A stretch of 64,000 nt of DNA, from NCBI GenBank assembly GCA_041690355.1, contig JAWLHK010000002.1, forward strand, positions 124,001-188,000, read 5' to 3'. A program made the position numbers and the translations under genes. Origin of the DNA: a bacterium. Lineage in GTDB: Bacteria > J088 > JAWLBW01. Of the stretch, positions 1-64,000 are shown in pieces (within the stretch, counting starts at the first letter, position 1; each line of letters opens with the position of its first letter). The notes beneath the pieces are model-generated. The model did no database searches. It was not told the DNA's origin and saw only the letters and a program-made list of their open reading frames with translations.

Positions 1-476
1 TGCATGCGCGCGAACGGCGCCTCGGCCGCCCGCGGTTTCGCGGCCGCACGGCGCGACGTAGCGGTTTGCGCCCGGGGCGCGTCGTCTTCTACGCCGGTCA
101 CGAACAGGGGAACGGCAGGCGGCGGGGATACGGGGGCCTCGGGGCGCACCGCGCCGGTCGCCGCGCGCACAGCCTTTGCAGCCGGCTTACGTATCGCGGG
201 CTTGCCGGGCTTTCCGGGCTTGACTGCCTTTCGTGCGGCCCTGGTCGTCTTCTTCGGGGCGGGCGCGGCGGCGGGCTCCGGCTTCGGCGCGGTTCGCGCG
301 CGGGCGGTCTTGTCGGTGCGGCCTGACGACGTTTTGCGCTCGGTCGCGGCCTTTCGGGCAGCGTCGGCCCCCTGGATCGTGGGGTCGAGACTCAACAGCC
401 GCATCGACGGGGTCGACGCGGTGCGCGCGAACGGATCATTGCCGAGGGCGGTACGGGCCGCCGACTTTTTCGCCAT
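1..476 (-). CDS. 5' part of a gene running off the left edge; Lys/Ala/Pro-rich low-complexity N-terminus (MAKKSAARTALGNDPF...)
   Basis: ATG at 476 on the minus strand; the frame reads open to position 1. It is absent from the ORF track because there is no stop in the window. The N-terminal LGNDPF recalls myxobacterial lipid acyltransferase N-termini (from memory, unverified). Confidence 0.6.
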   Translation of the reverse strand, partial: MAKKSAARTALGNDPFARTASTPSMRLLSLDPTIQGADAARKAATERKTSSGRTDKTARARTAPKPEPAAAPAPKKTTRAARKAVKPGKPGKPAIRKPAAKAVRAATGAVRPEAPVSPPPAVPLFVTGVEDDAPRAQTATSRRAAAKPRAAEAPFARM

Positions 477-535
477 GCGTACATGCTAGCAAAGACGGTG
501 CGTTTTCGCACAGGAATCTGTATGATATCCGCAGC

Positions 536-2608
536 ATGTACGCCCTCCCGCTCTCTCTTCACGTCGAGCCCGGTCTGGTCGGCGTGCGCCTGCTGGTCTG
601 CCGCAAGGAGTGGTCGAACGGCGAGTTCGACGCCCGGCGGTTCGCCCTGCGCAGCGGCGATGTGGAATATGCCGCACTCTCGCTGCGGACGCCGCTCGAA
701 CCCTGGGTTCCCCTGACGGTCCGGCTTGAATTTCCCGTCCCCCACGTCGGCGGCACGCTGGCGCTCAAGCACAACCGCGGCCTGCTCGCCCGGCCCGAAT
801 GGTTTCCCCTGCACGCGGCGTCGACCGCGGTCGCCGACGAAGAGACGGCCGTGCGGGCGCTCGAGTCTGAGTGCGAGGCGGCCTGGCTGGCCCGCGCGGC
901 GGAACTCGATGCCGAGTTCCGCCCCAACGCCTGGCGGCGCGGCGAAGGGCTGCTGAACGACGCGGTGCGCCTGGTCGAGCGCTACCTGCACGCACACGCC
1001 GGTGACGCCCGGGCCGCCGCGCTGCGCGAATGCCTCCGGCTCAAGAAGGGGCTCGTGCGCGCCCTCCGGGCCGGCGACTGGCTGCAGGCCGAACGGCTGA
1101 ACGACGCGATCCTCCGCCTTCAGCCTGACTGGCAGGGCCCGCGGCCCGATGCCGATCAGGCGCTCGATGATGCCGAACGGGCCCTGCGTGCGGGCCTGCT
1201 CGAAGTGGCCGAAGCGCGGCTTCGCGACGCTTACGCCGCCGGGGTGCGCCGGGCCGAGGCGGCCCTGCTGCTCGCCCGGATCCATGCGGCCTGGGGGCGC
1301 GACCGGGGCGCCGCAGCCGACTGGTACCTGCGCTATTTCGAAGAGGGCGGGGTGTGGGAAGGGGTCGCCGACGAGACCGCCTCCGTCATCGATTCCCTCG
1401 GCGACGCAGGCCACGCGGCCCGCGGGCGTCTGCTCACGCTTCTCGGCGAGCGACTCATCGACAGCCCCGGCGAGGCCGAGCTTATCGCGCTCGTGCACGA
1501 ACTGGCCGAGACGCAGTCGGCGGGCGGTTTCGACGTCACCGAAGACTTTCTCCTGCTCTGGGCGGGGTACGAGCGTTCCTTTGAACACCAGATTGCCGTC
1601 GACCGCCGGGTCGATCGGACGATCGTCGGCCGGCTCGAACGATTGCATGCCCGGCTGGGCAACACCGGCGACTGGATCCGCGTCCGCCGCCAGCTCGCCG
1701 ACTTCGAGCCGGCGCGCGAGAGCCATCGCGTCGAGCTTGCGCGGCTGCTGCGCACGGCCGGCCGGGCAGAAGCCGAAACCGCGGCCTGGATGGCCCTGGT
1801 TCTTTCCAGCCCGCTCGAGATCGCCTGGCTCGATGAACTGGCGTCGGCGGCCGCGCGCGCCGATCTCGAACGTCTTGCCCTGCGCGCCGGGGTGTTGGCC
1901 GCATGGCTGCGGGGGGCCGAGGGGCCCGAAGAGCCGCCGCCGTCGCGCTCGGTGCCCGTCCGTCTCGTCGTGCATCCGGAGATCCGGCCACTGCTTCCTG
2001 CGCTCGCGCCCGGTCGCGGCGCCCAGAGCGAGGCCGCCGTGGTCATGCGCACCGTCGAGCTGCTGACTGAGCCGCCGGACGAAGAGGGGTGGAAGCGACT
2101 CCAGCAGTTCGCGGCCCGCCTCGAGCTGGTACCGGCGCTCGATTCGGCCTTCGCGGTCTCATCCCGCCGCGCTCCCGAGCCGGTCGAACCGTTGGCGGTT
2201 GCCGCCACCGTGAGTCTCGACCGCTGGACGCTGCTGCAGGCCGGCGGCTGGGTGCGCGGTATTCACGCGGTCGATCCGGGCCTGCGCGACTGGAGCGAAT
2301 TCGCGGGCCTTGCGGCGGCGCAGGCCGGGGCTGTGCGGCACCGGATCGAAGAGCTGGCCCGGTTCTACCTGAGCCGCCTGTGGGACGACGAGCGCGAAGA
2401 GTGGCTGGCCTATCCCGAAGAGCCGTCGGCCGACCTGCTCGAGGCCGTCTATCTGCGCGGCTTTCCGGGCTGGAGCACGCGCACGTTTCTCGAAGACGTC
2501 CGGCGCCGGCAGCGCATCGGACCCGGAGCGTGGCGCGACCTGCAGATGACCGTGCTGCGTTTTCTGCGGCTCGAGCCCGGACTCCCTTCGCAGCCGACCG
2601 AGTTCTGA
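536..2608 (+). CDS. Hypothetical alpha-helical/TPR-like protein
   Basis: Long ORF (233..2608); likely start ATG 536 just after TATGAT at 521-526. Ala/Leu/Glu/Arg-rich helical repeats (AEARLRDAY...AALLLARIH...AADWYLRY). Confidence 0.65.
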   Translation: MYALPLSLHVEPGLVGVRLLVCRKEWSNGEFDARRFALRSGDVEYAALSLRTPLEPWVPLTVRLEFPVPHVGGTLALKHNRGLLARPEWFPLHAASTAVADEETAVRALESECEAAWLARAAELDAEFRPNAWRRGEGLLNDAVRLVERYLHAHAGDARAAALRECLRLKKGLVRALRAGDWLQAERLNDAILRLQPDWQGPRPDADQALDDAERALRAGLLEVAEARLRDAYAAGVRRAEAALLLARIHAAWGRDRGAAADWYLRYFEEGGVWEGVADETASVIDSLGDAGHAARGRLLTLLGERLIDSPGEAELIALVHELAETQSAGGFDVTEDFLLLWAGYERSFEHQIAVDRRVDRTIVGRLERLHARLGNTGDWIRVRRQLADFEPARESHRVELARLLRTAGRAEAETAAWMALVLSSPLEIAWLDELASAAARADLERLALRAGVLAAWLRGAEGPEEPPPSRSVPVRLVVHPEIRPLLPALAPGRGAQSEAAVVMRTVELLTEPPDEEGWKRLQQFAARLELVPALDSAFAVSSRRAPEPVEPLAVAATVSLDRWTLLQAGGWVRGIHAVDPGLRDWSEFAGLAAAQAGAVRHRIEELARFYLSRLWDDEREEWLAYPEEPSADLLEAVYLRGFPGWSTRTFLEDVRRRQRIGPGAWRDLQMTVLRFLRLEPGLPSQPTEF

Positions 2609-2651
2609 GGCCTTTGACCGGAGGCCGACAAGCGGGCACACTGGAAGCGCT

Positions 2652-3512
2652 ATGGCCCCCGTTCTGAATTCCCCCCCGCCCCGGGTAAAACGCGGCGCGA
2701 CCCGTCCGGCTGACGCGCGGCCGATCGTCAAGTGGGTCGGCGGCAAACGGCAGCTGTTGGATGAGCTCCTGTCGAGAATGCCCGCGCGGTGGAACCGCTA
2801 TTTCGAGCCGTTCGCCGGCGGCGCGGCGCTCTTTTTTCAACTGGAACCGGCGCCGGCGTTTCTCTACGATCGCAATGAGGAACTGGTGCGCACCTACGCG
2901 GCCGTCCGGGACCGCCTCCCGGAGCTCGCGGCCCTGCTCTCCGGGTATCCGCACGACAGGGAATTCTTCTACCGCATCCGCGCACTCGACCCGCGCACGA
3001 TGACCGACGTCGAGGCGGCGGCCCGCTTTCTGTACCTGAATCGTACCTGCTTCAACGGCCTGTACCGGGTGAACAGCAAAGGGCAGTTCAACGTGCCGTT
3101 CGGCCGCTACGCCAATCCCCGCATCTGCGACGTGCCCCGGCTCGAGGCGGCCGCGGCCGCCCTGCGGGAGACGGCGTTGGCGAGCGGAGACTTTGAGCTC
3201 GCCCTGGCTGAGGCGCAAAGCGGAGACTTCCTGTATTTCGACCCCCCCTACGTCCCGCTCCCGAGCGCGAAGAGCTTCACCGCATATACGGCCTGCGACT
3301 TCGGCGACGGAGATCAGCAGCGGCTGGCCGCCGCGTTTGCCGCGCTCGACCGCCGCGGCTGCCGGGTCATGCTCTCCAACAGCGATACGCCGCGCGTCCG
3401 GGAGCTGTATGCCGGGTTCCGCATCGACCGGGTGACCGCCGCGCGCAAGGTGAATTCGCGCGTCGACGGGCGGGGGCCCGTCGACGAAGTCATCGTTCGC
3501 AACTACAGCTGA
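2652..3512 (+). CDS. dam: DNA adenine methyltransferase, Dam/D12 family
   Basis: Motifs KWVGGKRQL, YFEPFAGGAA (SAM binding), LNRTCFNGLYRVN and catalytic DPPY. Confidence 0.92.
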   Translation: MAPVLNSPPPRVKRGATRPADARPIVKWVGGKRQLLDELLSRMPARWNRYFEPFAGGAALFFQLEPAPAFLYDRNEELVRTYAAVRDRLPELAALLSGYPHDREFFYRIRALDPRTMTDVEAAARFLYLNRTCFNGLYRVNSKGQFNVPFGRYANPRICDVPRLEAAAAALRETALASGDFELALAEAQSGDFLYFDPPYVPLPSAKSFTAYTACDFGDGDQQRLAAAFAALDRRGCRVMLSNSDTPRVRELYAGFRIDRVTAARKVNSRVDGRGPVDEVIVRNYS

Positions 3513-3525
3513 GGCTCCCGTGCGC

Positions 3526-3960
3526 TCAGGTCAGCGGCGCGCGCATCAGCACGGTCCCCGACTGCATGCCGACGACCGTCCGGTAGCGATGCAGCGCGTC
3601 GGGTGGCAGGGCGATCTCCTTCTCGATGCGCCCGCTCGCCGGAACCGGAAGCGGTTCGGTCTGCCAGGAATGTCCCGCCTGCGCGTTGAAAAGGTGGATC
3701 TCGAGGGGGCCCTCGTCCGGGGCGAGCCCGCGCGCCTCGATGCGCAGGCGGGGGGTGCTGCCCAGATCGACGATGCGCATTTCGACCGTGACTCGGCCTG
3801 CGCTGCGGCTCGCCAGAAACCGCTCCTCGGCCGGCTCTTCCCACGGCCTGAAGGAGTCGCGGCTCGTGAAAATGCCGTACAGTACGATCATGAACAGAAA
3901 GGCGGCCGCGACCGAAAAGATCAGCGTGCCGAGCGGAGGAAAACGGCGGCTTGCGGGCAT
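3526..3960 (-). CDS. Hypothetical membrane-anchored protein
   Basis: N-terminal TM segment (LGTLIFSVAAAFLFMIVLYGIF) followed by a beta-rich soluble domain. Confidence 0.65.
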   Translation of the reverse strand: MPASRRFPPLGTLIFSVAAAFLFMIVLYGIFTSRDSFRPWEEPAEERFLASRSAGRVTVEMRIVDLGSTPRLRIEARGLAPDEGPLEIHLFNAQAGHSWQTEPLPVPASGRIEKEIALPPDALHRYRTVVGMQSGTVLMRAPLT

Positions 3961-4139
3961 GCCTCAGTCTGAGACCGCGCCGCTGAACGGCGCAAGCTCG
4001 AGGGCCCGGCGTCCCGGCAGCCTCCGGGCAGCCTCTGTGGGCCCGGAGCGCCCCGGAAACAGCGTAGGGCGCAGGCTATACTTGCGGCGCACACGGTTCC
4101 GACCGTTTCGGGAGATCTCCCGGTCTGGTACGATCACGT

Positions 4140-4625
4140 ATGCTTGAAAAGCCGCGATTACGCGTTCTGAACGGCGGACGGTACCGGGAGTTGCGCCTGG
4201 GCGCGATGCGGGTCGTCGTGTCTGAAAGCGGATTCGGGCGCCCCGATGCGATTGCGCGCGAAGCCGCGCAGACGTTTGCCGAGCGCCGTGGTCTTGCGGA
4301 CCAACGGGTGGTCGTCGTGCCGCACACGCCGGTCGAGTTGCATCTGGTGGTCGCCGATCGGGAGGCGCGGCTGCGTCCCGGATGGATCGAGCCCGCCTGG
4401 CACGCGGCGTTCGGCGAGGCAGAGCGGTTGCGTCTTTCGCTTCTGGTCGCTCCGCCGGTCGGCTGCGCATCGGGCGCCTCACTCGACGCAGCGCTGGCTG
4501 CGCTCGGATCGGTCGTTGCCTTCGGCGGTTACCGGTATCCTCGCGCCCTTGAAATCGTCTGCAGCGGTCACGCTGAAGCGGCCTTTCTGACGTTGAAGCG
4601 GTATGCGCATCCTGTACGCCACTGA
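4140..4625 (+). CDS. Hypothetical protein, degenerate macro-domain-like
   Basis: ATG 4140 preceded by TGnTACGAT. Segment LHLVV...WIEPAWHAAFGEAERLRLSLLVAPPVGCASG resembles the macro-domain C-terminal pattern (IHAV...AY.sAL..A...gl.SIAFPaIGtG). Overlaps the next gene by 23 nt. Confidence 0.55.
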   Translation: MLEKPRLRVLNGGRYRELRLGAMRVVVSESGFGRPDAIAREAAQTFAERRGLADQRVVVVPHTPVELHLVVADREARLRPGWIEPAWHAAFGEAERLRLSLLVAPPVGCASGASLDAALAALGSVVAFGGYRYPRALEIVCSGHAEAAFLTLKRYAHPVRH

Positions 4626-6261
4626 CATTCACGCGGCCAAAAGCGACCTCGAGTCGCTGCTCGAGCTGACTTCGGCGGATGTCTACCTGATTGCCGGCGA
4701 TCTCATTTACTCCACCTTCTACGCCCAGAAGAATCTGATCGCTTTCTTCGAGCTGCAGGAAGAGATGCGCGCCCGCCGGATCGCGGCCGGCCGCGAAGAC
4801 ATCAACCTGAAGGAGTTCGCCCAGGAGCGGCTCATGCGCGGCCCCGTGGGTCCCGAGCGCACCGAGCTGCTCGAGTTTCTGCGCCTGTGCGAGCTCGCAG
4901 AGAAGAACGTCGTCACCAAATACCAGGGGCTCGAGAACATCCTGCGCCTCAAGCGCCGCGCCGCCGTGTACACGATTCCCGGAAACTACGACGTCGACCT
5001 CAGCACCACGGCATTGGGCTACCGCAGTCTGCACCGGCGCGAAGTCGAGATCCAGGGGCTCAGAATCGCGGGGTACGGCGGCGCCAACTGCTGGACGCCA
5101 GGGATTCCGGAACACCTCTCCGTCAAATTCCCCGAGAAGCGGGCCGGCCGCCAGCTCATCAGCGAACCGGCCGATTTCTTCCGCCAGGTGCGGCCGCAGA
5201 TCATGCTCGTGCACAATCCGCCGCAGGGATTTCATGACCGCCTACGCGGATTCGGCAACGTCGGCAGCCCCGGGCTGCGCGACGTCGTCGACGATGTACC
5301 CGAAATCCAGGTGGTTCTCAGCGGTCACGTCCACGAAGACTGGGGGGTGCGGGCCTACGACGGCAAGATTCTCTGCAATCCGTCGAACTTCGGCGAGGTC
5401 GTCGACGCCAACGGTTACCTCGAGGGGGGCGCGTTCTTCGAGTTCGACATGGTTGGTGGCCGCTTCAAGCGCGGCATGCTGCGTAAGCTGGAGCGTTCGC
5501 GCATCTACGACCTGGCCGAGTACCACCTCGTGGGCGACCGGTTGCTCACCGAAGTGATCGACGTGCGCCGCGTCGAGGCGCTCAGCAACCGCAAGCCGTA
5601 CGTCGAGTCGGTGAAGGGAAAGCCGGATCCGCACATCCCCGAGATCATGCTCTTCAACAAGCTCAAGTTCTACTTCCGCCGCTTCGAGACGGGCGAGGCC
5701 GAGCAGCGTGTCGAAGACATGCGCCAGGTGGTCGAGGCGCTCGCCGCCGAGGGGTACCAGGTGGCGTTCGACATCCTCGGGAGCGTGAACTTCGGCATCA
5801 GCGATGCCGCAAGCGATCTCGACGTCGTCGCCTACACCTACGTGGGCAAGGCGACCATCAAGCCGCTGGCCCGCGAGGCGTTTTCGAAGATCATCGGGAA
5901 CAAGTACAAGGTCGAAGTGACCGACGTCATCGATTTGAATACGGTCCGCGAGTCCATCCTGCACCAGAACGCAGATTGCGACGAAACGCAGCGCTTCGTG
6001 TTCTACCGGGCCATCGGGCGCCCCGTGAACCTGCGCCTGCTGCGGCAGTTCGACGATCTGCTCGAACGCAATGAAGATTATCGCCGGTCGGTCGAGTCGG
6101 CGGTGCGCGAATACATCAAAGTGCTGGTCGGCACGAGCAGCCAGAAGACGTCGCTGCGCAAGTATGAGAGCCGGCTGCGCGATCTGGGCACGCACATCGC
6201 GCCGCACATCGAGAAGAAGATCCGCGAGTATCTCAACCTCGAGATCGCGATGGGCTCCTGA
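4603..6261 (+). CDS. Calcineurin-like metallophosphoesterase fused to a C-terminal Pol-beta-type nucleotidyltransferase domain
   Basis: MPE motifs TDIH, AGDL, PGNYD, VHNPP, SGHVH. NTase signature LGSVNFGISDAASDLDVV (GS at 5779-5784, DLD at 5815-5823), plus a later acidic strand EVTDVID. Confidence 0.85.
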   Translation: MRILYATDIHAAKSDLESLLELTSADVYLIAGDLIYSTFYAQKNLIAFFELQEEMRARRIAAGREDINLKEFAQERLMRGPVGPERTELLEFLRLCELAEKNVVTKYQGLENILRLKRRAAVYTIPGNYDVDLSTTALGYRSLHRREVEIQGLRIAGYGGANCWTPGIPEHLSVKFPEKRAGRQLISEPADFFRQVRPQIMLVHNPPQGFHDRLRGFGNVGSPGLRDVVDDVPEIQVVLSGHVHEDWGVRAYDGKILCNPSNFGEVVDANGYLEGGAFFEFDMVGGRFKRGMLRKLERSRIYDLAEYHLVGDRLLTEVIDVRRVEALSNRKPYVESVKGKPDPHIPEIMLFNKLKFYFRRFETGEAEQRVEDMRQVVEALAAEGYQVAFDILGSVNFGISDAASDLDVVAYTYVGKATIKPLAREAFSKIIGNKYKVEVTDVIDLNTVRESILHQNADCDETQRFVFYRAIGRPVNLRLLRQFDDLLERNEDYRRSVESAVREYIKVLVGTSSQKTSLRKYESRLRDLGTHIAPHIEKKIREYLNLEIAMGS

Positions 6262-6263
6262 GC

Positions 6264-6434
6264 ATTGACGATTGACGATTTACAATTGACGATTGGGAAG
6301 CAAGGGCCAGGCAACCAGGCGCCAGACGCCATGCGTCCTTTCCGGCGAATGGTCAATCGACTTCCGTCGGGCACAAAAGCACTTTTTGGACACGACGATC
6401 GTAAATCGTAATCGCAAATCGTAAATTGTAAATC
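6264..6434. repeat. Inverted pair of heptanucleotide tandem-repeat tracts between convergent genes
   Basis: Left arm ATTGACG ATTGACG ATTTACA ATTGACG ATT (6264-6294). Right arm ATCGTAAATCGTAATCGCAAATCGTAAATTGTAAATC (6398-6434) is an imperfect reverse complement of it. Confidence 0.75.
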
Positions 6435-6448
6435 CTGTCACTGGTCAC

Positions 6449-7972
6449 TCAACGAAGCGAGCGCAGCTTGTTGACGGCGCCCTTGCGGTAGAGCAGGTTG
6501 AGCATCTTCTTCAGCGCGCCGTAGCCGCCGCGCGGATACGGAAACCAGGTCAGCTCGCCCCGCAGTCCGAAGCGATCGACGGCAACCGACTTGACCTTGC
6601 TGAATTCACGCAGCCCTTCTTTGCCGTGCGTGCGGCCCATGCCGCTTTCCTTGACGCCGCCGAAGGGGAGCCCCGGCATGGCGAAGTTGACGAGGCAGTC
6701 GTTCACGGCCACGCACCCCGAGTCGATGCGCTCTTCGGCGATGTGGCGCGCGCGCTCCTCGTTGCGGCTCCAGATGCTCGCGTTGAGGCCGTAGACGCTG
6801 TCGCCGGCGAGGCGGATGGCCTCTTCGTCGTCACGCACTTTCATGATGGGAAGCACGGGGCCGAAGGTCTCTTCGCGCATGACCAGCATGCCGTGATTGA
6901 CGTCGACGAGCACCGTCGGTTCGAAGAACAGACCCCCGAAATCGGTGCGCCGCTTGCCGCCGGCGAGAATCCGGGCCCCCTTGGCCACGGCGTCGGCGAT
7001 GTGCGCCTCGACGATGTCGAGCTGGCGGCGGAAGGTCATCGAGCCGATTTCGGTTTTCGGATCGGTGTGCAGCCCCTGTCGTATCTGGGCCGTGCGCTGG
7101 AGCACTTTGGAGACGAACTCGTCGTAAACCCTCTCGTTGACGTAGGCCCGTTCGACGCTCATGCAGACCTGGCCGCTGTTCGTGAAGGCCCCCCAGACCG
7201 CGCCGGCCGCGGCGCGATCGATGTCGGCGTCGGCGAGCACGATCATCGGATCCTTGCCCCCGAGTTCGAGCACGACGGGGGTCAGGGTTTCGGCTGCCGT
7301 GGCCATGATCTTCTTTCCCGTGCCCACGCTTCCGGTGAAGGCAATCTTGTCGACGCCGCTGCGCACCAGGTGCGCGCCCGTACTGCCGTCGCCGGTGACG
7401 ACCTGCAGGATGTCGCGGTGCTCGCCCATGGAAGCGAAGATTTCGCCGAGAATCAGCCCCGTATGCGGCGTGACTTCGCTCGGTTTCAATACGACCGTGT
7501 TGCCCGCGTAGAGGGCCGTGAAGGCGGGGCCCGCCGCGAGCGTGAACGGATAGTTCCACGGCGAGATGACCCCGATGACACCGTAGGGGGAATAGATTTT
7601 GTACGCTTTCTTGTTCTTCAGGAGTCCGGGCGACACCCGGCGCGGCGCGAGCACCCGCTCGGCCACCCCGGCGTAGTACTCTGCGAGGTCGCAGGCGGTG
7701 ATGACGTCGGCGCTGAGGGCCTCGACACGCGATTTTCCGGTCTCGCTGCAGATGACGTCGACAATCTCGTCGGCGCGGGCGGCAATGCGGTCGACGACCT
7801 TCTCGAGATGGCGCACCCGTTCGCGCACCGGGAGCCTGCCCCAGGTCTCGGCGGCAATTCGCGCTCGCCTCACGGCTGCCCGCACATCTTCTTCGCCGGC
7901 GACGGGCACCGAGCCGACGTGCTCGCCGGTGGCCGGACTGACGACGTGTATCTGTCTGTCTTCGATTTTCAT
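6449..7972 (-). CDS. NAD(P)-dependent aldehyde dehydrogenase
   Basis: ISPWNYP, LKPSE, FTGSVGTG, LELGGKDP, SGQVC (catalytic Cys), EETFGP, PFGGVKESG. Start taken at ATG 7972. Confidence 0.93.
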   Translation of the reverse strand: MKIEDRQIHVVSPATGEHVGSVPVAGEEDVRAAVRRARIAAETWGRLPVRERVRHLEKVVDRIAARADEIVDVICSETGKSRVEALSADVITACDLAEYYAGVAERVLAPRRVSPGLLKNKKAYKIYSPYGVIGVISPWNYPFTLAAGPAFTALYAGNTVVLKPSEVTPHTGLILGEIFASMGEHRDILQVVTGDGSTGAHLVRSGVDKIAFTGSVGTGKKIMATAAETLTPVVLELGGKDPMIVLADADIDRAAAGAVWGAFTNSGQVCMSVERAYVNERVYDEFVSKVLQRTAQIRQGLHTDPKTEIGSMTFRRQLDIVEAHIADAVAKGARILAGGKRRTDFGGLFFEPTVLVDVNHGMLVMREETFGPVLPIMKVRDDEEAIRLAGDSVYGLNASIWSRNEERARHIAEERIDSGCVAVNDCLVNFAMPGLPFGGVKESGMGRTHGKEGLREFSKVKSVAVDRFGLRGELTWFPYPRGGYGALKKMLNLLYRKGAVNKLRSLR

Positions 7973-8030
7973 CTGCGGCCTCGCGCCTTCGCCCCATGAG
8001 CCGGTTCGTGAAGTCGAACCGGCTTCCAGC

Positions 8031-8450
8031 CTAGCACGGCCCTCGCGAGCCCGGCAACGAGCTGGGGTGATTGTTTCGCCGGCGGTGCTCAATCTCCTCG
8101 TCCTGCAGCCGCTCGTACCGCCGGAACACACCCACGAGATCGTCGATCGAGAAGAAGACCATGCGGATGAATGCGGCCAGGATGACGACGAGAATACTGT
8201 TGAAGAACCAGTCGACCACCCATGCCCCCGCCCCCCAGTTCCAGGGCACGCGCAGCAGGCGGAAATCGAAGAGCGGCACCAGCACGAACGAAAGCCAGTG
8301 CGAAAGGCAGTACGGGCAGGTGAACAGATATCCCCGCCACGTTTCCTTGCCTCCCAGCCAGCGGCGGAACGGCGCGAACAGGCGCTCGTGCGTGATGGTA
8401 TTGGCGATGCACATCACGACGAGCGAGAGTAGAAGATACTTCGCCCACAT
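8031..8450 (-). CDS. Small membrane protein, DUF1360-like
   Basis: ITHERLFAPFR...LFTCPYCLSHW pattern with hydrophobic helices. Start ATG 8450. Confidence 0.7.
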   Translation of the reverse strand: MWAKYLLLSLVVMCIANTITHERLFAPFRRWLGGKETWRGYLFTCPYCLSHWLSFVLVPLFDFRLLRVPWNWGAGAWVVDWFFNSILVVILAAFIRMVFFSIDDLVGVFRRYERLQDEEIEHRRRNNHPSSLPGSRGPC

Positions 8451-8536
8451 GATGTCACGATCATGCCGCAGCTCGGGCGCGACGGGCCAGCGCGGGCGAT
8501 TTGAAAGCGAGAAGTCGCCGGTGCCGGCCGCCCGGC

Positions 8537-9721
8537 TCAGCGGATGGGCTCGCTGCGCGGCGAGAGCCAGTCGGCGATGGGCTGCCAGACATATTGCGGC
8601 GCCCCCGACCCGGCGATGAGGCCGATGTGCCCGAGGGGGGCATCGATACGGGTCTTGTCGCGAACGGGAATCTCTTCGACGGCGGCGCCGACGCTTTCGG
8701 GCGACGCTACCTTGTCGGTCGTGCCGACGACGACGCAGACGTTGGCCTGAATGCGGTGCAGCTCGACGTGCGTGCCCGCGATCTTGAGCCGGCCCTGGCG
8801 CAGCCGGTCGTCCTTGACGAAGTCGGTCACGAACTGGCGGAACGCGGCGCCGGGGTACGGAATGAATTCGTCGACCCAATTGCCGATCGTTTCATAGCCG
8901 GCGACCCACTCGCGGTCCCAGTAGTGCAGATAGAGGTCGACGTAGCGCGTGACCGTCGACGCCGGCGAAAGCAGCTTGAAGCCGGTGCGGGTCAGCAGCG
9001 GGGGAATGTTGCCGAGCTGCTCGAGAAACCACATCGTGCCCGGCAGGTCGGCGAGGCGCGCCAGGTACGAAAACGGCACCATGCGCGAGAAGTTGAGGGG
9101 GCTCCCGATGGTGACGATGTTGCGGGCATGCGCCTGTTCGCCGAAGTAGGCGCTGTAGGTGTAGCTCATGATGCCGCCCATGCTCCACCCCACCAGGCTC
9201 ACGTCGTCGACGCCGGTTTTCTCGCGGATCTTCTGGACCGCGTTGGGGATGAAGTCGAGCACGTAGTCGTCGACCCGGATGTTCTCGTCTTCCTTGTCGG
9301 GCACGCCGAAGTCGATCATGTAGACATCGAACCCGCGCCCGAGCAGGTAGCCGACCATCGAGTGGGCGGGCCTGAGATCGAAAATGCTCGGTATGACCAT
9401 GAGCGGCGGCACGATCAGAATCGGGATGCGGTACCGCTTTTCTGCGCTGGGCAGCCGGTAGTGCAGCAGGGTGCTGCGCTCCCACATCCATGCGACCTCA
9501 TGCGGCGTGGCCACCTGGGGTGTGAGCGGCCCCAGAAGGGCGCGCTCGAAGGCGTTCAGCCCGCGCCAGAACATCTTGTGGCGGGCGTAGTCGCGGCTCG
9601 TGCGTGCCGACTCGGTCGGCCGGAGCCCGCGCTTCGAGCGCTGAACTTCGGTGCGATCGCGATCTGCGGCGAGGCTGTCCTGGATGCGCTGGCTGCTCAT
9701 CGGTTCACTGCCCCGGTTCAC
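8537..9721 (-). CDS. PHA synthase class III (PhaC)-like alpha/beta hydrolase with a Ser nucleophile
   Basis: TPHEV, PILIVPPL, FDLRPAHSMVGYL, DVYMIDFG, GWSMGG, GTTDKVA, GHIGL. Start is GTG 9721 or ATG 9700. Confidence 0.85.
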   Translation of the reverse strand: MNRGSEPMSSQRIQDSLAADRDRTEVQRSKRGLRPTESARTSRDYARHKMFWRGLNAFERALLGPLTPQVATPHEVAWMWERSTLLHYRLPSAEKRYRIPILIVPPLMVIPSIFDLRPAHSMVGYLLGRGFDVYMIDFGVPDKEDENIRVDDYVLDFIPNAVQKIREKTGVDDVSLVGWSMGGIMSYTYSAYFGEQAHARNIVTIGSPLNFSRMVPFSYLARLADLPGTMWFLEQLGNIPPLLTRTGFKLLSPASTVTRYVDLYLHYWDREWVAGYETIGNWVDEFIPYPGAAFRQFVTDFVKDDRLRQGRLKIAGTHVELHRIQANVCVVVGTTDKVASPESVGAAVEEIPVRDKTRIDAPLGHIGLIAGSGAPQYVWQPIADWLSPRSEPIR

Positions 9722-10248
9722 TGCCCGAGGCGGGCCTCGGTGATTTTCGACGCGTAGGTGCTCGACGGAAAATCGCGCTGGAGCCGTGCGAACGACTTGT
9801 CGGCGCCGCCTGCGTCGCCCACGGCGAGCTGCAGACTCGCCTTGCCGTACAGGGCGCGATCGCCGTAGGCCGGCTTGTTCTTGAGGATCCAGTCGTACAG
9901 ATCGAGCGCCTTCTTATATTCTTCGGGGAGCTCCTGGCCGGCAACGTACCTCGCCTTGCCTTCGCGCACATACCATTCGCCGAGCCGCGCCATATTGTGC
10001 ATCCAGAAGCGCTCGCCGCGTTTGGCGTGCTGCGCTTTCATGGCCATCGCTTCGAGAATCAGCGTGCAGTGATCGGTGCGTTCGCCCTTCTCGCACTGAG
10101 CGCTCATGGCATAGAGTTGATCGAACGAAAGCGTCTTCACGTCTTCGGGCTTGAAGCCGGCCGACTGCTGACGAGGCTGCAGCGCATAGTAGAGAACGCC
10201 GGCAATCAGGGCCAGCAGGACGACGGCGAAAGCAATGGTTTTTTTCAT
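9718..10248 (-). CDS. Exported TPR-like protein
   Basis: N-terminal signal/TM. C-terminal ALYGKA...ADKSFARLQRDFPSSTYA resembles TPR (YfiO/CpoB-like) ends. Confidence 0.7.
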   Translation of the reverse strand: MKKTIAFAVVLLALIAGVLYYALQPRQQSAGFKPEDVKTLSFDQLYAMSAQCEKGERTDHCTLILEAMAMKAQHAKRGERFWMHNMARLGEWYVREGKARYVAGQELPEEYKKALDLYDWILKNKPAYGDRALYGKASLQLAVGDAGGADKSFARLQRDFPSSTYASKITEARLGQ

Positions 10249-10271
10249 GATGGTGTCACTCGCAAAGGCGT

Positions 10272-10280
10272 ATTATATCA
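10272..10280 (-). promoter_or_regulatory. Extended -10 promoter (TGnTATAAT)
   Basis: Minus strand reads TGATATAAT, ending 23 nt before ATG 10248. Confidence 0.6.
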
Positions 10281-10330
10281 AGCGCAATCTGATTCCCCCA
10301 CTCCGGCGGCGCACCGGCGGCAAGGTTCTC

Positions 10331-11173
10331 TCATGCCTGCCACGCCAGCAGAAACGCGCCCGAGACGACCAGAGCGAACCCGAGCCACTGGTGGCGCACC
10401 ATGCGCTCGTGGTAAAAGGCGGCCGCCAGACCGACCGCGACCGGCGTGAGCAGGCTGCCGAGCGGAGCGACCACGTAGGCGGCCCCACCTGCCAGGCCGG
10501 CGAGAAAAGCCAGAAAGGCCGCCGAATCTAGGAGCGCGAACAGCGGCGGTCGTGTCCGGTAGCGTCGCAGCGAACGGGGGTCTCCCCCCAGGACGGCGGC
10601 CCCCACGAGCAGCAGTCCGGTACCCCGCAGCACGGCGGCCTGCAGCAGGAGATCGCCTTGGGCCAGCGGAAGCTTGAGCAGAAAGAAACTCACGCCGAAA
10701 AGTCCCGCCGATACCAGCCCTTCGCGAAAGCCCGGGGCGTGCAGCCGGATGCGCGTGCCGTCCCAGGCGATGAGCGCGACCCCGGCGAGGGTCGTCCCCA
10801 TGCCCGCGAGCCCGGCAAGGCCCGGCCGCTCGCCGATCAGTAGAATGGCGAGCAGCGCGGTGATCGCCGCCCAGGCCGCGTTCGTGGTCGTCACGACGGC
10901 GAGCAGGCCGATGCGAAATCCGCGGTAGAGCGAAAGGTAGGCGCCGGCGTTGAGCAGGCCGACCACGACCCAGAGCGCAAGCGTGGGCGCCGGCGCCGCC
11001 GCGGCTCCGCGCAGGGTCCAGAGCCCGAGAAAGACCGGAAAACCGACCAGATACAGCCAGAGCAGGGTGGCGGTGCCGCCGTCGCGCTCGGCACGGCGCT
11101 TGGCGAGAAAGTCGGCCGAACCCCATCCGAAGGCGGCGCCCAGCCCGAGGGTCGCGGCCACCCAGCCGTTCAT
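10331..11173 (-). CDS. DMT/EamA family transporter
   Basis: About 10 hydrophobic helices; WGSADFLAK, YLSLYRG, YHERM...QWLG. ATG 11173 overlaps the upstream stop. Confidence 0.85.
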   Translation of the reverse strand: MNGWVAATLGLGAAFGWGSADFLAKRRAERDGGTATLLWLYLVGFPVFLGLWTLRGAAAAPAPTLALWVVVGLLNAGAYLSLYRGFRIGLLAVVTTTNAAWAAITALLAILLIGERPGLAGLAGMGTTLAGVALIAWDGTRIRLHAPGFREGLVSAGLFGVSFFLLKLPLAQGDLLLQAAVLRGTGLLLVGAAVLGGDPRSLRRYRTRPPLFALLDSAAFLAFLAGLAGGAAYVVAPLGSLLTPVAVGLAAAFYHERMVRHQWLGFALVVSGAFLLAWQA

Positions 11174-11634
11174 CGCGCCCGATCCCACTCGGGGTCGGTA
11201 TAGGCGCCGGGCAGGGGGGTGTCGGTGTCGGTTTTCAGCAGGATACGGGGATTGGCGTGCGTGAGACGGCGCAGGGGGAGCAGGTAGAGAGGTTTCGTGC
11301 CGGCGACGATGTTCTCGAAGACGACACGAACCTTGCTGCTCTCGCCCTTGCGCAGGAGATTGATGTAGGGGAAGCGTCCCGAAGCACCCTGCTCCTTACC
11401 CGTGTGATCGACGATGGCCAGGTTCTCGGGGCGCAGCGTGAACGCGGCTCCCTCGTGATTCCTGTATTCGAGATCGACGAAGACGAGGCTGCCCGAGAGG
11501 GTCGCTTCGAGAAGCGTCACCTCCCAGTCGTTGCCGTTTTCCTTGACCTGGACGGGGGTGCCGTATCCGGGGAGGGAGTTGCACGCCGCGGTCAGCAGCA
11601 CGACCAGCGGCAGAAGATAACGCAGCATCACCAT
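11170..11634 (-). CDS. Hypothetical lipoprotein (beta-sandwich-like)
   Basis: Lipobox LTAAC; overlaps both neighbours (translational coupling). Confidence 0.7.
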   Translation of the reverse strand: MVMLRYLLPLVVLLTAACNSLPGYGTPVQVKENGNDWEVTLLEATLSGSLVFVDLEYRNHEGAAFTLRPENLAIVDHTGKEQGASGRFPYINLLRKGESSKVRVVFENIVAGTKPLYLLPLRRLTHANPRILLKTDTDTPLPGAYTDPEWDRAR

Positions 11635-12206
11635 GAAGAATCCTCAGGTTCCAGAGACGGATACGCCTTGGCCTCGGCCGCATTCCACCCGATGATTGCG
11701 AGGGCGGGCAGGTAGGCGAGGGCAAGGCCGAACAGTATTTCGGGGGCCATCCCCGATGCAGACACGGTCGGTGCCAGTCCGGTCTGAAAGGCGTAGAACG
11801 TGCCGGCGTGGGTCAGCTCTTCCCAGAAGATGATACCGAATATCACCGCCGTGAGGCCAAGCTGCGCGGCGGCGAGCCACGCCGTCACCAGGCGCTGGGC
11901 GCGCAGCAGGCTCTGCGTCGCCAGGTAGGCGAAGAAGTAGCCCGAGAAGCCAAGCGCGGCAAGCACGATGCCGAACGACAGCGGAAGGCGGAGCGGCTCG
12001 ATCAGGTAGGCGAGGCTCCACGCGGGCAGGGCGTGATAGAAGTAGCCCATGACCGGAAGCTGAATGGCGATCAGGTAGAACGCACCGCGGAAGAAGGGCG
12101 CGTCGAACGGGCTGCTCGAAACCGCTTCGGCCGCGATGCGCCGGGCCGCGGCGAGGGCGAAGGCCGCGCCGAGCAGCGGCGAAAGGAAGAGAAAGAGGAG
12201 GATCAT
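11628..12206 (-). CDS. Hypothetical integral membrane protein
   Basis: ATG 12206 overlaps the upstream TGA; about 5 TM helices; PAWSLAYLI motif. Confidence 0.7.
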   Translation of the reverse strand: MILLFLFLSPLLGAAFALAAARRIAAEAVSSSPFDAPFFRGAFYLIAIQLPVMGYFYHALPAWSLAYLIEPLRLPLSFGIVLAALGFSGYFFAYLATQSLLRAQRLVTAWLAAAQLGLTAVIFGIIFWEELTHAGTFYAFQTGLAPTVSASGMAPEILFGLALAYLPALAIIGWNAAEAKAYPSLEPEDSSW

Positions 12207-14653
12207 GGCCGCCGCGGGCTCCCGGTAAACATCCCGGACGTGAGCGAGGTCGCGACGATACGCCCACGTCCCGTGCGCCAGTCTTCGTAGACGACGACAA
12301 CGCCGGAGCAGCGCGGATTGAATTGTCTGCCCGGCGCAGAGGCGATTGCCTCCGTGGGGGACCACCCGGCGGAGGTCCGGACCGCGCCGTGGATGTCGAG
12401 TTCCCCATCGCTCGACGCCTGCCAGACCGCCGCGGCGCCGCTCACCGCGCGGCAGAGGGCGGGTCGCCAGGCCGGAGCGCCGGCCTCCAGCGGAGCCATG
12501 TTTCCCGTGTCGCCGCCCGAGGCCCATTCGCCCAATCGATGCATGGGACCGCGATCGTCGACCCCCGAGAAGAGCGCGAGGGTCGTCGCGCCGTCGATGA
12601 GCACGGCGTTCGGGCCGAAGATCCGTTCGCGGTCGCTCGGGGCGTTCAGTCGTTCGTTTGCGCTCCACGTACTCGCGGCATCGGTCGAGAAGGCTGCGTA
12701 GATATCCCAGTGGTAGTCTCGGAAATCGGCCCACGTGACGGCGACGCGATTCCCGTGCGCCGCGATAGACGGCAGCGCCTGATTGTTGCGCGGATTTCCG
12801 GGCCGGTTCGCGACCATCTTGTCTGCGTGCGGCTCATCGAGGCGAATCAGCGTGAAGGCATCGGCCGCAGCCGTTCCCCTGGCGAGCAGGATGTCGCTGC
12901 TGCCGGCGCGCCGATCGGTCCACACCACGAAGAGACCCGCATGCGAGGCCGCAATCGCCGGGCTCCACTTGGCCGCGCCCGCGCCGGCGCCGCCGTTGAC
13001 GGCCGTGTCGAAAGCCTGCGATTCGGTCCAGAGGCCTTCAGCAAGGGTAAGCAGGCGCAGCGACGTCGCGGGCGCGTCCGGGTCGCCGTGTTCGTGCACG
13101 AAGACGACGTGAACCCGATCGGCCACGGCGGTCACCCGTGCGCCGTAGATGCGCTCTCCCGCGCCGGCGGTAAAGAGGTCGGTGCCGGCCGGCTGCGCGT
13201 CGGAAACCGCCGCATGGCGCAGGCGGCGGCCCTCGGCGCCGTCCTCGAGCCAGATCACGTGGCAGCGCGTCGCGGTGCAGGCGATGTCGGGGCGAATCTG
13301 GTTGCGATCTTCCCCCTCGGGCGGCAGCACCCAGGTTTCGCGCGCTTCATCAAGCGCCGCGCCCGTATCGGCGCGCAGGGCCAGGCCGGCAGGCGAGCGC
13401 GGAAGGACGATGTCGCCGCGCGCCGACGAGAGTACGTACTGATTCTCCCTCGCGCCGCCCGGCCGCAGCGCCTCACCATGTTCCCGCAGGCGGGCCCGGC
13501 GTTCGGCGAGCGGGAGCCCGATCGGATCTTCCGTCGCCCACGGTCCGATGTGAAGATAACCCGGGGTCGCAGGCTGCCCGATGAACGCCAGGGCCGTGTC
13601 GTCTGCCGCGCTCTCCTTGACCAGAGCGCTCTGGCAATCGAAGACGAGGTCGAGCAGATTGCCGGTCAGGCAGGGAAAGACGGAGTAGCGGAACGAATCG
13701 TAGGCCTGTACATGGTTCCACCCGCTCTCCTGCACGACGTCGGGCAGCCAGTCGCCGCTCTCCTGTTCGATGGCCCATCCGCTGAAGGCTTCGTGCTGCA
13801 GCGTGATGTCGGCGTCGAGATCGTTCAGGCGCTCGAGCACGTCGGGCATCCACGCATCTTTGCTGATGACCGGCCCCAGGCGGCCCAGGGGGGTGGCGAT
13901 GGGACGCATCTGCTCGAGCGGGCCGTAGCTCATTTCAAGAAGACTCTCTTCGGTCGGCACAAGGTAGGCCTTGCGCACCCGCCCGATCTCGTTTCCGTCG
14001 GGGCCGTAGACGACCGAGAAGTTGTAGACCTCTGCCTCGGTTGCGACGTAGCCCGGGGCGCCGGGGGGCAGATCGGGATCGCCGATTTCTGCGAGAACGG
14101 CGGCATCCGTCGTCGGCTCGTACGGAGCGGCGTTGAAGCTCGTGGCGACGTAGACCCCGTATTGCCGCGCAACTTGCGGAAACGTGTCTTCGACGGCGCG
14201 GGCGATGACGTCGGTCAGGGCCAGAAGCAGGCCGCGCACCGGCGGCGCGCCCGGAAACCGGGTCTGGTACCAGCGCAGCGGCGCCTGGTAGGACGTGAAC
14301 AGATGCGCGAAGGCGCCGAGCGCATCCGACTGCGCGCGCGCCTTTTCGCCCCGGGAGCCGAGAAAGGCGGCGGCCAGGGCGGCGTCTTCGGGAAAGACGA
14401 CGAGGTTGGGGACGGCGGCCGAGAAGCAGGGAACTTCGGACTCGATCGCCGAAAAGACGAAGCGCCGGTAATCTGCGTAGGTCTTCAACCCGGCCAGGTC
14501 CTGGCGCAGGCCGACCGCGAAGATGCGTGCGGTGGGCGTCCCCGCCGGGTCGGCGGCGATCTCGTAGCGGCAGGTCCGGGTCTGCGGGGCGGGGGCGGGG
14601 CTGCAGCCCGCGAGCGCGACGCCAAGCGTCAGAACGGCGAGTGCTTTGTTCAC
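12203..14653 (-). CDS. Lipoprotein: carbon-nitrogen hydrolase (nitrilase-fold) domain plus C-terminal beta-propeller/BNR-like repeats
   Basis: GTG 14653, lipobox LAGC. VVFPED, VYN, RVRKAYL, VISKDAW. C-terminal repeats of the PxI...VVWxDxR...DI type. Confidence 0.8.
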   Translation of the reverse strand: MNKALAVLTLGVALAGCSPAPAPQTRTCRYEIAADPAGTPTARIFAVGLRQDLAGLKTYADYRRFVFSAIESEVPCFSAAVPNLVVFPEDAALAAAFLGSRGEKARAQSDALGAFAHLFTSYQAPLRWYQTRFPGAPPVRGLLLALTDVIARAVEDTFPQVARQYGVYVATSFNAAPYEPTTDAAVLAEIGDPDLPPGAPGYVATEAEVYNFSVVYGPDGNEIGRVRKAYLVPTEESLLEMSYGPLEQMRPIATPLGRLGPVISKDAWMPDVLERLNDLDADITLQHEAFSGWAIEQESGDWLPDVVQESGWNHVQAYDSFRYSVFPCLTGNLLDLVFDCQSALVKESAADDTALAFIGQPATPGYLHIGPWATEDPIGLPLAERRARLREHGEALRPGGARENQYVLSSARGDIVLPRSPAGLALRADTGAALDEARETWVLPPEGEDRNQIRPDIACTATRCHVIWLEDGAEGRRLRHAAVSDAQPAGTDLFTAGAGERIYGARVTAVADRVHVVFVHEHGDPDAPATSLRLLTLAEGLWTESQAFDTAVNGGAGAGAAKWSPAIAASHAGLFVVWTDRRAGSSDILLARGTAAADAFTLIRLDEPHADKMVANRPGNPRNNQALPSIAAHGNRVAVTWADFRDYHWDIYAAFSTDAASTWSANERLNAPSDRERIFGPNAVLIDGATTLALFSGVDDRGPMHRLGEWASGGDTGNMAPLEAGAPAWRPALCRAVSGAAAVWQASSDGELDIHGAVRTSAGWSPTEAIASAPGRQFNPRCSGVVVVYEDWRTGRGRIVATSLTSGMFTGSPRRP

Positions 14654-14719
14654 GGAGGCACCGGGGATTCGAGTCTCCCACAGCATATCAGGTGCCGGAG
14701 GCCGATTCGAAAAACTGCC

Positions 14720-15160
14720 TCAGACGAGTTCCCGGCGATACAGGACGGCGTCTTCGAAGGGGTCGCGGTAGTAATCGCGGCGCAGGCCGACCTCCTCGAA
14801 TCCGGCGGCGGCGTAGAGCGACCGGGCCGCATCGTTACCGCGCCGCACCTCGAGGTGGATGACGGTGGTCCCCTGCCGGGCGGCCGAATCGATCAGGGCC
14901 TGCACGAGCATGCGGCCGATCCCCTTGCGGCGTTCGCCCCCGGCGACGGCGAGCAGCTGCAGGTCCATCTCGCCGAGCACGGTGAATGCGAGCACGAACC
15001 CGGCCAGGCGGCCGTCGGACTCGGCCACGAGAAAGGTCGCCATATCGTCGCCGAAGCGCTCTTCGAGCGACCGGGCAGACCAGGGGTTGGGAAATGCGGC
15101 GGCGTTGAGCGCCTGAACGGCCGGCAGGTCTTCGCGCCGAAGAGGACGGACGAGCACCAT
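14720..15160 (-). CDS. rimI: Ribosomal protein S18 alanine N-acetyltransferase (GNAT)
   Basis: FPNPWS, LAVAGGERRKGIG, LEVRRGNDAARSLY, GFEEVGLRRDYY, EDA. Confidence 0.88.
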   Translation of the reverse strand: MVLVRPLRREDLPAVQALNAAAFPNPWSARSLEERFGDDMATFLVAESDGRLAGFVLAFTVLGEMDLQLLAVAGGERRKGIGRMLVQALIDSAARQGTTVIHLEVRRGNDAARSLYAAAGFEEVGLRRDYYRDPFEDAVLYRRELV

Positions 15161-15174
15161 GCCGGCCCCCCCGG

Positions 15175-16176
15175 CTACCAGCGAATCAGGGTCGAACCCC
15201 AGGTGAACCCGGCGCCGAAGCCGGCCAGAAGCACCAGCTTGCCCGGGGCGATGCGCCCGTCGCGCACGGCTTCATCGACGGCGATGGGAATCGAGCCCGC
15301 CGTCGTGTTGCCGTACTTCTGGATGTTGTTGACGACCTTGTCTTCGGGGAAGTTCAGGAGCTCGGCGACCTTGCTGTTGATGCGCAGGTTCGCCTGGTGG
15401 GGCACGAGCACGTCGACCTCGTCGAGCGAGACGCCATTTCGGCCGAGAATGTCCTGAATCGTCTCGGGCAGCCGGGTGAGGGCGTGCATGAAGACGTATT
15501 TTCCCTCCATCTTTGGATACTGACGGCCCGGTTCGCCCCACCATTCCTGTTCGCCGAAGCGGTCGTGATAGATGGAGCCGGGCAGTTCGCACCAGAGTTT
15601 GCGGGCCTGCTTGCCCTCGCTGTGCAGGCGCGAGTCGAGAATGCCGCGTCGGTCGTCTTCGGACGGGCCCACGATGACCGCGCCGGCCCCGTCGCCGAAG
15701 ATGACGCTCACATCGCGCCCGCGGGGCGTCATGTCGAGGCCGGTCGAGTGAATCTCGGCGCCGATGACCAGGATGCGATCGTACATGCCGGTGCGGACGA
15801 AGTTATCGGCGATGGCCAGCGAATAGAGAAATCCGGTGCACTGGTTGCGCACGTCGAGGGCGCCGATGTTGCCGCAGCCGAGCTTCTCCTGAACGAAGAC
15901 CCCCGAACCCGGGAACTGATAATCGGGCGAGAGGGTGGCGAAAATGATGAAGTCGATGTCCTGCGGGGTCAGGCCGGCGGCGTCGAGCGCCTTGCGGGCC
16001 GCTTCGACCCCGAGGTCCGACGTGCCGACGCCGGGATCGACGTAGTGGCGTTCGTGAATGCCGGTACGCTGGACGATCCAGTCGTGGGTCGTGTCGAGCA
16101 GGGGCTCGAGGTCGGCGTTCGTCACGACGCGTGGCGGAACATGGTGGCCGGTCCCCAGAATTCTACTGCGGCGCAT
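15175..16176 (-). CDS. fabH: 3-oxoacyl-ACP synthase III
   Basis: WIVQRTGI, NQCTGF (Cys), FGDGAGA, PHQANLRI, YGNT, GFGAGFTWG. Confidence 0.93.
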   Translation of the reverse strand: MRRSRILGTGHHVPPRVVTNADLEPLLDTTHDWIVQRTGIHERHYVDPGVGTSDLGVEAARKALDAAGLTPQDIDFIIFATLSPDYQFPGSGVFVQEKLGCGNIGALDVRNQCTGFLYSLAIADNFVRTGMYDRILVIGAEIHSTGLDMTPRGRDVSVIFGDGAGAVIVGPSEDDRRGILDSRLHSEGKQARKLWCELPGSIYHDRFGEQEWWGEPGRQYPKMEGKYVFMHALTRLPETIQDILGRNGVSLDEVDVLVPHQANLRINSKVAELLNFPEDKVVNNIQKYGNTTAGSIPIAVDEAVRDGRIAPGKLVLLAGFGAGFTWGSTLIRW

Positions 16177-16383
16177 GGCAATCCTCGGTAATGTCGGGGG
16201 GAATCGAGAAATCAGGTGAGATGTTTTTGGTATAGCAGATCTCCCGACGAGCGGCAAACCGCGCGGGGGCGCGCACGGGCGGTCTCAGCCTGCTTCAGGC
16301 GGGCGCGCTCCGCTGCAGAGGGCATCGCTCAGACGGCCCTGCGGCAGGGTGAAACGCTGACAGAAGCGAAGGAGTTGATCTCA

Positions 16384-16412
16384 TTGACGGTTTTTGGCTC
16401 ACAGGCTATAAT
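16384..16412 (+). promoter_or_regulatory. Sigma70-type promoter
   Basis: TTGACG-17 bp-TATAAT upstream of ATG 16439. Confidence 0.75.
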
Positions 16413-16438
16413 TTCGATGGGTGCCTTTGGGGTAGCCA

Positions 16439-17050
16439 ATGGGTCTTATGAGGGCGTTTCAACTCGTGCTTCTGGCAGCATCGATGGTGGGTGCACTGCA
16501 GGCTTCTCCGGCCGCGGCGGATATCTATATGCACGAGCAGGACGATGGGGTCATCGCCTTCACCGACTATCGCCCCAACGGAAAGAAGAAAGTCGAAGTT
16601 TTCCTGCGCTCCGCGGCGCCCGCCAAGGTGCTCCGGAAGACCGCCGTCGTGAAGACGAGCGACTGGGACAGCCTGATCGTCCAGATGGCCCGTAAGTATG
16701 CCGTGGAGCCGGCGCTCGTGAAGGCCGTTATCCATACGGAGAGCAACTTCGACCCCTATGCCGTGAGCCGCGCGGGTGCCGAAGGGCTGATGCAGCTCAT
16801 GCCCGCGACCGCGCTCGAAATGCAGGTCTACGACAGCTTCAACCCTGAGGCGAACGTCGACGGCGGCGTGCGCTATCTGCGCCGGATGCTCGATAAGTTC
16901 AAGGGGAACATGCGGCTCAGTCTGGCCGCCTACAACGCCGGACCGACCGCGGTCGACAAATACGGCGACATCCCGCCCTTTGAAGAGACCCGCAATTACG
17001 TCCGGAAGGTTCTCGATCTCTACGAGCGCTACCGGGAACTTCATCCCTGA
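16439..17050 (+). CDS. Lytic transglycosylase (SLT domain) with N-terminal DUF4124-like segment
   Basis: VIHTESNF, GLMQLMP, LAAYNAG, PPFEETRNYV; signal peptide. Confidence 0.92.
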   Translation: MGLMRAFQLVLLAASMVGALQASPAAADIYMHEQDDGVIAFTDYRPNGKKKVEVFLRSAAPAKVLRKTAVVKTSDWDSLIVQMARKYAVEPALVKAVIHTESNFDPYAVSRAGAEGLMQLMPATALEMQVYDSFNPEANVDGGVRYLRRMLDKFKGNMRLSLAAYNAGPTAVDKYGDIPPFEETRNYVRKVLDLYERYRELHP

Positions 17051-17055
17051 GCGCC

Positions 17056-18384
17056 ATGCCAGACCCCCAGCAGATTGTCGCCCAACTCGGTCTGTCGGCT
17101 GAAGAGGAATACCAGCTCCACCTCGAACGGGGGCGGCGCGCCCTCAATACCGACAATCTGATCGAGGCCAAGTCTGAAATCGACAAGTGCCTCGCGGCGC
17201 GTCCCGGCGACAGCGGCGCTCTCAATCTGCGCGCCCTGCTGCTCTTCAAGCTCGAAGAGTACGACGACGCGATTCGGATCTTCAAGGAACTCGTCGAACG
17301 GTTCCCCCAGGAGGCTGTGCTCGTCAACAGTCTGGGGCTCGGATACCTGAAGAAGACCGATTACGAAACCGCGGCGATGTACTTTGAGCGCGCCTGCAAG
17401 ATCGATCACAACTACGCCAAGGCGCACAACTACCTCGGCTTCTGCTACCAGCATCTCGGGCGCTACCGCGAGGCCCGCGAAGAATTTCTGCTCGGCGGCT
17501 CACGCTCGATGGCGGCGCGCATGGAAGAGCTGCTGGCCGAGGCCGAACAGGCCGGCGCGGCCCGGGCCGCCGAGGCGTCGGCGCAACAGGCCCAGGAAGA
17601 TCTCGAGCGCATGATCAAGGAGCCCGAGCCCGAGAAGCCCTCCTTCGCCTCCATCGAAGCAGCGGCGCGCCCGGCTCCGGCCGCCTCGGCCCCTGCGCTT
17701 GCCGGACAGCCCTCGGCGCGCCTTGCGCCGGTGGTGCGCAACCTGACCGACACCGCGGTGGCCTACCAGCTTCATTACGAGAGCGATGCGCCGTGCGCGA
17801 TCAGCGAGGGGGGCGTGCTGCGCATGCGCGGCCAGACCTTCAGCCGGCTGCGGCACACACTGTCGGCTTTCGGGAGCCTCGAGTTCCGCCCCCGCTTGAA
17901 GCGCTACAAGGGTAAGGATCTGAAGTCGTATTTCGGCAGCGACGACGATCCGATTCACGAGCTTGTCGGCGAAGGCGTCGTCTACATCCGCCCTCCGGGA
18001 CGTCTCGTTTCACTCCCGCTCGAAGACGAGATCGTCTACGTGCTCGAAGACCGGGTCTACGCCTTTGCCGGCGATCTTCGCTGGGAGAACGGCCGGCTTC
18101 CGGGCGAGAACGGGGGCGACCTTCTGCTCGTGCAGTTCAAGGGTGCGGGCAATGTCGTCCTGCATGCCGACGCACCGCTGCGGGTGCTGGCGCTTCCGGG
18201 CGATCTCCCCGCGCGTTTTCCCGCCGCCTCGCTCGTCGGCTGGTTCGGCGAGATCGTGCCTCGCCTGACCACCGCCGCCTTTCCCGGCCTTGCCGAGGGA
18301 TCGAGCGTCGTCGAATTCCAGGGGCGCGGGCATGTGCTTTTCGAAATGCCCGCGGGCGCGACCCCGCCGCCGGACGAGGAGTAG
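17056..18384 (+). CDS. TPR-repeat protein with C-terminal AIM24-like domain
   Basis: N-terminal TPRs (NSLGLGYL, AHNYLGFCY), an Ala/Pro linker, then a beta-rich domain (LVQFKGAGNV, VEFQGRGHV). Confidence 0.75.
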   Translation: MPDPQQIVAQLGLSAEEEYQLHLERGRRALNTDNLIEAKSEIDKCLAARPGDSGALNLRALLLFKLEEYDDAIRIFKELVERFPQEAVLVNSLGLGYLKKTDYETAAMYFERACKIDHNYAKAHNYLGFCYQHLGRYREAREEFLLGGSRSMAARMEELLAEAEQAGAARAAEASAQQAQEDLERMIKEPEPEKPSFASIEAAARPAPAASAPALAGQPSARLAPVVRNLTDTAVAYQLHYESDAPCAISEGGVLRMRGQTFSRLRHTLSAFGSLEFRPRLKRYKGKDLKSYFGSDDDPIHELVGEGVVYIRPPGRLVSLPLEDEIVYVLEDRVYAFAGDLRWENGRLPGENGGDLLLVQFKGAGNVVLHADAPLRVLALPGDLPARFPAASLVGWFGEIVPRLTTAAFPGLAEGSSVVEFQGRGHVLFEMPAGATPPPDEE

Positions 18385-18388
18385 CCGC

Positions 18389-19021
18389 ATGCACACCACG
18401 GGGGCTTCGCCGAAGGGTCGCATCTGGAACATTCCGAACGTCTTGACGTTCTTCCGGATCGCGCTCATCGTCCCCTTTCTCCTGCTGATGTACCGGGAGC
18501 AGACCGACCCCGCTTCGTGGGCGAATTACTGGGCGTGTCTGCTCTTCTTCATTGCCTCGATGACCGACTGGGTCGACGGCGTACTCGCGCGGCGGTGGAA
18601 TCTGGTGACCCCGGTCGGGCAGCTGCTCGATCCGCTCGCCGACAAGCTGCTCGTCGCCGCCGCCCTGGTCATGCTCGCTGTTTTCAACGGCCTCGCCGGC
18701 GGCACCGTGGGCGCCCCGGCCTGGGTCGGCATCTTCATCATTGCGCGCGAGCTGGCCGTCACGGGCCTGCGCGGCATGGCCGGCGCCGAAGGGGTCGTCA
18801 TCGCGGCCTCGTCGGGCGGCAAGTGGAAGACTGTCATTCAGCTGCTCGCGCTCGGCGGCCTCATCATGCAGGGCATGCGCGCGGGAGACGCCGCCATCCC
18901 GCTCCCCGGCTTCGCGCTCGACCTCGGGCTCATCGGATATTACGGTCTCTTCGCGGCCCTCGCGCTCACGGCCTGGAGCGGCGCGATCTATTTCGTGCGT
19001 TTCCTTCGCGCCTTCGCGTGA
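18389..19021 (+). CDS. pgsA: CDP-diacylglycerol--glycerol-3-phosphate 3-phosphatidyltransferase
   Basis: NIPNVLTFFRI, TDWVDGVLARR, GQLLDPLADK, REL, GKWKT. Confidence 0.93.
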   Translation: MHTTGASPKGRIWNIPNVLTFFRIALIVPFLLLMYREQTDPASWANYWACLLFFIASMTDWVDGVLARRWNLVTPVGQLLDPLADKLLVAAALVMLAVFNGLAGGTVGAPAWVGIFIIARELAVTGLRGMAGAEGVVIAASSGGKWKTVIQLLALGGLIMQGMRAGDAAIPLPGFALDLGLIGYYGLFAALALTAWSGAIYFVRFLRAFA

Positions 19022-19043
19022 GCGCCCCGGCTGCCGCGCCGCG

Positions 19044-19073
19044 TTGACACTGCGGCAAGAGCTTCGTTATGCT
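19044..19073 (+). promoter_or_regulatory. Sigma70-type promoter for the flavoprotein operon
   Basis: TTGACA-18 bp-TATGCT. Confidence 0.6.
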
Positions 19074-19105
19074 GATTCGCGTCGGCTGCGCGGCGCCTCT
19101 GCCGC

Positions 19106-20674
19106 GTGGCGGCCGATTCCACGAACAGGTGTAGCTTGAGCCTCGACACGCTGCGCACGCGGATTCCGGACCTGGTCGTTTCCGTCGGCGAAGCAGACCG
19201 GATCAACTACGCGCGCGACCTCTACCCGCTGACCCACATCCGCATGCAGGACGCGCGGATTGGTACGCGGCCGCGCGCCGTCGTATGGCCGCAGTCGGCG
19301 GCGCAGATCGCGGCGCTCACGGCCTGGGCCGCCGAGACCGGCACGCCGCTGATACCCTACGGCGCCGGGTCGGGCGTATGTGGGGGAACGCTGGCGTCCG
19401 AAGATGCGGTCATCGTCGACCTCAAGCGCATGAACCGTATCGTCGACCTCGATGAGATTTCGCTGCTCGTGCGCGTGCAGCCGGGCGTGATCGGCGAAGA
19501 CCTCGAGCGCTGGCTCTCCCGGCGTGGTTATACGCTGGGGCACTTTCCCTCTTCCATTTACTGCTCGAGCGTCGGCGGCTGGGTCGCAACCCGTTCGGGC
19601 GGACAGTTCTCGACGAAGTACGGAAAAATCGAGGACATGGTCGTGGCCCAGGAGGTCGTTCTGCCCGACGGAGAAATCGTGCGCACCCGTACGACGCCGC
19701 GGGCCGCGACGGGTCCCGACTGGGATCAGCTCTTCGTCGGCAGTGAAGGAACGCTGGGCTTCATTACGGAAGTGACCCTGCGCGTGCATCCGGCGCCCGA
19801 GGTCCGGTGCTTCCGCGGCTTTCGCTTCGCCGATGTCCCGTCTGCGCTTGCGGGCATGCGCTCCCTTCTGCAGGCCGGGCTGCGTCCCGCGGTCACGCGC
19901 CTGTACGACGAGATCGATACCCTGGTCGCCGGCAACAGGAAGCCCGCGGCAGACGATGTCGTTCCCGGGTGGAAGCAGAAGTTCAGCCGTTCGCTTCGCG
20001 AGCACAACGTATTTCTGCAGCTCGCCCAGCGCACGGCGTTCCGCCACCCGAAAATGGTTCATGCCCTGGTCGACATGCTTCCCGGCAGCTGTCTGTTGAC
20101 CGTCATGTTCGAAGGCGCGGCCGGCCTGACCGAAGCCGAAGCCGACGAGGGCTGGCGGATTCTCTCCGAGCTGGGGGGGCGCGATCTCGGGCCGGCGCCG
20201 GGCGAAGCCTGGTATGCGACGCGCTATCACGTCAGCTACCGGCAGAGCGCCCTGTTCGCCGCCGGGGCCTTCGTCGATACCTGCGAAGTTGCGACGACGT
20301 GGGGCGCCATTGACGATCTGTACTTGGGCATGCTGCGCGCCGTGCAGTCGCAGGCGCTCATCATGGCCCACTTCTCTCATGCCTATCACGAAGGGGTGAA
20401 CATCTACTTCACGTTCGCCGCGACGGCCGGCACGCCCGCCGAGCAGGAGCGTCTTTACGAAACCATCTGGGAGCGGCTCATGGAGAGCTGCCTGCGGTAC
20501 GGCGGCACCATCAGTCATCATCACGGCATCGGATTCTCGAAGCAGCGCTGGCTCGCGCGGGAACTCGGCGGCGGGATGGAGGTCTTTCGCGCCGCCAAAC
20601 GCGCCATCGATCCGCGCGGGCTGCTCAATCCGGGCAAGATGGGCCTCGCGCTCTCCGAAGGGGAGCGCCGATGA
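19106..20674 (+). CDS. FAD-linked oxidoreductase, alkyl-dihydroxyacetonephosphate synthase (AGPS)-like, copy 1
   Basis: PYGAGSGVCGG, GHFPSSIYCSSVGGWVATRSGGQFSTKYGKIED, GSEGTLG, HFSHAY, ISHHHGIG, LNPGK. Start uncertain (GTG 19106 or TTG 19136). Confidence 0.85.
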   Translation: MAADSTNRCSLSLDTLRTRIPDLVVSVGEADRINYARDLYPLTHIRMQDARIGTRPRAVVWPQSAAQIAALTAWAAETGTPLIPYGAGSGVCGGTLASEDAVIVDLKRMNRIVDLDEISLLVRVQPGVIGEDLERWLSRRGYTLGHFPSSIYCSSVGGWVATRSGGQFSTKYGKIEDMVVAQEVVLPDGEIVRTRTTPRAATGPDWDQLFVGSEGTLGFITEVTLRVHPAPEVRCFRGFRFADVPSALAGMRSLLQAGLRPAVTRLYDEIDTLVAGNRKPAADDVVPGWKQKFSRSLREHNVFLQLAQRTAFRHPKMVHALVDMLPGSCLLTVMFEGAAGLTEAEADEGWRILSELGGRDLGPAPGEAWYATRYHVSYRQSALFAAGAFVDTCEVATTWGAIDDLYLGMLRAVQSQALIMAHFSHAYHEGVNIYFTFAATAGTPAEQERLYETIWERLMESCLRYGGTISHHHGIGFSKQRWLARELGGGMEVFRAAKRAIDPRGLLNPGKMGLALSEGERR

Positions 20675-22113
20675 CGACCGGCACGTTCGGCACGCAGCCT
20701 TCGGCGGCGCAGAGTCCGCCTTCGACGGGGCAGACTCCGATTGATGCGCTTCACGTCCTCTTTCCCCAGCGGGTTTCGACGCGGCAGGTCGATCGAGTCG
20801 TCTACCATCGTGATCTTTCTCCGGCGCAACAGCTTGCGGTGCGCGAGGGAACCGTCGGCATGCTCCCCGATGCCGTCGTCTGGCCCGAGAACGTTCAGGA
20901 CGTCACCTCTCTGCTGCGCCTCGCCAACGAACACGGGATCCCGATCGTTCCGTGGGGGGGCGGCAGCAGCGTCGTCGGCGCCGCCACTCCCGTGCGCGGG
21001 GGAATCGTCTGCGACCTGAAGCGCATGAACCGTCTCGTGCAGATGGATGAGCGCAGCCTGCTCTACGTGGCCGAGGCGGGTATCAACGGGGAAGATCTGG
21101 AGCGGCAGCTGAACGCCGCGGGATTCACGACCGGTCACTTCCCCTCGTCCATCTACTGTTCGACGCTGGGCGGCTGGCTGGCCACGCGCTCGGCCGGGCA
21201 GATGTCGACGCGGTACGGAAAGATTGAGGATCTGGTCGTCTCACTCGAGGCCGTGCTGCCTTCGGGTCGCGTCATTCAGACCAAGGCCGCCCCGCGTTCG
21301 GCCACGGGGCCCGACATCGATCAGCTGCTCGTGGGCAGCGAAGGTACGCTCGGCGTGATCACCCGCGCGACGATGCGCATGTTTCCGCTGCCCGAGTCGC
21401 GCCGGTTCGTCTGCACCGTGTTCGACAGCCTCAATGCGGGGCTCGAGGCCGTGCGCCTGCTGCTGCGGCGAGGTGTCCGGCCCGCGGTCGTGCGGCTCTA
21501 CGACGAGCTGGATACGACGCTGGCGCTTTCGTCGCTGGGGCTCGAGATGAACGGCAATCTGCTCATTCTCGGCTTCGAAGGGCGTCACGCCATGGTCGAG
21601 GCCGAAATGAATGCCGCCCGCCCGTTGCTTGCCGCCGGAGAAGATGCAGGCGAGGGGCCGGGGGAGTGGTGGTATGAGCATCGCTACCGTATTTCCTACA
21701 AACAGAGCGTCGTGCTTGCCGGCGAGCAGATGGTCGTCGATACCTGCGAGGTCGCGGCGACGTGGTCCCGCATCCGCGAGGTCTACGCAGCCGTACAGCG
21801 CGCGCTGGCCGGATACGTGACGGTGCTCGCCCACTTCAGCCACGCCTACCCCGAAGGCATCAGTATTTACTTCTCATTCGTGGGGAATGCCGACGGACAT
21901 CCGGCCGCCGGGTTTCATGCGGAACTCTGGCGCCGTACGCTGGATGCCGTGGTGTCGGCGGGAGGCAGCATTTCACACCACCATGGCATCGGGCTGCTCA
22001 AGGCCCCCTGGCTCGCCGCCGAACTCGGCGGGCTTCACGCCGTATTCGCGCGTCTGAAAAGAGAACTCGACCCGAACAACATCCTCAATCCCGGAAAGAT
22101 GGGGCTGCCGTGA
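20671..22113 (+). CDS. FAD-linked oxidoreductase, AGPS-like, copy 2
   Basis: Same motif set: GHFPSSIYCSTLGGWLATRSAGQMSTRYGKIED, HFSHAY, ISHHHGIG. ATGA overlap with copy 1. Confidence 0.87.
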   Translation: MTTGTFGTQPSAAQSPPSTGQTPIDALHVLFPQRVSTRQVDRVVYHRDLSPAQQLAVREGTVGMLPDAVVWPENVQDVTSLLRLANEHGIPIVPWGGGSSVVGAATPVRGGIVCDLKRMNRLVQMDERSLLYVAEAGINGEDLERQLNAAGFTTGHFPSSIYCSTLGGWLATRSAGQMSTRYGKIEDLVVSLEAVLPSGRVIQTKAAPRSATGPDIDQLLVGSEGTLGVITRATMRMFPLPESRRFVCTVFDSLNAGLEAVRLLLRRGVRPAVVRLYDELDTTLALSSLGLEMNGNLLILGFEGRHAMVEAEMNAARPLLAAGEDAGEGPGEWWYEHRYRISYKQSVVLAGEQMVVDTCEVAATWSRIREVYAAVQRALAGYVTVLAHFSHAYPEGISIYFSFVGNADGHPAAGFHAELWRRTLDAVVSAGGSISHHHGIGLLKAPWLAAELGGLHAVFARLKRELDPNNILNPGKMGLP

Positions 22114-23210
22114 TCGCAGAGTCCTACCGTAGAGAAATCCAGTACTGCACGTTCTGTCCCAAGATGTGCCGCTTCGTCTGTCCCACCGCCATCGCCGAGG
22201 CCCGCGAGACCGTGACGCCGACGGGCAAACAGACGCTGCTCTATCTTGTGCAGCAGGAGGCAGTGCCGCTCGACACCGAGGCGGTGCAGACCTTTCAGCA
22301 GTGCACGGGCTGCGGGCTGTGCACGGAATACTGTGACCATGACATTGACGTCTACCCGGTCATGCGCGAGGCGCGCGCCGAAGGCGCACGCCGCGGCGTC
22401 GTCACCCCCGAAGCCCGCAACGTGCTCGACAACTATCTTCAGTACGGGAATCCATACGGCAACCTGACCCCGGCGTACCTGAACCGGGTGGGCGCGCGCA
22501 TACTGCGTCAGGCACAGGTTTTCTACGTGCCAGATGTTTCGGCCATCGCGCGTCGACCCGAGGCGCTCGACGCCGTGCTGCTCGTGCTCGAAAAGCTGCA
22601 TCAGGAGAATGTCGCCCTGTGGCCCGGCCCGATGCTGGGCAGCGGCTATCTGTTGCACACGCTCGGCTTCGACGACGAGTTCCGGGCGCACGCGAAGGCG
22701 TTCGCCGACGTTGCGCGCGGCGCCCGCACGCTCGTCTTTGCTTCACCCCACGATGCCGAGACGGTGCGCAAACACTATCCGGCCGCCGGCGCGCAGCTCG
22801 AGGCCGAAGTGCTGACCGAAGCCGAGTGGCTTCTACGGATACTCGCGCACCAGGACGTGCCCGGACAATCTGCGCGGCGGGTACTCTATCACGACCCCTG
22901 CTCACTGGGGCGCGGCCTCGGCGTCTACGACGCGCCACGCCGGATCATCGAGGCGGTCAACGGTTCGCCGGCGCTCGAATTTTCCTGGTCCGGGGCCGAG
23001 AGCAAGTGCTGTGGATGGGGCGGCGGATATGCATTTACGGTTCCCGAGAGCGCCAAAATCGTCGCGCGGAACCGGATTGATGAAGCGGTCGAACAGACTC
23101 CCGACGAGATCGTCACCGGATCGACTTCCTGCGCCGTGCAGCTGCTGAGCGCGGCGGGACATTCGATGCCGGTCTTCGATCTCATGACCTGGCTGGCGGT
23201 GCGGCTATGA
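22110..23210 (+). CDS. Fe-S oxidoreductase subunit (GlpC/GlcF-like: 2x[4Fe-4S] + CCG domain)
   Basis: GTG overlaps the upstream stop. CTFCPKMCRFVCP, CTGCGLCTEYC, YHDPCSLGR, KCCGWGGG. Confidence 0.85.
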   Translation: MIAESYRREIQYCTFCPKMCRFVCPTAIAEARETVTPTGKQTLLYLVQQEAVPLDTEAVQTFQQCTGCGLCTEYCDHDIDVYPVMREARAEGARRGVVTPEARNVLDNYLQYGNPYGNLTPAYLNRVGARILRQAQVFYVPDVSAIARRPEALDAVLLVLEKLHQENVALWPGPMLGSGYLLHTLGFDDEFRAHAKAFADVARGARTLVFASPHDAETVRKHYPAAGAQLEAEVLTEAEWLLRILAHQDVPGQSARRVLYHDPCSLGRGLGVYDAPRRIIEAVNGSPALEFSWSGAESKCCGWGGGYAFTVPESAKIVARNRIDEAVEQTPDEIVTGSTSCAVQLLSAAGHSMPVFDLMTWLAVRL

Positions 23211-24178
23211 CGAAAACGACGACGACATTCTCGCGGCCCTGCTTCATCGTAAACCCGAACTCGGCGAACCGAAGCACCGGTCGCGACTGGGCTGACATCG
23301 AGGCGCTGGCGCGCCGCGTCTTTCCGGCGATGGAGACGCGCTTCACGCAGCGCACGTTCGAGGCGCCCGAACTCGTGCGCGCGGCGCTGCGCGAGGGAGC
23401 CGATCTGATCGTGAGCGTCGGCGGCGACGGTACGCACAATGAAGTCGTCAACGGTTTCTTCGAAGACGATCGGGTGATCAATCCCGACGCGGTGCTGGGT
23501 ATTCTGGCGCGGGGGACGGGCGGAGACTTCCGCCGCACGCTCGGGCTCGAGCGCGCCGTGGGCAGAACGCTTGTCGACGCGGTCGAGTCGCTGGGCCGCT
23601 GCCACGTCGCCCCGTGCGACGTGGGACGCATGGCTTACGTCACTTCGGATGGAAAGCCGGATGTTCGCCGCTTCATCAACATCACCAGCTTCGGCATCGG
23701 CGGTGAAGTTGATGCGGCCGTGAACCGCTCGACGAAAATCCTCGGCGGCAAGGCGAGCTTTCTCATCGGTTCGTTGAAGGCGACCGCGCGCTATCGCAAT
23801 CGCAATGTACAAGTCGTCGTCGACGGGGCCGAAGTCTATCGCGGTCGCATCTACAACGTCGCCGTCGCGAACGGAAAATTTTTCGGCGGCGGCATGATGA
23901 TCGCGCCCGATGCACGCATCGACGACGGACTCTTCGACGTCGTCATCTGCGCAGACTTTTCTTTCGGCGATGCGTTGCGTCTCGGTCGCACCGTCTATCG
24001 CGGCGAACATCGCAACATGGCGCGCGTGCGCTTTCTGCGCGGGCGCGAGGTCATTGCGACGAGTGAAGAAGAAGTGCTGCTCGACGTCGATGGCGAACAG
24101 CCCGGTCGGCTCGAGGCGCGCTTCACGATCGAACCGCAGGCGATTCGAGTCCTGCGTCGCGGCGATCCGGGAACGTGA
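23207..24178 (+). CDS. Diacylglycerol/lipid kinase family (YegS/DgkB-like)
   Basis: IVNPNS, VGGDGTHNEVVNG, GTGGDF, NGKFFGGGM, DDGLFDV, DVDGE. Confidence 0.9.
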   Translation: MTKTTTTFSRPCFIVNPNSANRSTGRDWADIEALARRVFPAMETRFTQRTFEAPELVRAALREGADLIVSVGGDGTHNEVVNGFFEDDRVINPDAVLGILARGTGGDFRRTLGLERAVGRTLVDAVESLGRCHVAPCDVGRMAYVTSDGKPDVRRFINITSFGIGGEVDAAVNRSTKILGGKASFLIGSLKATARYRNRNVQVVVDGAEVYRGRIYNVAVANGKFFGGGMMIAPDARIDDGLFDVVICADFSFGDALRLGRTVYRGEHRNMARVRFLRGREVIATSEEEVLLDVDGEQPGRLEARFTIEPQAIRVLRRGDPGT

Positions 24179-24205
24179 CCGAGATCAAACCGCGTTTCGA
24201 TCTCC

Positions 24206-24234
24206 TTGACACGATCTAGCAAATTGTATACATT
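24206..24234 (+). promoter_or_regulatory. Sigma70-type promoter, preceded by a hairpin at 24181-24204
   Basis: TTGACA-17 bp-TACATT in an AT-rich patch; inverted repeat GAGATC-AAAC-CGC-GTTT-C-GATCTC just upstream. Confidence 0.55.
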
Positions 24235-24665
24235 CAACTCAATTACCAAGCCAAGGATGAACGACCGATTGTTTCCCAAGCGCGAATACATTCAGGCTCA
24301 CTATCGTTCAGCTGTATCTCTTCCTTCTGCCGTTTTGCTGACGGCGCATTTCACGTTTCGCGCTGCCATCCTTGTTCGTGTGGAGTCGTTTGACGCGTAT
24401 GGGTTTTGAACCGCGTGCCGTTGACAACACGGTGCCCACGAACGCTCCTGAGCGCTTCATCCCCTTGTCCACTTTTTTCCGCTTTTCTGTCGCCGGGGCT
24501 CGTCCCCTGGCTTCGGTTGCGTCCGAGTTTCCTGTTGCTCGGACCCGGATCGCCCGATCCGTGGCAGCCGCCTATCATCTATATGGATATGCGCTGCCGA
24601 CAGCAGGACCCTACGGGGTCGAACCGGTTCGTTCGATGCCCTAACCCTATTGGAGGAGAACCAAA

Positions 24666-25001
24666 ATGGCCATTAAGACGAAGAAGGTCGTGGCTCGCGC
24701 CAAGACCGCCAAGAACGAAGTGAAGCCCGCCGCCAAGAAGCCTGCTGCCAAGAAGGCTGCCGCCAAGAAGCCGGCCGCCAAGAAGGCCGCTGCCAAGAAG
24801 CCGGCCGCCAAGAAGGCTGCTGCCAAGAAGCCGGCCGCCAAGAAGGCTGCTGCCAAGAAGCCGGCCGCCAAGAAGGCTGCCGCCAAGAAGCCGGTCGCCA
24901 AGAAGGCTGCCGCCAAGAAGCCGGCTGCCAAGAAGGCTGTTGCCAAGAAGGCCGTTGCCAAGAAGAAGCCGGCTGCCAAGAAGGCTGCCAAGAAGGCCTG
25001 A
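24666..25001 (+). CDS. Histone H1-like basic DNA-binding protein ([10 protein letters not shown] repeats)
   Basis: SD GGAGGAG at about 24652-24658. About 8 tandem [10 protein letters not shown] decapeptides (30-bp repeats). Followed by a terminator. Confidence 0.85.
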
Positions 25002-25020
25002 GTCCGGCGGGACGGACCAG

Positions 25021-25051
25021 AAACGGGCGACTCTGTCGCCCGTTTTTTTTT
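25021..25051 (+). terminator. Rho-independent terminator
   Basis: AAACGGGCGAC-TCT-GTCGCCCGTTT followed by a T-run. Confidence 0.9.
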
Positions 25052-25140
25052 ACCCCGCGCGCCAAAGGGCGGGTTCTCGGCACGCTTGCCGCGCCGATTC
25101 CGCAACCGCCATGCAGGACCCCGATCCCGGGCGCAGCGGT

Positions 25141-25169
25141 TTGGTCGCCCCCCAGGCTTCCTGTATAAT
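25141..25169 (+). promoter_or_regulatory. Sigma70-type promoter of icd
   Basis: TTGGTC-17 bp-TATAAT. Confidence 0.55.
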
Positions 25170-25222
25170 GACTCGTTTACGAACCCCGCGTTTTCGCGCG
25201 GCAGAACCGTCGGAGTCATTCC

Positions 25223-26479
25223 ATGCCAAAGTACGACAAGCTGGTTCCTCCCAAAGAGGGATCGAAGATCACGGTCAACAAGGACAAGAGCCTCAACGTC
25301 CCCGATGATCCGATCATTCCTTTCATTGAAGGTGACGGAACCGGTCCCGACATCTGGGCCGCCTCGGTGCGCGTCTTCGACGCGGCCGTGAAGAAGGCCT
25401 TCCGCGGCAAGAAGAAGATCGTCTGGTTCGAAGTCTTCGCCGGCGAAAAGGCCAACGAGGTCTATGGCCCGAATAGCTGGCTGCCCGAAGATACCCTGAA
25501 GGCGATCAAGGAATACATCGTCGCCATCAAGGGCCCGCTCACGACGCCGGTCGGCGGCGGCATCCGCTCGATCAACGTGACCCTGCGTCAGGAGCTCGAC
25601 CTGTATTCCTGCGAACGCCCGGTGCGCTACTTCCGCGGCGTGCCGAGCCCGATGAAGCAGCCCGAGAAACTCGACGTCAAAATCTTCCGCGAAAACACCG
25701 AAGACGTCTACGCCGGTATCGAGTGGAAGAGCGGCAGCAAGGAAGCCAAGGCCGTCATCGATTTCATCAACTCGAACTTCAAGAAGAACATCCGGGCCGG
25801 CAGCGGCATCGGCATCAAGCCGATCTCGAAGTTCGGCACGCAGCGCCTCGTGCGCCGCGCCGTGCAGTACGCCATCGACGCGAAGGCTTCGAGCGTCACG
25901 CTGGTGCACAAGGGCAACATCATGAAGTTCACCGAAGGCGCCTTCCGCGACTGGGGCTATGAGCTCGTCGAGAAGGAGTTCGGCGACAAGGCCGTCACCT
26001 GGGATCAGGTCGCGAAGAACCATGGCGGTAAAGTGCCCAAGGGCAAGATTCTCGTCAAGGATGTCATCGCCGACGCCATGTTTCAGCAGCTTCTTCTGCG
26101 CCCCGACGAATACTCGGTCATCGCCTCGCCGAACCTCAACGGCGACTACCTGAGCGACGCCTGCGCCGCGCAGGTGGGGGGCCTCGGTATCGCACCGGGG
26201 GCGAATGTCGGCGACAAGGCCGCCGTCTTTGAAGCGACGCACGGCACGGCCCCGAAGTATGCCGGGCTCGACAAGGTGAACCCCGGTTCGGTCATTCTCT
26301 CGGGCGTCATGATGCTCGAGCACCTGGGCTGGAAGAAGGCGGCCGACCTGATCGTCAACGCCATGGAAAAAGCCATTCAGCAGAAGACCGTTACCTACGA
26401 CTTCGCCCGCCAGATGGATGGCGCCAAAGAGCTCAAGTGCTCGGAGTTCGCCGACGCCATCATCAAGAACATGGGCTGA
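25223..26479 (+). CDS. icd: NADP-dependent isocitrate dehydrogenase (E. coli type)
   Basis: [58 protein letters not shown]; strong codon bias. Confidence 0.97.
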
Positions 26480-26501
26480 GGCCCGGCGGATCATCTGCCT
26501 G

Positions 26502-26535
26502 AAACGGGACGGCCGCAAGCCGTCCCGTTTTTTTT
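26502..26535 (+). terminator. Rho-independent terminator
   Basis: AAACGGGACGGC-CGCAA-GCCGTCCCGTTT followed by a T-run. Confidence 0.9.
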
Positions 26536-26566
26536 CATCTCTCTGCCGGCGTGGTAGGCTGTGCAC

Positions 26567-27424
26567 ATGGATTCAGCCAGCCGGAAAATCGGCGTCGTCA
26601 CCGGCGCCACCTCGGGCATCGGCCGTGCGGCCGCGCTTCGGCTTGCGCGTGACGGCTGGCATCTCGTGGTGCCCGCCCGCGACGCCGCCCGCGCGCGCCG
26701 GCTTGCCGAGGAGATTCGGCGCGAGACCGGACGCGACATCGACGTCGTAGACTGCGACCTGGCTTCCCTGGCGTCGGTGCGTGCGGCGGGCGAGGCGATT
26801 CGGGCGCGCTATCCGCGCATCGGCCTGCTCGTCAACAATGCGGGCGCCGTTTACACGCGCTTCGAGCAGACGGTCGACGGCTACGAACGGACCTTCGCGA
26901 CGAACCACCTCGGTCCCTTTCTGCTGACGCGTCTGCTGCTCGATTCGCTGCGCGCCGCCGAAAGCGCCCGCATCGTCATCGTCTCGTCCGAGGCGCACAA
27001 GAGCGGCGACGTCGATTTCGACGACTTGCAGAACGAGCGCGACTTCAAGGGGTTCGAGGCCTACGGCCGGTCGAAGCTCATGAACCTCTGGTTCGCCTAT
27101 GAACTGGCCCGGCGCCTGGCGGGCACCGGTGTAACGGTGAACGCACTGCATCCGGGGGTCGTGCGCTCGGGGTTCGGCGACAGCGCCCGCGGACTGTTTC
27201 GTCTGGGGGTAATCGTGGCGCGGCCCTTCATGATCTCGGCCGAGCGCGGCAGTGACACGCTGGTCTGGCTGGCGACGGCGCCGGACGCAGCCGGCGCGAC
27301 GGGCAAGTACTTCATCCGGAACCGTGAAGTGCGGTCACGCCGCCGCAGTTATGACGAAGCGGCAGCCGCGCGGTTGTGGACAGAATCCGAGCGGCTCATC
27401 GATCGCGCGCTCACGGGGCAATGA
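26567..27424 (+). CDS. Short-chain dehydrogenase/reductase (retinol dehydrogenase-like)
   Basis: [28 protein letters not shown]. Confidence 0.9.
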
Positions 27425-28673
27425 TCCGGTAGATGGCCCCGCCGGCGAAATCGCCGATATAAAGTCGTCCTGCGGCATCCTGACCGAAGGTGGCCGGCGT
27501 GATCGGCCATTCGCCGAGCGCCCACGGCTCGACGCTTTCCGGCGCAGCCGTGTTTCCGGATGGGAGATCGATGGCCCAGACCCGATGGGAAACGAAATCC
27601 CCGAAAACGTACTTCCCCTGCAGCTCGGGAATGTCGCCGCTCGTGACGACGTATCCGCCGACAATCGAGCGCCCGGTATCGGCGCCCCACGGGTATTCGT
27701 AGATCGGATCGATGAGCCCTGCGGTGGGGCAGTTCTCGGGCGGCTCGAAACAGTGACGCCCTTCGCGCACGTTCCATCCGTAGTTGCCGCCGCGGGTGAC
27801 GATGTCGATCTCTTCCCACGCGTTCTGGCCGACGTCGGCGACGAGCAGGCGGCCGTCCGGAGCAAAGGTGTAGCGCCAGGGGTTGCGGAACCCGTAAGCC
27901 CAGATTTCGGGGCCGAATCCGTCACGGCCGACGAAGGGATTGTCGCCGGGAACCGCGTAAGCCTTACCGTCTTCTCTGCGGTCGACGTCGATGCGCAGCA
28001 TGGCGCCGAGCAGCGTCCCGGTATTCTGGCCGTGATCGAGCGGATCGCCGCCCGACCCGCCGTCGCCGAAGCCCACGTAGAGCATGCCGTCGGGGCCGAA
28101 CTGCAGTTGTCCGGCATTGTGATTCGCGAACGGCTGCTCGACTTCGAGCACCGTCTGCACGGGTTCAGCCTTCCAGGTTCCCGCGTCTCCGGTCATCCGG
28201 TACTCGCTGATGCGCGACACGTCCTGGCCGTCACGGCGCACGACATGATTGATGAAGAAGCGTCCGTTTGTGCGGAATTCCGGATGAAATGCCAGGCCGA
28301 GAAGCCCCTGCTCGCTACGCGTCAGGACGTCGACGGTGAAGAGCGTACCCCGATCGCCACGGTCGGGACGCAGCCACACGGCACGCCCCTCCTTTTCGAG
28401 CACGAGCATGACGTCGTCCTGGCCGGGCAGAAACTGGATGTCGGTGTTCTGGGGCAGCCCGTCGGCGACCTGCTGCAGGCGCACGGAGATCCGGCGTCGC
28501 TCGGCATCGGCTCCCGTGTACTCGGGGGTGAGAATCCGGGGCTCGTTCTGCGGGGGCGTCGTCTCCGGAGCGCTTTTGGTCTGGCACGCGCCTGCCGTTC
28601 CCAGAAGGGCGGCGGTCAGCAGACCGGGCAGAAGGCGATGGCTGAAGGAAGAGGCAGGCATGTTGGCGACCAT
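27411..28673 (-). CDS. PQQ-dependent glucose/sorbosone dehydrogenase family lipoprotein
   Basis: EQGLLGLAFHP, NHNAGQLQFGPDG, GDGGSGGDP, YGFRNPWR, NYGW; lipobox-like AGAC. Start 28673 or 28661. Confidence 0.9.
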   Translation of the reverse strand: MVANMPASSFSHRLLPGLLTAALLGTAGACQTKSAPETTPPQNEPRILTPEYTGADAERRRISVRLQQVADGLPQNTDIQFLPGQDDVMLVLEKEGRAVWLRPDRGDRGTLFTVDVLTRSEQGLLGLAFHPEFRTNGRFFINHVVRRDGQDVSRISEYRMTGDAGTWKAEPVQTVLEVEQPFANHNAGQLQFGPDGMLYVGFGDGGSGGDPLDHGQNTGTLLGAMLRIDVDRREDGKAYAVPGDNPFVGRDGFGPEIWAYGFRNPWRYTFAPDGRLLVADVGQNAWEEIDIVTRGGNYGWNVREGRHCFEPPENCPTAGLIDPIYEYPWGADTGRSIVGGYVVTSGDIPELQGKYVFGDFVSHRVWAIDLPSGNTAAPESVEPWALGEWPITPATFGQDAAGRLYIGDFAGGAIYRIIAP

Positions 28674-28752
28674 CTTATCACGGGGTTCGTCCGCGGCGGA
28701 ACGTCTTGCGGCAGGCCTTTGCAGGCGCCGGCTTCTATGCTAGCGTCGAGGC

Positions 28753-29772
28753 ATGGCGGGGCGAGGCGGGTTTCAGGCATCGGTGTTCGCCACGCAGGTG
28801 CTGATTTTCATCGGCATGCTGCTGGTGGTCGCCGGTCTTTTCTTCCTGCGCCAGCTCGTGCTCATGGTGTTCGTATCGGTTCTTCTGGCCCTGTTCTGGA
28901 GCGCGGCAACCGATGCGGCCTGTCGACGCCTGCCGTCCGCGATTCCCCGCAACGCCATTCTCCTTCCCGTGGTCCTTGGCAGCCTGGGGGTTTTCGTCCT
29001 GCTCGCCGTCCTGCTGGCGCGCCCGATTCGCGAGCAGTTTCAAGAGCTGGCCGGGCAGCTCCCCGAGCTTCTGGGCAACATCTGGCAGCGCATCCAACCG
29101 CTGGCGGATCGGCTCGGCATCGTGGGCGGTGACGCCGGCGGCGGCGGGCTCGATATAAGTGCGCTGGCTACCTCGGGGATTTCCATCGTCCAGGCCGGCT
29201 TCAGGGGGATTCTCGGCTTTGTCACCGTTCTTTTTCTCGGTATCTTCTTTGCGATGCGTCCCAAACTTTACCGGCGGGGCGTCATCCGCCTTTTTCCCCG
29301 CGATCAGCGCGACCGCGTCGATCGGCTGCTCGAGGCCTGGGCCGACACGCTGCGCCAGTGGCTCAAGGCGACCGGAATCACGATCGTCTTCATCAGTATC
29401 ACGACGACCATCCTGCTCTCGATCATCGGGCTTCCCTACAGTCTGCTCTTCGGGGTGGCGGCAGGTATCTTCGAACTGGTTCCTTTTCTCGGGCCGATGA
29501 TTGCCTTCACCGGCCCGGTGCTCATTGCGTTGTCCATCTCCATGCCGAAGACCCTCTGGGTGATTGCGGCCTGGTCGCTCGTGCAGTTTCTCGAGGGTAA
29601 CGTCATCACGCCCGCGGTCATGGCGAACAAGGTGCAGCTGCCGCCCGCGCTCACGCTGATTGCCATCTTCGCCATGGGCGAGCTCTTCGGGCTGATCGGC
29701 GTGCTGCTGGCGGCACCTACCCTCGCGGTCATCCTGTCTCTGGATCGCGTCCTGCGCGACGACTTTCAGTAG
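28753..29772 (+). CDS. AI-2E family (PerM-like) transporter
   Basis: VPFLGP, QFLEGNVITP, GELFGLIGVLLAAP; multiple TM helices. Confidence 0.9.
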   Translation: MAGRGGFQASVFATQVLIFIGMLLVVAGLFFLRQLVLMVFVSVLLALFWSAATDAACRRLPSAIPRNAILLPVVLGSLGVFVLLAVLLARPIREQFQELAGQLPELLGNIWQRIQPLADRLGIVGGDAGGGGLDISALATSGISIVQAGFRGILGFVTVLFLGIFFAMRPKLYRRGVIRLFPRDQRDRVDRLLEAWADTLRQWLKATGITIVFISITTTILLSIIGLPYSLLFGVAAGIFELVPFLGPMIAFTGPVLIALSISMPKTLWVIAAWSLVQFLEGNVITPAVMANKVQLPPALTLIAIFAMGELFGLIGVLLAAPTLAVILSLDRVLRDDFQ

Positions 29773-29779
29773 CTTCTTG

Positions 29780-30289
29780 CTAGTTGCTTCCGTCCGGAAC
29801 GCCCGGGATGTCTCCCACGCCGGGCATCTGCGGCGTAAGATCCGGCTGGGGCGTCGTGAGGTCGGGCTGGGGCGGCGCGAAGTCGGGCGTGGGCGTCGTC
29901 AAGTCGGGCATGACCGGGCCGAGGTCGGGCCGCGCGGGCGCATAGGGATCATAGGCGTAGGGATCCTGGCTTTCCGGGGCCGCGCCACCGGTTCCGAACG
30001 CGCCGTCATCCCCGGAGCGGGTTCCCGAGAGAAACGGGGGCCGAAATAGATAGTCCAGGGTGGAGTCGGGGGGCTCACGGTTCAGATAGTCGGGAACCTG
30101 GGTGCGCGGGGCCTCGATTCCCTGACTCGGCGTGCCGGTTCCGTCCGAACCATCGCCGAAGAGGCGTTCGTACGAATCCGGCGCGGGTTCGATGCCCGTC
30201 TGGGCGTGAAGCGGCCCGGAGGCGAGAACCGTCACGCCCAGTGCGAATCCCGCCGCCATCCTGCGCATCCGTGGCGTAGAATCTTGCAT
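29780..30289 (-). CDS. Secreted Pro/Asp/Thr-rich hypothetical protein with heptapeptide repeats
   Basis: Signal peptide ending in LHA; C-terminal PDLTTPT-PDFAPPQ-PDLTTPQ-PDLTPQM. Start 30289 or 30268. Confidence 0.6.
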   Translation of the reverse strand: MQDSTPRMRRMAAGFALGVTVLASGPLHAQTGIEPAPDSYERLFGDGSDGTGTPSQGIEAPRTQVPDYLNREPPDSTLDYLFRPPFLSGTRSGDDGAFGTGGAAPESQDPYAYDPYAPARPDLGPVMPDLTTPTPDFAPPQPDLTTPQPDLTPQMPGVGDIPGVPDGSN

Positions 30290-30428
30290 GACAACAGGAT
30301 GCGCCACGCCCGCGTTTCGCTGCGAGGGCGGCCCCTCGCCCGGCGGGTTGCCGGCCGCATACCGCCGCGGCCCGGCGCATCCGTCCATACCGCTCGTCAT
30401 CCGGCAGAGCGCCCGGTACCATGAACCG

Positions 30429-31061
30429 GTGACGACATTCTGGATCCAGGGGCTGCTGCTGGGGCTCGGGGCGGCCGTGCCCATCGGCCCCGTGAATCTC
30501 GAGATCATGCGGCGCGGTCTGCGCGGCGGATTTCTGCCTGCGTTTCTCACCGGTCTCGGTGCGGCCACGATCGACACGCTTTACTGCATCGCGGCGATGC
30601 TGGGCTTCGGGGCGCTGACCGCGCTCGGCGGCGTCGGACCCGTGCTCCCTTTCGTGGGGGCGGCGGTAATCTTTGTGCTCGGGGCCATGACGCTGCGCGA
30701 CGCCCTGCGGCCGTTGCCGGTGCAGCCTCCCGCCGTCGGCGGCACGGCCATCGGCGTGCGAAGTTACGCGACAGGTCTGCTCATGACGGCGACGAATCCG
30801 GTCACGCTCGCGTTCTGGCTCTCAGTGGGCGCCGCGGCGAACCGGGTTTCGGTCGCGAGCATGGCCGAGCGCATGGCTTTTGTCGGCGGTGTGGCCGTCG
30901 GGGCGATCGGCTGGGTCATCGGCTTCAGCCTCGCGCTGCATTTCATCCGGCACCGGATATCCGATCGCTCACGGCGGCTGCTGACCGCGGCGGGCGGGTT
31001 CATGCTCGTGGGGTTCGCCGTATGGATGCTCGCCAAGGCCTGGCTGGAGACGGGCGCATGA
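30429..31061 (+). CDS. LysE/RhtB family translocator
   Basis: GLLLGLGAAVPIGPVN, GLGAATID, TATNP; GTG start. Confidence 0.88.
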   Translation: MTTFWIQGLLLGLGAAVPIGPVNLEIMRRGLRGGFLPAFLTGLGAATIDTLYCIAAMLGFGALTALGGVGPVLPFVGAAVIFVLGAMTLRDALRPLPVQPPAVGGTAIGVRSYATGLLMTATNPVTLAFWLSVGAAANRVSVASMAERMAFVGGVAVGAIGWVIGFSLALHFIRHRISDRSRRLLTAAGGFMLVGFAVWMLAKAWLETGA

Positions 31062-31831
31062 AGATCGAACGCGTACAGACGCGGATACCCGGCGGAGCCG
31101 GCGCCGAGCTGGCCGCCACCTTGAGCTGGCCGTCGACGGGGCTGCGGGGCTGGGTGCTCATGGCCCATTGCTTCACCTGCCACCGCAACTACAAGATTCT
31201 CGTCTGGCTGGCGCGCCGCCTGAATGCGGCCGGCTTCGGGACCATGCGCTTCGATTTCACGGGACTGGGCGAAAGCGGAGGTGATTTTTCGCACACGACG
31301 TTCTCGACCAACATCGACGACGTCATCGCGGCGGCAGCGTGGCTCACCCGCGAGCACGGCGGCCCCGACCTTCTCTTCGGGCACTCGCTTGGCGGGAGCG
31401 CCATGCTGGCGGCGCACGTGGCCCTCCCGAGCGCACGCGGCATCGCGACGCTGGGGACGGGCGTGCAGCCGCACCGTCTCCAACGCCTTTTCCAGAAGGT
31501 TGCCGCCAGAATGTCTCTGGAACCGGAGCGCGCCTTCGACGTCGAAATCTCGGGACGCCCCTTACCCTTCCGCCGCCATTTTCTGGCCGACCTGGCCCGG
31601 CACGATCTGGAGCCGACCCTCCGCTCGCTGGCCGTTCCGCTGCTGGCCATCCACAGCCGCCAGGACGCGACGACGCCCTACGAGAGCGCAGAGGAGCTTC
31701 TCGCGCTGGCCGGAAAACAGGCTACGCTCGTCACGCTCGACGATGCCGACCATCTGGTCTCGAAGCCCGAGGACGCCGAACGCGTTGCAGACGCCATTCT
31801 CGCCTGGGCGGCAGATCGCGTCGGCCTCTGA
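31058..31831 (+). CDS. Alpha/beta hydrolase (type usually fused to OsmC)
   Basis: AHCFTC, RFDFTGLGESGGDF, GHSLGG, HSRQD, DADHL; no OsmC domain. Confidence 0.85.
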   Translation: MKIERVQTRIPGGAGAELAATLSWPSTGLRGWVLMAHCFTCHRNYKILVWLARRLNAAGFGTMRFDFTGLGESGGDFSHTTFSTNIDDVIAAAAWLTREHGGPDLLFGHSLGGSAMLAAHVALPSARGIATLGTGVQPHRLQRLFQKVAARMSLEPERAFDVEISGRPLPFRRHFLADLARHDLEPTLRSLAVPLLAIHSRQDATTPYESAEELLALAGKQATLVTLDDADHLVSKPEDAERVADAILAWAADRVGL

Positions 31832-31872
31832 CCGCAACGGTCTGCGCCCGCTATCGCAGAGTGGACATGGGC

Positions 31873-32466
31873 TTAGAAGCCGACGCCGAGCGAAAGGCCG
31901 GCGAAGGGCTGCACCTCGCTCTTCGGCTGCTGCAGCGCACCGGCGTGCGAGAGCCAGGCAATGCCCGCGTTCAGGTCGCCGATCAGATCGAACCCGGCGC
32001 CCATGGGCTGAACGAGCTGAAGTGAGAAGACCCCCTCGGGGCCCGCGGTTTCGCCTTGTCCGGCATCCGTGCCGCCGAAGAAAAACCCGGGGGCATCCTC
32101 GCCGACCTGCAGTTCGGCAAAACCGGCCCCCAGCCGCGGCCGCAGCCAGACGGACTCTACCGCCCATTCGTCGAGCGCCCACAGGATGCGGTAGTGGGCC
32201 AGCTCGGGAATCGGATCGGAGTGCAGCGCGCGACTTCCGTTGCCGCACGCTTCTATCGAAAGGCGGGCAATCGGGGCGATCTCGCCGCAGAAGGTCGGCC
32301 GTCCGTTCGCGCCGGTGCTCGCGGCGCCGATGCGCAGATTGAGATAGTTGCGGCTTTCGCGGGACGAAAAGGCCGCGCGCGGAGTCGTCTGGATGGAAAC
32401 CGCGTCGGCCGAAGCCCGTCCGTCGGCCGCCAGAAGAAACCCGATGACAAGAAGGAGACGAGGCAT
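31873..32466 (-). CDS. Small outer-membrane beta-barrel-like protein
   Basis: Signal peptide (ASA), alternating beta strands, C-terminal GLSLGVGF (BAM-type terminal Phe). Confidence 0.6.
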   Translation of the reverse strand: MPRLLLVIGFLLAADGRASADAVSIQTTPRAAFSSRESRNYLNLRIGAASTGANGRPTFCGEIAPIARLSIEACGNGSRALHSDPIPELAHYRILWALDEWAVESVWLRPRLGAGFAELQVGEDAPGFFFGGTDAGQGETAGPEGVFSLQLVQPMGAGFDLIGDLNAGIAWLSHAGALQQPKSEVQPFAGLSLGVGF

Positions 32467-32567
32467 GCCATATTCTACCGTGCGACTGGGCCGTCGCACA
32501 CCCCCCGCCCGAAGCGGCGGTCGACGTCCGGGGCACGGCTGGGTATACTTTGCGCATCGGAGGTAGT

Positions 32568-34685
32568 ATGGCATCCCAGACCATCCCGGCCCTCGCCTGC
32601 TGCGCGATGCTGGCCGCGGCCTGTTCCGGCGGGGCCCCGGCGGCCCGGCCGACCCTGAAGTCCCTGGCGCCCGCGGTTCCGGCCGCATCGTTTCTGCCGG
32701 CCGACGCGGCGGGCGCGAAGCAGATTCTCTTCGGCGATCTGCATGTCCACTCGACCTACTCGGTAGACGCGTTCATGATGAACCTCCCCGTCTTCAGCGG
32801 CGAAGGGGTGCGGCCGTTGTCCGAAGCGTGCGACTACGCGCGATTCTGTTCGGGCCTCGACTTCTGGGCGACGACCGAGCACGCCGAAGGGCTCACGGGG
32901 CGCGTATGGCATGACGTGAAGGACCAGATGCGCGCCTGCCAGGCGGCCCAGGGAGACGAAACGCGTGCCGACACGATCGTCTTTACCGGTTTCGAGTGGA
33001 CACAGCTCGGGTCGTCTCCCGCCAATCAATACGGGCACAAGAACGTCATCTTCAAGCACCTCGACGACGCCCGCCTTCCCGCGCGTCCGATCGCCATGGG
33101 GGCGTTTCCGATCGGCGGTGCACCCGGGCAGTTCAATCCGGTGGCGGCCCTGTACCTTCTGCCCGCGCTCGATCCCGTCAACGGCGGCGTCTATGCGACC
33201 TTCGGCGACTACCTCACGCAGGTGCAGCGCCTGCAGACCTGTCCGGCCGGCATCGACACGCGTAAGCTGCCGCTCGACTGTCAGGAGGTCGCCGCCAACA
33301 GCGGCACGCTCTTCGAGAAGCTGGCTCAGTGGGATCTCGACACCCTGGTGATTCCGCACGGCAACACCTGGGGTCTGCATGTGCCCCAGTTCAGCGATTG
33401 GAACTCGCAGCTCACCCGGCGCGACCACTCGCCGCGGTACCAGCGGCTCATTGAAGTCTACAGCGGGCACGGCAATTCTGAGAGCTGGCGCCCGTTCGAG
33501 GATGCCTTCAGTGACGGCCGGTCGCTGACCTGCCCGGCTCCGACGCCCGGGTATCTCGCCTGCTGCTGGCGCGCGGGCGAAATCGTCGAATCCCGGTGTG
33601 ACGATCCCGCTTCTGCAGCGTGCCGGGCTGAGGTCGACGCGGCGCGCCAGCGGTATCTCGAGGCGGGTCAGCAGGGCTTTCAGACCCTCAATGTGAGCTC
33701 CGACGAGTGGCTCGACTGCGGCCAATGCCGCGATTGCTTTCTCCCGGCCTTCAATTACCGCCCCAACGCGAGCGTGCAGCGCGCGCTTGCCGTTTCCACA
33801 TCCGAAGGGCAGGCGGCGGACAAGCTCCGTTATACGTTCGGGTTCATCGGGTCGAGCGACAGTCACCGGTCGTCGCCGGGGGCGGGTATCGTGGAGGATC
33901 GGTCGCTCGTGGACGGCACGGCGCCGCGCTCGACGCTGCTGCGGGCGGCCATGAACTCGCCGCTGGTTACTCCGGCGCTCGCCTGGGAGTTCGAACGGCA
34001 GTCGAGTTTCTGGCTCACCGGCGGGCTTGCCGCCGTCCACGCCGCCGAGAAATCGCGCGACGGTATCTGGGATGCGCTGCAGCGGCGCGAAACCTACGCC
34101 ACGAGCGGACCCCGCATTCTGCTCTGGTTCGACCTGCTGCAGGGCGGGTCGCGCCGGCCGATGGGGAGCGTGGTCACCGCCGGCGACAGTCCGCGGTTCG
34201 AGGTGCGTGCCGCCGGCGCCTTCCGGCAGAAGCCGGGTTGCCCGGCCGACGACGGCGCAGAGGAACAGGCTCTGCGCGAACGCATCTGCCGGGGCAACTG
34301 TTACCATCCCACCGATGAGCGGTACCGCATCACGCGCATCGAAGTCGTGCGCATCACGCCGCAGATCGAAAGCGCAGAACCGATGAGCGAGCTCGTGAGC
34401 GATCCGTGGAAGGTGATTCCCTGCGAGGACCGGGGAGACGGCTGCCGCGTCGTGTTCGAGGACCCGGACTACGGCGCGCGCTCGACCCTCTATTACGTGC
34501 GGGCCATTCAGGAGGCGACACCGGCGGTCAATGGCGGGCTGATGCGGTGCGAATACGACGCCGACGGACGGTGCCTCAAGGTCAATCCCTGCTACGGTGA
34601 CGACCGCACCGCCGCCGACGATCAGTGCTTTTCAGCCGTGGAAGAGCGCGCCTGGAGTTCGCCGATTTTCCTGGAGCCCCGATGA
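32568..34685 (+). CDS. DUF3604 family lipoprotein (PHP-like metallohydrolase)
   Basis: SD GGAGG, lipobox LAAAC. FGDLHVHS, TTEH, GFEWT, PHGN, EVYSGHG, GSSDSH, RETYATSGPRI, ERAWSSPI. Confidence 0.85.
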   Translation: MASQTIPALACCAMLAAACSGGAPAARPTLKSLAPAVPAASFLPADAAGAKQILFGDLHVHSTYSVDAFMMNLPVFSGEGVRPLSEACDYARFCSGLDFWATTEHAEGLTGRVWHDVKDQMRACQAAQGDETRADTIVFTGFEWTQLGSSPANQYGHKNVIFKHLDDARLPARPIAMGAFPIGGAPGQFNPVAALYLLPALDPVNGGVYATFGDYLTQVQRLQTCPAGIDTRKLPLDCQEVAANSGTLFEKLAQWDLDTLVIPHGNTWGLHVPQFSDWNSQLTRRDHSPRYQRLIEVYSGHGNSESWRPFEDAFSDGRSLTCPAPTPGYLACCWRAGEIVESRCDDPASAACRAEVDAARQRYLEAGQQGFQTLNVSSDEWLDCGQCRDCFLPAFNYRPNASVQRALAVSTSEGQAADKLRYTFGFIGSSDSHRSSPGAGIVEDRSLVDGTAPRSTLLRAAMNSPLVTPALAWEFERQSSFWLTGGLAAVHAAEKSRDGIWDALQRRETYATSGPRILLWFDLLQGGSRRPMGSVVTAGDSPRFEVRAAGAFRQKPGCPADDGAEEQALRERICRGNCYHPTDERYRITRIEVVRITPQIESAEPMSELVSDPWKVIPCEDRGDGCRVVFEDPDYGARSTLYYVRAIQEATPAVNGGLMRCEYDADGRCLKVNPCYGDDRTAADDQCFSAVEERAWSSPIFLEPR

Positions 34686-35632
34686 GCGGACCAACCGTGC
34701 CGCCCCCGGATTCCCCGATTCCCCCGAAGCCCGTGAGTCCGGCCCCGGAGCCCGCGCAGCCGGCGTCGAAATCGGCATCGATGATGCGCGCCGCCCTCTG
34801 GGGGGGCCTTCTGCTGGGCCTGGCCGTCACGGTGGCCGGCATGCGCCCGGCCGCCCCTTCCACGGTTCCCGACGATGCGCTCGCGATGGTCAACGGCCAG
34901 CCGGTCCGGCGGGAGCTGTTCGAACGCCTCGAAGACGGAGCCCGCAGCGATCGTAACCAGGCAGAACTCGCGCCCGACGATCGCCGGCGGATTGTCGAGC
35001 GTCTCATCGACGAGGAACTGCTCGTGCAGGAGTCGATCCGCCTGGGGCTCGCTTCGCGGGATCGCATGGCGCGGGGATACCTCGTGCAGGCGATGCTCGA
35101 TTTCGTGGGGGCCGAGGCGGCCGGACGCGACCCGTCGGCCGGCGAGCTGGAATCCTGGTATGAGGATCACCGCGCGCAGTTCCGCCGCCCGGGACGCATT
35201 GCGATGGATACGATGACGTTCGACGCGCAGGCCGATGCAGACGAGGCGCTCGCGCGCGCCCGCGAGGCGCGAAGCGCCGTGCTCGCCGGCGAAGCCTGGG
35301 AGACCGTTGCGCGTGCCCGTTCCGATGCGCAGATTGTCCCGATCCCCCGGGTGCCGCTCGCGGCCCGCAATGTTGTGGAATATCTCGGGCCGACGGCGGC
35401 CCGGACTGCGTTCGCGTTGCGCGCCGGCGAGATGAGCGAGCCGCTGCGCACGGCCGCGGGCTGGCTGCTTCTGCGCGTTCGTGAGCGGTGGGAAGACGAG
35501 GTTCCGCCGCTGGCGGAGATCCGCGACGAGGCCGAGGCGGCGTGGCGGCGGGCGCAGGCCGAAGAGGCGGTGCGCGTTTACGTCGACGAACTGCGCGCCG
35601 AGGCGGTTCTCGAATACGGGACGCGGCCGTGA
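34682..35632 (+). CDS. SurA/PpiC-type peptidyl-prolyl isomerase-like chaperone
   Basis: TM anchor, AMVNGQPV, LIDEELLVQE, GEMSEPLRTAAGWLLL. Confidence 0.8.
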   Translation: MSGPTVPPPDSPIPPKPVSPAPEPAQPASKSASMMRAALWGGLLLGLAVTVAGMRPAAPSTVPDDALAMVNGQPVRRELFERLEDGARSDRNQAELAPDDRRRIVERLIDEELLVQESIRLGLASRDRMARGYLVQAMLDFVGAEAAGRDPSAGELESWYEDHRAQFRRPGRIAMDTMTFDAQADADEALARAREARSAVLAGEAWETVARARSDAQIVPIPRVPLAARNVVEYLGPTAARTAFALRAGEMSEPLRTAAGWLLLRVRERWEDEVPPLAEIRDEAEAAWRRAQAEEAVRVYVDELRAEAVLEYGTRP

Positions 35633-36852
35633 TGCGCCGTGGACTCGGGTGGATCGGCGGGTTACTTCTCGCGATGGTCGTCGCGGGATTTCCGGTCGGC
35701 GCAGAGGGGCATCAGCGATCCACATCGTTCTCCTACTGGACCGAAGAAGGAGATGCCGTCTCGGTTCGGCTGGTTTTTCCCTGGGTCGAGGCGGCGGTGG
35801 CCTGGGAGGAGCTGCGCGAGGCGGTTCCCGAGCGCGCGCTCGAAGATCCCGCGCTCCGCGCCCTGCTGCGTGAGCGCTTCGCCGAGCGCGTGCGCGTCGG
35901 CGGCACGGACGGCGACTGCTCTCCCTTCGCGTGGCAGGAACCCGTACTGCGCGACGGCGCGCTTGTCTTTGCGGGCGCCGGGCGGTGTCCCGGCGGCGCG
36001 CGCAGCCTGTTCTTCACCCTCTCCTTCGACGAAGCGCCGTCGCACGTGCACCTCGTACGCTTCGAACGCGAAGGGGAACGGCTGGCCGGTATCGTGACCG
36101 CCGACGCCCGGGAGTGGATCGTCGCGCCGTCCGATCGATCTGCGGCGAGCCCTTCGTTTCTCGCCCTGGGCTTCGAACATATTCTCGCCGGACCCGATCA
36201 CCTGGTTTTTCTGCTCGCGCTGATGCTGCTTTCAACCTCGTTCGCGGCGCTCGCCCTGCTGATTACCGGCTTTACCCTTTCACACAGCCTTTCGCTGGCG
36301 CTTGCCGTCACCGGGCGGGCGGCGCCGGACATCGCGACCATCGAGGCGTTGATCGGTTTTACGGTAGCGTTCGCCGCGCTCGAGGTGCTGCTCACGCATG
36401 CCGGTGACGGCAACGATGCGGCGCGCTTGCGCCGGCAGACGGCTCGCGGCGCGGCCGTGCTTTGCGCTGCGCTGCCGATCCTCAGTCTGGCCGGCGTGCT
36501 GCAGCTGACCCCGGTGCTGGCCGGCGGCGTCATGCTCTTTTCGATCTGTTATCTGCTGCTCGACCTGCGCAGCGAACGGGCACGCTGGCTGGTGGTCTTT
36601 CTCTTTGGATTCCTGCACGGTTTCGGTTTTGCCGGACCGTTGCTCGAGATGCGGCTCGATGCCGCAGATACCGCGCGTGCGCTGCTGGGGTTCAACGTGG
36701 GGGTCGAAGCGGGGCAGCTCGCGTTTCTAGCCGTGGCCTGGCCCGTCGTTCGCCGGCTGGGGCAGAGTTTGCGGCGTCCGGCGGTCGCGGCTGCGCTGGC
36801 GGCGGTGATTCTCGCCGCGGGCGTGCACTGGTTTCTCTCGCGCGCGCTGTAA
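35629..36852 (+). CDS. HupE/UreJ family membrane protein
   Basis: LGFEHILAGPDHLVFL, FTLSHSLSL, FGFLHGFGFA, FNVGVEAGQ; His right after the signal peptide. Confidence 0.88.
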   Translation: MMRRGLGWIGGLLLAMVVAGFPVGAEGHQRSTSFSYWTEEGDAVSVRLVFPWVEAAVAWEELREAVPERALEDPALRALLRERFAERVRVGGTDGDCSPFAWQEPVLRDGALVFAGAGRCPGGARSLFFTLSFDEAPSHVHLVRFEREGERLAGIVTADAREWIVAPSDRSAASPSFLALGFEHILAGPDHLVFLLALMLLSTSFAALALLITGFTLSHSLSLALAVTGRAAPDIATIEALIGFTVAFAALEVLLTHAGDGNDAARLRRQTARGAAVLCAALPILSLAGVLQLTPVLAGGVMLFSICYLLLDLRSERARWLVVFLFGFLHGFGFAGPLLEMRLDAADTARALLGFNVGVEAGQLAFLAVAWPVVRRLGQSLRRPAVAAALAAVILAAGVHWFLSRAL

Positions 36853-36870
36853 GCGGCGCCGCCGGAGCAT

Positions 36871-37758
36871 TCAGCGCTCGATCAGTACCTTTTCCGACCA
36901 GGGGGCGATCTCGCGGAAGTCCTCTTCATCCCCTCGATCCATGAACCGCACGGGGATGCTCCCTGCTTCGGTCCAGAACCAGTCGAAGAAATAGCGGCGT
37001 TCGACGCTCAGGATGGACACCGCGATGGCTCCCTGGCGGCGCTCGTCTACCTTCACGACCTGAAACGAGTTCGGCGCGACAATCGGGCGCACGTAGACGC
37101 TTCCGGCGGGCGTGCTTCCGAGGCGCGCGTACAGCTCCTGCCCGGCAGCGTGCGTCTCCTCGGCATAGTCGGGCGGCGTCGTCGCATTCCACGCATAGGT
37201 CTCGGGCGTCAGCGATAGAATCCCCTGCGCGCCGACCACCATTTTCTGGACCTCGGCGCCGTACTCGGCCCCGATGGCGTCGAACTTCCGGGGCTGCGCC
37301 AGCGCGCGCGCGTGCATGGCGTTCACCTTCTCGATTTCCTTGAGGTGGGGTTCCTGTTTGGAGTCGAAGAGAAACTGCAGTCGGGCCAGAGGCAGCTCGT
37401 TCATGATGACGGCAACACGGTATGCCTCTTCGTATTTCGCCTGGCGCTCGAGCTCCTGATACGGCGATTCAGGCGAGTACTTGAGTTGCTGGTAGTAGGC
37501 CTCGCCCGCCTCCTGCGTCACAGCCAGCCCGTAGCGCCGGCCCACCTCGTTGGCGAGAAACCCCAGAACCAGTTGCGCCATGGCCATCTCGTCAGGGTCT
37601 TGTACCTTGAAGTGTTTGTTGACCCGCGTGAGCTCCGATACGAGCCCGGCCTGGATCTCGAGGGGCCCCACCTTGGCAACGGGTTCCATCGGATTTTTTT
37701 CGCAGGCCGCGCCGAGAAGAAGGACGGCTGCGAGCAGGGAGAGAAGGCGAGAGTGCAT
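36871..37758 (-). CDS. Hypothetical lipoprotein (weakly SurA/PrsA-like)
   Basis: Lipobox LGAAC, VAKVG, helical body. Confidence 0.65.
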   Translation of the reverse strand: MHSRLLSLLAAVLLLGAACEKNPMEPVAKVGPLEIQAGLVSELTRVNKHFKVQDPDEMAMAQLVLGFLANEVGRRYGLAVTQEAGEAYYQQLKYSPESPYQELERQAKYEEAYRVAVIMNELPLARLQFLFDSKQEPHLKEIEKVNAMHARALAQPRKFDAIGAEYGAEVQKMVVGAQGILSLTPETYAWNATTPPDYAEETHAAGQELYARLGSTPAGSVYVRPIVAPNSFQVVKVDERRQGAIAVSILSVERRYFFDWFWTEAGSIPVRFMDRGDEEDFREIAPWSEKVLIER

Positions 37759-37906
37759 ACCCTATACGATAGCAGGCCGTGCGCGCAGCCTGCCATGCGC
37801 CGCCGGGTTTCTCCGCGCGTAGAAACCGGTCGGGCCCCGCGGTACGCCCGGTTGCAACGCACTCCCTTCGTGGTAGGCTAATGAGAACCAGCCCAATGGA
37901 GGGTTC

Positions 37907-39892
37907 ATGCACGGGATGGGTCGCAAAGCTTGGTTCACGGGGATTCTGCTGCTGGCGGTCGCCTGCGGAGGCGAGAAGAAGGAAACTCCGTCCACCGTCC
38001 AGGTGCGCATGTCCGAGACGGCTGATCTGTCGGCCGACTTCTTCGCGCAGCCCTTTCCGCTCGAAACCCGTCGTCTCGAGACGAAGGAGGGAAAGCACGC
38101 GGGCGGCTACGACCTGCGCGGATTTCCGAACCCGATCTCCAACTCGCTCGTCGAGGTCTTCAAGAAGACCATGGGCCCCGATCTGAAGGGCTACGGAACG
38201 AATGCCGCCGTCTACTTCTCCTTTACCGGCGATCTGACCTACGAGAACGCCGTGACCGGCCCGGCCGAATCCCGCAGTGGCGAGGCGGCGATCCTGCTCG
38301 TGAATATCGATTCCACATCCCCCGATTACCTGCGGTTCGTACCCGTCTATTCCCGCTTTTACCGAGGTGAGGGTGACTACCTGCCTCCCTATACGCTGGC
38401 GCTCGCGCCCATGCCGGGGTTTCCGTTGCGCGAACGGTCGCTCTATGCCGCGCTCGTTCTGCGCGGCCGGGGCCTCGAACCCGTGTCGGGCAGCCTGAGG
38501 CAGGCCGCACCGCTGGCGGACGCGCTGGCAGGTAAAGGACCCTGGGGCGAAACCTTCGGGCCGCTGCGGCTGGCCCTGGCACAGCTCGGGATCGCCGCCG
38601 ACGACTTGCTGGCGGCCACGGTCTATGCGACGCGGGACGTGACCGGACCGCTTTTCGGAGCCCGCGACTGGCTGTATGCTGAAGGCCCGACGGCACAGGC
38701 GAAAGTCGATCCGGCGACCCTCGGATTCTACACGTCGCTCAATCTGGTGAAGGGGTCCTTTCGGGGCGTGCGGTTTCAGCACGGGACCCCGCCCTACGAC
38801 AACCCGGGCGAAGGGGCTTTCATTCTTCGCGCCGACGGGGTGCCCAGTCCGGCAGGCGAGGAGACGTTGCGTTTCGCGCTGACGCTTCCGAAGGGCACTC
38901 CTCCGGATGAGGGATGGCCGCTCGTCATCTACGCGCACGGCACCGGGGGCGATTACGACAGCTTCGTCTGGCGCGAGGGCTGGGTGCTCGCCGCCGAGGG
39001 GATTGCCGTCGTGAGCTACGACCAGCCATACCACGGCACGCGTCACCCCCGGTTTGCCGAGGGCTCCGGATGCGTGAACGAGTGTCCGCAGCTGTACACC
39101 TTCAACTTCCTGAATCCGCCGGCCGGGCGCGACGGTTTCCGCCAGAGCGCGCTCGATGCGGTGCAGCTGATGCGCGGCATGATGGACGTGCGGTTCAAAC
39201 TGACGCCGTCGGGTCCGGTCCAGTTCTTCGATCCGGCGCGCGTGTCCTATATGGGGCACTCGCAGGGGTCGACCAGCGGGCCGCTGTTCGTGGCCGCCCA
39301 GGGGCCTGAGATCGGCGCCGCTGTGTTCTCGGGTCCCGCGGGCGGGCTGCACCTGTCCTTCCTCTACAAGTACGAGCCGGTCGACATCCCGGCCGTGGCG
39401 CGCTTTCTGCTCGGGGCGCGGGAAGGATTCGATCTCTTCCACCCGGTGCTCAATCTCTTTCAGGCCTATTCGGAGCCGGCCGATCCGCTCAACCACGCAC
39501 GTTACATGGCGCTCGAGCCGCGCGGCGGCGCCGTGCGCGACCTGCTGATCACGAGCGGCCTGCTCGACGGATACACGCCTCCGGTACAGGCCGACGCCTT
39601 CGCCGCCGCCGCCGGCGTGCCCTTGGCGAACCCGGTCTATCATGAGGTGGCGCCGCTCGAACTCATGGGCCTCGCGCCGCAGTCGCCGCCGCTCGAAGGG
39701 AACCGGACTGCGCTCTCGGGGGCCGCCTGGACCGGCGGCTACCTGCAGTTCCCCGACGACGGCCACTTCGCCGTCTACGACCACCCGGTGGGTGAGCAGG
39801 CCTATGCCGACTTCCTGCGGTCGAAGGCCTATGGCGGCACGGGGCGCGCGCGGATTGAAGATCTGGGGGCTCGCGACGAGGGGGCCCGCTGA
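37907..39892 (+). CDS. Lipoprotein serine hydrolase (secreted lipase/esterase-like)
   Basis: Lipobox AVAC; WPLVIYAHGTGG, GHSQG nucleophile elbow, LDGYTP (Asp), GHF (His). Confidence 0.8.
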   Translation: MHGMGRKAWFTGILLLAVACGGEKKETPSTVQVRMSETADLSADFFAQPFPLETRRLETKEGKHAGGYDLRGFPNPISNSLVEVFKKTMGPDLKGYGTNAAVYFSFTGDLTYENAVTGPAESRSGEAAILLVNIDSTSPDYLRFVPVYSRFYRGEGDYLPPYTLALAPMPGFPLRERSLYAALVLRGRGLEPVSGSLRQAAPLADALAGKGPWGETFGPLRLALAQLGIAADDLLAATVYATRDVTGPLFGARDWLYAEGPTAQAKVDPATLGFYTSLNLVKGSFRGVRFQHGTPPYDNPGEGAFILRADGVPSPAGEETLRFALTLPKGTPPDEGWPLVIYAHGTGGDYDSFVWREGWVLAAEGIAVVSYDQPYHGTRHPRFAEGSGCVNECPQLYTFNFLNPPAGRDGFRQSALDAVQLMRGMMDVRFKLTPSGPVQFFDPARVSYMGHSQGSTSGPLFVAAQGPEIGAAVFSGPAGGLHLSFLYKYEPVDIPAVARFLLGAREGFDLFHPVLNLFQAYSEPADPLNHARYMALEPRGGAVRDLLITSGLLDGYTPPVQADAFAAAAGVPLANPVYHEVAPLELMGLAPQSPPLEGNRTALSGAAWTGGYLQFPDDGHFAVYDHPVGEQAYADFLRSKAYGGTGRARIEDLGARDEGAR

Positions 39893-39913
39893 AGGTCTGT
39901 CGCGGCGGCGCGG

Positions 39914-41068
39914 TCAGGATCCGAGGAGCAGATCGGCGAGCCGGCGCCGGTGGTGCGCACCGTCACCGAAAAGAAACCGGCTGTGCAGGTTGCGCTTGAA
40001 GAACAGGTGCACGTCGCACTCCCAGGTGAAGCCGATGCCGCCGTGCAGCTGCACGGCGCGATCGGCGGCGAAGCCTCCCGCCTCGCCGGCCTGCGCCTTG
40101 GCCATACGCGCGAACCGCTCGGCCTTATCGGGCTCGGTATCGATGGCACAGGCGGCGTTGTACAGGTGTGAGCGCGCGAAGTCGATCTCGAGCATGACGT
40201 CGACGAGCGGATGCTTCACGGCCTGAAAGGTGCCGATCGGCCGGTCGAACTGCTCGCGCACCTTGGCGTACTCCACCGTCGTCTGCAGCAGCCACTCCGA
40301 GGCGCCGACGGTATCGGCGGCGATAACGGTCCAGATCGCCGGAAGCGCCCGGTTGAGCGCGTCGCCGCCATGCGGGGCTTCGGCGACCGGCACGGCCGGG
40401 GTCGATGCAAAGCTGACGCGCGCCTGGTCGCGGGTGGCGTCGATGATGCGATCGGCTTCGATTAAGAGGCCCGGCGCATCGGCCGGCACGGCGTAGAGAC
40501 CGGTCCCCGCGGCGGTGCGCGCGGCGACCACGAAGAAGGCGGCCTTGCGCGCATCCTGCACGAAGTGAGCCGTGCCGGTGAGGGTGGTTGAGGCCGCCTC
40601 TCCGTTTGCGATAACGGGGGTGTTTTCGGGATAGAAATCACCGGCGGCATCGGCCACGGCGAGCGCGGCCGGGGTGCCCGCGGCGATTCTTTCGAGCGCT
40701 TCGGTCGATGCATCGCTCGAGCATTCACGCAACGCGAACGCCGCGAAGAAGGTCGCGAGCAGGGGCGAGGGCAATGCGGCGCGGCCGATTTCTTCGACGA
40801 GCGCCGCGACGGCGACCATCTTCATGCCCAGGCCGCCGGCCGCTTCGGGAACCGGAAGCCCGGGCCAGCCGAGTTCGACGATACGCCGCCAGACATCGGC
40901 GTCAAAGACCGCCGGAAGAAGCCGGTCTCCCGATACGAAGGCGTGCGGCTCGGCGGCGACAAGGCCACGCAGCTTGTTCACCGGGGCCGCATCAGCCAGA
41001 AAGCGGCGCGCCGTGTCGCGGATCATCTGTTCGTCGGCTCCGAAGCCGAAGTCCTTCGGTTGCGCCAT
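39914..41068 (-). CDS. Acyl-CoA dehydrogenase family (probable non-catalytic partner subunit)
   Basis: YAKVREQFDRPIGTFQAVKH, QLHGGIGFTWE; ends in LFGD. Confidence 0.88.
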   Translation of the reverse strand: MAQPKDFGFGADEQMIRDTARRFLADAAPVNKLRGLVAAEPHAFVSGDRLLPAVFDADVWRRIVELGWPGLPVPEAAGGLGMKMVAVAALVEEIGRAALPSPLLATFFAAFALRECSSDASTEALERIAAGTPAALAVADAAGDFYPENTPVIANGEAASTTLTGTAHFVQDARKAAFFVVAARTAAGTGLYAVPADAPGLLIEADRIIDATRDQARVSFASTPAVPVAEAPHGGDALNRALPAIWTVIAADTVGASEWLLQTTVEYAKVREQFDRPIGTFQAVKHPLVDVMLEIDFARSHLYNAACAIDTEPDKAERFARMAKAQAGEAGGFAADRAVQLHGGIGFTWECDVHLFFKRNLHSRFLFGDGAHHRRRLADLLLGS

Positions 41069-41084
41069 GGCGGTTCTCCGGTGG

Positions 41085-42329
41085 CTACCTGGTTTTCGGC
41101 AGGCCCAGCACCCGCTCGCCGAGCAGGTCGCGCTGGATCTCGCTCGTTCCCGCGGCGATGGTGAATCCGTAGCTGTTCATGTACTGCAGCGGCCAGCGGC
41201 CGTCGTCGGGCGAATGCGGGTCGCCGACGTAGAGCGAAGCGCGCGCGCCTGCGATTTCGAGGGCCGCGGCCCCGACGTCCTGTACGAATTCGGTGCCGAG
41301 CACTTTTCCCTGCATCGGGAGACGAAGCGGATGGTCGACGAGCGCGGGCACGGCGGCCCGGCGCAGATGCTGCTTGAGCCCCTCTTCGCGAAGCAGCAGC
41401 CTCATGAGCCGGTCGCGTATCCGGGCGTCTTCGATGGCCGGGCGGCCGTCGATCGTACAGCTGCGGGCCAGTTCAGCAAGCGCCTGCACGGAGTACTCGG
41501 TCGGCATGGCCGTACCCCCCGCCCCGGGGGTCACGAGCGGTGAGGCTCCGCGCTCGTGCAGGAGCGTCGTCATGGCCACCGTCCACCCCATTCCCTCTTC
41601 GTCGAGTCGCAGCGAATCGGGGAGCACGACCTCGTCGAGCAGGACCTCGTTGAACCCGGTCTCGCCCGTCATCTTGATCAACGGCCGTACCGTCACCCCG
41701 TTGCCGAGCGCGCTCTCGACGGGAGCCAGAAAGTAGGTGAGCCCTTTGTGCTTGCTCGTCGACGACGTGCGCGCGAGCAGGATCATCCACTGCGCGAAGT
41801 GGGCGAGACTCGTCCAGACCTTGTGGCCGGTCACGACCCACTCGTCGCCCCGGCGCACGGCCCGGGTCTGCACGTTCGCCAGATCGGAACCGGCGCCCGG
41901 CTCTGAGAACCCCTGGCACCACAGCTCCTCTCCCGAGAGGATGGGCCGAAGAAAGCGCCGCTTGTTCTCCTCGGAACCGTGGTGAAGAATCGTCGGTCCC
42001 GCCATGCCGAGACCGACGACGTTGATGAAGAAGGGGGCCTGCGCGCGCCCCAGCTCCTGATTGGCGATGCGCTGGAACCCGTCGTGGCCCCCTCCGCCAT
42101 ACTCCCTGGGGTAATCGCAGCCGACCAGGCCCGCCGCATGGCACTTCTTCTGCCAGGCCTGCAGGTAATCGCGCTGCTCGACGGTCATGACCTCGAGCGG
42201 CGACTGCGGAAGCCGAAAGGGGGGCGCCACGGGGATGTTGTCGGCGATCCAGCGCCGGCAGTATTCCCGGAACTCGGCCTGGGCCGGCGTGTCCTTCGAG
42301 CCCTTCAGCGCTTCTGCAGTTCCGCTCAT
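41085..42329 (-). CDS. Acyl-CoA dehydrogenase (catalytic subunit)
   Basis: WCQGFSEPGAGSDLA, GHKVWTS, FNEV, TTLLHER, TIAAGTSEIQR. Confidence 0.92.
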   Translation of the reverse strand: MSGTAEALKGSKDTPAQAEFREYCRRWIADNIPVAPPFRLPQSPLEVMTVEQRDYLQAWQKKCHAAGLVGCDYPREYGGGGHDGFQRIANQELGRAQAPFFINVVGLGMAGPTILHHGSEENKRRFLRPILSGEELWCQGFSEPGAGSDLANVQTRAVRRGDEWVVTGHKVWTSLAHFAQWMILLARTSSTSKHKGLTYFLAPVESALGNGVTVRPLIKMTGETGFNEVLLDEVVLPDSLRLDEEGMGWTVAMTTLLHERGASPLVTPGAGGTAMPTEYSVQALAELARSCTIDGRPAIEDARIRDRLMRLLLREEGLKQHLRRAAVPALVDHPLRLPMQGKVLGTEFVQDVGAAALEIAGARASLYVGDPHSPDDGRWPLQYMNSYGFTIAAGTSEIQRDLLGERVLGLPKTR

Positions 42330-42349
42330 GCGCTTCTCCTCGCGGGCGT

Positions 42350-43522
42350 TCAGACCCGTTCGATGATCGTCGCGTTGGCCGTGCCGAGCCCTTCGCAGAT
42401 CGTCAGCAGGCCGTAACGGCCGTTGCGCCGGCGCAGCTCCCAGGCCAGCGTGCCGATGAGCTTGGTGCCGGTGGCGCCGAGCGGGTGGCCCAGCGCCTGG
42501 GCGCCGCCGTTGACGTTCAGCTTGTTCAGGTCGGCGCCGACCGCTTTCGCCCAGGCGAGGGGGACGGAACCGAAGGCCTCGTTCACCTCGTACAGGTCCA
42601 TGTCTTCGATGCGCAGGCCGGTCTGGCGCAGGATCTTCTGTGTGGCCGGGATGGGGCCTTCGAGCACCATGGTCGGATCGGAGCCGACGACCGTCATGGC
42701 GTGAATGCGGGCCAGTGGGCGCAGGCCGAGCGACTTGAGGGCCCGTTCGCCGACCACGAGCACGGCCGAAGAACCGTCGCAGATCTGGCTCGCGGTGCCC
42801 GCGGTGATCAGGCCCCCTTCCTGCAGCGGCTTGAGATTACGGATCGCTTCGAGGTCGGCATTGGGGCGCAACCCTTCGTCGACTTCATGGACGAACGGTT
42901 TGCCGTCGACCTCGACGGCGAGGGGAATGATCTCTTCCTTGAAGCGCCCTTCCTGATACGCACGGGCCCCCTTCATATGGCTGTCGTAGGCGAACTGGGC
43001 GAGTTCATCGGCGGTGACGCCGTACTTCTGCGCCACGCGCTCGGCGCCGTCGAACTGATTGAATTCGCAGTTCGGATAGCGCTCCTGAATCTTCTGGCTC
43101 GCGAACGGGCTCTGCATGCCGGCTTTGACGGCGACGTGCATGGAGGAGAGAATCGGCACGGCGCTCATGACTTCGACGCCGCCGGCGATGACGATGTCCT
43201 GCGTGCCCGACATGACCGCCTGGGCCGCGAAGTGCAGGGCCTGCTGCGACGAGCCGCATTGGCGGTCGATGGTGACGCCGGGCACCGACTCGGGGAGTCG
43301 GGAGGCGAGAATCGAAGTGCGCGCCAGGTTGAACGTCTGGGGCCCGATCTGGCTCACGCAGCCGAAGATGACGTCCTCGACGATCTCGGGGTCGAGCTTG
43401 TTCCGATCGATCAGGGCGTCGATGACGACGGCGCCCAGATCGGCGGGGTGCCACTGGCTGAGGCGTCCGTTGCGGCGGCCGCCCGCGGTGCGGACTGCGT
43501 CTACGATGTAGGCTTCACTCAC
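42350..43522 (-). CDS. Acetyl-CoA C-acyltransferase (thiolase)
   Basis: DRQCGSSQQ, NEAF, GHPLGATG, CEGLG; GTG start. Confidence 0.94.
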   Translation of the reverse strand: MSEAYIVDAVRTAGGRRNGRLSQWHPADLGAVVIDALIDRNKLDPEIVEDVIFGCVSQIGPQTFNLARTSILASRLPESVPGVTIDRQCGSSQQALHFAAQAVMSGTQDIVIAGGVEVMSAVPILSSMHVAVKAGMQSPFASQKIQERYPNCEFNQFDGAERVAQKYGVTADELAQFAYDSHMKGARAYQEGRFKEEIIPLAVEVDGKPFVHEVDEGLRPNADLEAIRNLKPLQEGGLITAGTASQICDGSSAVLVVGERALKSLGLRPLARIHAMTVVGSDPTMVLEGPIPATQKILRQTGLRIEDMDLYEVNEAFGSVPLAWAKAVGADLNKLNVNGGAQALGHPLGATGTKLIGTLAWELRRRNGRYGLLTICEGLGTANATIIERV

Positions 43523-43649
43523 GGGAAACTCCAGGGTAAAGAGGGTCGGACAATGTCAATCGTAAGACGGTACCAGGAATCGGCGGCCATCCCCAGGCGG
43601 GCGCTGATATCTCCCCCCTCTCCGAACCGGATTGGGGGGAGACGGATCG

Positions 43650-45326
43650 TCAGAAGGAGGCGGCCAGCGAGACGTAGACGTTGTCTTCGTTCTTGAGCTG
43701 ACCGAAGCCGCGTTCGTCGGCCCGGCCCGCAAAGACCTGGCCGCCGATTTTCAGGCGGGTGCCGGGCACCACCGCCAGATCCAGTTCGGGCGCGAGAAAG
43801 TGCCCTTCTTCCTCATAGGAAACCAGATACGCCAGCGTGAGCTGGTGCATCGCCGCTCCCCACCGATAGGTGACCGTCGTGTGCGCGATGTGGTGGGCCA
43901 GCAGCAGGAGCGTCGAGCCGAGCGGACTGGGGATGCTGAACTCGTCGGCGCGTTCGGCGTCGTCGTTGAGGGCGAAGATCTGCTCATCGAGGATGCCGGC
44001 CCGGATCTGCCACCTGTCCGTCGGATCCCAGACGAGCTGTCCCGCCGACTGCAGGGTCGGATTGCGCACGTAGGGATCGGTTCCGTTCGCGTCTGCGGTG
44101 TGCAGGTACAGTCCCTCGAACCGCAGGCTGAACTCGCCGAGGGGAATCGCGCCCGAGAGGGTCCAGGCGGCAACCCGGGGATACTCGACGCGCAGGCGCG
44201 GCGGGTCTCCGGCCACAAGGCCGCGATCGAGCCGGTAGGTGCCGATCTGATCGTACATCCGGGCGGCGCCGATCCCGAAGTCGCCGAACGAGAGCGGGAA
44301 GTACAGGCGGCCCGCCAACTGCAGCGCGCGCGGCTCGCGTGTCGGCAGAACAGGGACCGGGTGCGCGAGCGATTCGCGCCAGGCCGTTTCGCGCCGGACG
44401 CCTTCCGATGCGAACAGCTGTTCGGCCTCGTCGAGCCGAAGGCGCTGGGCCTCGAGCCCGGCCTGCTGCGCATCGAGCTGCGCCGCCTGGCGTTCGAGCG
44501 CCGCGCGTTGGCTCTGAATCTGCGCGAGGGCGGCGTAGAGCTGTGCCTCGGCCGCCGACTTCTGCGGTTCGGGCAGAAACGCCGTGCCTTGGAGATTGGC
44601 CTGGATGTCGGCTTCGGCAGCGTCGAGCTGCGCCTGGCCGGCCGCAATCTGCGCGTAGCCCTCATCGATCTGCGCCTGCCCCTCTTCGAGCTGTTGCCGG
44701 CCCTCGTCGAGCTCGCGTCGGGCCTGCGCGCCCGCCTGCGACGCCCGGGCCGCTTCGGCGCGCAGGGCGCGCTGAAGCGGCCGGGGCATGGCCGCCTCGG
44801 CAAAGGCCCCCTGCGACGGAAGCTCTGACGGCGTGAACCACGGCATGGCATAGAGCTCGGTCTGCACCAGGCCGAAGTCGTACGATCCCTTCGCCGTCCA
44901 CACGCCGATCTTGCGGTTGGTGAGGTCCTGCGTCAGGTCGGGAAACTCCTGGGGGTTCAGAATGTCGACGACGCCGAAATCCTGAATCGTCCCCCAGGTG
45001 TGGATCTGTTTGCCCATCGTCAGCGTGAAGGAACCCTCGTAGAAGCGCACCCACAGCTCGCGCAGGGTCGCATCGACCGACGGCGTTGCCACATCGGCAT
45101 AGCGCAGATCGAGCTCGCCGACGACCGATCCGTCGACCTGGTCGGTCGGAAACACGCGCATGTCGATCCGGGCGTCCGGCATCGACGAATGCGTCCACTC
45201 GGGATGCGTGCGGTCGACGTAGGCCCGCGCTTCCGGTTCCAGCCGACCCGAAAATTCCACCGTATCCTGTGCCGAGGCCGTCGCCGTGAAAACGAGGCTC
45301 GCCAGGAGCAAAACACTGGTGCGCAT
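43650..45326 (-). CDS. Outer-membrane protein (DUF1302-like) with a long coiled-coil insertion
   Basis: Signal peptide, LRELW, GKQIHTWG, DILNP, FGQLKNEDNVY, terminal Phe; heptad insert at about 44410-44780. Confidence 0.72.
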   Translation of the reverse strand: MRTSVLLLASLVFTATASAQDTVEFSGRLEPEARAYVDRTHPEWTHSSMPDARIDMRVFPTDQVDGSVVGELDLRYADVATPSVDATLRELWVRFYEGSFTLTMGKQIHTWGTIQDFGVVDILNPQEFPDLTQDLTNRKIGVWTAKGSYDFGLVQTELYAMPWFTPSELPSQGAFAEAAMPRPLQRALRAEAARASQAGAQARRELDEGRQQLEEGQAQIDEGYAQIAAGQAQLDAAEADIQANLQGTAFLPEPQKSAAEAQLYAALAQIQSQRAALERQAAQLDAQQAGLEAQRLRLDEAEQLFASEGVRRETAWRESLAHPVPVLPTREPRALQLAGRLYFPLSFGDFGIGAARMYDQIGTYRLDRGLVAGDPPRLRVEYPRVAAWTLSGAIPLGEFSLRFEGLYLHTADANGTDPYVRNPTLQSAGQLVWDPTDRWQIRAGILDEQIFALNDDAERADEFSIPSPLGSTLLLLAHHIAHTTVTYRWGAAMHQLTLAYLVSYEEEGHFLAPELDLAVVPGTRLKIGGQVFAGRADERGFGQLKNEDNVYVSLAASF

Positions 45327-46090
45327 TACGGGCGGATCCTCTGCATGTGGCTGGTCGAGAAGATGTTGTCGGCGAGCGGCTCGTCGACCTTGATGGACTT
45401 CATCTCGATGCGGGTGGAGTGATCGTTCAGCAGATCCTTCATGACGATGGCGCTCGGAATCAGGTAGTCGCCGGTCTTCGTGAAGTTTTCCTGCGTCCGG
45501 CGTTTCACGAGATCGCCCGACAGATCGTAGAGGTCTTCGCGCAGCAGGCGGCCTTCGGCTTCAGACACGTAGGAGATGATCTTGCCGTACGGAGCATCGT
45601 CGTCCTCGTCCTTCAGCGTAGATTCGATCTTGTGGACCTTCTTGCCGTCGAGGCTTTCGCTCCCGAGAAGCTTGTGGTTGAAGAGATCCAGATCGCGTTC
45701 GGCCATATCGGCGTAGGTGAAGTCCGATCCCAGGAAACTCTCGTTCTCCTTCGAGCCGGAGATGCGCTCGACGCGCTTGAAGGCGGGCAGGTAAAGCCAC
45801 ATCTTGCGGTTTTTCGCGTCGCCGAGGCGCAGAAAGGCGGTACCCTTCAGGTCGGCGGGGGTCACGAACCAGACGAGCTGCTTCTCGTCGCCGATCTTGC
45901 GGATCTCCAGGGCGCGGTTCTGTGTGCGTCCGCCGCGATCCTTCAGTTCCATCGACATCGACGACTGCATCGTCTTCGGGGTGCCGCTCTTCTGCGCTTT
46001 CTCGAGCAGGGTGCGGGCATCGGGCGACTGCGCGGCGGCCGGGGCTGCGGCCAGCAGAACCAGTGAAAGGCTAGCGAAGAATGTTTTCAT
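45326..46090 (-). CDS. Outer-membrane lipoprotein-sorting (LolA-like) protein
   Basis: PADLKGTAFL, WLYLPA, SFLGSDFTYAD; signal peptide. Confidence 0.85.
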   Translation of the reverse strand: MKTFFASLSLVLLAAAPAAAQSPDARTLLEKAQKSGTPKTMQSSMSMELKDRGGRTQNRALEIRKIGDEKQLVWFVTPADLKGTAFLRLGDAKNRKMWLYLPAFKRVERISGSKENESFLGSDFTYADMAERDLDLFNHKLLGSESLDGKKVHKIESTLKDEDDDAPYGKIISYVSEAEGRLLREDLYDLSGDLVKRRTQENFTKTGDYLIPSAIVMKDLLNDHSTRIEMKSIKVDEPLADNIFSTSHMQRIRP

Positions 46091-48332
46091 GTCTGCGTTC
46101 CTTCGTACGGATCGTTTTCAGGAGGGGAATTATCACCAGGGCGCCGAATGCGGCGGTGAACATCGAAACGACCGAGATCATCCCGAGCTTCCGGATAGGC
46201 TCGAACTCACTCAGCGAGAGCACGGCAAGCCCGCCGGCGACGGCAAAGGCGTTGAACAGAATCGGGCGGCCCACCTCGTGCACGGTTTCGCGCACCCGGG
46301 AGGCGCGGTCGAGGTCAGACAACAGGTCCCAGCGGGCGAGGATGTGGATGCCATAGTCGACCCCCACGCCGATCACGATGCTCGAAATCAGGGCCGTCGC
46401 GATGGTGAGGGGAATGCCGAGAATGCCCATGGTGCCGAAGACGCCCAGGATGGCGACCGCGAGGGGGATGAGACCCTCGAGTCCCTCGACGGCGCTGCGG
46501 AAGAGCAGGGCGCAGATGACGAAAACGAAGCCGAGGCTGAGCGCCAGGCTGACGATGGAGCTTTCGAGCACCAGCTCGCTCAGCTCCGACACCATGAGGG
46601 CCTTGCCGGTCAGCAGAACCTCGGTTCCCGGCAGCTCTTCGGCGAGCGCCGTGCGAATCTGCGCCAGGACGGCATTGAGCGCATCCGGATCCATGTTGGG
46701 CAGGCGCACCGTGATGCGCAGCGCCTGGCCGTCGGTGGCCACGAGCCGCTGAAAGCGATCGGGCGAGCCCGAGATACTGTAGAGCAGCATCGATTGCGAG
46801 AGCATTTCGCGGTCGCCGGGAATGCCAGGCGTGCCGGTCAGGGTCTCCTGGATGCGGCTGACGACGTGCGCCACGCTGTCGACCGAACCGACCTCGGGAA
46901 TCTCGTTGACGCGCGCGGCAAAGCGATGCACGCCGGCGACGAGTGCGGGATCCCGCGAGTCGCCGCGCACGAGGATCTCGACCGGGGCGCTGCTCTGGAA
47001 GTTCGCGTCGATGGACTCTGCGGCGACGCGCACCGGGTAATCCTGAGCGAACATCATCTCGGGGGTGACTTCTTTCTTGAGCTGCGGCAGCCCGATGCCC
47101 GCGAGCGCGCCGATGACGAGCACGACGACGGCTACGGTCAGGCCCACGCGGCGGGTCGTGAAGGCCACGAGCGGCTCGAGAAGATGATCCATGCCGCCCC
47201 GTTCTTCGGCCGGGCGCACGCGAGGCGCCGGAAGCAGAAGCAGGATGGAGGGGAGGATGAAGGTGCTGAGGCCCCAGGCCCACATGACGCCGACGGCGAC
47301 GACAACGCCGAGGCCTCCCATGGGCGGAATGGGCGAACCCAGGAGACCGAGAAAGGCGGCGGCCGTCGTCACGCTCGTCATGAGCACGGGCAGCGCCAGC
47401 TCGCTGACGACCTGGCCCACGGCGTCTTCGCGCGACAGGCCGGTGCGCAGCTTCTGGTAGTAGACCGAGAGCATGTGAATCGCATCGCCGCACGCGACGG
47501 CGAGAATCAGCACGGGAAAGGTATTCGTCTGGGCCGAAAGGGGTATGCCCAGCAGCCCCATGCTCCCCCCCGCCGGCACGATGCTCAGCAGCACGGTCGT
47601 CAGGGTGAGAATGACCCCCGAAACGGTGCGCAGGGCCAGAAAGAGAATCGCGATCAGGACCACCGAGACGACGGGGATGAGCTTGAGCAGATCGTCCTTG
47701 ATGATGGCATCGGTTCCGGTGCGCACCGGCGCCATCCCCGTAATCTGCACGTCGTAGCCCGCGAGCATGGCATCGGTGACTTCGCGGATGCCCGCCAGAA
47801 GCTCCTCGTCGTCGACGATGGGTTTCGGGTCGTAGTAGATGGCGTGGGTGTCGGCGTCGACCGAGACGAAAGCCTTGCGGATGTCTTCGTCTGCAAAAGT
47901 CGCCTCGCGAATCGCCTGTCCGTCTTCGGCCGTCTTCGGCGCCGACTCCATGATTTTTTCAATGACCAGATTGCCGTCTTCGTCGCGCAGAAACCGGTCG
48001 GCGGTGGCCAGGCTCTGGACCCGCGTCGCCCCTCGCGTGCGGGCGAGCTTGCGGGTCACTTTGCGCAGATCGTTCAGGACGGCCGGCTCGAAGGCATCCC
48101 GCTCCGGATGACGCACGGCGATGACGAGGGTTTCGCTCGAGCCGAAGATGTCTTCCAGCTCGTGCAGGGCGACGCGCACGGGATTGTCTTCGGCAATCGT
48201 GTCCTTCAGGTCGTTGTTGATCGTGATGCGGGCCGCGCCCGCACCGGCGAGAAGGGTGAGCGTCAATCCGATGCCGAGGATCCATCGCGGGTAAGCGACA
48301 ATCCGGCGGGAGAGCATTCGACCGAAACCCAA
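46071..48332 (-). CDS. MMPL/RND family transporter
   Basis: Two repeats of 1 TM + periplasmic domain + 5 TM; GVGVDYGIH, MTSVTTAAAF. TTG start with GGAGG SD. Confidence 0.9.
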   Translation of the reverse strand: MGFGRMLSRRIVAYPRWILGIGLTLTLLAGAGAARITINNDLKDTIAEDNPVRVALHELEDIFGSSETLVIAVRHPERDAFEPAVLNDLRKVTRKLARTRGATRVQSLATADRFLRDEDGNLVIEKIMESAPKTAEDGQAIREATFADEDIRKAFVSVDADTHAIYYDPKPIVDDEELLAGIREVTDAMLAGYDVQITGMAPVRTGTDAIIKDDLLKLIPVVSVVLIAILFLALRTVSGVILTLTTVLLSIVPAGGSMGLLGIPLSAQTNTFPVLILAVACGDAIHMLSVYYQKLRTGLSREDAVGQVVSELALPVLMTSVTTAAAFLGLLGSPIPPMGGLGVVVAVGVMWAWGLSTFILPSILLLLPAPRVRPAEERGGMDHLLEPLVAFTTRRVGLTVAVVVLVIGALAGIGLPQLKKEVTPEMMFAQDYPVRVAAESIDANFQSSAPVEILVRGDSRDPALVAGVHRFAARVNEIPEVGSVDSVAHVVSRIQETLTGTPGIPGDREMLSQSMLLYSISGSPDRFQRLVATDGQALRITVRLPNMDPDALNAVLAQIRTALAEELPGTEVLLTGKALMVSELSELVLESSIVSLALSLGFVFVICALLFRSAVEGLEGLIPLAVAILGVFGTMGILGIPLTIATALISSIVIGVGVDYGIHILARWDLLSDLDRASRVRETVHEVGRPILFNAFAVAGGLAVLSLSEFEPIRKLGMISVVSMFTAAFGALVIIPLLKTIRTKERRHENILR

Positions 48333-48369
48333 GGGGACCTCCAGGAAGAGGGGATACCGAAACGGCGTT

Positions 48370-48404
48370 TGTCAAAAGTTTACTATTTGGTAAAAATATG
48401 TCAA
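48370..48404 (-). promoter_or_regulatory. Promoter of the MMPL operon with an overlapping palindromic operator
   Basis: Minus strand TTGACA (48404-48399)-16 bp-TAAACT (48382-48377); near-palindrome TTTACTATTTGGTAAA at 48379-48394. Confidence 0.65.
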
Positions 48405-48532
48405 ATTATTTTGAGTCCGGGCGCGGGAGGGTGTTCCCTCCTCCGTTCGCCGCGGGTCCCGTCGCGTGATAGAGTGCTAGCGCACAGGGCTGCAGAACGC
48501 CGTCGTCAAACCTGCTTCCTTCGAGGTCGCCC

Positions 48533-49192
48533 ATGCAGAACTACTCCCGCTTTTCTCCTCGCTTTCTGGCCGCGCCGTTGCTCGCTTTGCTCCTCGCGGC
48601 GCTGGGGCAGCCTGCCGTCGCCGAAGAGGCCCCCGCCGCGCCGCGCGAACTCGTGCGCAAGGCGCTTCGCCAGCGTCTCGACGGTCTGAAGACCGCGAAG
48701 TGGAAGCATGATATCTGGGCGACCAACGGCGAAGACGAACAGCACACCATCGGCGAAGCCTACTGGCGCGACGACGGGCGCATCCGTATCGACATCGTCG
48801 GCGGCGACAACAAGGGGGGCACGGCCATTCTCGTCGGCGACAAGGTCGTGGGCTGGAAACGCGGCATGCTCTCTTTCGCGAAGCTCTCCTTCGAGTACAC
48901 GAACAAGCGGGTTCTCTCCGTGCGCGGACAGACGATGAAGATGAGCGGGTTTCTCGACGATTTCCGGGCCATTCTCGAACAGGACGACGCCGTCGTGACC
49001 GCGGCCTCGAAAGACGAGTTCGTCGTCGACTACCGCGGCGATCAGGGATTTCCGACCCGCATGTGGCTGCGGTTGTCCGAGCTGTATCCCTATCGGATCG
49101 AGGTGCGCGAAGGCGACAAGGTCGTCGAAAAGCACGTCTACTCCGATGTCGAATACAACCCGTCGCTCGACGCCGACCTCTTCGAGCCCTGA
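48533..49192 (+). CDS. Exported LolA-fold-like hypothetical protein
   Basis: Signal peptide (AVA), SD GAGG; C-terminal YSDVEYNPSLDADLF is typical of LolA-like carriers. Confidence 0.65.
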   Translation: MQNYSRFSPRFLAAPLLALLLAALGQPAVAEEAPAAPRELVRKALRQRLDGLKTAKWKHDIWATNGEDEQHTIGEAYWRDDGRIRIDIVGGDNKGGTAILVGDKVVGWKRGMLSFAKLSFEYTNKRVLSVRGQTMKMSGFLDDFRAILEQDDAVVTAASKDEFVVDYRGDQGFPTRMWLRLSELYPYRIEVREGDKVVEKHVYSDVEYNPSLDADLFEP

Positions 49193-49245
49193 CTTCGCCG
49201 CCGGACAGGCTCGCGCTGCGGGGCGCCCGCCGTTAGCATTGCGGC

Positions 49246-50223
49246 ATGGAGATTGCGGGTGCGGTCGTCGTCATCACGGGGGCGAGCAGCGGTCTGGGCC
49301 GCGCGACGGCGCATGCCTTTGCAAAGGAATCCGCCCGCCTCGTGCTGGCGGCCCAGGTGCCCGAGCCGCTCGAGGACGCGGCCCGCGAGTGCCGGGCCTT
49401 CGGCGCAGAAGCCATCGCGGTTTCTGCCGACCTGACCCGAGAAGGCGACGTCGACCATCTGGCGCGTCAGGCGGTCGAGCGCTTCGGCCGCATCGATGTC
49501 TGGATCAACAACGCCGCCGTCACTTCCTTCACCCCTCTGGTCGGCGAGCTCTTCGAGCCGAGCCGCGAAGTCATCGAAACGAATCTCTTCGGCACGATGT
49601 ACGGCGCGCGCACGGCCCTGACGCAGTTCGAGCGCCAGGGGCGCGGCGTGCTGATCAACGTCGGTTCGGTGCTCAGCTTCATCGGGCACCCCTTCGTCCC
49701 GGCCTATGCCATCAGTAAATTCGCCGTTCGCGGGCTGACCGAGAGCCTGCGGGTTGCCTATGCCGAAAAGAAGGACATTCACATCTGCGGCATCTACCCG
49801 TACGCCATCGATACGCCGCACATGGAGGCGGCCGGCAACCGCATCGGCCGCCGCGCCCTGCCGCTCCCGCCCGTACAGTCGCCCGAGAAGGTGGCCCGGG
49901 CCATCGTCGACCTTGCGCGCCACCCGCGGCATGAAGTCTTCGTGCCGCGCTTCATCCGCATGGCCGTCTATGTGAAATCGCTGCTGCCCGATACGACCGA
50001 CGCCGTACTTCTGCGAACGCTCGATCGCTTTCACCTCGGGCGGCCGGTAACCTCCAACGACGGGCAGCGCGATGGCGCTCGCGCGCCACATCGCGTGCAT
50101 GGGAATGCAGGCGAATCGAAGTCGACCCCGCGCGTCGCGCTGGGGGCCGCCGGCGAGACGGTGCGCGTGGTGGTCCGTAAGGCGCGCCGCCGGCTGCGCC
50201 CCCGCGTGTCAGACCGGCCGTGA
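49246..50223 (+). CDS. Short-chain dehydrogenase/reductase
   Basis: ITGASSGLG, DVWINNAA, YAISK. Confidence 0.9.
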   Translation: MEIAGAVVVITGASSGLGRATAHAFAKESARLVLAAQVPEPLEDAARECRAFGAEAIAVSADLTREGDVDHLARQAVERFGRIDVWINNAAVTSFTPLVGELFEPSREVIETNLFGTMYGARTALTQFERQGRGVLINVGSVLSFIGHPFVPAYAISKFAVRGLTESLRVAYAEKKDIHICGIYPYAIDTPHMEAAGNRIGRRALPLPPVQSPEKVARAIVDLARHPRHEVFVPRFIRMAVYVKSLLPDTTDAVLLRTLDRFHLGRPVTSNDGQRDGARAPHRVHGNAGESKSTPRVALGAAGETVRVVVRKARRRLRPRVSDRP

Positions 50224-50742
50224 CTCTCCATGCCTCCGCAGGGCGAGCCGCAGTTCGTCGGCGGTGAACGGGAGCGTCGCGAACGTTAGCGCGCTGATGC
50301 TCAGGCACCATATGCAGTAGTAGTGCAGATCGCGAAACTGAATGCGCACCAGACGCGAGGCGTTGGCGGAATCGAAGAAGGACTTCGCGAAGGCAAGTCC
50401 CGGCAGCCAGGGCTTCGTCCGGCCCCGGTCGGCGGGGCCCGCCGCCACCAGCAGCATGGTGACCGCGTAGCTGAACACGCCGAGCGCGGCATCGGGGGTT
50501 TCGAAGAGGTAGCCTTCGCCCGAAGAACTGACCGCCTCGGCCTGAAACCGCCTCGCCCGAAGGTCGGGTAACCGCCGGATGGCCCCCAGCTGAAACAGCG
50601 ACAGCATGCCGAGCAGGCCGGTGGCCGCCAACGTCAGCGTGAACGCGGCGCGCCGGTCTCGCATCTCCGGCGAACGCGTCTTGCGCAATCGCCTTCCCAG
50701 AGCGATCTTCTCGGGCCTGAATACGCGCTTGACCTCCCGCAT
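50209..50742 (-). CDS. Vitamin K epoxide reductase (VKOR) family membrane protein
   Basis: PDAALG segment; CIWC redox motif at the start of the last TM helix. Confidence 0.75.
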   Translation of the reverse strand: MREVKRVFRPEKIALGRRLRKTRSPEMRDRRAAFTLTLAATGLLGMLSLFQLGAIRRLPDLRARRFQAEAVSSSGEGYLFETPDAALGVFSYAVTMLLVAAGPADRGRTKPWLPGLAFAKSFFDSANASRLVRIQFRDLHYYCIWCLSISALTFATLPFTADELRLALRRHGESRPV

Positions 50743-50849
50743 GCCTGCCGTTGTCGCATGACACGGAGGCGCAAGTACAGTGCGATCGTTACCGTGAAGA
50801 GGGCCGCAGTACCGGGCGGCTTTGAATTGGACGGTCGTCCGGGGGTACG

Positions 50850-51368
50850 ATGAGCCTGATGACCGTGATCTACACGCTCTCCGTCTGGCTGCACATTCTG
50901 GCCGCGTCCGTCTGGGTCGGCGGCATGGGATTTCTCGTGCTCGTCATCGTTCCGCAGCTGCGTGCCTCGCCGGGGAACTTACCGGGCAATGCCGCGCTGG
51001 TGCACACGCTCGCCATGCGTTTTCGCAAGGTAGGCTGGGGGGCGCTCTGGGTGCTCCTGCTGACCGGACTCATCAACATGGCTTTTCGCGGCCTGCTGAC
51101 CATCGATCTTTTTACGCCCGCCGGGTGGGAAAATCCGATCATCCGGGCCATGGGCGTCAAGCTCGCTCTCGTGGCCGCCATGATGGGCTGGAGTGCCTGG
51201 CACGACTATCGGGTCGGCCCGCGGGCCACGGCCGTCATGCAGGCGGCCCCCGATTCGGCGCGCGCGATGCAGATGCGCCGCACAGCCGGCCGCATGGGCC
51301 GCATCACGGCTCTTCTTTCGCTGATCATCGTCTGGGTCGCCGTGCGTCTCGTGCGCGGCGGTTTCTGA
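50850..51368 (+). CDS. CopD/DUF4149-like membrane protein
   Basis: WLHILAASVWVGG, LLLTG, VKLALV, HD. Start 50850 or 50859. Confidence 0.78.
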   Translation: MSLMTVIYTLSVWLHILAASVWVGGMGFLVLVIVPQLRASPGNLPGNAALVHTLAMRFRKVGWGALWVLLLTGLINMAFRGLLTIDLFTPAGWENPIIRAMGVKLALVAAMMGWSAWHDYRVGPRATAVMQAAPDSARAMQMRRTAGRMGRITALLSLIIVWVAVRLVRGGF

Positions 51369-51386
51369 CCGGGCTTTAGAAATCGG

Positions 51387-51722
51387 TCAGGATGACGCTG
51401 TGAGGTGCCGGGCTCTCTCGACCTCGGCCCCCATGCGCCCGGCCCACATCGCATAGTACATGCGGAAATCCGCGCGCAGCGACCACAACCAGTAATCGAA
51501 GCTGGCCGGCTTGTTATTCTCGAAGCCGAAATGGCCGATCCAGGCGAACCCGTATCCGGCGAACGGAGCGGCGGCAAGGAGCCACGGGTTCAGTGTCGCC
51601 GCCGATCCGGCGGCCAGCAGGTGCACAAGCGTGGTGCCGATAAAGTGAAGCCGCCGGCACGTCGGGTTCATGTGCTGCGAGACATAATAAGGCCAGAACT
51701 CTTCATACGTGCGGAACTGCAT
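51387..51722 (-). CDS. DUF962/Mpo1-like protein
   Basis: FWPYYVSQH, RRLHFIGT, FAWIGHFGFENNKPA. Confidence 0.85.
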   Translation of the reverse strand: MQFRTYEEFWPYYVSQHMNPTCRRLHFIGTTLVHLLAAGSAATLNPWLLAAAPFAGYGFAWIGHFGFENNKPASFDYWLWSLRADFRMYYAMWAGRMGAEVERARHLTASS

Positions 51723-51916
51723 GACGAGGCCTCCGTTGGTTCGTCCGGAGCCACAATCATACCGCAAACGGGAACCGCCTGTCAGGCGCTCGACTCCGGG
51801 GTGCCCGAAGCGGCCATGTGGATGGCGCTTTCCAGGTGACGCTCGACGCTTGTCATCCGGGGGGCAGATGCCAGGATGGGAAATGAGCATGTGGTGAAGT
51901 ATCGAAGGAGGCCCCC

Positions 51917-52405
51917 ATGTCTGCTGCCGTAGAGATCATCGACGTGAACGTTTCGCTGCGCAAAGCCTACAACCAGTGGACGCAGTTCGAAGAGTTCCCC
52001 CGGTTCATGGAAGGGATCGAGGAAGTCAGGCAGCTCGACGACAAGCGGCTTGCGTGGAAGGCGCGCATCGCCGGCAAGGAGGAGAACTGGAACGCCGAGA
52101 TCACCGAGCAGGTTCCCGACATGCGCATCGCCTGGAAGAGCACCGGCGGCGCCCACCATGCGGGCGTGGTCACGTTTCACCGCCTGAGCGACGACACCAC
52201 GCGCATCGCCCTGCAGCTCGACTACGAGCCGCACGGCGTCGTCGAAACCATCGGCGACAAGATCGGCCTCGTGCGCCGCCGCATCCACGGCGATCTGGAA
52301 CGTTTCAAGCAATTCGTCGAATCCCGCGGCAAGGAGACGGGCGCCTGGCGCGGCGAAATCCAGCGGCCCGGCGGCGAGGCGGGGCAGGAGCCTCCGGCGC
52401 CGTAA
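51917..52405 (+). CDS. SRPBCC/polyketide cyclase family protein
   Basis: AYNQWTQFEEFPRFMEG, DLERFKQFVESRGKETGAWRG; SD GGAGG. Confidence 0.9.
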   Translation: MSAAVEIIDVNVSLRKAYNQWTQFEEFPRFMEGIEEVRQLDDKRLAWKARIAGKEENWNAEITEQVPDMRIAWKSTGGAHHAGVVTFHRLSDDTTRIALQLDYEPHGVVETIGDKIGLVRRRIHGDLERFKQFVESRGKETGAWRGEIQRPGGEAGQEPPAP

Positions 52406-52479
52406 ACGCCCGCGGCCGACGGCTCGCCCCCCGGCCACCGGTCTGGTTTAATGACCGGTGAATCCCTTGGGGGGCGTTT

Positions 52480-53859
52480 ATGCGGACTACGTTCATCTCC
52501 GGCGCGCTCGGATGTGCGCTTTTTCTCGGCCTTGTCACGTTGCCGACGCGTGCCGCGGCACACGGCATCAACGGTCACGTCTGGGTGACCGACGGCGGCC
52601 TCGCGTTCGTCACCGACTGTACCCTCGCCGTGTGGCTGGCCGACGAAGCCTACCGGCCCATCCTCCAGATCGGCGCTTCATTTCCCGACAGCGGCTATGC
52701 CCTCGACATCGGCCGTGACTACGCCGAGACGGCCCACTGGGAACCGTTCGTCGAGGCATATATCCGGTATCTGCGCGAGCGCCATGGTCCTCCGTACGAT
52801 ACCGAAGAGGCTCGGCGGCTCATCGCCTTTCTCTTCGGACTCTCGGCGCACGGCATGCAGGACGAGGTTTTCGACACGATCTTCATGACGAAGGCGGGAC
52901 AGGTCGAAGGCTCAGGTCAGGACATTCTCGACCCCGGTACCGATTTCATGCTGGTGGCCGACGAGGTCACCAATCTGAAACCTGAAGTCTTTCTCCCCGC
53001 CGGGGACCTGATCGCGATTTTCGCGCGGCCCGACGTCGGCGTGACGGTGACCGCCTCGCAGATGGAGAGCGGCATGACCATCGTGCGCAACGCCGTCATT
53101 CTGCTGGTCGATCAGGACGACACGCTCGACGACGAATATCGCCCCATGCTCCCCTGGACGGCCGAGCACTACCTCGACCAGCGCACCCCCGGGAGCCTGG
53201 AATACGAAAAGACGGTCGGCGGTCCGTATTATGAGTCACTCTGGCGCCGGCTCCACGGCGACTTCCGCTACGAGGATCTGGTCGTGCAGACCGTTCCGCT
53301 CCCGGGCAGCCGCACCTTGTCGACGAGCCACCTCAGCATCGATAGCTGGCCCCACCTGATTTTCGGGTACGGCGTGCACAACGGCTCGCTCAATTCCGAA
53401 ACCGTCGCCCTCCTCGACGAGGCGGGGGTTCCCGTCGCCGCCGACATCCGCTACACCCGCTGGGGGGGCGCCGACGACGTGGGCCGAATCCTTCAGCTCC
53501 GCCCGCAGGCCGATCTGCGGCCCGATGCCGAATACGTTATCGTGCTCAAGCCGGGCGTCCGGTTCGTCGACGGTCGGGTGCTCGATCGCGAGCTTCGTTA
53601 TGCGTTTCGCACGGCATGTGATGCCGGAGCGGGTTGTGCGGCCAATCCGCTGCTGGCGGGTGAGGAGCCGATCTGCCCACCTGAGGGGAGTGTGGCGGGG
53701 CCTGCGCCGGTCGCCGGCGCCGACGGCGGTTGCCGGTCGGCCCGCGGTCCGGGTTCCGATGCGGGGTGGCTCTGGGTTCCCCTCGTGCTCGCCTGGGGGG
53801 GGCGCCGCCTTCAGCCGGCGCGCGTACGCACTTCGGCGAGAATGCGCTCGACCGTCTGA
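52480..53859 (+). CDS. Zn-dependent phospholipase C/P1 nuclease-fold protein with Ig-like domain and C-terminal sorting tail
   Basis: Signal peptide then HGINGH; FPDSGY, AHW, AHGMQDEVFD; Ig-like LRPQADLRPDAEYVIVL; GGC...WLWVPLVLAWGGRR. Confidence 0.72.
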   Translation: MRTTFISGALGCALFLGLVTLPTRAAAHGINGHVWVTDGGLAFVTDCTLAVWLADEAYRPILQIGASFPDSGYALDIGRDYAETAHWEPFVEAYIRYLRERHGPPYDTEEARRLIAFLFGLSAHGMQDEVFDTIFMTKAGQVEGSGQDILDPGTDFMLVADEVTNLKPEVFLPAGDLIAIFARPDVGVTVTASQMESGMTIVRNAVILLVDQDDTLDDEYRPMLPWTAEHYLDQRTPGSLEYEKTVGGPYYESLWRRLHGDFRYEDLVVQTVPLPGSRTLSTSHLSIDSWPHLIFGYGVHNGSLNSETVALLDEAGVPVAADIRYTRWGGADDVGRILQLRPQADLRPDAEYVIVLKPGVRFVDGRVLDRELRYAFRTACDAGAGCAANPLLAGEEPICPPEGSVAGPAPVAGADGGCRSARGPGSDAGWLWVPLVLAWGGRRLQPARVRTSARMRSTV

Positions 53860-54320
53860 TCGACGGTGAGGTCATCTCCTTCGATGACGACGTCGGCGTA
53901 GCGGGTGTAGAGCCGATACCGTTCTTCGAAGAGGTCGTCGAAGGACTGATCGGGGCGTCGGGCGATGCCCCGGGTCTCGTAGTTGTGGATGCGCCGGCGC
54001 AGCGTGTCGAGCGAGACATGCAGGAAAACGACGAGGCCGTCTTCTCTCAGGTGGCGCATGGCCGGATCGCTGTAGGCCGCGCTGCCGCCCGTGGAGATGA
54101 CATGGTTCGAAACATGGAGCGACAACAGCACACGTTCTTCGACGGCCCGCAGGGCGAGGTAGCCTTCACGGTCGATGATTTCCTGCAGCGGCCGCCCTTC
54201 GACGGTCTGAATGAGGATGTCGGTATCGAGAAACTCCTTGGTGAGTTCCTTGGCGAGAAGGACGCCGACGGTGCTCTTGCCCGACCCGGGCATGCCGATG
54301 AGAACGAGGTTCGAAGCCAT
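53811..54320 (-). CDS. aroK: Shikimate kinase
   Basis: GMPGSGKST, DTD, VISTGGS, ERYRLY. Confidence 0.88.
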   Translation of the reverse strand: MASNLVLIGMPGSGKSTVGVLLAKELTKEFLDTDILIQTVEGRPLQEIIDREGYLALRAVEERVLLSLHVSNHVISTGGSAAYSDPAMRHLREDGLVVFLHVSLDTLRRRIHNYETRGIARRPDQSFDDLFEERYRLYTRYADVVIEGDDLTVDQTVERILAEVRTRAG

Positions 54321-54432
54321 GCAATCCACGTGTGAAAAGCGCTCCCCCCGAGGGGAACGGAACGCTACAGAGTACCCGAGCGGCCCCGGTGATGCACGAG
54401 GGTGGGGGCACGGGGGACGGCGCTCACGGCGC

Positions 54433-55719
54433 TTGCCTGCCGCGCCCGTACTTCTTCTGATCCTGCTTGCCGGGGCGGCTTGTTCGGGCCCTTCAGCAGA
54501 CCCGGCCGCCGAGGAACGCCGCGTGACGTACTACGATGACGTCGCGCCCATATTCGCGGACCGGTGCGTGTCCTGCCATCACGAGAATACCGTGGCGCCC
54601 ATGCCGCTGCGAACCTATGAGCACGCATTCGCCTACCGCAAGGCAATCGAGGCCGCCGTCGGCGAGCGCACCATGCCGCCGTGGTCGCCCGACAACGCCT
54701 GCCGTAATTACCGCGAGAACCGGTCGCTCACGGAGGAGCAGATTGCAACCGTACTCGCCTGGGTGCGGCAGGGAGCCCCCGCAGGAACACCGCCGGTAAG
54801 CCCCGCGCCCCTGACGTTTACGACGACCTCGCTCTCGCGGGTCGATCACACGGTTGTCGGCCCCGTCTACTCCATCGCCCCTCCCGCGGGAGAGCTGGAT
54901 GATCACCGCTGTTTCCTGGTCGATTGGCCCTACGAGAATACGCGCTACATCACGGGTGCCGAAATCCTCCCCGGCAATCTTGCGCTCGCCCACCATGTGG
55001 GCGTCATCGTGGCCGGACCCGACAAGGTCGCCGCAGCCGAGGCGCTCGACGCCGCCGACCCCGGCCCCGGCTGGCGCTGCGACGGGGGCGGCGGCGAGGT
55101 GGCATCGGGCATGATCAGCGCCTGGGCGCCGGGAATGCGCGGCCGTGATTTCCCCCCCGGGCACGGGGTCGCCATCGAACCCGGCTCGAAGATCGTACTC
55201 GACATGCACTACAACACGCTTTTCGCCGCCGGGGGCACGGATCAGACGCGGGTCAACTTCAAGCTCGAGAAAGCAGCGCGCCGCCTGTTTCCCATGCTGA
55301 TCCTCAGCCTCAACTGGCTGACGGGGGCCTTTCGGATTCAGCCCGGCGAGGAGCGGACTTTCGAATTCGAATACGATCCGACGATTCTCACGATGGGCCG
55401 GCGTTTCAAGATCCACAACGCCTATCTGCACATGCATCAGCTCGGCAGGAGTGGCAGGCTTCTGCTGCAGCGCTCGGACGGAACGGAGGAGTGTCTGCTC
55501 GATCTGCCGAGGTTCGACTTCAGCTGGCAATCGGAGTACTGGTTCGAAGAACCGGTGACCGTGTTCCCCGACGATCGCCTGTACATTCAGTGCACGATCG
55601 ATAATACGGCGGGCAACCAGCGGGTGGTGAACGGCGTGCGCGAAACGCCGCGCCTGGTCGAATGGGGCGGCGACTATCCCGACGAGATGTGCGCCGGGTT
55701 CTTCATCGCTTCCTGGTAG
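54433..55719 (+). CDS. Lipoprotein: c-type heme domain + copper type II (PHM/DBH-like) monooxygenase domain
   Basis: Lipobox-like GAAC, CVSCH, MPPW, AHHV, MHY, HMH, DEMC. Start uncertain (TTG 54433 assumed). Confidence 0.78.
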   Translation: MPAAPVLLLILLAGAACSGPSADPAAEERRVTYYDDVAPIFADRCVSCHHENTVAPMPLRTYEHAFAYRKAIEAAVGERTMPPWSPDNACRNYRENRSLTEEQIATVLAWVRQGAPAGTPPVSPAPLTFTTTSLSRVDHTVVGPVYSIAPPAGELDDHRCFLVDWPYENTRYITGAEILPGNLALAHHVGVIVAGPDKVAAAEALDAADPGPGWRCDGGGGEVASGMISAWAPGMRGRDFPPGHGVAIEPGSKIVLDMHYNTLFAAGGTDQTRVNFKLEKAARRLFPMLILSLNWLTGAFRIQPGEERTFEFEYDPTILTMGRRFKIHNAYLHMHQLGRSGRLLLQRSDGTEECLLDLPRFDFSWQSEYWFEEPVTVFPDDRLYIQCTIDNTAGNQRVVNGVRETPRLVEWGGDYPDEMCAGFFIASW

Positions 55720-55726
55720 CGCCCGT

Positions 55727-56794
55727 TCAGGATCGCATACCGGACGCAAACATCAGCATCGCGGGGGGAATCGCCTCCAGCGAGAGCACCCGCATGGCGG
55801 CCCCGCGCTTGATGGCTTCCTTGGGCATGCCGAAAACGACCGAAGTCGCTTCGTCCTGCGCGATGGTGCCCGCCCCCGCATGCCGCATGGCCAGGAGCCC
55901 GCTGGCGCCGTCGTCTCCCATGCCGGTCAGCAGTACCCCGGTCGCATTGGGGCCGGCCGCAGCCGCGACCGAATCGAAGAGGACATCTACGCTCGGCTTG
56001 TGCCGGTTCACCGGAGGGCCGTCGTCGAGAAGGGCGATGTACTGACCGCCGCTGCGTCCCACGCGCAGGTGGCGATCGCCGGGGGCGATGAGGGCACGCC
56101 CCTCGCGTATCCGATCTCCCGCGGCTGCTTCTCTGACCTCGATGGCGCAGAGCTCGTTCATGCGTTGCGCGAACGACCGCGTAAACCCGGGGGGCATGTG
56201 CTGCACGATGACGATGCCGGGTGCATCGGGGGGCATGGCCGTGAGCAGCACCCGGATGGCCTCGGTGCCGCCCGTCGACGCCCCGACTGCAATGACCCGG
56301 TCGGTCGTGCGCCGGAGCAGCGGCGGCGCCTGAACCGGCCGTCTGGCCTGCGGCGCCGGGCGTGCGGGCCGTCGCGAGACGTGGGCGCCGGCGGCCGCGC
56401 TCAGGGTATCGATGAGTTCGCGGGCGTTCTCCGAAAGAAAATCCTTGAGGCCGATGCGGGGTTTTTCGACGATGGCGAGGGCCCCGAGCTCCAAAGCGCG
56501 TATGGCATTCTCACTTCCCGCCGGTGCGAGACTCGAGCAGATCACGACCGGTATCGGGTCGCGCGCAAGCATCCGCTGCAGAAAGGTGAGACCGTCCATG
56601 CGCGGCATTTCGAGGTCGAGAAGAATCGCGTCGGGCCGGCGCACCGCAATCTTGCGTTCGGCGATCAGCGGATCGGAGGCGACGTCGATCGTGAGAGCGC
56701 CCGACACGTTGCCGATCTGCAGCACGGTCTGCCGGATGACGGCCGAGTCGTCGACGACGAGCACATGCGGCTTCCGGCCGGGCGGGAGGCTCAT
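55727..56794 (-). CDS. cheB: Chemotaxis response regulator protein-glutamate methylesterase
   Basis: REC domain; GASTGG, VQHMP, LTGMGDDG. Confidence 0.95.
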   Translation of the reverse strand: MSLPPGRKPHVLVVDDSAVIRQTVLQIGNVSGALTIDVASDPLIAERKIAVRRPDAILLDLEMPRMDGLTFLQRMLARDPIPVVICSSLAPAGSENAIRALELGALAIVEKPRIGLKDFLSENARELIDTLSAAAGAHVSRRPARPAPQARRPVQAPPLLRRTTDRVIAVGASTGGTEAIRVLLTAMPPDAPGIVIVQHMPPGFTRSFAQRMNELCAIEVREAAAGDRIREGRALIAPGDRHLRVGRSGGQYIALLDDGPPVNRHKPSVDVLFDSVAAAAGPNATGVLLTGMGDDGASGLLAMRHAGAGTIAQDEATSVVFGMPKEAIKRGAAMRVLSLEAIPPAMLMFASGMRS

Positions 56795-57654
56795 GGGATC
56801 GGTGAGCGCAGGCGGTAGACGGTCGGGGTAATCACCTGCAGGCTGTCGGTCAGCCCGGTGAGGCTTTCGGCGTGACCGACGAACAGATAGCCGTCGGGCC
56901 GCAGGTGGCGGACCAGCGCGTCGACAACCTTGCGTTTCATCTCACGATCGAAATAGATCATGACATTCCGGCAGAAGATGAGGTCAAAGGGACCCTCGAC
57001 GTCGTAAGGGGGCTCTTTCAGGTTGAGCGGACGGATGGTCACCATGTCGCGCAGATGACGTCCGGCCTTCATCTGCCCGGTCTGGGTCCCTTCACCCCGC
57101 AGCATGTGGCGGCGAAGGAGGCAGGGAGGGATCTCGTCGGCTCGCGCCATGGGCCATTGAGCCGCGCGCGCCCGTTCGAGGACGCGGGTCGAGATGTCGG
57201 TGCCCAGGATGCGGACGTCCCAGCCCTCGTCGCGCGGCAGGGCTTCGCTTGCGGCCATGGCGAGGGTATACGGTTCTTCGCCCGTCGAACAGGCGGCGCT
57301 CCACGCCCGCACGGTGCGCGGCGGCCCGCCGCGCAGGGCCGGGAAAACGTGCTGCTCCAGAAACGCCCAGTGCCCCTCTTCGCGAAAGAAGTGGGTCTCG
57401 TTCGTCGTCATGGCGTCGACGAACAGCTGCCGCTCTACCCGGGCGGCATCGTCGCCCGCCGTCAGCTTCTGATAGTACTCGCCGAACGTGCGCAGGTTGA
57501 GCAGCCGCAGGCGGCGGCTCAGGCGGCCGAGCATGAGGGCGCGCTTGGCATCCGAAAGATGAATGCCCGCCAGCTCGTAAAGCAGGCGGCGCAGGCGATC
57601 GAAATCTCCGTCCTCCAGGGCCCCGTCCGCCCGCATGTTCAAGGCGTGCGCCAT
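56791..57654 (-). CDS. cheR: Chemotaxis methyltransferase
   Basis: TTNETHFFRE, WSAACSTGEEPY, FCRNVMIYF, GHAES. Confidence 0.95.
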   Translation of the reverse strand: MAHALNMRADGALEDGDFDRLRRLLYELAGIHLSDAKRALMLGRLSRRLRLLNLRTFGEYYQKLTAGDDAARVERQLFVDAMTTNETHFFREEGHWAFLEQHVFPALRGGPPRTVRAWSAACSTGEEPYTLAMAASEALPRDEGWDVRILGTDISTRVLERARAAQWPMARADEIPPCLLRRHMLRGEGTQTGQMKAGRHLRDMVTIRPLNLKEPPYDVEGPFDLIFCRNVMIYFDREMKRKVVDALVRHLRPDGYLFVGHAESLTGLTDSLQVITPTVYRLRSPIP

Positions 57655-57661
57655 GGGGTCC

Positions 57662-58174
57662 CTACTCCTCCTCATCCGGAGACTCGGCCTGGGCCACACC
57701 TTCGCGAAGGGCCATCAGCTCGCGCAGCGAGAGCACGCGATCGATGTCGAGAAGGAGAACGAAGTGGCTGTCCTGCTTTCCCATGCCGAGCAGATAATCG
57801 AGCCGGCCGTCGAGCCCGAGATCCGGCGGGGGCTCCAGATCGTTATCGGTCAGGTCGACCACCTGACTTACGGCATCGGCCATGATGCCGAGTACGTTCG
57901 TCCCCCCTTCCTGAGAGACCTCGACGACGACGATGCACGTCCAGCGGGTCACGGGTGCCGAGGCGAGATTGAAGCGGCGGGCCAGGTCGACCACGGGTAC
58001 CACGTTGCCGCGCAGGTTGATGATCCCCCGCACGACTTCGGGCATGTTCGGGATGCGGGTCACCGAGGTGTACTCGATGATCTCGCGGACCTTCAGGATC
58101 GGAATCCCGTACTCGTCTTCGGCGACCCTGAAGGTCAGATACTGGCCCTCGCGGGCGAGCAGTTCGGTATGCAT
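57662..58174 (-). CDS. cheW: Chemotaxis coupling protein
   Basis: QYLTF, VREII, GIINLRGNVVPVVDL. Confidence 0.95.
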   Translation of the reverse strand: MHTELLAREGQYLTFRVAEDEYGIPILKVREIIEYTSVTRIPNMPEVVRGIINLRGNVVPVVDLARRFNLASAPVTRWTCIVVVEVSQEGGTNVLGIMADAVSQVVDLTDNDLEPPPDLGLDGRLDYLLGMGKQDSHFVLLLDIDRVLSLRELMALREGVAQAESPDEEE

Positions 58175-58184
58175 GGCGGCCTCC

Positions 58185-59825
58185 TCAGAAGGGACGGAAT
58201 TCGCCTTCGCCGGTCGCGTGATTGCCCGCGGCGTTCATGCTCGGCTTCACGTAGGCCTGCCGGGACGCAGGTTCAGCATGCATGCCCATCTGTACCCCAT
58301 GCCCGCGGCTTTCGCGGCGGATACGATTCTCGGCCAGGCGGAAGTAGTCCATGACCTGCAGCAGGGCTTCGGACTGCGCCGCGAGCTCTTCGGACGTCGA
58401 GGCGAGCTCTTCGGCCGCCGAAGCGTTGCGTTGCGTGACCTGGTCGACCTGCATCATCGCCTTGCTCATCTGCGAGACATTGGACGCCTGCTCGTTGGAG
58501 GCCGCAGAGACTTCCTGCACGAGTTCGGCCGTCTTGCGGATATCGGGGACAAGCTCGAGCAGCAGCTTGCCGGAGCGCTCGGCCACGGCGACACTGGTAT
58601 CGGCCAGCGAGCCGATTTCCTTGGCCGCCCCCTGGCTGCGCTCGGCCAGCTTGCGCACCTCGGTGGCGACGACCGCGAATCCCTTGCCGTGCTCGCCTGC
58701 CCGGGCAGCTTCGATGGCGGCATTGAGGGCAAGGAGATTCGTCTGATAGGCGATTTCCTCAATGATGGAGATCTTCTGGGCGATCGACTTCATGGCGCCG
58801 ACGGTCTCGGCGACCGCGCGTCCGCCCTCGTCGGCATCGGCGGCGCCCTTGCGGGCCATCTGTTCGGTCTGCCGGCTGTTCTCGGCGTTCTGGGTGATCG
58901 ACGCGTTCATCTCTTCGAGGCTCGAAGTGGTCTCCTCGACGCTGGCCGCCTGCTCGCTCGTTCCCTGTGAGAGGGTCTGTGAGGCGGCCGAAACCTGATT
59001 CGAAGCCGACGTGAGCGCTTCTGCGCCATCGCGCACTTCACGGATGATCTGCGCGAGCTTGTCTGACATCTCCTTCATCGCCCGCAGAAGGGCCGTGGTT
59101 TCATCATTGCCCGTAGCCTCAATGCGGCTGGTGAGGTCACCGGCGGCAAGTCGGTTAGACAGCTCAACGGCCTTGGCGAGCGGGTGCGTTACGCTGCGAA
59201 CGATCAGAATACCGATAAGCAGTGCAAGGAGAATACTGAATGCGGTTACGCCGAGCACAATCGAGCGCGCCGTTTCGTTGACCCATATCCCGTACTCGTA
59301 TTCCTCCTGGGCGACGCGAAGCTGCAGCTCGGTCAGCTCGTCGAGTGTCTCGTGCAGCGGCTCGATACCCGGAAACAGCCGATCGCGTACAAGGCTCAAA
59401 AGCCCGTCGCGGTCCTGGCGGCGCAACACATCGCGGGCTTCATCCATCACCGCCTCGGCCATCTCGAGATGGGCGGTTCCCTTGGAGGCAAGGGTGCGCT
59501 CCTCGGTGGTCATTTTTGTGCCGAGAAAGCGGTTCCAATGATCACGCGCAGACCGACGCGACGCATCGATTCGCTGCAAGCCCTCATGCCAGCTCAGGCG
59601 TTCGAATACGACCAGAATGACGGCGTCGACGGCCTCGACCGTGACCAGCTCCGAAGTCTCCTTGATGTCGCGCAGAGGGATTACCCGATCGAGGTAGACC
59701 GTCTCTAACCGCTCCTTCATTTGCGAGAGGCCGCGGAGGCCGATCGTGCCGATGATGGCGAGAACCAGGGTGAGAAAGCCGAGGAGCGCGAAGAGCCGCG
59801 TTCCGATTTTGAAATTGGAGAGCAT
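58185..59825 (-). CDS. Methyl-accepting chemotaxis protein (4HB sensor, HAMP, C-terminal pentapeptide EFRPF)
   Basis: Two TMs, [30 protein letters not shown], terminal xFxxF. Confidence 0.95.
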
Positions 59826-59843
59826 GGGGATGATTCCTTCAGC

Positions 59844-61496
59844 TTAGAGGGCAGATAGCGGGGCCCCGTCCGGCTCGTCGGAGGCGGGCAGGGTGTGAAG
59901 AATTTTCTGGACGATGGAGGGCAGGTCGAGCAGAAGGGCGACACGGCCGTCACCCAGAATCGAGGTGCCCGCGAGGCCGGGCACTCCTTCCATGACCCGG
60001 TTCAGCGGTTTGACGATCGCCTGCACTTCACCGTGCAGGTGGTCGACGACGAATCCCAGGCGGCGGTCGCCGACCTGAACGACAACGACGTTCTCGCGCC
60101 GCTCATGTTGCGAGGCGTTGCCCAGAAAAGCGCCGAGGCGGACAAAGGGCAGCGATGCGCCGCGCCGATTGATCAGGCCGGTGAGACCGTCGTCCATGCG
60201 TTCTGCGGGCAGGTCGAAGCACTCCAGCAAGTGGGTCATGGGCAGGATGTATCGTTCATCGGCTACGCCGACGACGAACCCGTCGAGAATCGCGAGTGTG
60301 AGCGGGAGCCGGAGGGTGAACCGGGTGCCGGCGCCGGGATCGCTGTCGATGCGGATTCTCCCGCGCAGCCCCTCGACGTTGCGCCGGACGACGTCCATGC
60401 CGACCCCGCGGCCCGAAATTGCCGAAACTTCCGGCGAAGTCGAGAAGCCGGGTTCGAAGATGAGGGCGTGAATCTCATCGGGCCGCAGGTGGGCGCTCTC
60501 GGTAATCAGGCCCCGCTCGCGCCCGCGGGCGAGAATGCGCTCGGTATCCAGTCCGGCGCCGTCATCGGCGATCTCGAAGACGATTTCTCCCGTTTCGTGA
60601 CGGGCCGCAAGGCGAATCGTTCCCGTCGCCGGCTTGCCCCTGGCCGAGCGTACCTCAGGCCGTTCGATCCCATGATCCACCGCATTGCGAATCATGTGGG
60701 TGAGCGGATCCCGGAGGCTACCCACGACCGAGACATCGGCCTCGACGTCTTCGCCCTCGATGACGAGGTCCACCTCTTTTCCGGTCTGTGCGGCCAGGTC
60801 GCGCACGGCGCGGCGAAAGGAGAGCAGGAAGGCCCCCACGGGAACCATGCGGATGCGCATGACCTCCTCCTGAAGCTGGCGCTGCAGGGTAAGGGTCTGC
60901 TGGCGCGCCTCGAAGATCTCGTCGTGAACGCGCTCGTCGGCGGCTTCGAGCCGCTGGTGGAGGGCCGCCGTCGACGCCGTGAGTTCGGTGACGAGATCAA
61001 GTAGTGCGTCGAGGCGGCGGGCCTCTATCCGGATGGTTGAAATCTGCTCTCCCGATGCCGCCGCGGCCCTGGCGACCGGCTGATGGTCGGATCCGCCCGC
61101 ATCATTGAGTAGTGCACGGGCCGTCGCGGCCAGCCAGTCGATCGATTCGAGAATCGGCTCGATGTCACCTTCGGCGGGCGGGGTCCGGGGAACGGCCTTG
61201 CGGAGGCGATCGACGGCCTCCAGCAGCAGACCGACGTGCTGGCTGGTTACCGGCTCGGCCCCCTGCTGAAGCACCCCGACCAGGTCTTCGAGCGCATGGG
61301 TGAAGCGGGCCGTGTGAACGAGCCCGAATACCGATACGTTTCCCTTCAGGTTGTGCAGGCAGCGCTGGATTTCGCGGAAATGCCCTTTCGGGTCTGCCGC
61401 ATTCTCAAGCGCGAGCAGTTCGGTTTCGATGGCGGCGAGGTTCTCGGCGGTTTCGCCGACGAATTCGCGGAATACTGCGTGAAGCGGATCGTTCAT
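59844..61496 (-). CDS. cheA: Chemotaxis histidine kinase (no P2 domain)
   Basis: HPt LHNLKG, HMIRNAVDHGIE, DDGAG, GFST, SGRGVGMDVV, C-terminal CheW domain; 550 aa. Confidence 0.95.
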   Translation of the reverse strand: MNDPLHAVFREFVGETAENLAAIETELLALENAADPKGHFREIQRCLHNLKGNVSVFGLVHTARFTHALEDLVGVLQQGAEPVTSQHVGLLLEAVDRLRKAVPRTPPAEGDIEPILESIDWLAATARALLNDAGGSDHQPVARAAAASGEQISTIRIEARRLDALLDLVTELTASTAALHQRLEAADERVHDEIFEARQQTLTLQRQLQEEVMRIRMVPVGAFLLSFRRAVRDLAAQTGKEVDLVIEGEDVEADVSVVGSLRDPLTHMIRNAVDHGIERPEVRSARGKPATGTIRLAARHETGEIVFEIADDGAGLDTERILARGRERGLITESAHLRPDEIHALIFEPGFSTSPEVSAISGRGVGMDVVRRNVEGLRGRIRIDSDPGAGTRFTLRLPLTLAILDGFVVGVADERYILPMTHLLECFDLPAERMDDGLTGLINRRGASLPFVRLGAFLGNASQHERRENVVVVQVGDRRLGFVVDHLHGEVQAIVKPLNRVMEGVPGLAGTSILGDGRVALLLDLPSIVQKILHTLPASDEPDGAPLSAL

Positions 61497-61521
61497 AGTC
61501 GCCTTGTCGTTGCTGCGCGGG

Positions 61522-62256
61522 TCAGATTCGGGTCACGCTGGTCGACCCGCGGGTGAGGTCGAAAACGAGACGGCGGCCCCATTTGCCGCCGACATCCCGC
61601 TCGACAATCGGGATACCCGCCTGTTCGAGAAGCTCCGTTGCGATGCGCACGTTGAGGGCCCCGGTCTGAAAGTGATCGGACATGAAGCCGATGACGCTCG
61701 CGCCGCCGAAGAGCTTGGCGCGTGGCGTTCTGCCTCCGGCCTGGCGGAACCGTGCTATCGTTTCGGGGATGGCATGGCTGCCGTAGTTCGCCGTCCGCTC
61801 GTTCTGCGAGCTGGGGAGCAGGTAATGATTGATGGCCCCGATGCGCCGATCGGCATCCCAGAGACAGACCGAGACGCAGGAGCCGAGCACGGTGCGCACG
61901 ACGACCTCACCCTTGCCGGCGTAGATCTGCCCGGCATGCAGGGCGACCTCGGGGGGCACGGCCGGCAGGCGCGCGGCGAACTCCTGGTCGACAATCTGCT
62001 CGAGCCGTTGCAGCGCCGACCGAAACCGTTCCTGATCGCGCGCGAGCAGGGCCGCCTCTGTGGCGCCGACGGCCGCAGAAACGCTCTGTGCGTAAATCGA
62101 GTCGGCCGTCCCGCGCAGACAGGACAGCTGCCGACGCATGCGTTCGGCACTCTCCGAATGACGAAGACGCCCGGCCGCGAGCCGGAGGTCGAGAACCGTC
62201 TCGCGGATCTCGGCCTCGAACATGGCCAGGGCATCCTGCGGGACGGATGCGATCAT
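61522..62256 (-). CDS. cheD: Chemoreceptor glutamine deamidase with N-terminal HPt-like extension
   Basis: TVLGSCVSVCLWD, NHYLLP, AKLFGGA, DVGGKWGR. Confidence 0.88.
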   Translation of the reverse strand: MIASVPQDALAMFEAEIRETVLDLRLAAGRLRHSESAERMRRQLSCLRGTADSIYAQSVSAAVGATEAALLARDQERFRSALQRLEQIVDQEFAARLPAVPPEVALHAGQIYAGKGEVVVRTVLGSCVSVCLWDADRRIGAINHYLLPSSQNERTANYGSHAIPETIARFRQAGGRTPRAKLFGGASVIGFMSDHFQTGALNVRIATELLEQAGIPIVERDVGGKWGRRLVFDLTRGSTSVTRI

Positions 62257-62678
62257 ATGGCCATCCCCGAGAGGACGTTGCGGGCAACGGACACGGCGTG
62301 GTCCCGGTCGGCCTTGGCGACAAGATGAAGCCGCGCGTGGTCGACCCCCTCGACATCGGCTCGCTCACCCGTCTTGACCATCGAGCTTACGACCATGACC
62401 GGAAGCTTCGTGTCGAGCGCATGCGCGCGGGCGGCCAGCTTCCAGCCGTCGAGGCCGGGCATGTCGATGTCGGTAATGAGCAGGTCAAAGCGGATCGCCT
62501 TGAGCAACTGCAGCGCCTGTTGACCGTCACGGGCCGTGACGATGCGCAGACCGGCTGTATCTGCGTGCAGAGCCTGCGCAATCTCTTCCGGGGTATCGCC
62601 CTTGATCGGCGCGGCGCCAAGGGCGTACATCCACAGCGCGCGCTGGGTAGGGCTGTCGTCGACAATGAGAATTACCAT
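62253..62678 (-). CDS. Single-domain response regulator (CheY-like) with an insertion
   Basis: IVDDS, ITDIDMPGLDG, VVSS, VAK; ATG 62678. Confidence 0.85.
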   Translation of the reverse strand: MVILIVDDSPTQRALWMYALGAAPIKGDTPEEIAQALHADTAGLRIVTARDGQQALQLLKAIRFDLLITDIDMPGLDGWKLAARAHALDTKLPVMVVSSMVKTGERADVEGVDHARLHLVAKADRDHAVSVARNVLSGMAI

Positions 62679-63442
62679 GTTTGACTCCCAGGGGTTGAGA
62701 AGTGAGTCTGAAGCTCTTCTGGATGGACCGGAGGCTGAAAGACGAATCCCTGCACGAAGCGGAAACCAAGACGGGCCGCCGCGTCCAGATCCGCGGGCGT
62801 CTCGATCCCCTCGGCATAGACGTCCACGCCGAGGCGCTCGCCGAGGGCAAGCAGCATTTCGGCCATGGCCTGCCGGCGCGGTGAGCGGGCCAGGTCGATG
62901 AGCAGGGGCCGGCCGATTTTCAGAATGTCGAAGGGACCGTCGACGACGACGTCGAGGTTGGCCGACCCGCACCCGACATCGTCGAGGGCGATGCGGAAGC
63001 CGCTTGCCTGGAGGGATTCGAGGCGGCGGAAAAAGCGGCGGTCCCGGGAAGGCAGCGCATTCTCGATGATCTCGAACACGACGTTGGCGCGCGGGATCCC
63101 GAATGCGTCGCAGACGGCTTCGGCGAGGACAACGAAGTCGTCGTCGAACGTCAGGGTCCACCCATGCAGGTTGACCATGACCGGCCGCGGCTCGGCGATG
63201 CGCCGGCTCGACTCGAGGGCGGCGGTGATGCAGAGCCGGTCGATGCCCGCGATGCGGTGTTTTCTGCGCACGTACTCGAACAGGATGTCCGGCTTCTCGA
63301 GATTCGTATCGCGCGGGCCCCTTGTGAGCGCCTCGTAGGCCACGGCGCTCCAGCCCTGCTCGTCGAGTCGGCACACGGGTTGGAACCGGGTCGAGACGGC
63401 GTTGGGCCGGTAGAGCTGCTCGAGCAGATCGTTCTCAGGCAC
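62672..63442 (-). CDS. Stand-alone EAL-domain c-di-GMP phosphodiesterase
   Basis: FQP, YEALTR, VNL, FEIIE, ALDDVGCG, LKI, AEGIET, QGF; GTG start. Confidence 0.9.
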   Translation of the reverse strand: MPENDLLEQLYRPNAVSTRFQPVCRLDEQGWSAVAYEALTRGPRDTNLEKPDILFEYVRRKHRIAGIDRLCITAALESSRRIAEPRPVMVNLHGWTLTFDDDFVVLAEAVCDAFGIPRANVVFEIIENALPSRDRRFFRRLESLQASGFRIALDDVGCGSANLDVVVDGPFDILKIGRPLLIDLARSPRRQAMAEMLLALGERLGVDVYAEGIETPADLDAAARLGFRFVQGFVFQPPVHPEELQTHFSTPGSQTW

Positions 63443-63821
63443 GTGCGCCGCCCTCGAGCATGGAATGAATCTGATCGGCCAGAAAATCGAGCGGCTGGGG
63501 CTTGGCCAGGAGGAGGTTCACCCCCATGTTTCTGGCCTCGGCCATGACGGGCGCGGTGCCGAAGGCGGTCAGCAGAATGACGGGAAGTGTCGGCGCCTTG
63601 TGCCGCGCAAGCTTGATGACTTCGAGCCCCTCGGCCCCCTGGACGCCCGTCAGGCGCAGGTCGGCAATCAGCAGATCGAAGTCTTCATGCAGGATGAGGG
63701 CCGCCGCTTCTTCTTCTTCGCGGGCGCACCAGGTGCGATAGCCCCGTTTCTGGAGATACCGGCTGAGGGCGAAGAGAATCGCCTGTTCGTCGTCGACGAT
63801 GAGAATGCGGGGTTGCGTCAT
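63435..63821 (-). CDS. Single-domain response regulator
   Basis: IVDDE, IADLRL, LLTAFG, AKP; ATG 63821. Confidence 0.9.
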   Translation of the reverse strand: MTQPRILIVDDEQAILFALSRYLQKRGYRTWCAREEEEAAALILHEDFDLLIADLRLTGVQGAEGLEVIKLARHKAPTLPVILLTAFGTAPVMAEARNMGVNLLLAKPQPLDFLADQIHSMLEGGARA

Positions 63822-63836
63822 GGCGAGCGGCCATGC

Positions 63837-63853
63837 AGCGAAAGGCGTGCCAG
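63837..63853 (-). promoter_or_regulatory. Putative sigma54 (-24/-12) promoter
   Basis: Minus strand CTGGCACG-CCTT-TCGCT: GG-N10-GC spacing, one mismatch to TGGCACGNNNNTTGCW. Confidence 0.6.
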
Positions 63854-63902
63854 CCTGCGCTCCGGGGAGAAAAGGGGCTTTCTCCCGGCGTTTTTCCACA
63901 AT

Positions 63903-63934
63903 TCGGATTCCAGATTCTAAAATCTGGAATCCGA
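63903..63934. repeat. Perfect 14-bp inverted repeat (enhancer site or terminator hairpin)
   Basis: TCGGATTCCAGATT-CTAA-AATCTGGAATCCGA. Confidence 0.8.
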
Positions 63935-63951
63935 GCGGCGCGTGGGGCGGC

Positions 63952-64000
63952 TCAGGATTCCTTGAGGCCGAACTGCTTCAGCTTGTTGTAGGCCGAGCTT
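63952..64000 (-). CDS. 3' end of a probable Fis-HTH (sigma54 activator-type) regulator, truncated by the window edge
   Basis: Minus strand reads ...SSAYNKLKQFGLKES*, like the end of a Fis-type HTH (RxTLYxKLKxYGL). Confidence 0.6.
   Translation of the reverse strand, partial: SSAYNKLKQFGLKES

Follow-up and report, generated by a model that had tools for sequence, protein, structure and literature searches.

A four-gene operon downstream of pgsA

The window, as we call the whole 64,000-nucleotide stretch of DNA that was analyzed, contains at 19106–24178 on the forward strand four translationally coupled genes that lie downstream of pgsA. The first two, FAD1 (19106–20674; 522 aa; PF01565 and PF02913) and FAD2 (20671–22113; 480 aa), both encode FAD-linked flavoproteins of the alkyl-dihydroxyacetonephosphate synthase (AGPS) clade with FAD_binding_4 and FAD-oxidase_C domains, and are followed by genes for an Fe-S/CCG protein that begins with GTG (22110–23210; 366 aa; Fer4_8 and CCG) and a lipid-type kinase of the DgkB/YegS/BmrU (DAGK_cat) family (23207–24178; 323 aa; TIGR00147, PF00781, and PF19279). 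As an earlier sequence-only reading had described, each stop codon overlaps the following start codon, and the three overlaps read ATGA (20671–20674), GTGA (22110–22113), and ATGA (23207–23210) in the sequence. These overlaps couple the four genes, which we count in favor of the scheme proposed below. Neither an acyltransferase nor a fatty-acyl reductase is encoded within the operon.

The upstream gene pgsA (18389–19021, forward strand), predicted to encode CDP-diacylglycerol--glycerol-3-phosphate 3-phosphatidyltransferase, matches TIGR00560 with 151.5 bits (cut-off 109.1) as well as PF01066. The 84 nt that separate pgsA from FAD1 contain a promoter-like site on the same strand, TTGACA-18-TATGCT (19044–19073), that matches 10 of 12 consensus positions. 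The sequence-only reading had placed the operon behind a TTGACA promoter and downstream of pgsA: the site exists, but the number of such sites is not above chance (2 in 7.3 kb versus 1.0 +/- 1.2 in shuffles), and pgsA adjoins the operon in the window, but is beside the module in none of 78 related loci. We thus regard pgsA as a separate upstream unit, a neighbor without demonstrated membership in the module.

Relationship of the flavoproteins to AGPS

FAD1 matches AGPS (2uuu) with a phmmer score of 229.4 bits in one stretch (residues 39–512), versus 167.1 bits to mouse LDHD, and an insert of ~45 residues that follows its RLYD motif also aligns with AGPS. The best solved relative of FAD2 by sequence is AGPS too (245 bits), and FAD2 is an old paralog of FAD1, with which it shares 44% identity. 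An AF2 model of FAD2 (pLDDT 78.9) has AGPS 5ae3 as its first-ranked Foldseek match (E 1.1e-34), and comparison by VIA gives Z scores of 35.4 to mouse LDHD (435 residues) and 33.6 to AGPS. AGPS aligns with this model only from guinea-pig residue 162 or Dictyostelium residue 95 onward, and neither flavoprotein has a counterpart of the AGPS-specific N-terminal region, as judged by phmmer and by the FAD2 structure alignment.

Taking the roles of AGPS active-site residues from PMC3509576, we find the equivalent of Arg352 within RLYD in both flavoproteins versus LEMMD in GlcD, a Tyr at the position of Tyr508 versus His in GlcD, and an HHH loop reading HHHGIG versus GEHGIG in GlcD; FAD1 retains RLYD, YF, and HHH. 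Both proteins also have the GH.P.S...S..GGW..TR..G segment which, together with the HHH motif, had been pointed out from the sequence alone, and both features are absent from E. coli GlcD and GlcE. A branch with 100% SH-aLRT support sets the flavoprotein clade apart from E. coli GlcD/GlcE and excludes the GlcD-like gene of the same genome. The description of the two genes as tandem AGPS paralogs is therefore borne out, and they do not cluster with the glycolate/D-lactate dehydrogenases, the outcome that the sequence-only reading had named as refuting it. FAD1 and FAD2 belong to the AGPS clade rather than with GlcD and D-lactate dehydrogenases.

It is thus very improbable that the operon encodes a plain GlcDEF- or Dld-II-type dehydrogenase for glycolate or D-lactate next to an unrelated kinase. 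The subunit layout does resemble that of E. coli glcDEF and of the two-subunit D. vulgaris Dld-II (PMC4481167), and the glcD model TIGR00387 is the top NCBIfam match of both flavoproteins. However, these matches score 211.7 and 191.2 bits, far under the cut-off of 567.9; HHHG and Tyr stand in place of the GEHG motif and conserved His that PMC4481167 gives for lactate-binding enzymes; and a kinase of the DAGK type recurs beside the module in 18 of the 78 loci. The best scores to AGPS and the retained equivalents of Arg352, Tyr508, and HHH argue in the same direction, as does the fully supported branch.

The two flavoproteins are nonetheless not canonical AGPS enzymes, given the missing N-terminal region, a conserved Fe-S partner (see below), and a Gln in both at the equivalent of Arg447, one of three residues shown to matter by AGPS mutagenesis (PMC3509576). 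Two stand-alone paralogs in the same genome, C3 and C12, retain Arg at this position and score ~236 and ~225 bits to AGPS, while the top GlcD/D-LDH-type matches of the two reach ~92 and ~88 bits; they are the better AGPS candidates. A genuine alkyl-DHAP synthase complex, with one or both flavoproteins swapping acyl for alkyl on acyl-DHAP, is accordingly possible but unsupported, and an improbable explanation of the operon, although the retained Tyr, Arg, and HHH would be just as compatible with the chemistry of true AGPS, both proteins have AGPS as their best solved relative, and FAD1 aligns with it in a single stretch, insert included. True AGPS performs a redox-neutral exchange of acyl for alkyl and needs no electron carrier, yet a carrier is conserved here; under this explanation the Fe-S protein would couple the exchange to alkyl-DHAP reduction or acyl-G3P oxidation, and the kinase would salvage alkylglycerol. 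Elsewhere in the genome, a fusion of a FAR-type reductase with an SDR is a possible source of fatty alcohol, but no acyltransferase or reductase is a recurrent neighbor across the 78 loci. In M. xanthus, ether lipids require the AGPS MXAN_1676 (PMC13012113).

FAD1-type and FAD2-type proteins each group in a clade of their own, with 97% and 91% support, and each of three tandem pairs (L011, L019, and L023) contributes one member to each clade, as would be expected of a heteromer of long standing like GlcD/GlcE. Thirteen related loci have a shortened, GlcE-like second FAD subunit.

Conserved Fe-S and kinase partners

The Fe-S protein contains two [4Fe-4S] motifs with all eight ferredoxin-type cysteines, followed by a degenerate first CCG domain that has lost its cysteines and a second that retains four of five; profile searches match Fer4_8 and one CCG stretch. 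Its AF2 model (pLDDT 93.0) has M. smegmatis EtfD (9ojn; E 1.8e-14) as best fold match, followed by LutA and HdrB, and BLASTP matches E. coli GlcF over the second CCG domain (E 3e-8); the protein is of the GlcF/GlpC/HdrD/EtfD type. Its earlier designation as an Fe-S/CCG protein thus needs qualifying for the first CCG domain, and the proposed GlcD/GlcE/GlcF-like layout of two FAD subunits and one Fe-S/CCG subunit is present. We identified no membrane anchor or electron acceptor for the operon, and no membrane domain was matched in the Fe-S protein. Of the 78 related loci, 62 have a partner of this kind next to the flavoprotein gene; among the 65 for which at least 1500 nt of downstream sequence were available, 56 do.

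The kinase scores 149 bits to TIGR00147 (YegS/Rv2252/BmrU; cut-off 118.65), in agreement with its earlier description as lipid-type, and its best solved relatives are DgkB (2qv7, 78.1 bits) and BmrU (77.7 bits); it is one of four DAGK_cat genes above cut-off in the genome. Kinase genes are present in 40 of the 78 loci, 18 of the DAGK type and 22 of the FGGY sugar type, and none of the 78 has both. The FGGY-linked loci are sugar-catabolic clusters with IolB-, PfkB-, and aldolase-type genes. In 11 of the 78 loci, the neighbors include genes for G3P dehydrogenase (GlpA/D or GlpB); L068 has glpA-glpB-ferredoxin-FAD1-FAD2 fragment-FeS-kinase-PAP2-MMPL on one strand, and L022 has a single 937-aa frame that unites a GlpA-type DAO domain with the Fe-S/CCG protein. 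Besides PAP2 and MMPL in L068, lipid-gene neighbors include a PLD-like gene (L056) and Lnt (L034). The operon is a member of a widespread module with an interchangeable partner kinase.

Given the FGGY partner, the family taken together is not a lipid family, and a soluble compound might also be what the DAGK-linked branch uses. The operon could then encode an oxidoreductase whose substrate is a small, soluble polyol phosphate (G3P, or a modified phosphate of glycerol or tetritol); its kinase, although of the DAGK fold, would act on a soluble alcohol, with no lipid involved. We consider this unlikely, though well within reach: the FGGY-linked sister clade lies in sugar/polyol clusters, the Glp genes adjoin, the FAD2 model is compact like soluble D-lactate dehydrogenase, as in its match to mouse LDHD, and both flavoproteins lack the N-terminal region with which AGPS gates lipids. 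Set against it, to our knowledge all characterized DgkB/YegS members act on lipids, and the best solved kinase relatives are DAG kinases; lipid genes recur beside the DAGK-linked form; the absence of mixed loci suggests different substrates for the two forms; and the genome also encodes GlpK and a GlpD-like gene, so that plain glycerol catabolism is already covered.

Proposed reaction and comparison with known systems

The explanation that we favor, tentatively and at somewhat less than an even chance, is a GlcDEF-like oxidoreductase acting on C2 of a G3P/DHAP-type phosphoester, probably a kinase-made monoradylglycerol phosphate. Two AGPS-clade flavoprotein subunits would replace the GlcD-clade ones of a GlcDEF-like electron-transfer complex, with the GlcF/GlpC/EtfD-type Fe-S/CCG protein as the third subunit. 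The kinase would phosphorylate a glycerol-based lipid alcohol at its free primary hydroxyl, 1-acyl- or 1-alkyl-glycerol being the most plausible substrate; the AGPS-type site (Tyr base, Arg, HHH loop, and oxidized FAD) would interconvert the G3P and DHAP (2-keto) forms; and two [4Fe-4S] clusters and the remaining CCG site would relay the electrons, with quinone or a flavoprotein partner (for example, GlpA) as acceptor or donor. The genes and their coupling, the family assignments, the pattern of residues, and the recurrent partners are observed, whereas we infer that the subunits form a complex, as well as its substrate, its direction, and its electron acceptor. AGPS binds a DHAP ester, making a G3P/DHAP-type ligand the natural guess, and the conservation of an electron carrier points to net redox, unlike the exchange catalyzed by true AGPS. 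The adjoining G3P dehydrogenase genes and the L022 fusion also count in favor of this scheme, as do the separate FAD1-type and FAD2-type clades and the genome's own GlpK and GlpD-like gene. The frequency of kinase genes fits phosphorylation followed by oxidation, with the substrate set by the kinase, and the DAG-kinase relatives and lipid-gene neighbors, including pgsA in the window, hint at a lipid. Counted against this scheme are the unconserved pgsA adjacency, the FGGY partners, the cysteine losses in both CCG domains, the equally good fit of the retained Tyr, Arg, and HHH to true AGPS, the failure to identify a membrane anchor or acceptor, and the lack of a phenotype in the P. aeruginosa deletion described below. 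The sequence-only reading had proposed ether-lipid chemistry; its AGPS clade, GlcDEF layout, and lipid-type kinase stand, but we found nothing specific for ether lipids, and the Arg447 to Gln change, the missing N-terminal region, the lack of acyltransferase or reductase genes in the operon, and the pgsA and FGGY counts all speak against it.

AGPS/ADPS (EC 2.5.1.26; PDB 2uuu, 4bby) has the VAO-type FAD domain and FAD-oxidase_C cap in common with FAD1 and FAD2, along with the Arg352, Tyr508, and HHH equivalents and the GH.P.S...GGW segment. The window proteins differ in the Gln at Arg447, the absent N-terminal counterpart, and their organization as a tandem hetero-pair with a conserved Fe-S partner, and no genes for acyl-DHAP or fatty-alcohol supply are linked to them. 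E. coli GlcDEF and D. vulgaris Dld-II (DVU3027-28; an FAD-linked oxidase and a 4Fe-4S/CCG subunit; PMC4481167) likewise combine FAD-linked oxidase subunit(s) with a 2x[4Fe-4S]/CCG subunit in one operon, but have GEHG/His where the window proteins have AGPS-type residues; the window operon also has an attached kinase, a first CCG domain without cysteines, and sub-cut-off glcD scores. In GlpABC, the anaerobic glycerol-3-phosphate dehydrogenase (G3P to DHAP), a flavoprotein feeds electrons to a GlpC-type 2x[4Fe-4S]/CCG subunit, a likeness extended by the glpA/glpB genes beside the module in several loci and by the L022 fusion; its DAO/GlpA-type flavoprotein fold is unrelated to the VAO/AGPS type, however, and the window has no glpA or glpB.

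The closest studied case, matched by gene description rather than sequence, appears to be the P. aeruginosa PA3026-PA3025-PA3024(-PA3023) cluster of the GliR regulon, where deletion of PA3026-PA3024 gave no phenotype (PMC8151288). It differs in having a GlpD homolog, an FGGY kinase, and a single flavoprotein, and an Fe-S/CCG subunit is not described there. By description it resembles the window in that an AGPS-annotated FAD oxidoreductase clusters with a YegS-like DAG kinase and glycerol-phosphate genes, and the activation of this AGPS-like PA3026 operon and its DAGK-like PA3023 together with phospholipase C is a further hint at a lipid; the authors of that study proposed a link to glycerolipids (PMC8151288).

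Organization of the operon and its surroundings

The sequence-only reading described four genes with overlapping stop and start codons, and their coordinates, overlaps and Pfam/NCBIfam domains bear this out. Two flavoprotein genes, FAD1 (19106-20674, + strand; 522 aa) and FAD2 (20671-22113, +; 480 aa), each with FAD_binding_4 plus FAD-oxidase_C domains, are followed by a gene with a GTG start for an Fe-S/CCG protein (22110-23210, +; 366 aa), containing Fer4_8 plus a single CCG stretch, and by a kinase gene (23207-24178, +; 323 aa). Consecutive genes overlap at ATGA, GTGA and ATGA, and the four therefore constitute one translationally coupled unit. A search for sequencing runs over 18389-24178 returned none, RNA data included.

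Upstream lies pgsA (18389-19021, +; 210 aa), the product of which passes TIGR00560 (151.5 bits; cut-off 109.1). The 84 nt between pgsA and FAD1 contain a TTGACA-18-TATGCT site (19044-19073), but the two promoter-like sites in the region do not exceed the chance count (1.0 ± 1.2 in shuffles). We rejected pgsA as a member of the module because it neighbors none of the 78 related loci; in the one same-family genome the contig begins at FAD1. On the other side of the operon, the stretch 24180-25001 contains a gene for a Lys/Ala-rich histone H1-like (HC2) protein with AAKKPAAKK repeats (24666-25001, +), with a leader of about 480 nt beginning at a TTGACA-17-TACATT site at 24206. An isocitrate dehydrogenase gene is situated 3' of the operon both in the window (25223-26479, +) and in one related locus (L066:11768-13018), and is a trace of shared synteny.

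The genome (4.64 Mb, 42 contigs, 100% complete) belongs to a thinly sampled lineage, with one same-family and three same-phylum genomes among the 30 relatives searched. FAD1 has a match at E ≤ 1e-40 in nine of 31 genomes, the window's own counted, and the tandem pair is retained in the same-family genome at 68% identity. A pattern scan with one genome per species gave 603 matching stretches, 593 of them relatives, and 78 loci were kept; these span many bacterial phyla as well as Asgard, Bathyarchaeota, Hadarchaeota and Nitrososphaeria MAGs.

The flavoproteins and their stand-alone paralogs

FAD1 and FAD2 share 44% identity, and for both AGPS ranks first by sequence against all solved structures. 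With phmmer, FAD1 scores 229.4 bits against the Dictyostelium enzyme (2uuu) and 167.1 against mouse D-lactate dehydrogenase, and FAD2 scores 245 bits against AGPS and 150.2 against the mouse enzyme. Scores with the glcD equivalog TIGR00387 are 211.7 and 191.2 bits, well below its cut-off of 567.9, and ESM Atlas matches of FAD1 are confined to generic 'FAD-binding oxidoreductase' clusters. Aligned column by column, both proteins carry RLYD, the tyrosine in IYF(T/S)F, and SHHHGIG, where GlcD has LEMMD, histidine and SGEHGIG; the loop reads shhhgvg in 2uuu, and this HHH loop has functional weight in AGPS. Arg352, Tyr508 and Arg447 are reported to matter for catalysis in Dictyostelium ADPS, Arg447 by mutagenesis (PMC3509576), and the 2uuu chain numbering is shifted by 3 relative to that report. 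The equivalents of Arg352 and Tyr508 are kept in both flavoproteins by phmmer and by alignment.

After removal of three short rows, a tree was built of 81 rows (72 flavoproteins from the 78 related loci and the window, three paralogs from the genome, four homologs of one paralog, and E. coli GlcD and GlcE), a set without eukaryotic AGPS, the M. xanthus AGPS MXAN_1676 or the P. aeruginosa protein PA3026. A branch with 100% SH-aLRT support sets every AGPS-clade row apart from the two E. coli proteins and from the GlcD-like gene of this genome. Together with the retained Arg352 and Tyr508 equivalents, this branch argues against the placement among glycolate and D-lactate dehydrogenases that the sequence-only reading had named as fatal to its proposal. 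A hydroxy-acid dehydrogenase is a rival of very low probability. Foldseek of the FAD2 AlphaFold model (pLDDT 78.9) places AGPS first (E 1.1e-34, 32% identity) with LDHD a close second, but the Z-scores are 35.4 for LDHD and 33.6 for AGPS, so that by fold the mouse enzyme equals AGPS or comes marginally nearer; the model matches mouse LDHD along its whole length, and aligns with residues 162-658 of guinea-pig AGPS and 95-584 of the Dictyostelium enzyme.

The flavoproteins also depart from AGPS itself. At the Arg447 position both have glutamine (VSYRQS and ISYKQS), with Arg or Lys one position earlier, and phmmer and MAFFT agree on this. The stretch ahead of the AGPS-alignable core is only about 30-38 residues long, the match opening at residue 39 in FAD1 (123 of the 2uuu chain) and at residue 31 in FAD2 (103 of that chain). 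We take the gate-helix domain of ADPS to lie in the N-terminal part, the part missing from FAD1 and FAD2; an extra domain exclusive to ADPS, with a gate-keeping helix controlling access of the lipid substrate, is described in PMC3509576. Judged by their residues, with glutamine at the Arg447 position and the N-terminal region absent, the module flavoproteins are not canonical AGPS, and the presence or absence of that region plus PY[IM]R[DE] versus Y[KR]Q are predicted markers splitting the canonical from the module form.

The genome encodes two more AGPS-clade proteins, both stand-alone, on contigs C3 (571 aa) and C12 (534 aa). The C3 gene lies beside mutS (C3:38911-40626, - strand, equivalent to L087:8911-10626; 567/571 aa). 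Both proteins keep arginine at the Arg447 position (PYMRE in C3, within the pattern PYMRE/PYMRD), extend further into the AGPS N-terminus than FAD1 and FAD2, and score 236 versus 92 bits and 225 versus 88 bits for AGPS versus GlcD/D-LDH-type enzymes. These features make them the better candidates for true AGPS. A homolog search with the C3 paralog gave no experimentally anchored AGPS among the matches. The C3 family is 74-85% identical among MAGs labelled Syntrophales, Thermodesulfobacteriota, Actinomycetota and Smithellaceae, an unusually tight conservation across phyla. On contig C20 a 786-aa protein (L090:6415-8775, +) joins a reductase domain of the FAR type (NAD_binding_4) to an SDR domain; it might provide the stand-alone paralogs with fatty alcohol and perhaps also reduce a keto group. 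A quick tree nests the C3 and C12 forms within the Fe-S-linked forms, but the alternative topology is not rejected by the AU test (p-AU 0.53), and we therefore dropped the proposal that stand-alone AGPS-like enzymes descend from Fe-S-linked ones.

The Fe-S subunit, the kinases and their distribution

The Fe-S protein keeps eight of eight cysteines of its two ferredoxin motifs, as judged from 44 aligned rows and the family consensus. Its first CCG domain retains none of the five family cysteines (Val143, Gly177, Ser178, Ser212 and Asp215 stand in their place), and the second has four of five (Cys264, Cys300, Cys301 and Cys341, with Ser338 replacing one). Against the GlcF and GlpC equivalogs it stays far under the cut-offs, and the BLASTP match to E. 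coli GlcF (E 3e-8) covers the second CCG domain only. The best match to a model of the protein (pLDDT 93.0) is M. smegmatis EtfD (E 1.8e-14, query TM-score 0.75), followed by LutA and then HdrB, and the same EtfD entry (9ojn) is also the best solved match by sequence. A search for longer, fused homologs returned only two weak matches, neither fused to a flavoprotein, which is weak evidence either way.

Neighbors up to 7 kb away on the module's strand were counted with family query sets. An Fe-S/CCG gene is present at 62 of the 78 loci, and at 56 of the 65 with at least 1500 nt of downstream sequence. AGPS, by comparison, is redox-neutral without an electron-transfer partner, whereas here one is encoded by a coupled gene. 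The sequence-only reading saw in these genes a possible ether-lipid operon; that claim is not supported, given the glutamine at the Arg447 position, the missing N-terminal region and the conserved Fe-S partner. True ether-bond synthesis, to which the retained Arg352 and Tyr508 equivalents would lend themselves, is a rival explanation of low probability.

The operon kinase carries PF00781 (DAGK_cat) and PF19279 (YegS_C) and passes TIGR00147 (YegS/Rv2252/BmrU; 149 bits, cut-off 118.65). Its nearest solved relatives are DgkB (78.1 bits), BmrU and further DAG kinases, with YegS lower at 48.7 bits. Four DAGK_cat genes in the genome score above the cut-off, and the operon kinase can thus be a specialised copy. 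In M. tuberculosis an AGPS-like flavoprotein presumably adjoins the DAG kinase Rv2252; among the sources reached by our literature search, we found no functional study on Rv2251/Rv2252.

A DAGK-type kinase neighbors 18 of the 78 loci and an FGGY kinase 22, and the two types never occur at one locus (0/78). Among the loci with a DAGK-type kinase are some from Bdellovibrionota, Myxococcota and Bacillota, as well as from a Methylocystaceae and a Bathyarchaeia MAG. Those of the FGGY type resemble xylulokinases, with two of four checked exceeding the TIGR01312 cut-off, and have IolB/KduI-, PfkB-, class II aldolase- and isomerase-type genes alongside; their flavoproteins form a separate clade (100% support) with EHH replacing HHH. 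A soluble polyol phosphate as substrate is a less probable rival that draws on these FGGY-linked neighborhoods. At the loci L046, L050, L051, L054 and L059 and at other FGGY-linked loci, the Fe-S partner has four cysteines only (equivalents of Cys13, Cys16, Cys20 and Cys75) and none of the CCG cysteines; these loci come from Kiritimatiellota, Lentisphaerota and Verrucomicrobiota. Pfam found no domain in the one such partner checked (L084), and this four-Cys form has the look of a relic subunit that has shed most of its cofactors.

GlpA/GlpD or GlpB genes are neighbors at 11 of the 78 loci. One locus (L068) has the order glpA-glpB-small ferredoxin-FAD1-FAD2 fragment-FeS-kinase-PAP2-MMPL. Directly 3' of the AGPS-like gene in the Methylocystaceae MAG is a 937-aa frame (L022:5095-7908, +) with Fer4, two CCG domains, BON, a GlpA-type DAO domain and Fer2_BFD, and with a DAGK-type kinase downstream; this predicted product holds the Fe-S partner and a flavoprotein of the G3P-dehydrogenase type in a single chain, although it is possibly an assembly artefact. 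In three Bacillota loci (L018, L020 and L025) ytxC comes after FAD-FeS-kinase, as does threonyl-tRNA synthetase in L018 and L020, and the module in these genomes sits in a housekeeping neighborhood.

Full-length tandem flavoprotein pairs as in the window occur at six loci (L010, L011, L019, L023, L026 and L072), and at 13 loci the second gene matches just part of the FAD-binding domain, in a manner similar to GlcE. The FAD1-type (97% support) and FAD2-type (91%) clades each contain one member of the L011, L019 and L023 pairs. The full-length pair combined with a lipid-type kinase is what is distinctive in the window.

Predicted chemistry and comparison with known systems

An AGPS-type active site for a DHAP ester, a conserved electron carrier, a substrate-activating kinase that switches with context and recurrent G3P dehydrogenase genes together fit a putative enzyme for net oxidation or reduction at C2 of a phosphoester of the G3P/DHAP type. 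A monoradylglycerol phosphate is the probable substrate in the DAGK-linked branch; a role on plain G3P is less likely because the genome has its own GlpK and GlpD-like gene.

Ether-bond chemistry could also be pictured with the Fe-S subunit taking part, the complex making or breaking the ether bond at sn-1 on the G3P level itself, but we regard this as very improbable. The flavin would convert 1-acyl-G3P, or its 1-alkyl counterpart, into the DHAP ester, with two electrons stored in the Fe-S clusters. Once re-oxidised, the flavin would bring in a fatty alcohol (alternatively water or a fatty acid) by AGPS-type exchange, and the stored electrons would then return to give a G3P product, with the kinase supplying the alkyl- or acylglycerol input. 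If true, this would be an O2- and NADPH-independent ether-lipid synthesis (or salvage or cleavage) with neither GNPAT nor alkyl-DHAP reductase.

The module bears on how AGPS homologs are interpreted. Genuine and conserved but as yet uncharacterised, it is a variant of the AGPS/GlcDEF kind, and the locus comparison shows a large share of the AGPS family to be, by prediction, a different enzyme, tied to an Fe-S carrier and a kinase. Metagenomic surveys equate any 'Agps homolog' with ether-lipid or plasmalogen capacity; environmental surveys are described as scoring such homologs on BLAST alone (PMC11868695; bioRxiv 10.64898/2026.06.23.733905), one of them at E < 1e-30 and identity of at least 30% (PMC11868695), and the phylogenetic signal of AGPS is reported to be too low (PMC13012113). 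Solving the substrate would either bring to light a dehydrogenase new to respiration or to glycerolipid turnover, or explain how the unusual non-redox chemistry of AGPS evolved out of a dehydrogenase.

In the literature searched we met no account of an AGPS-like complex linked to an Fe-S protein. The M. xanthus AGPS gene (MXAN_1676) is reported to share an operon with genes of the acyltransferase and reductase types, and ether-lipid formation to be blocked when it is deleted (PMC13012113). By description, the nearest studied cluster is PA3026-PA3023 of P. aeruginosa, encoding PA3026 (annotated as CH-OH-acting or AGPS), PA3025 (a GlpD homolog), PA3024 (FGGY) and PA3023 (YegS-like); it is activated by GliR along with the phospholipase C PlcA, and its deletion is reported to give no phenotype (PMC8151288). 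Compared from its published description only, it shares with the window an AGPS-like flavoprotein, a DAGK-like kinase and glycerol-phosphate genes, but unlike the window operon it has no Fe-S subunit in that account (PMC8151288). The closest architectural precedent is Dld-II, with its two subunits, an FAD-linked oxidase and a 4Fe-4S/CCG protein (PMC4481167). As in GlcDEF and Dld-II, FAD-linked oxidase subunits and a 4Fe-4S/CCG subunit are encoded within a single operon, whereas HHHG and tyrosine replace GEHG and histidine, the glcD score falls short of its cut-off, and a fully supported branch sets the flavoproteins apart.
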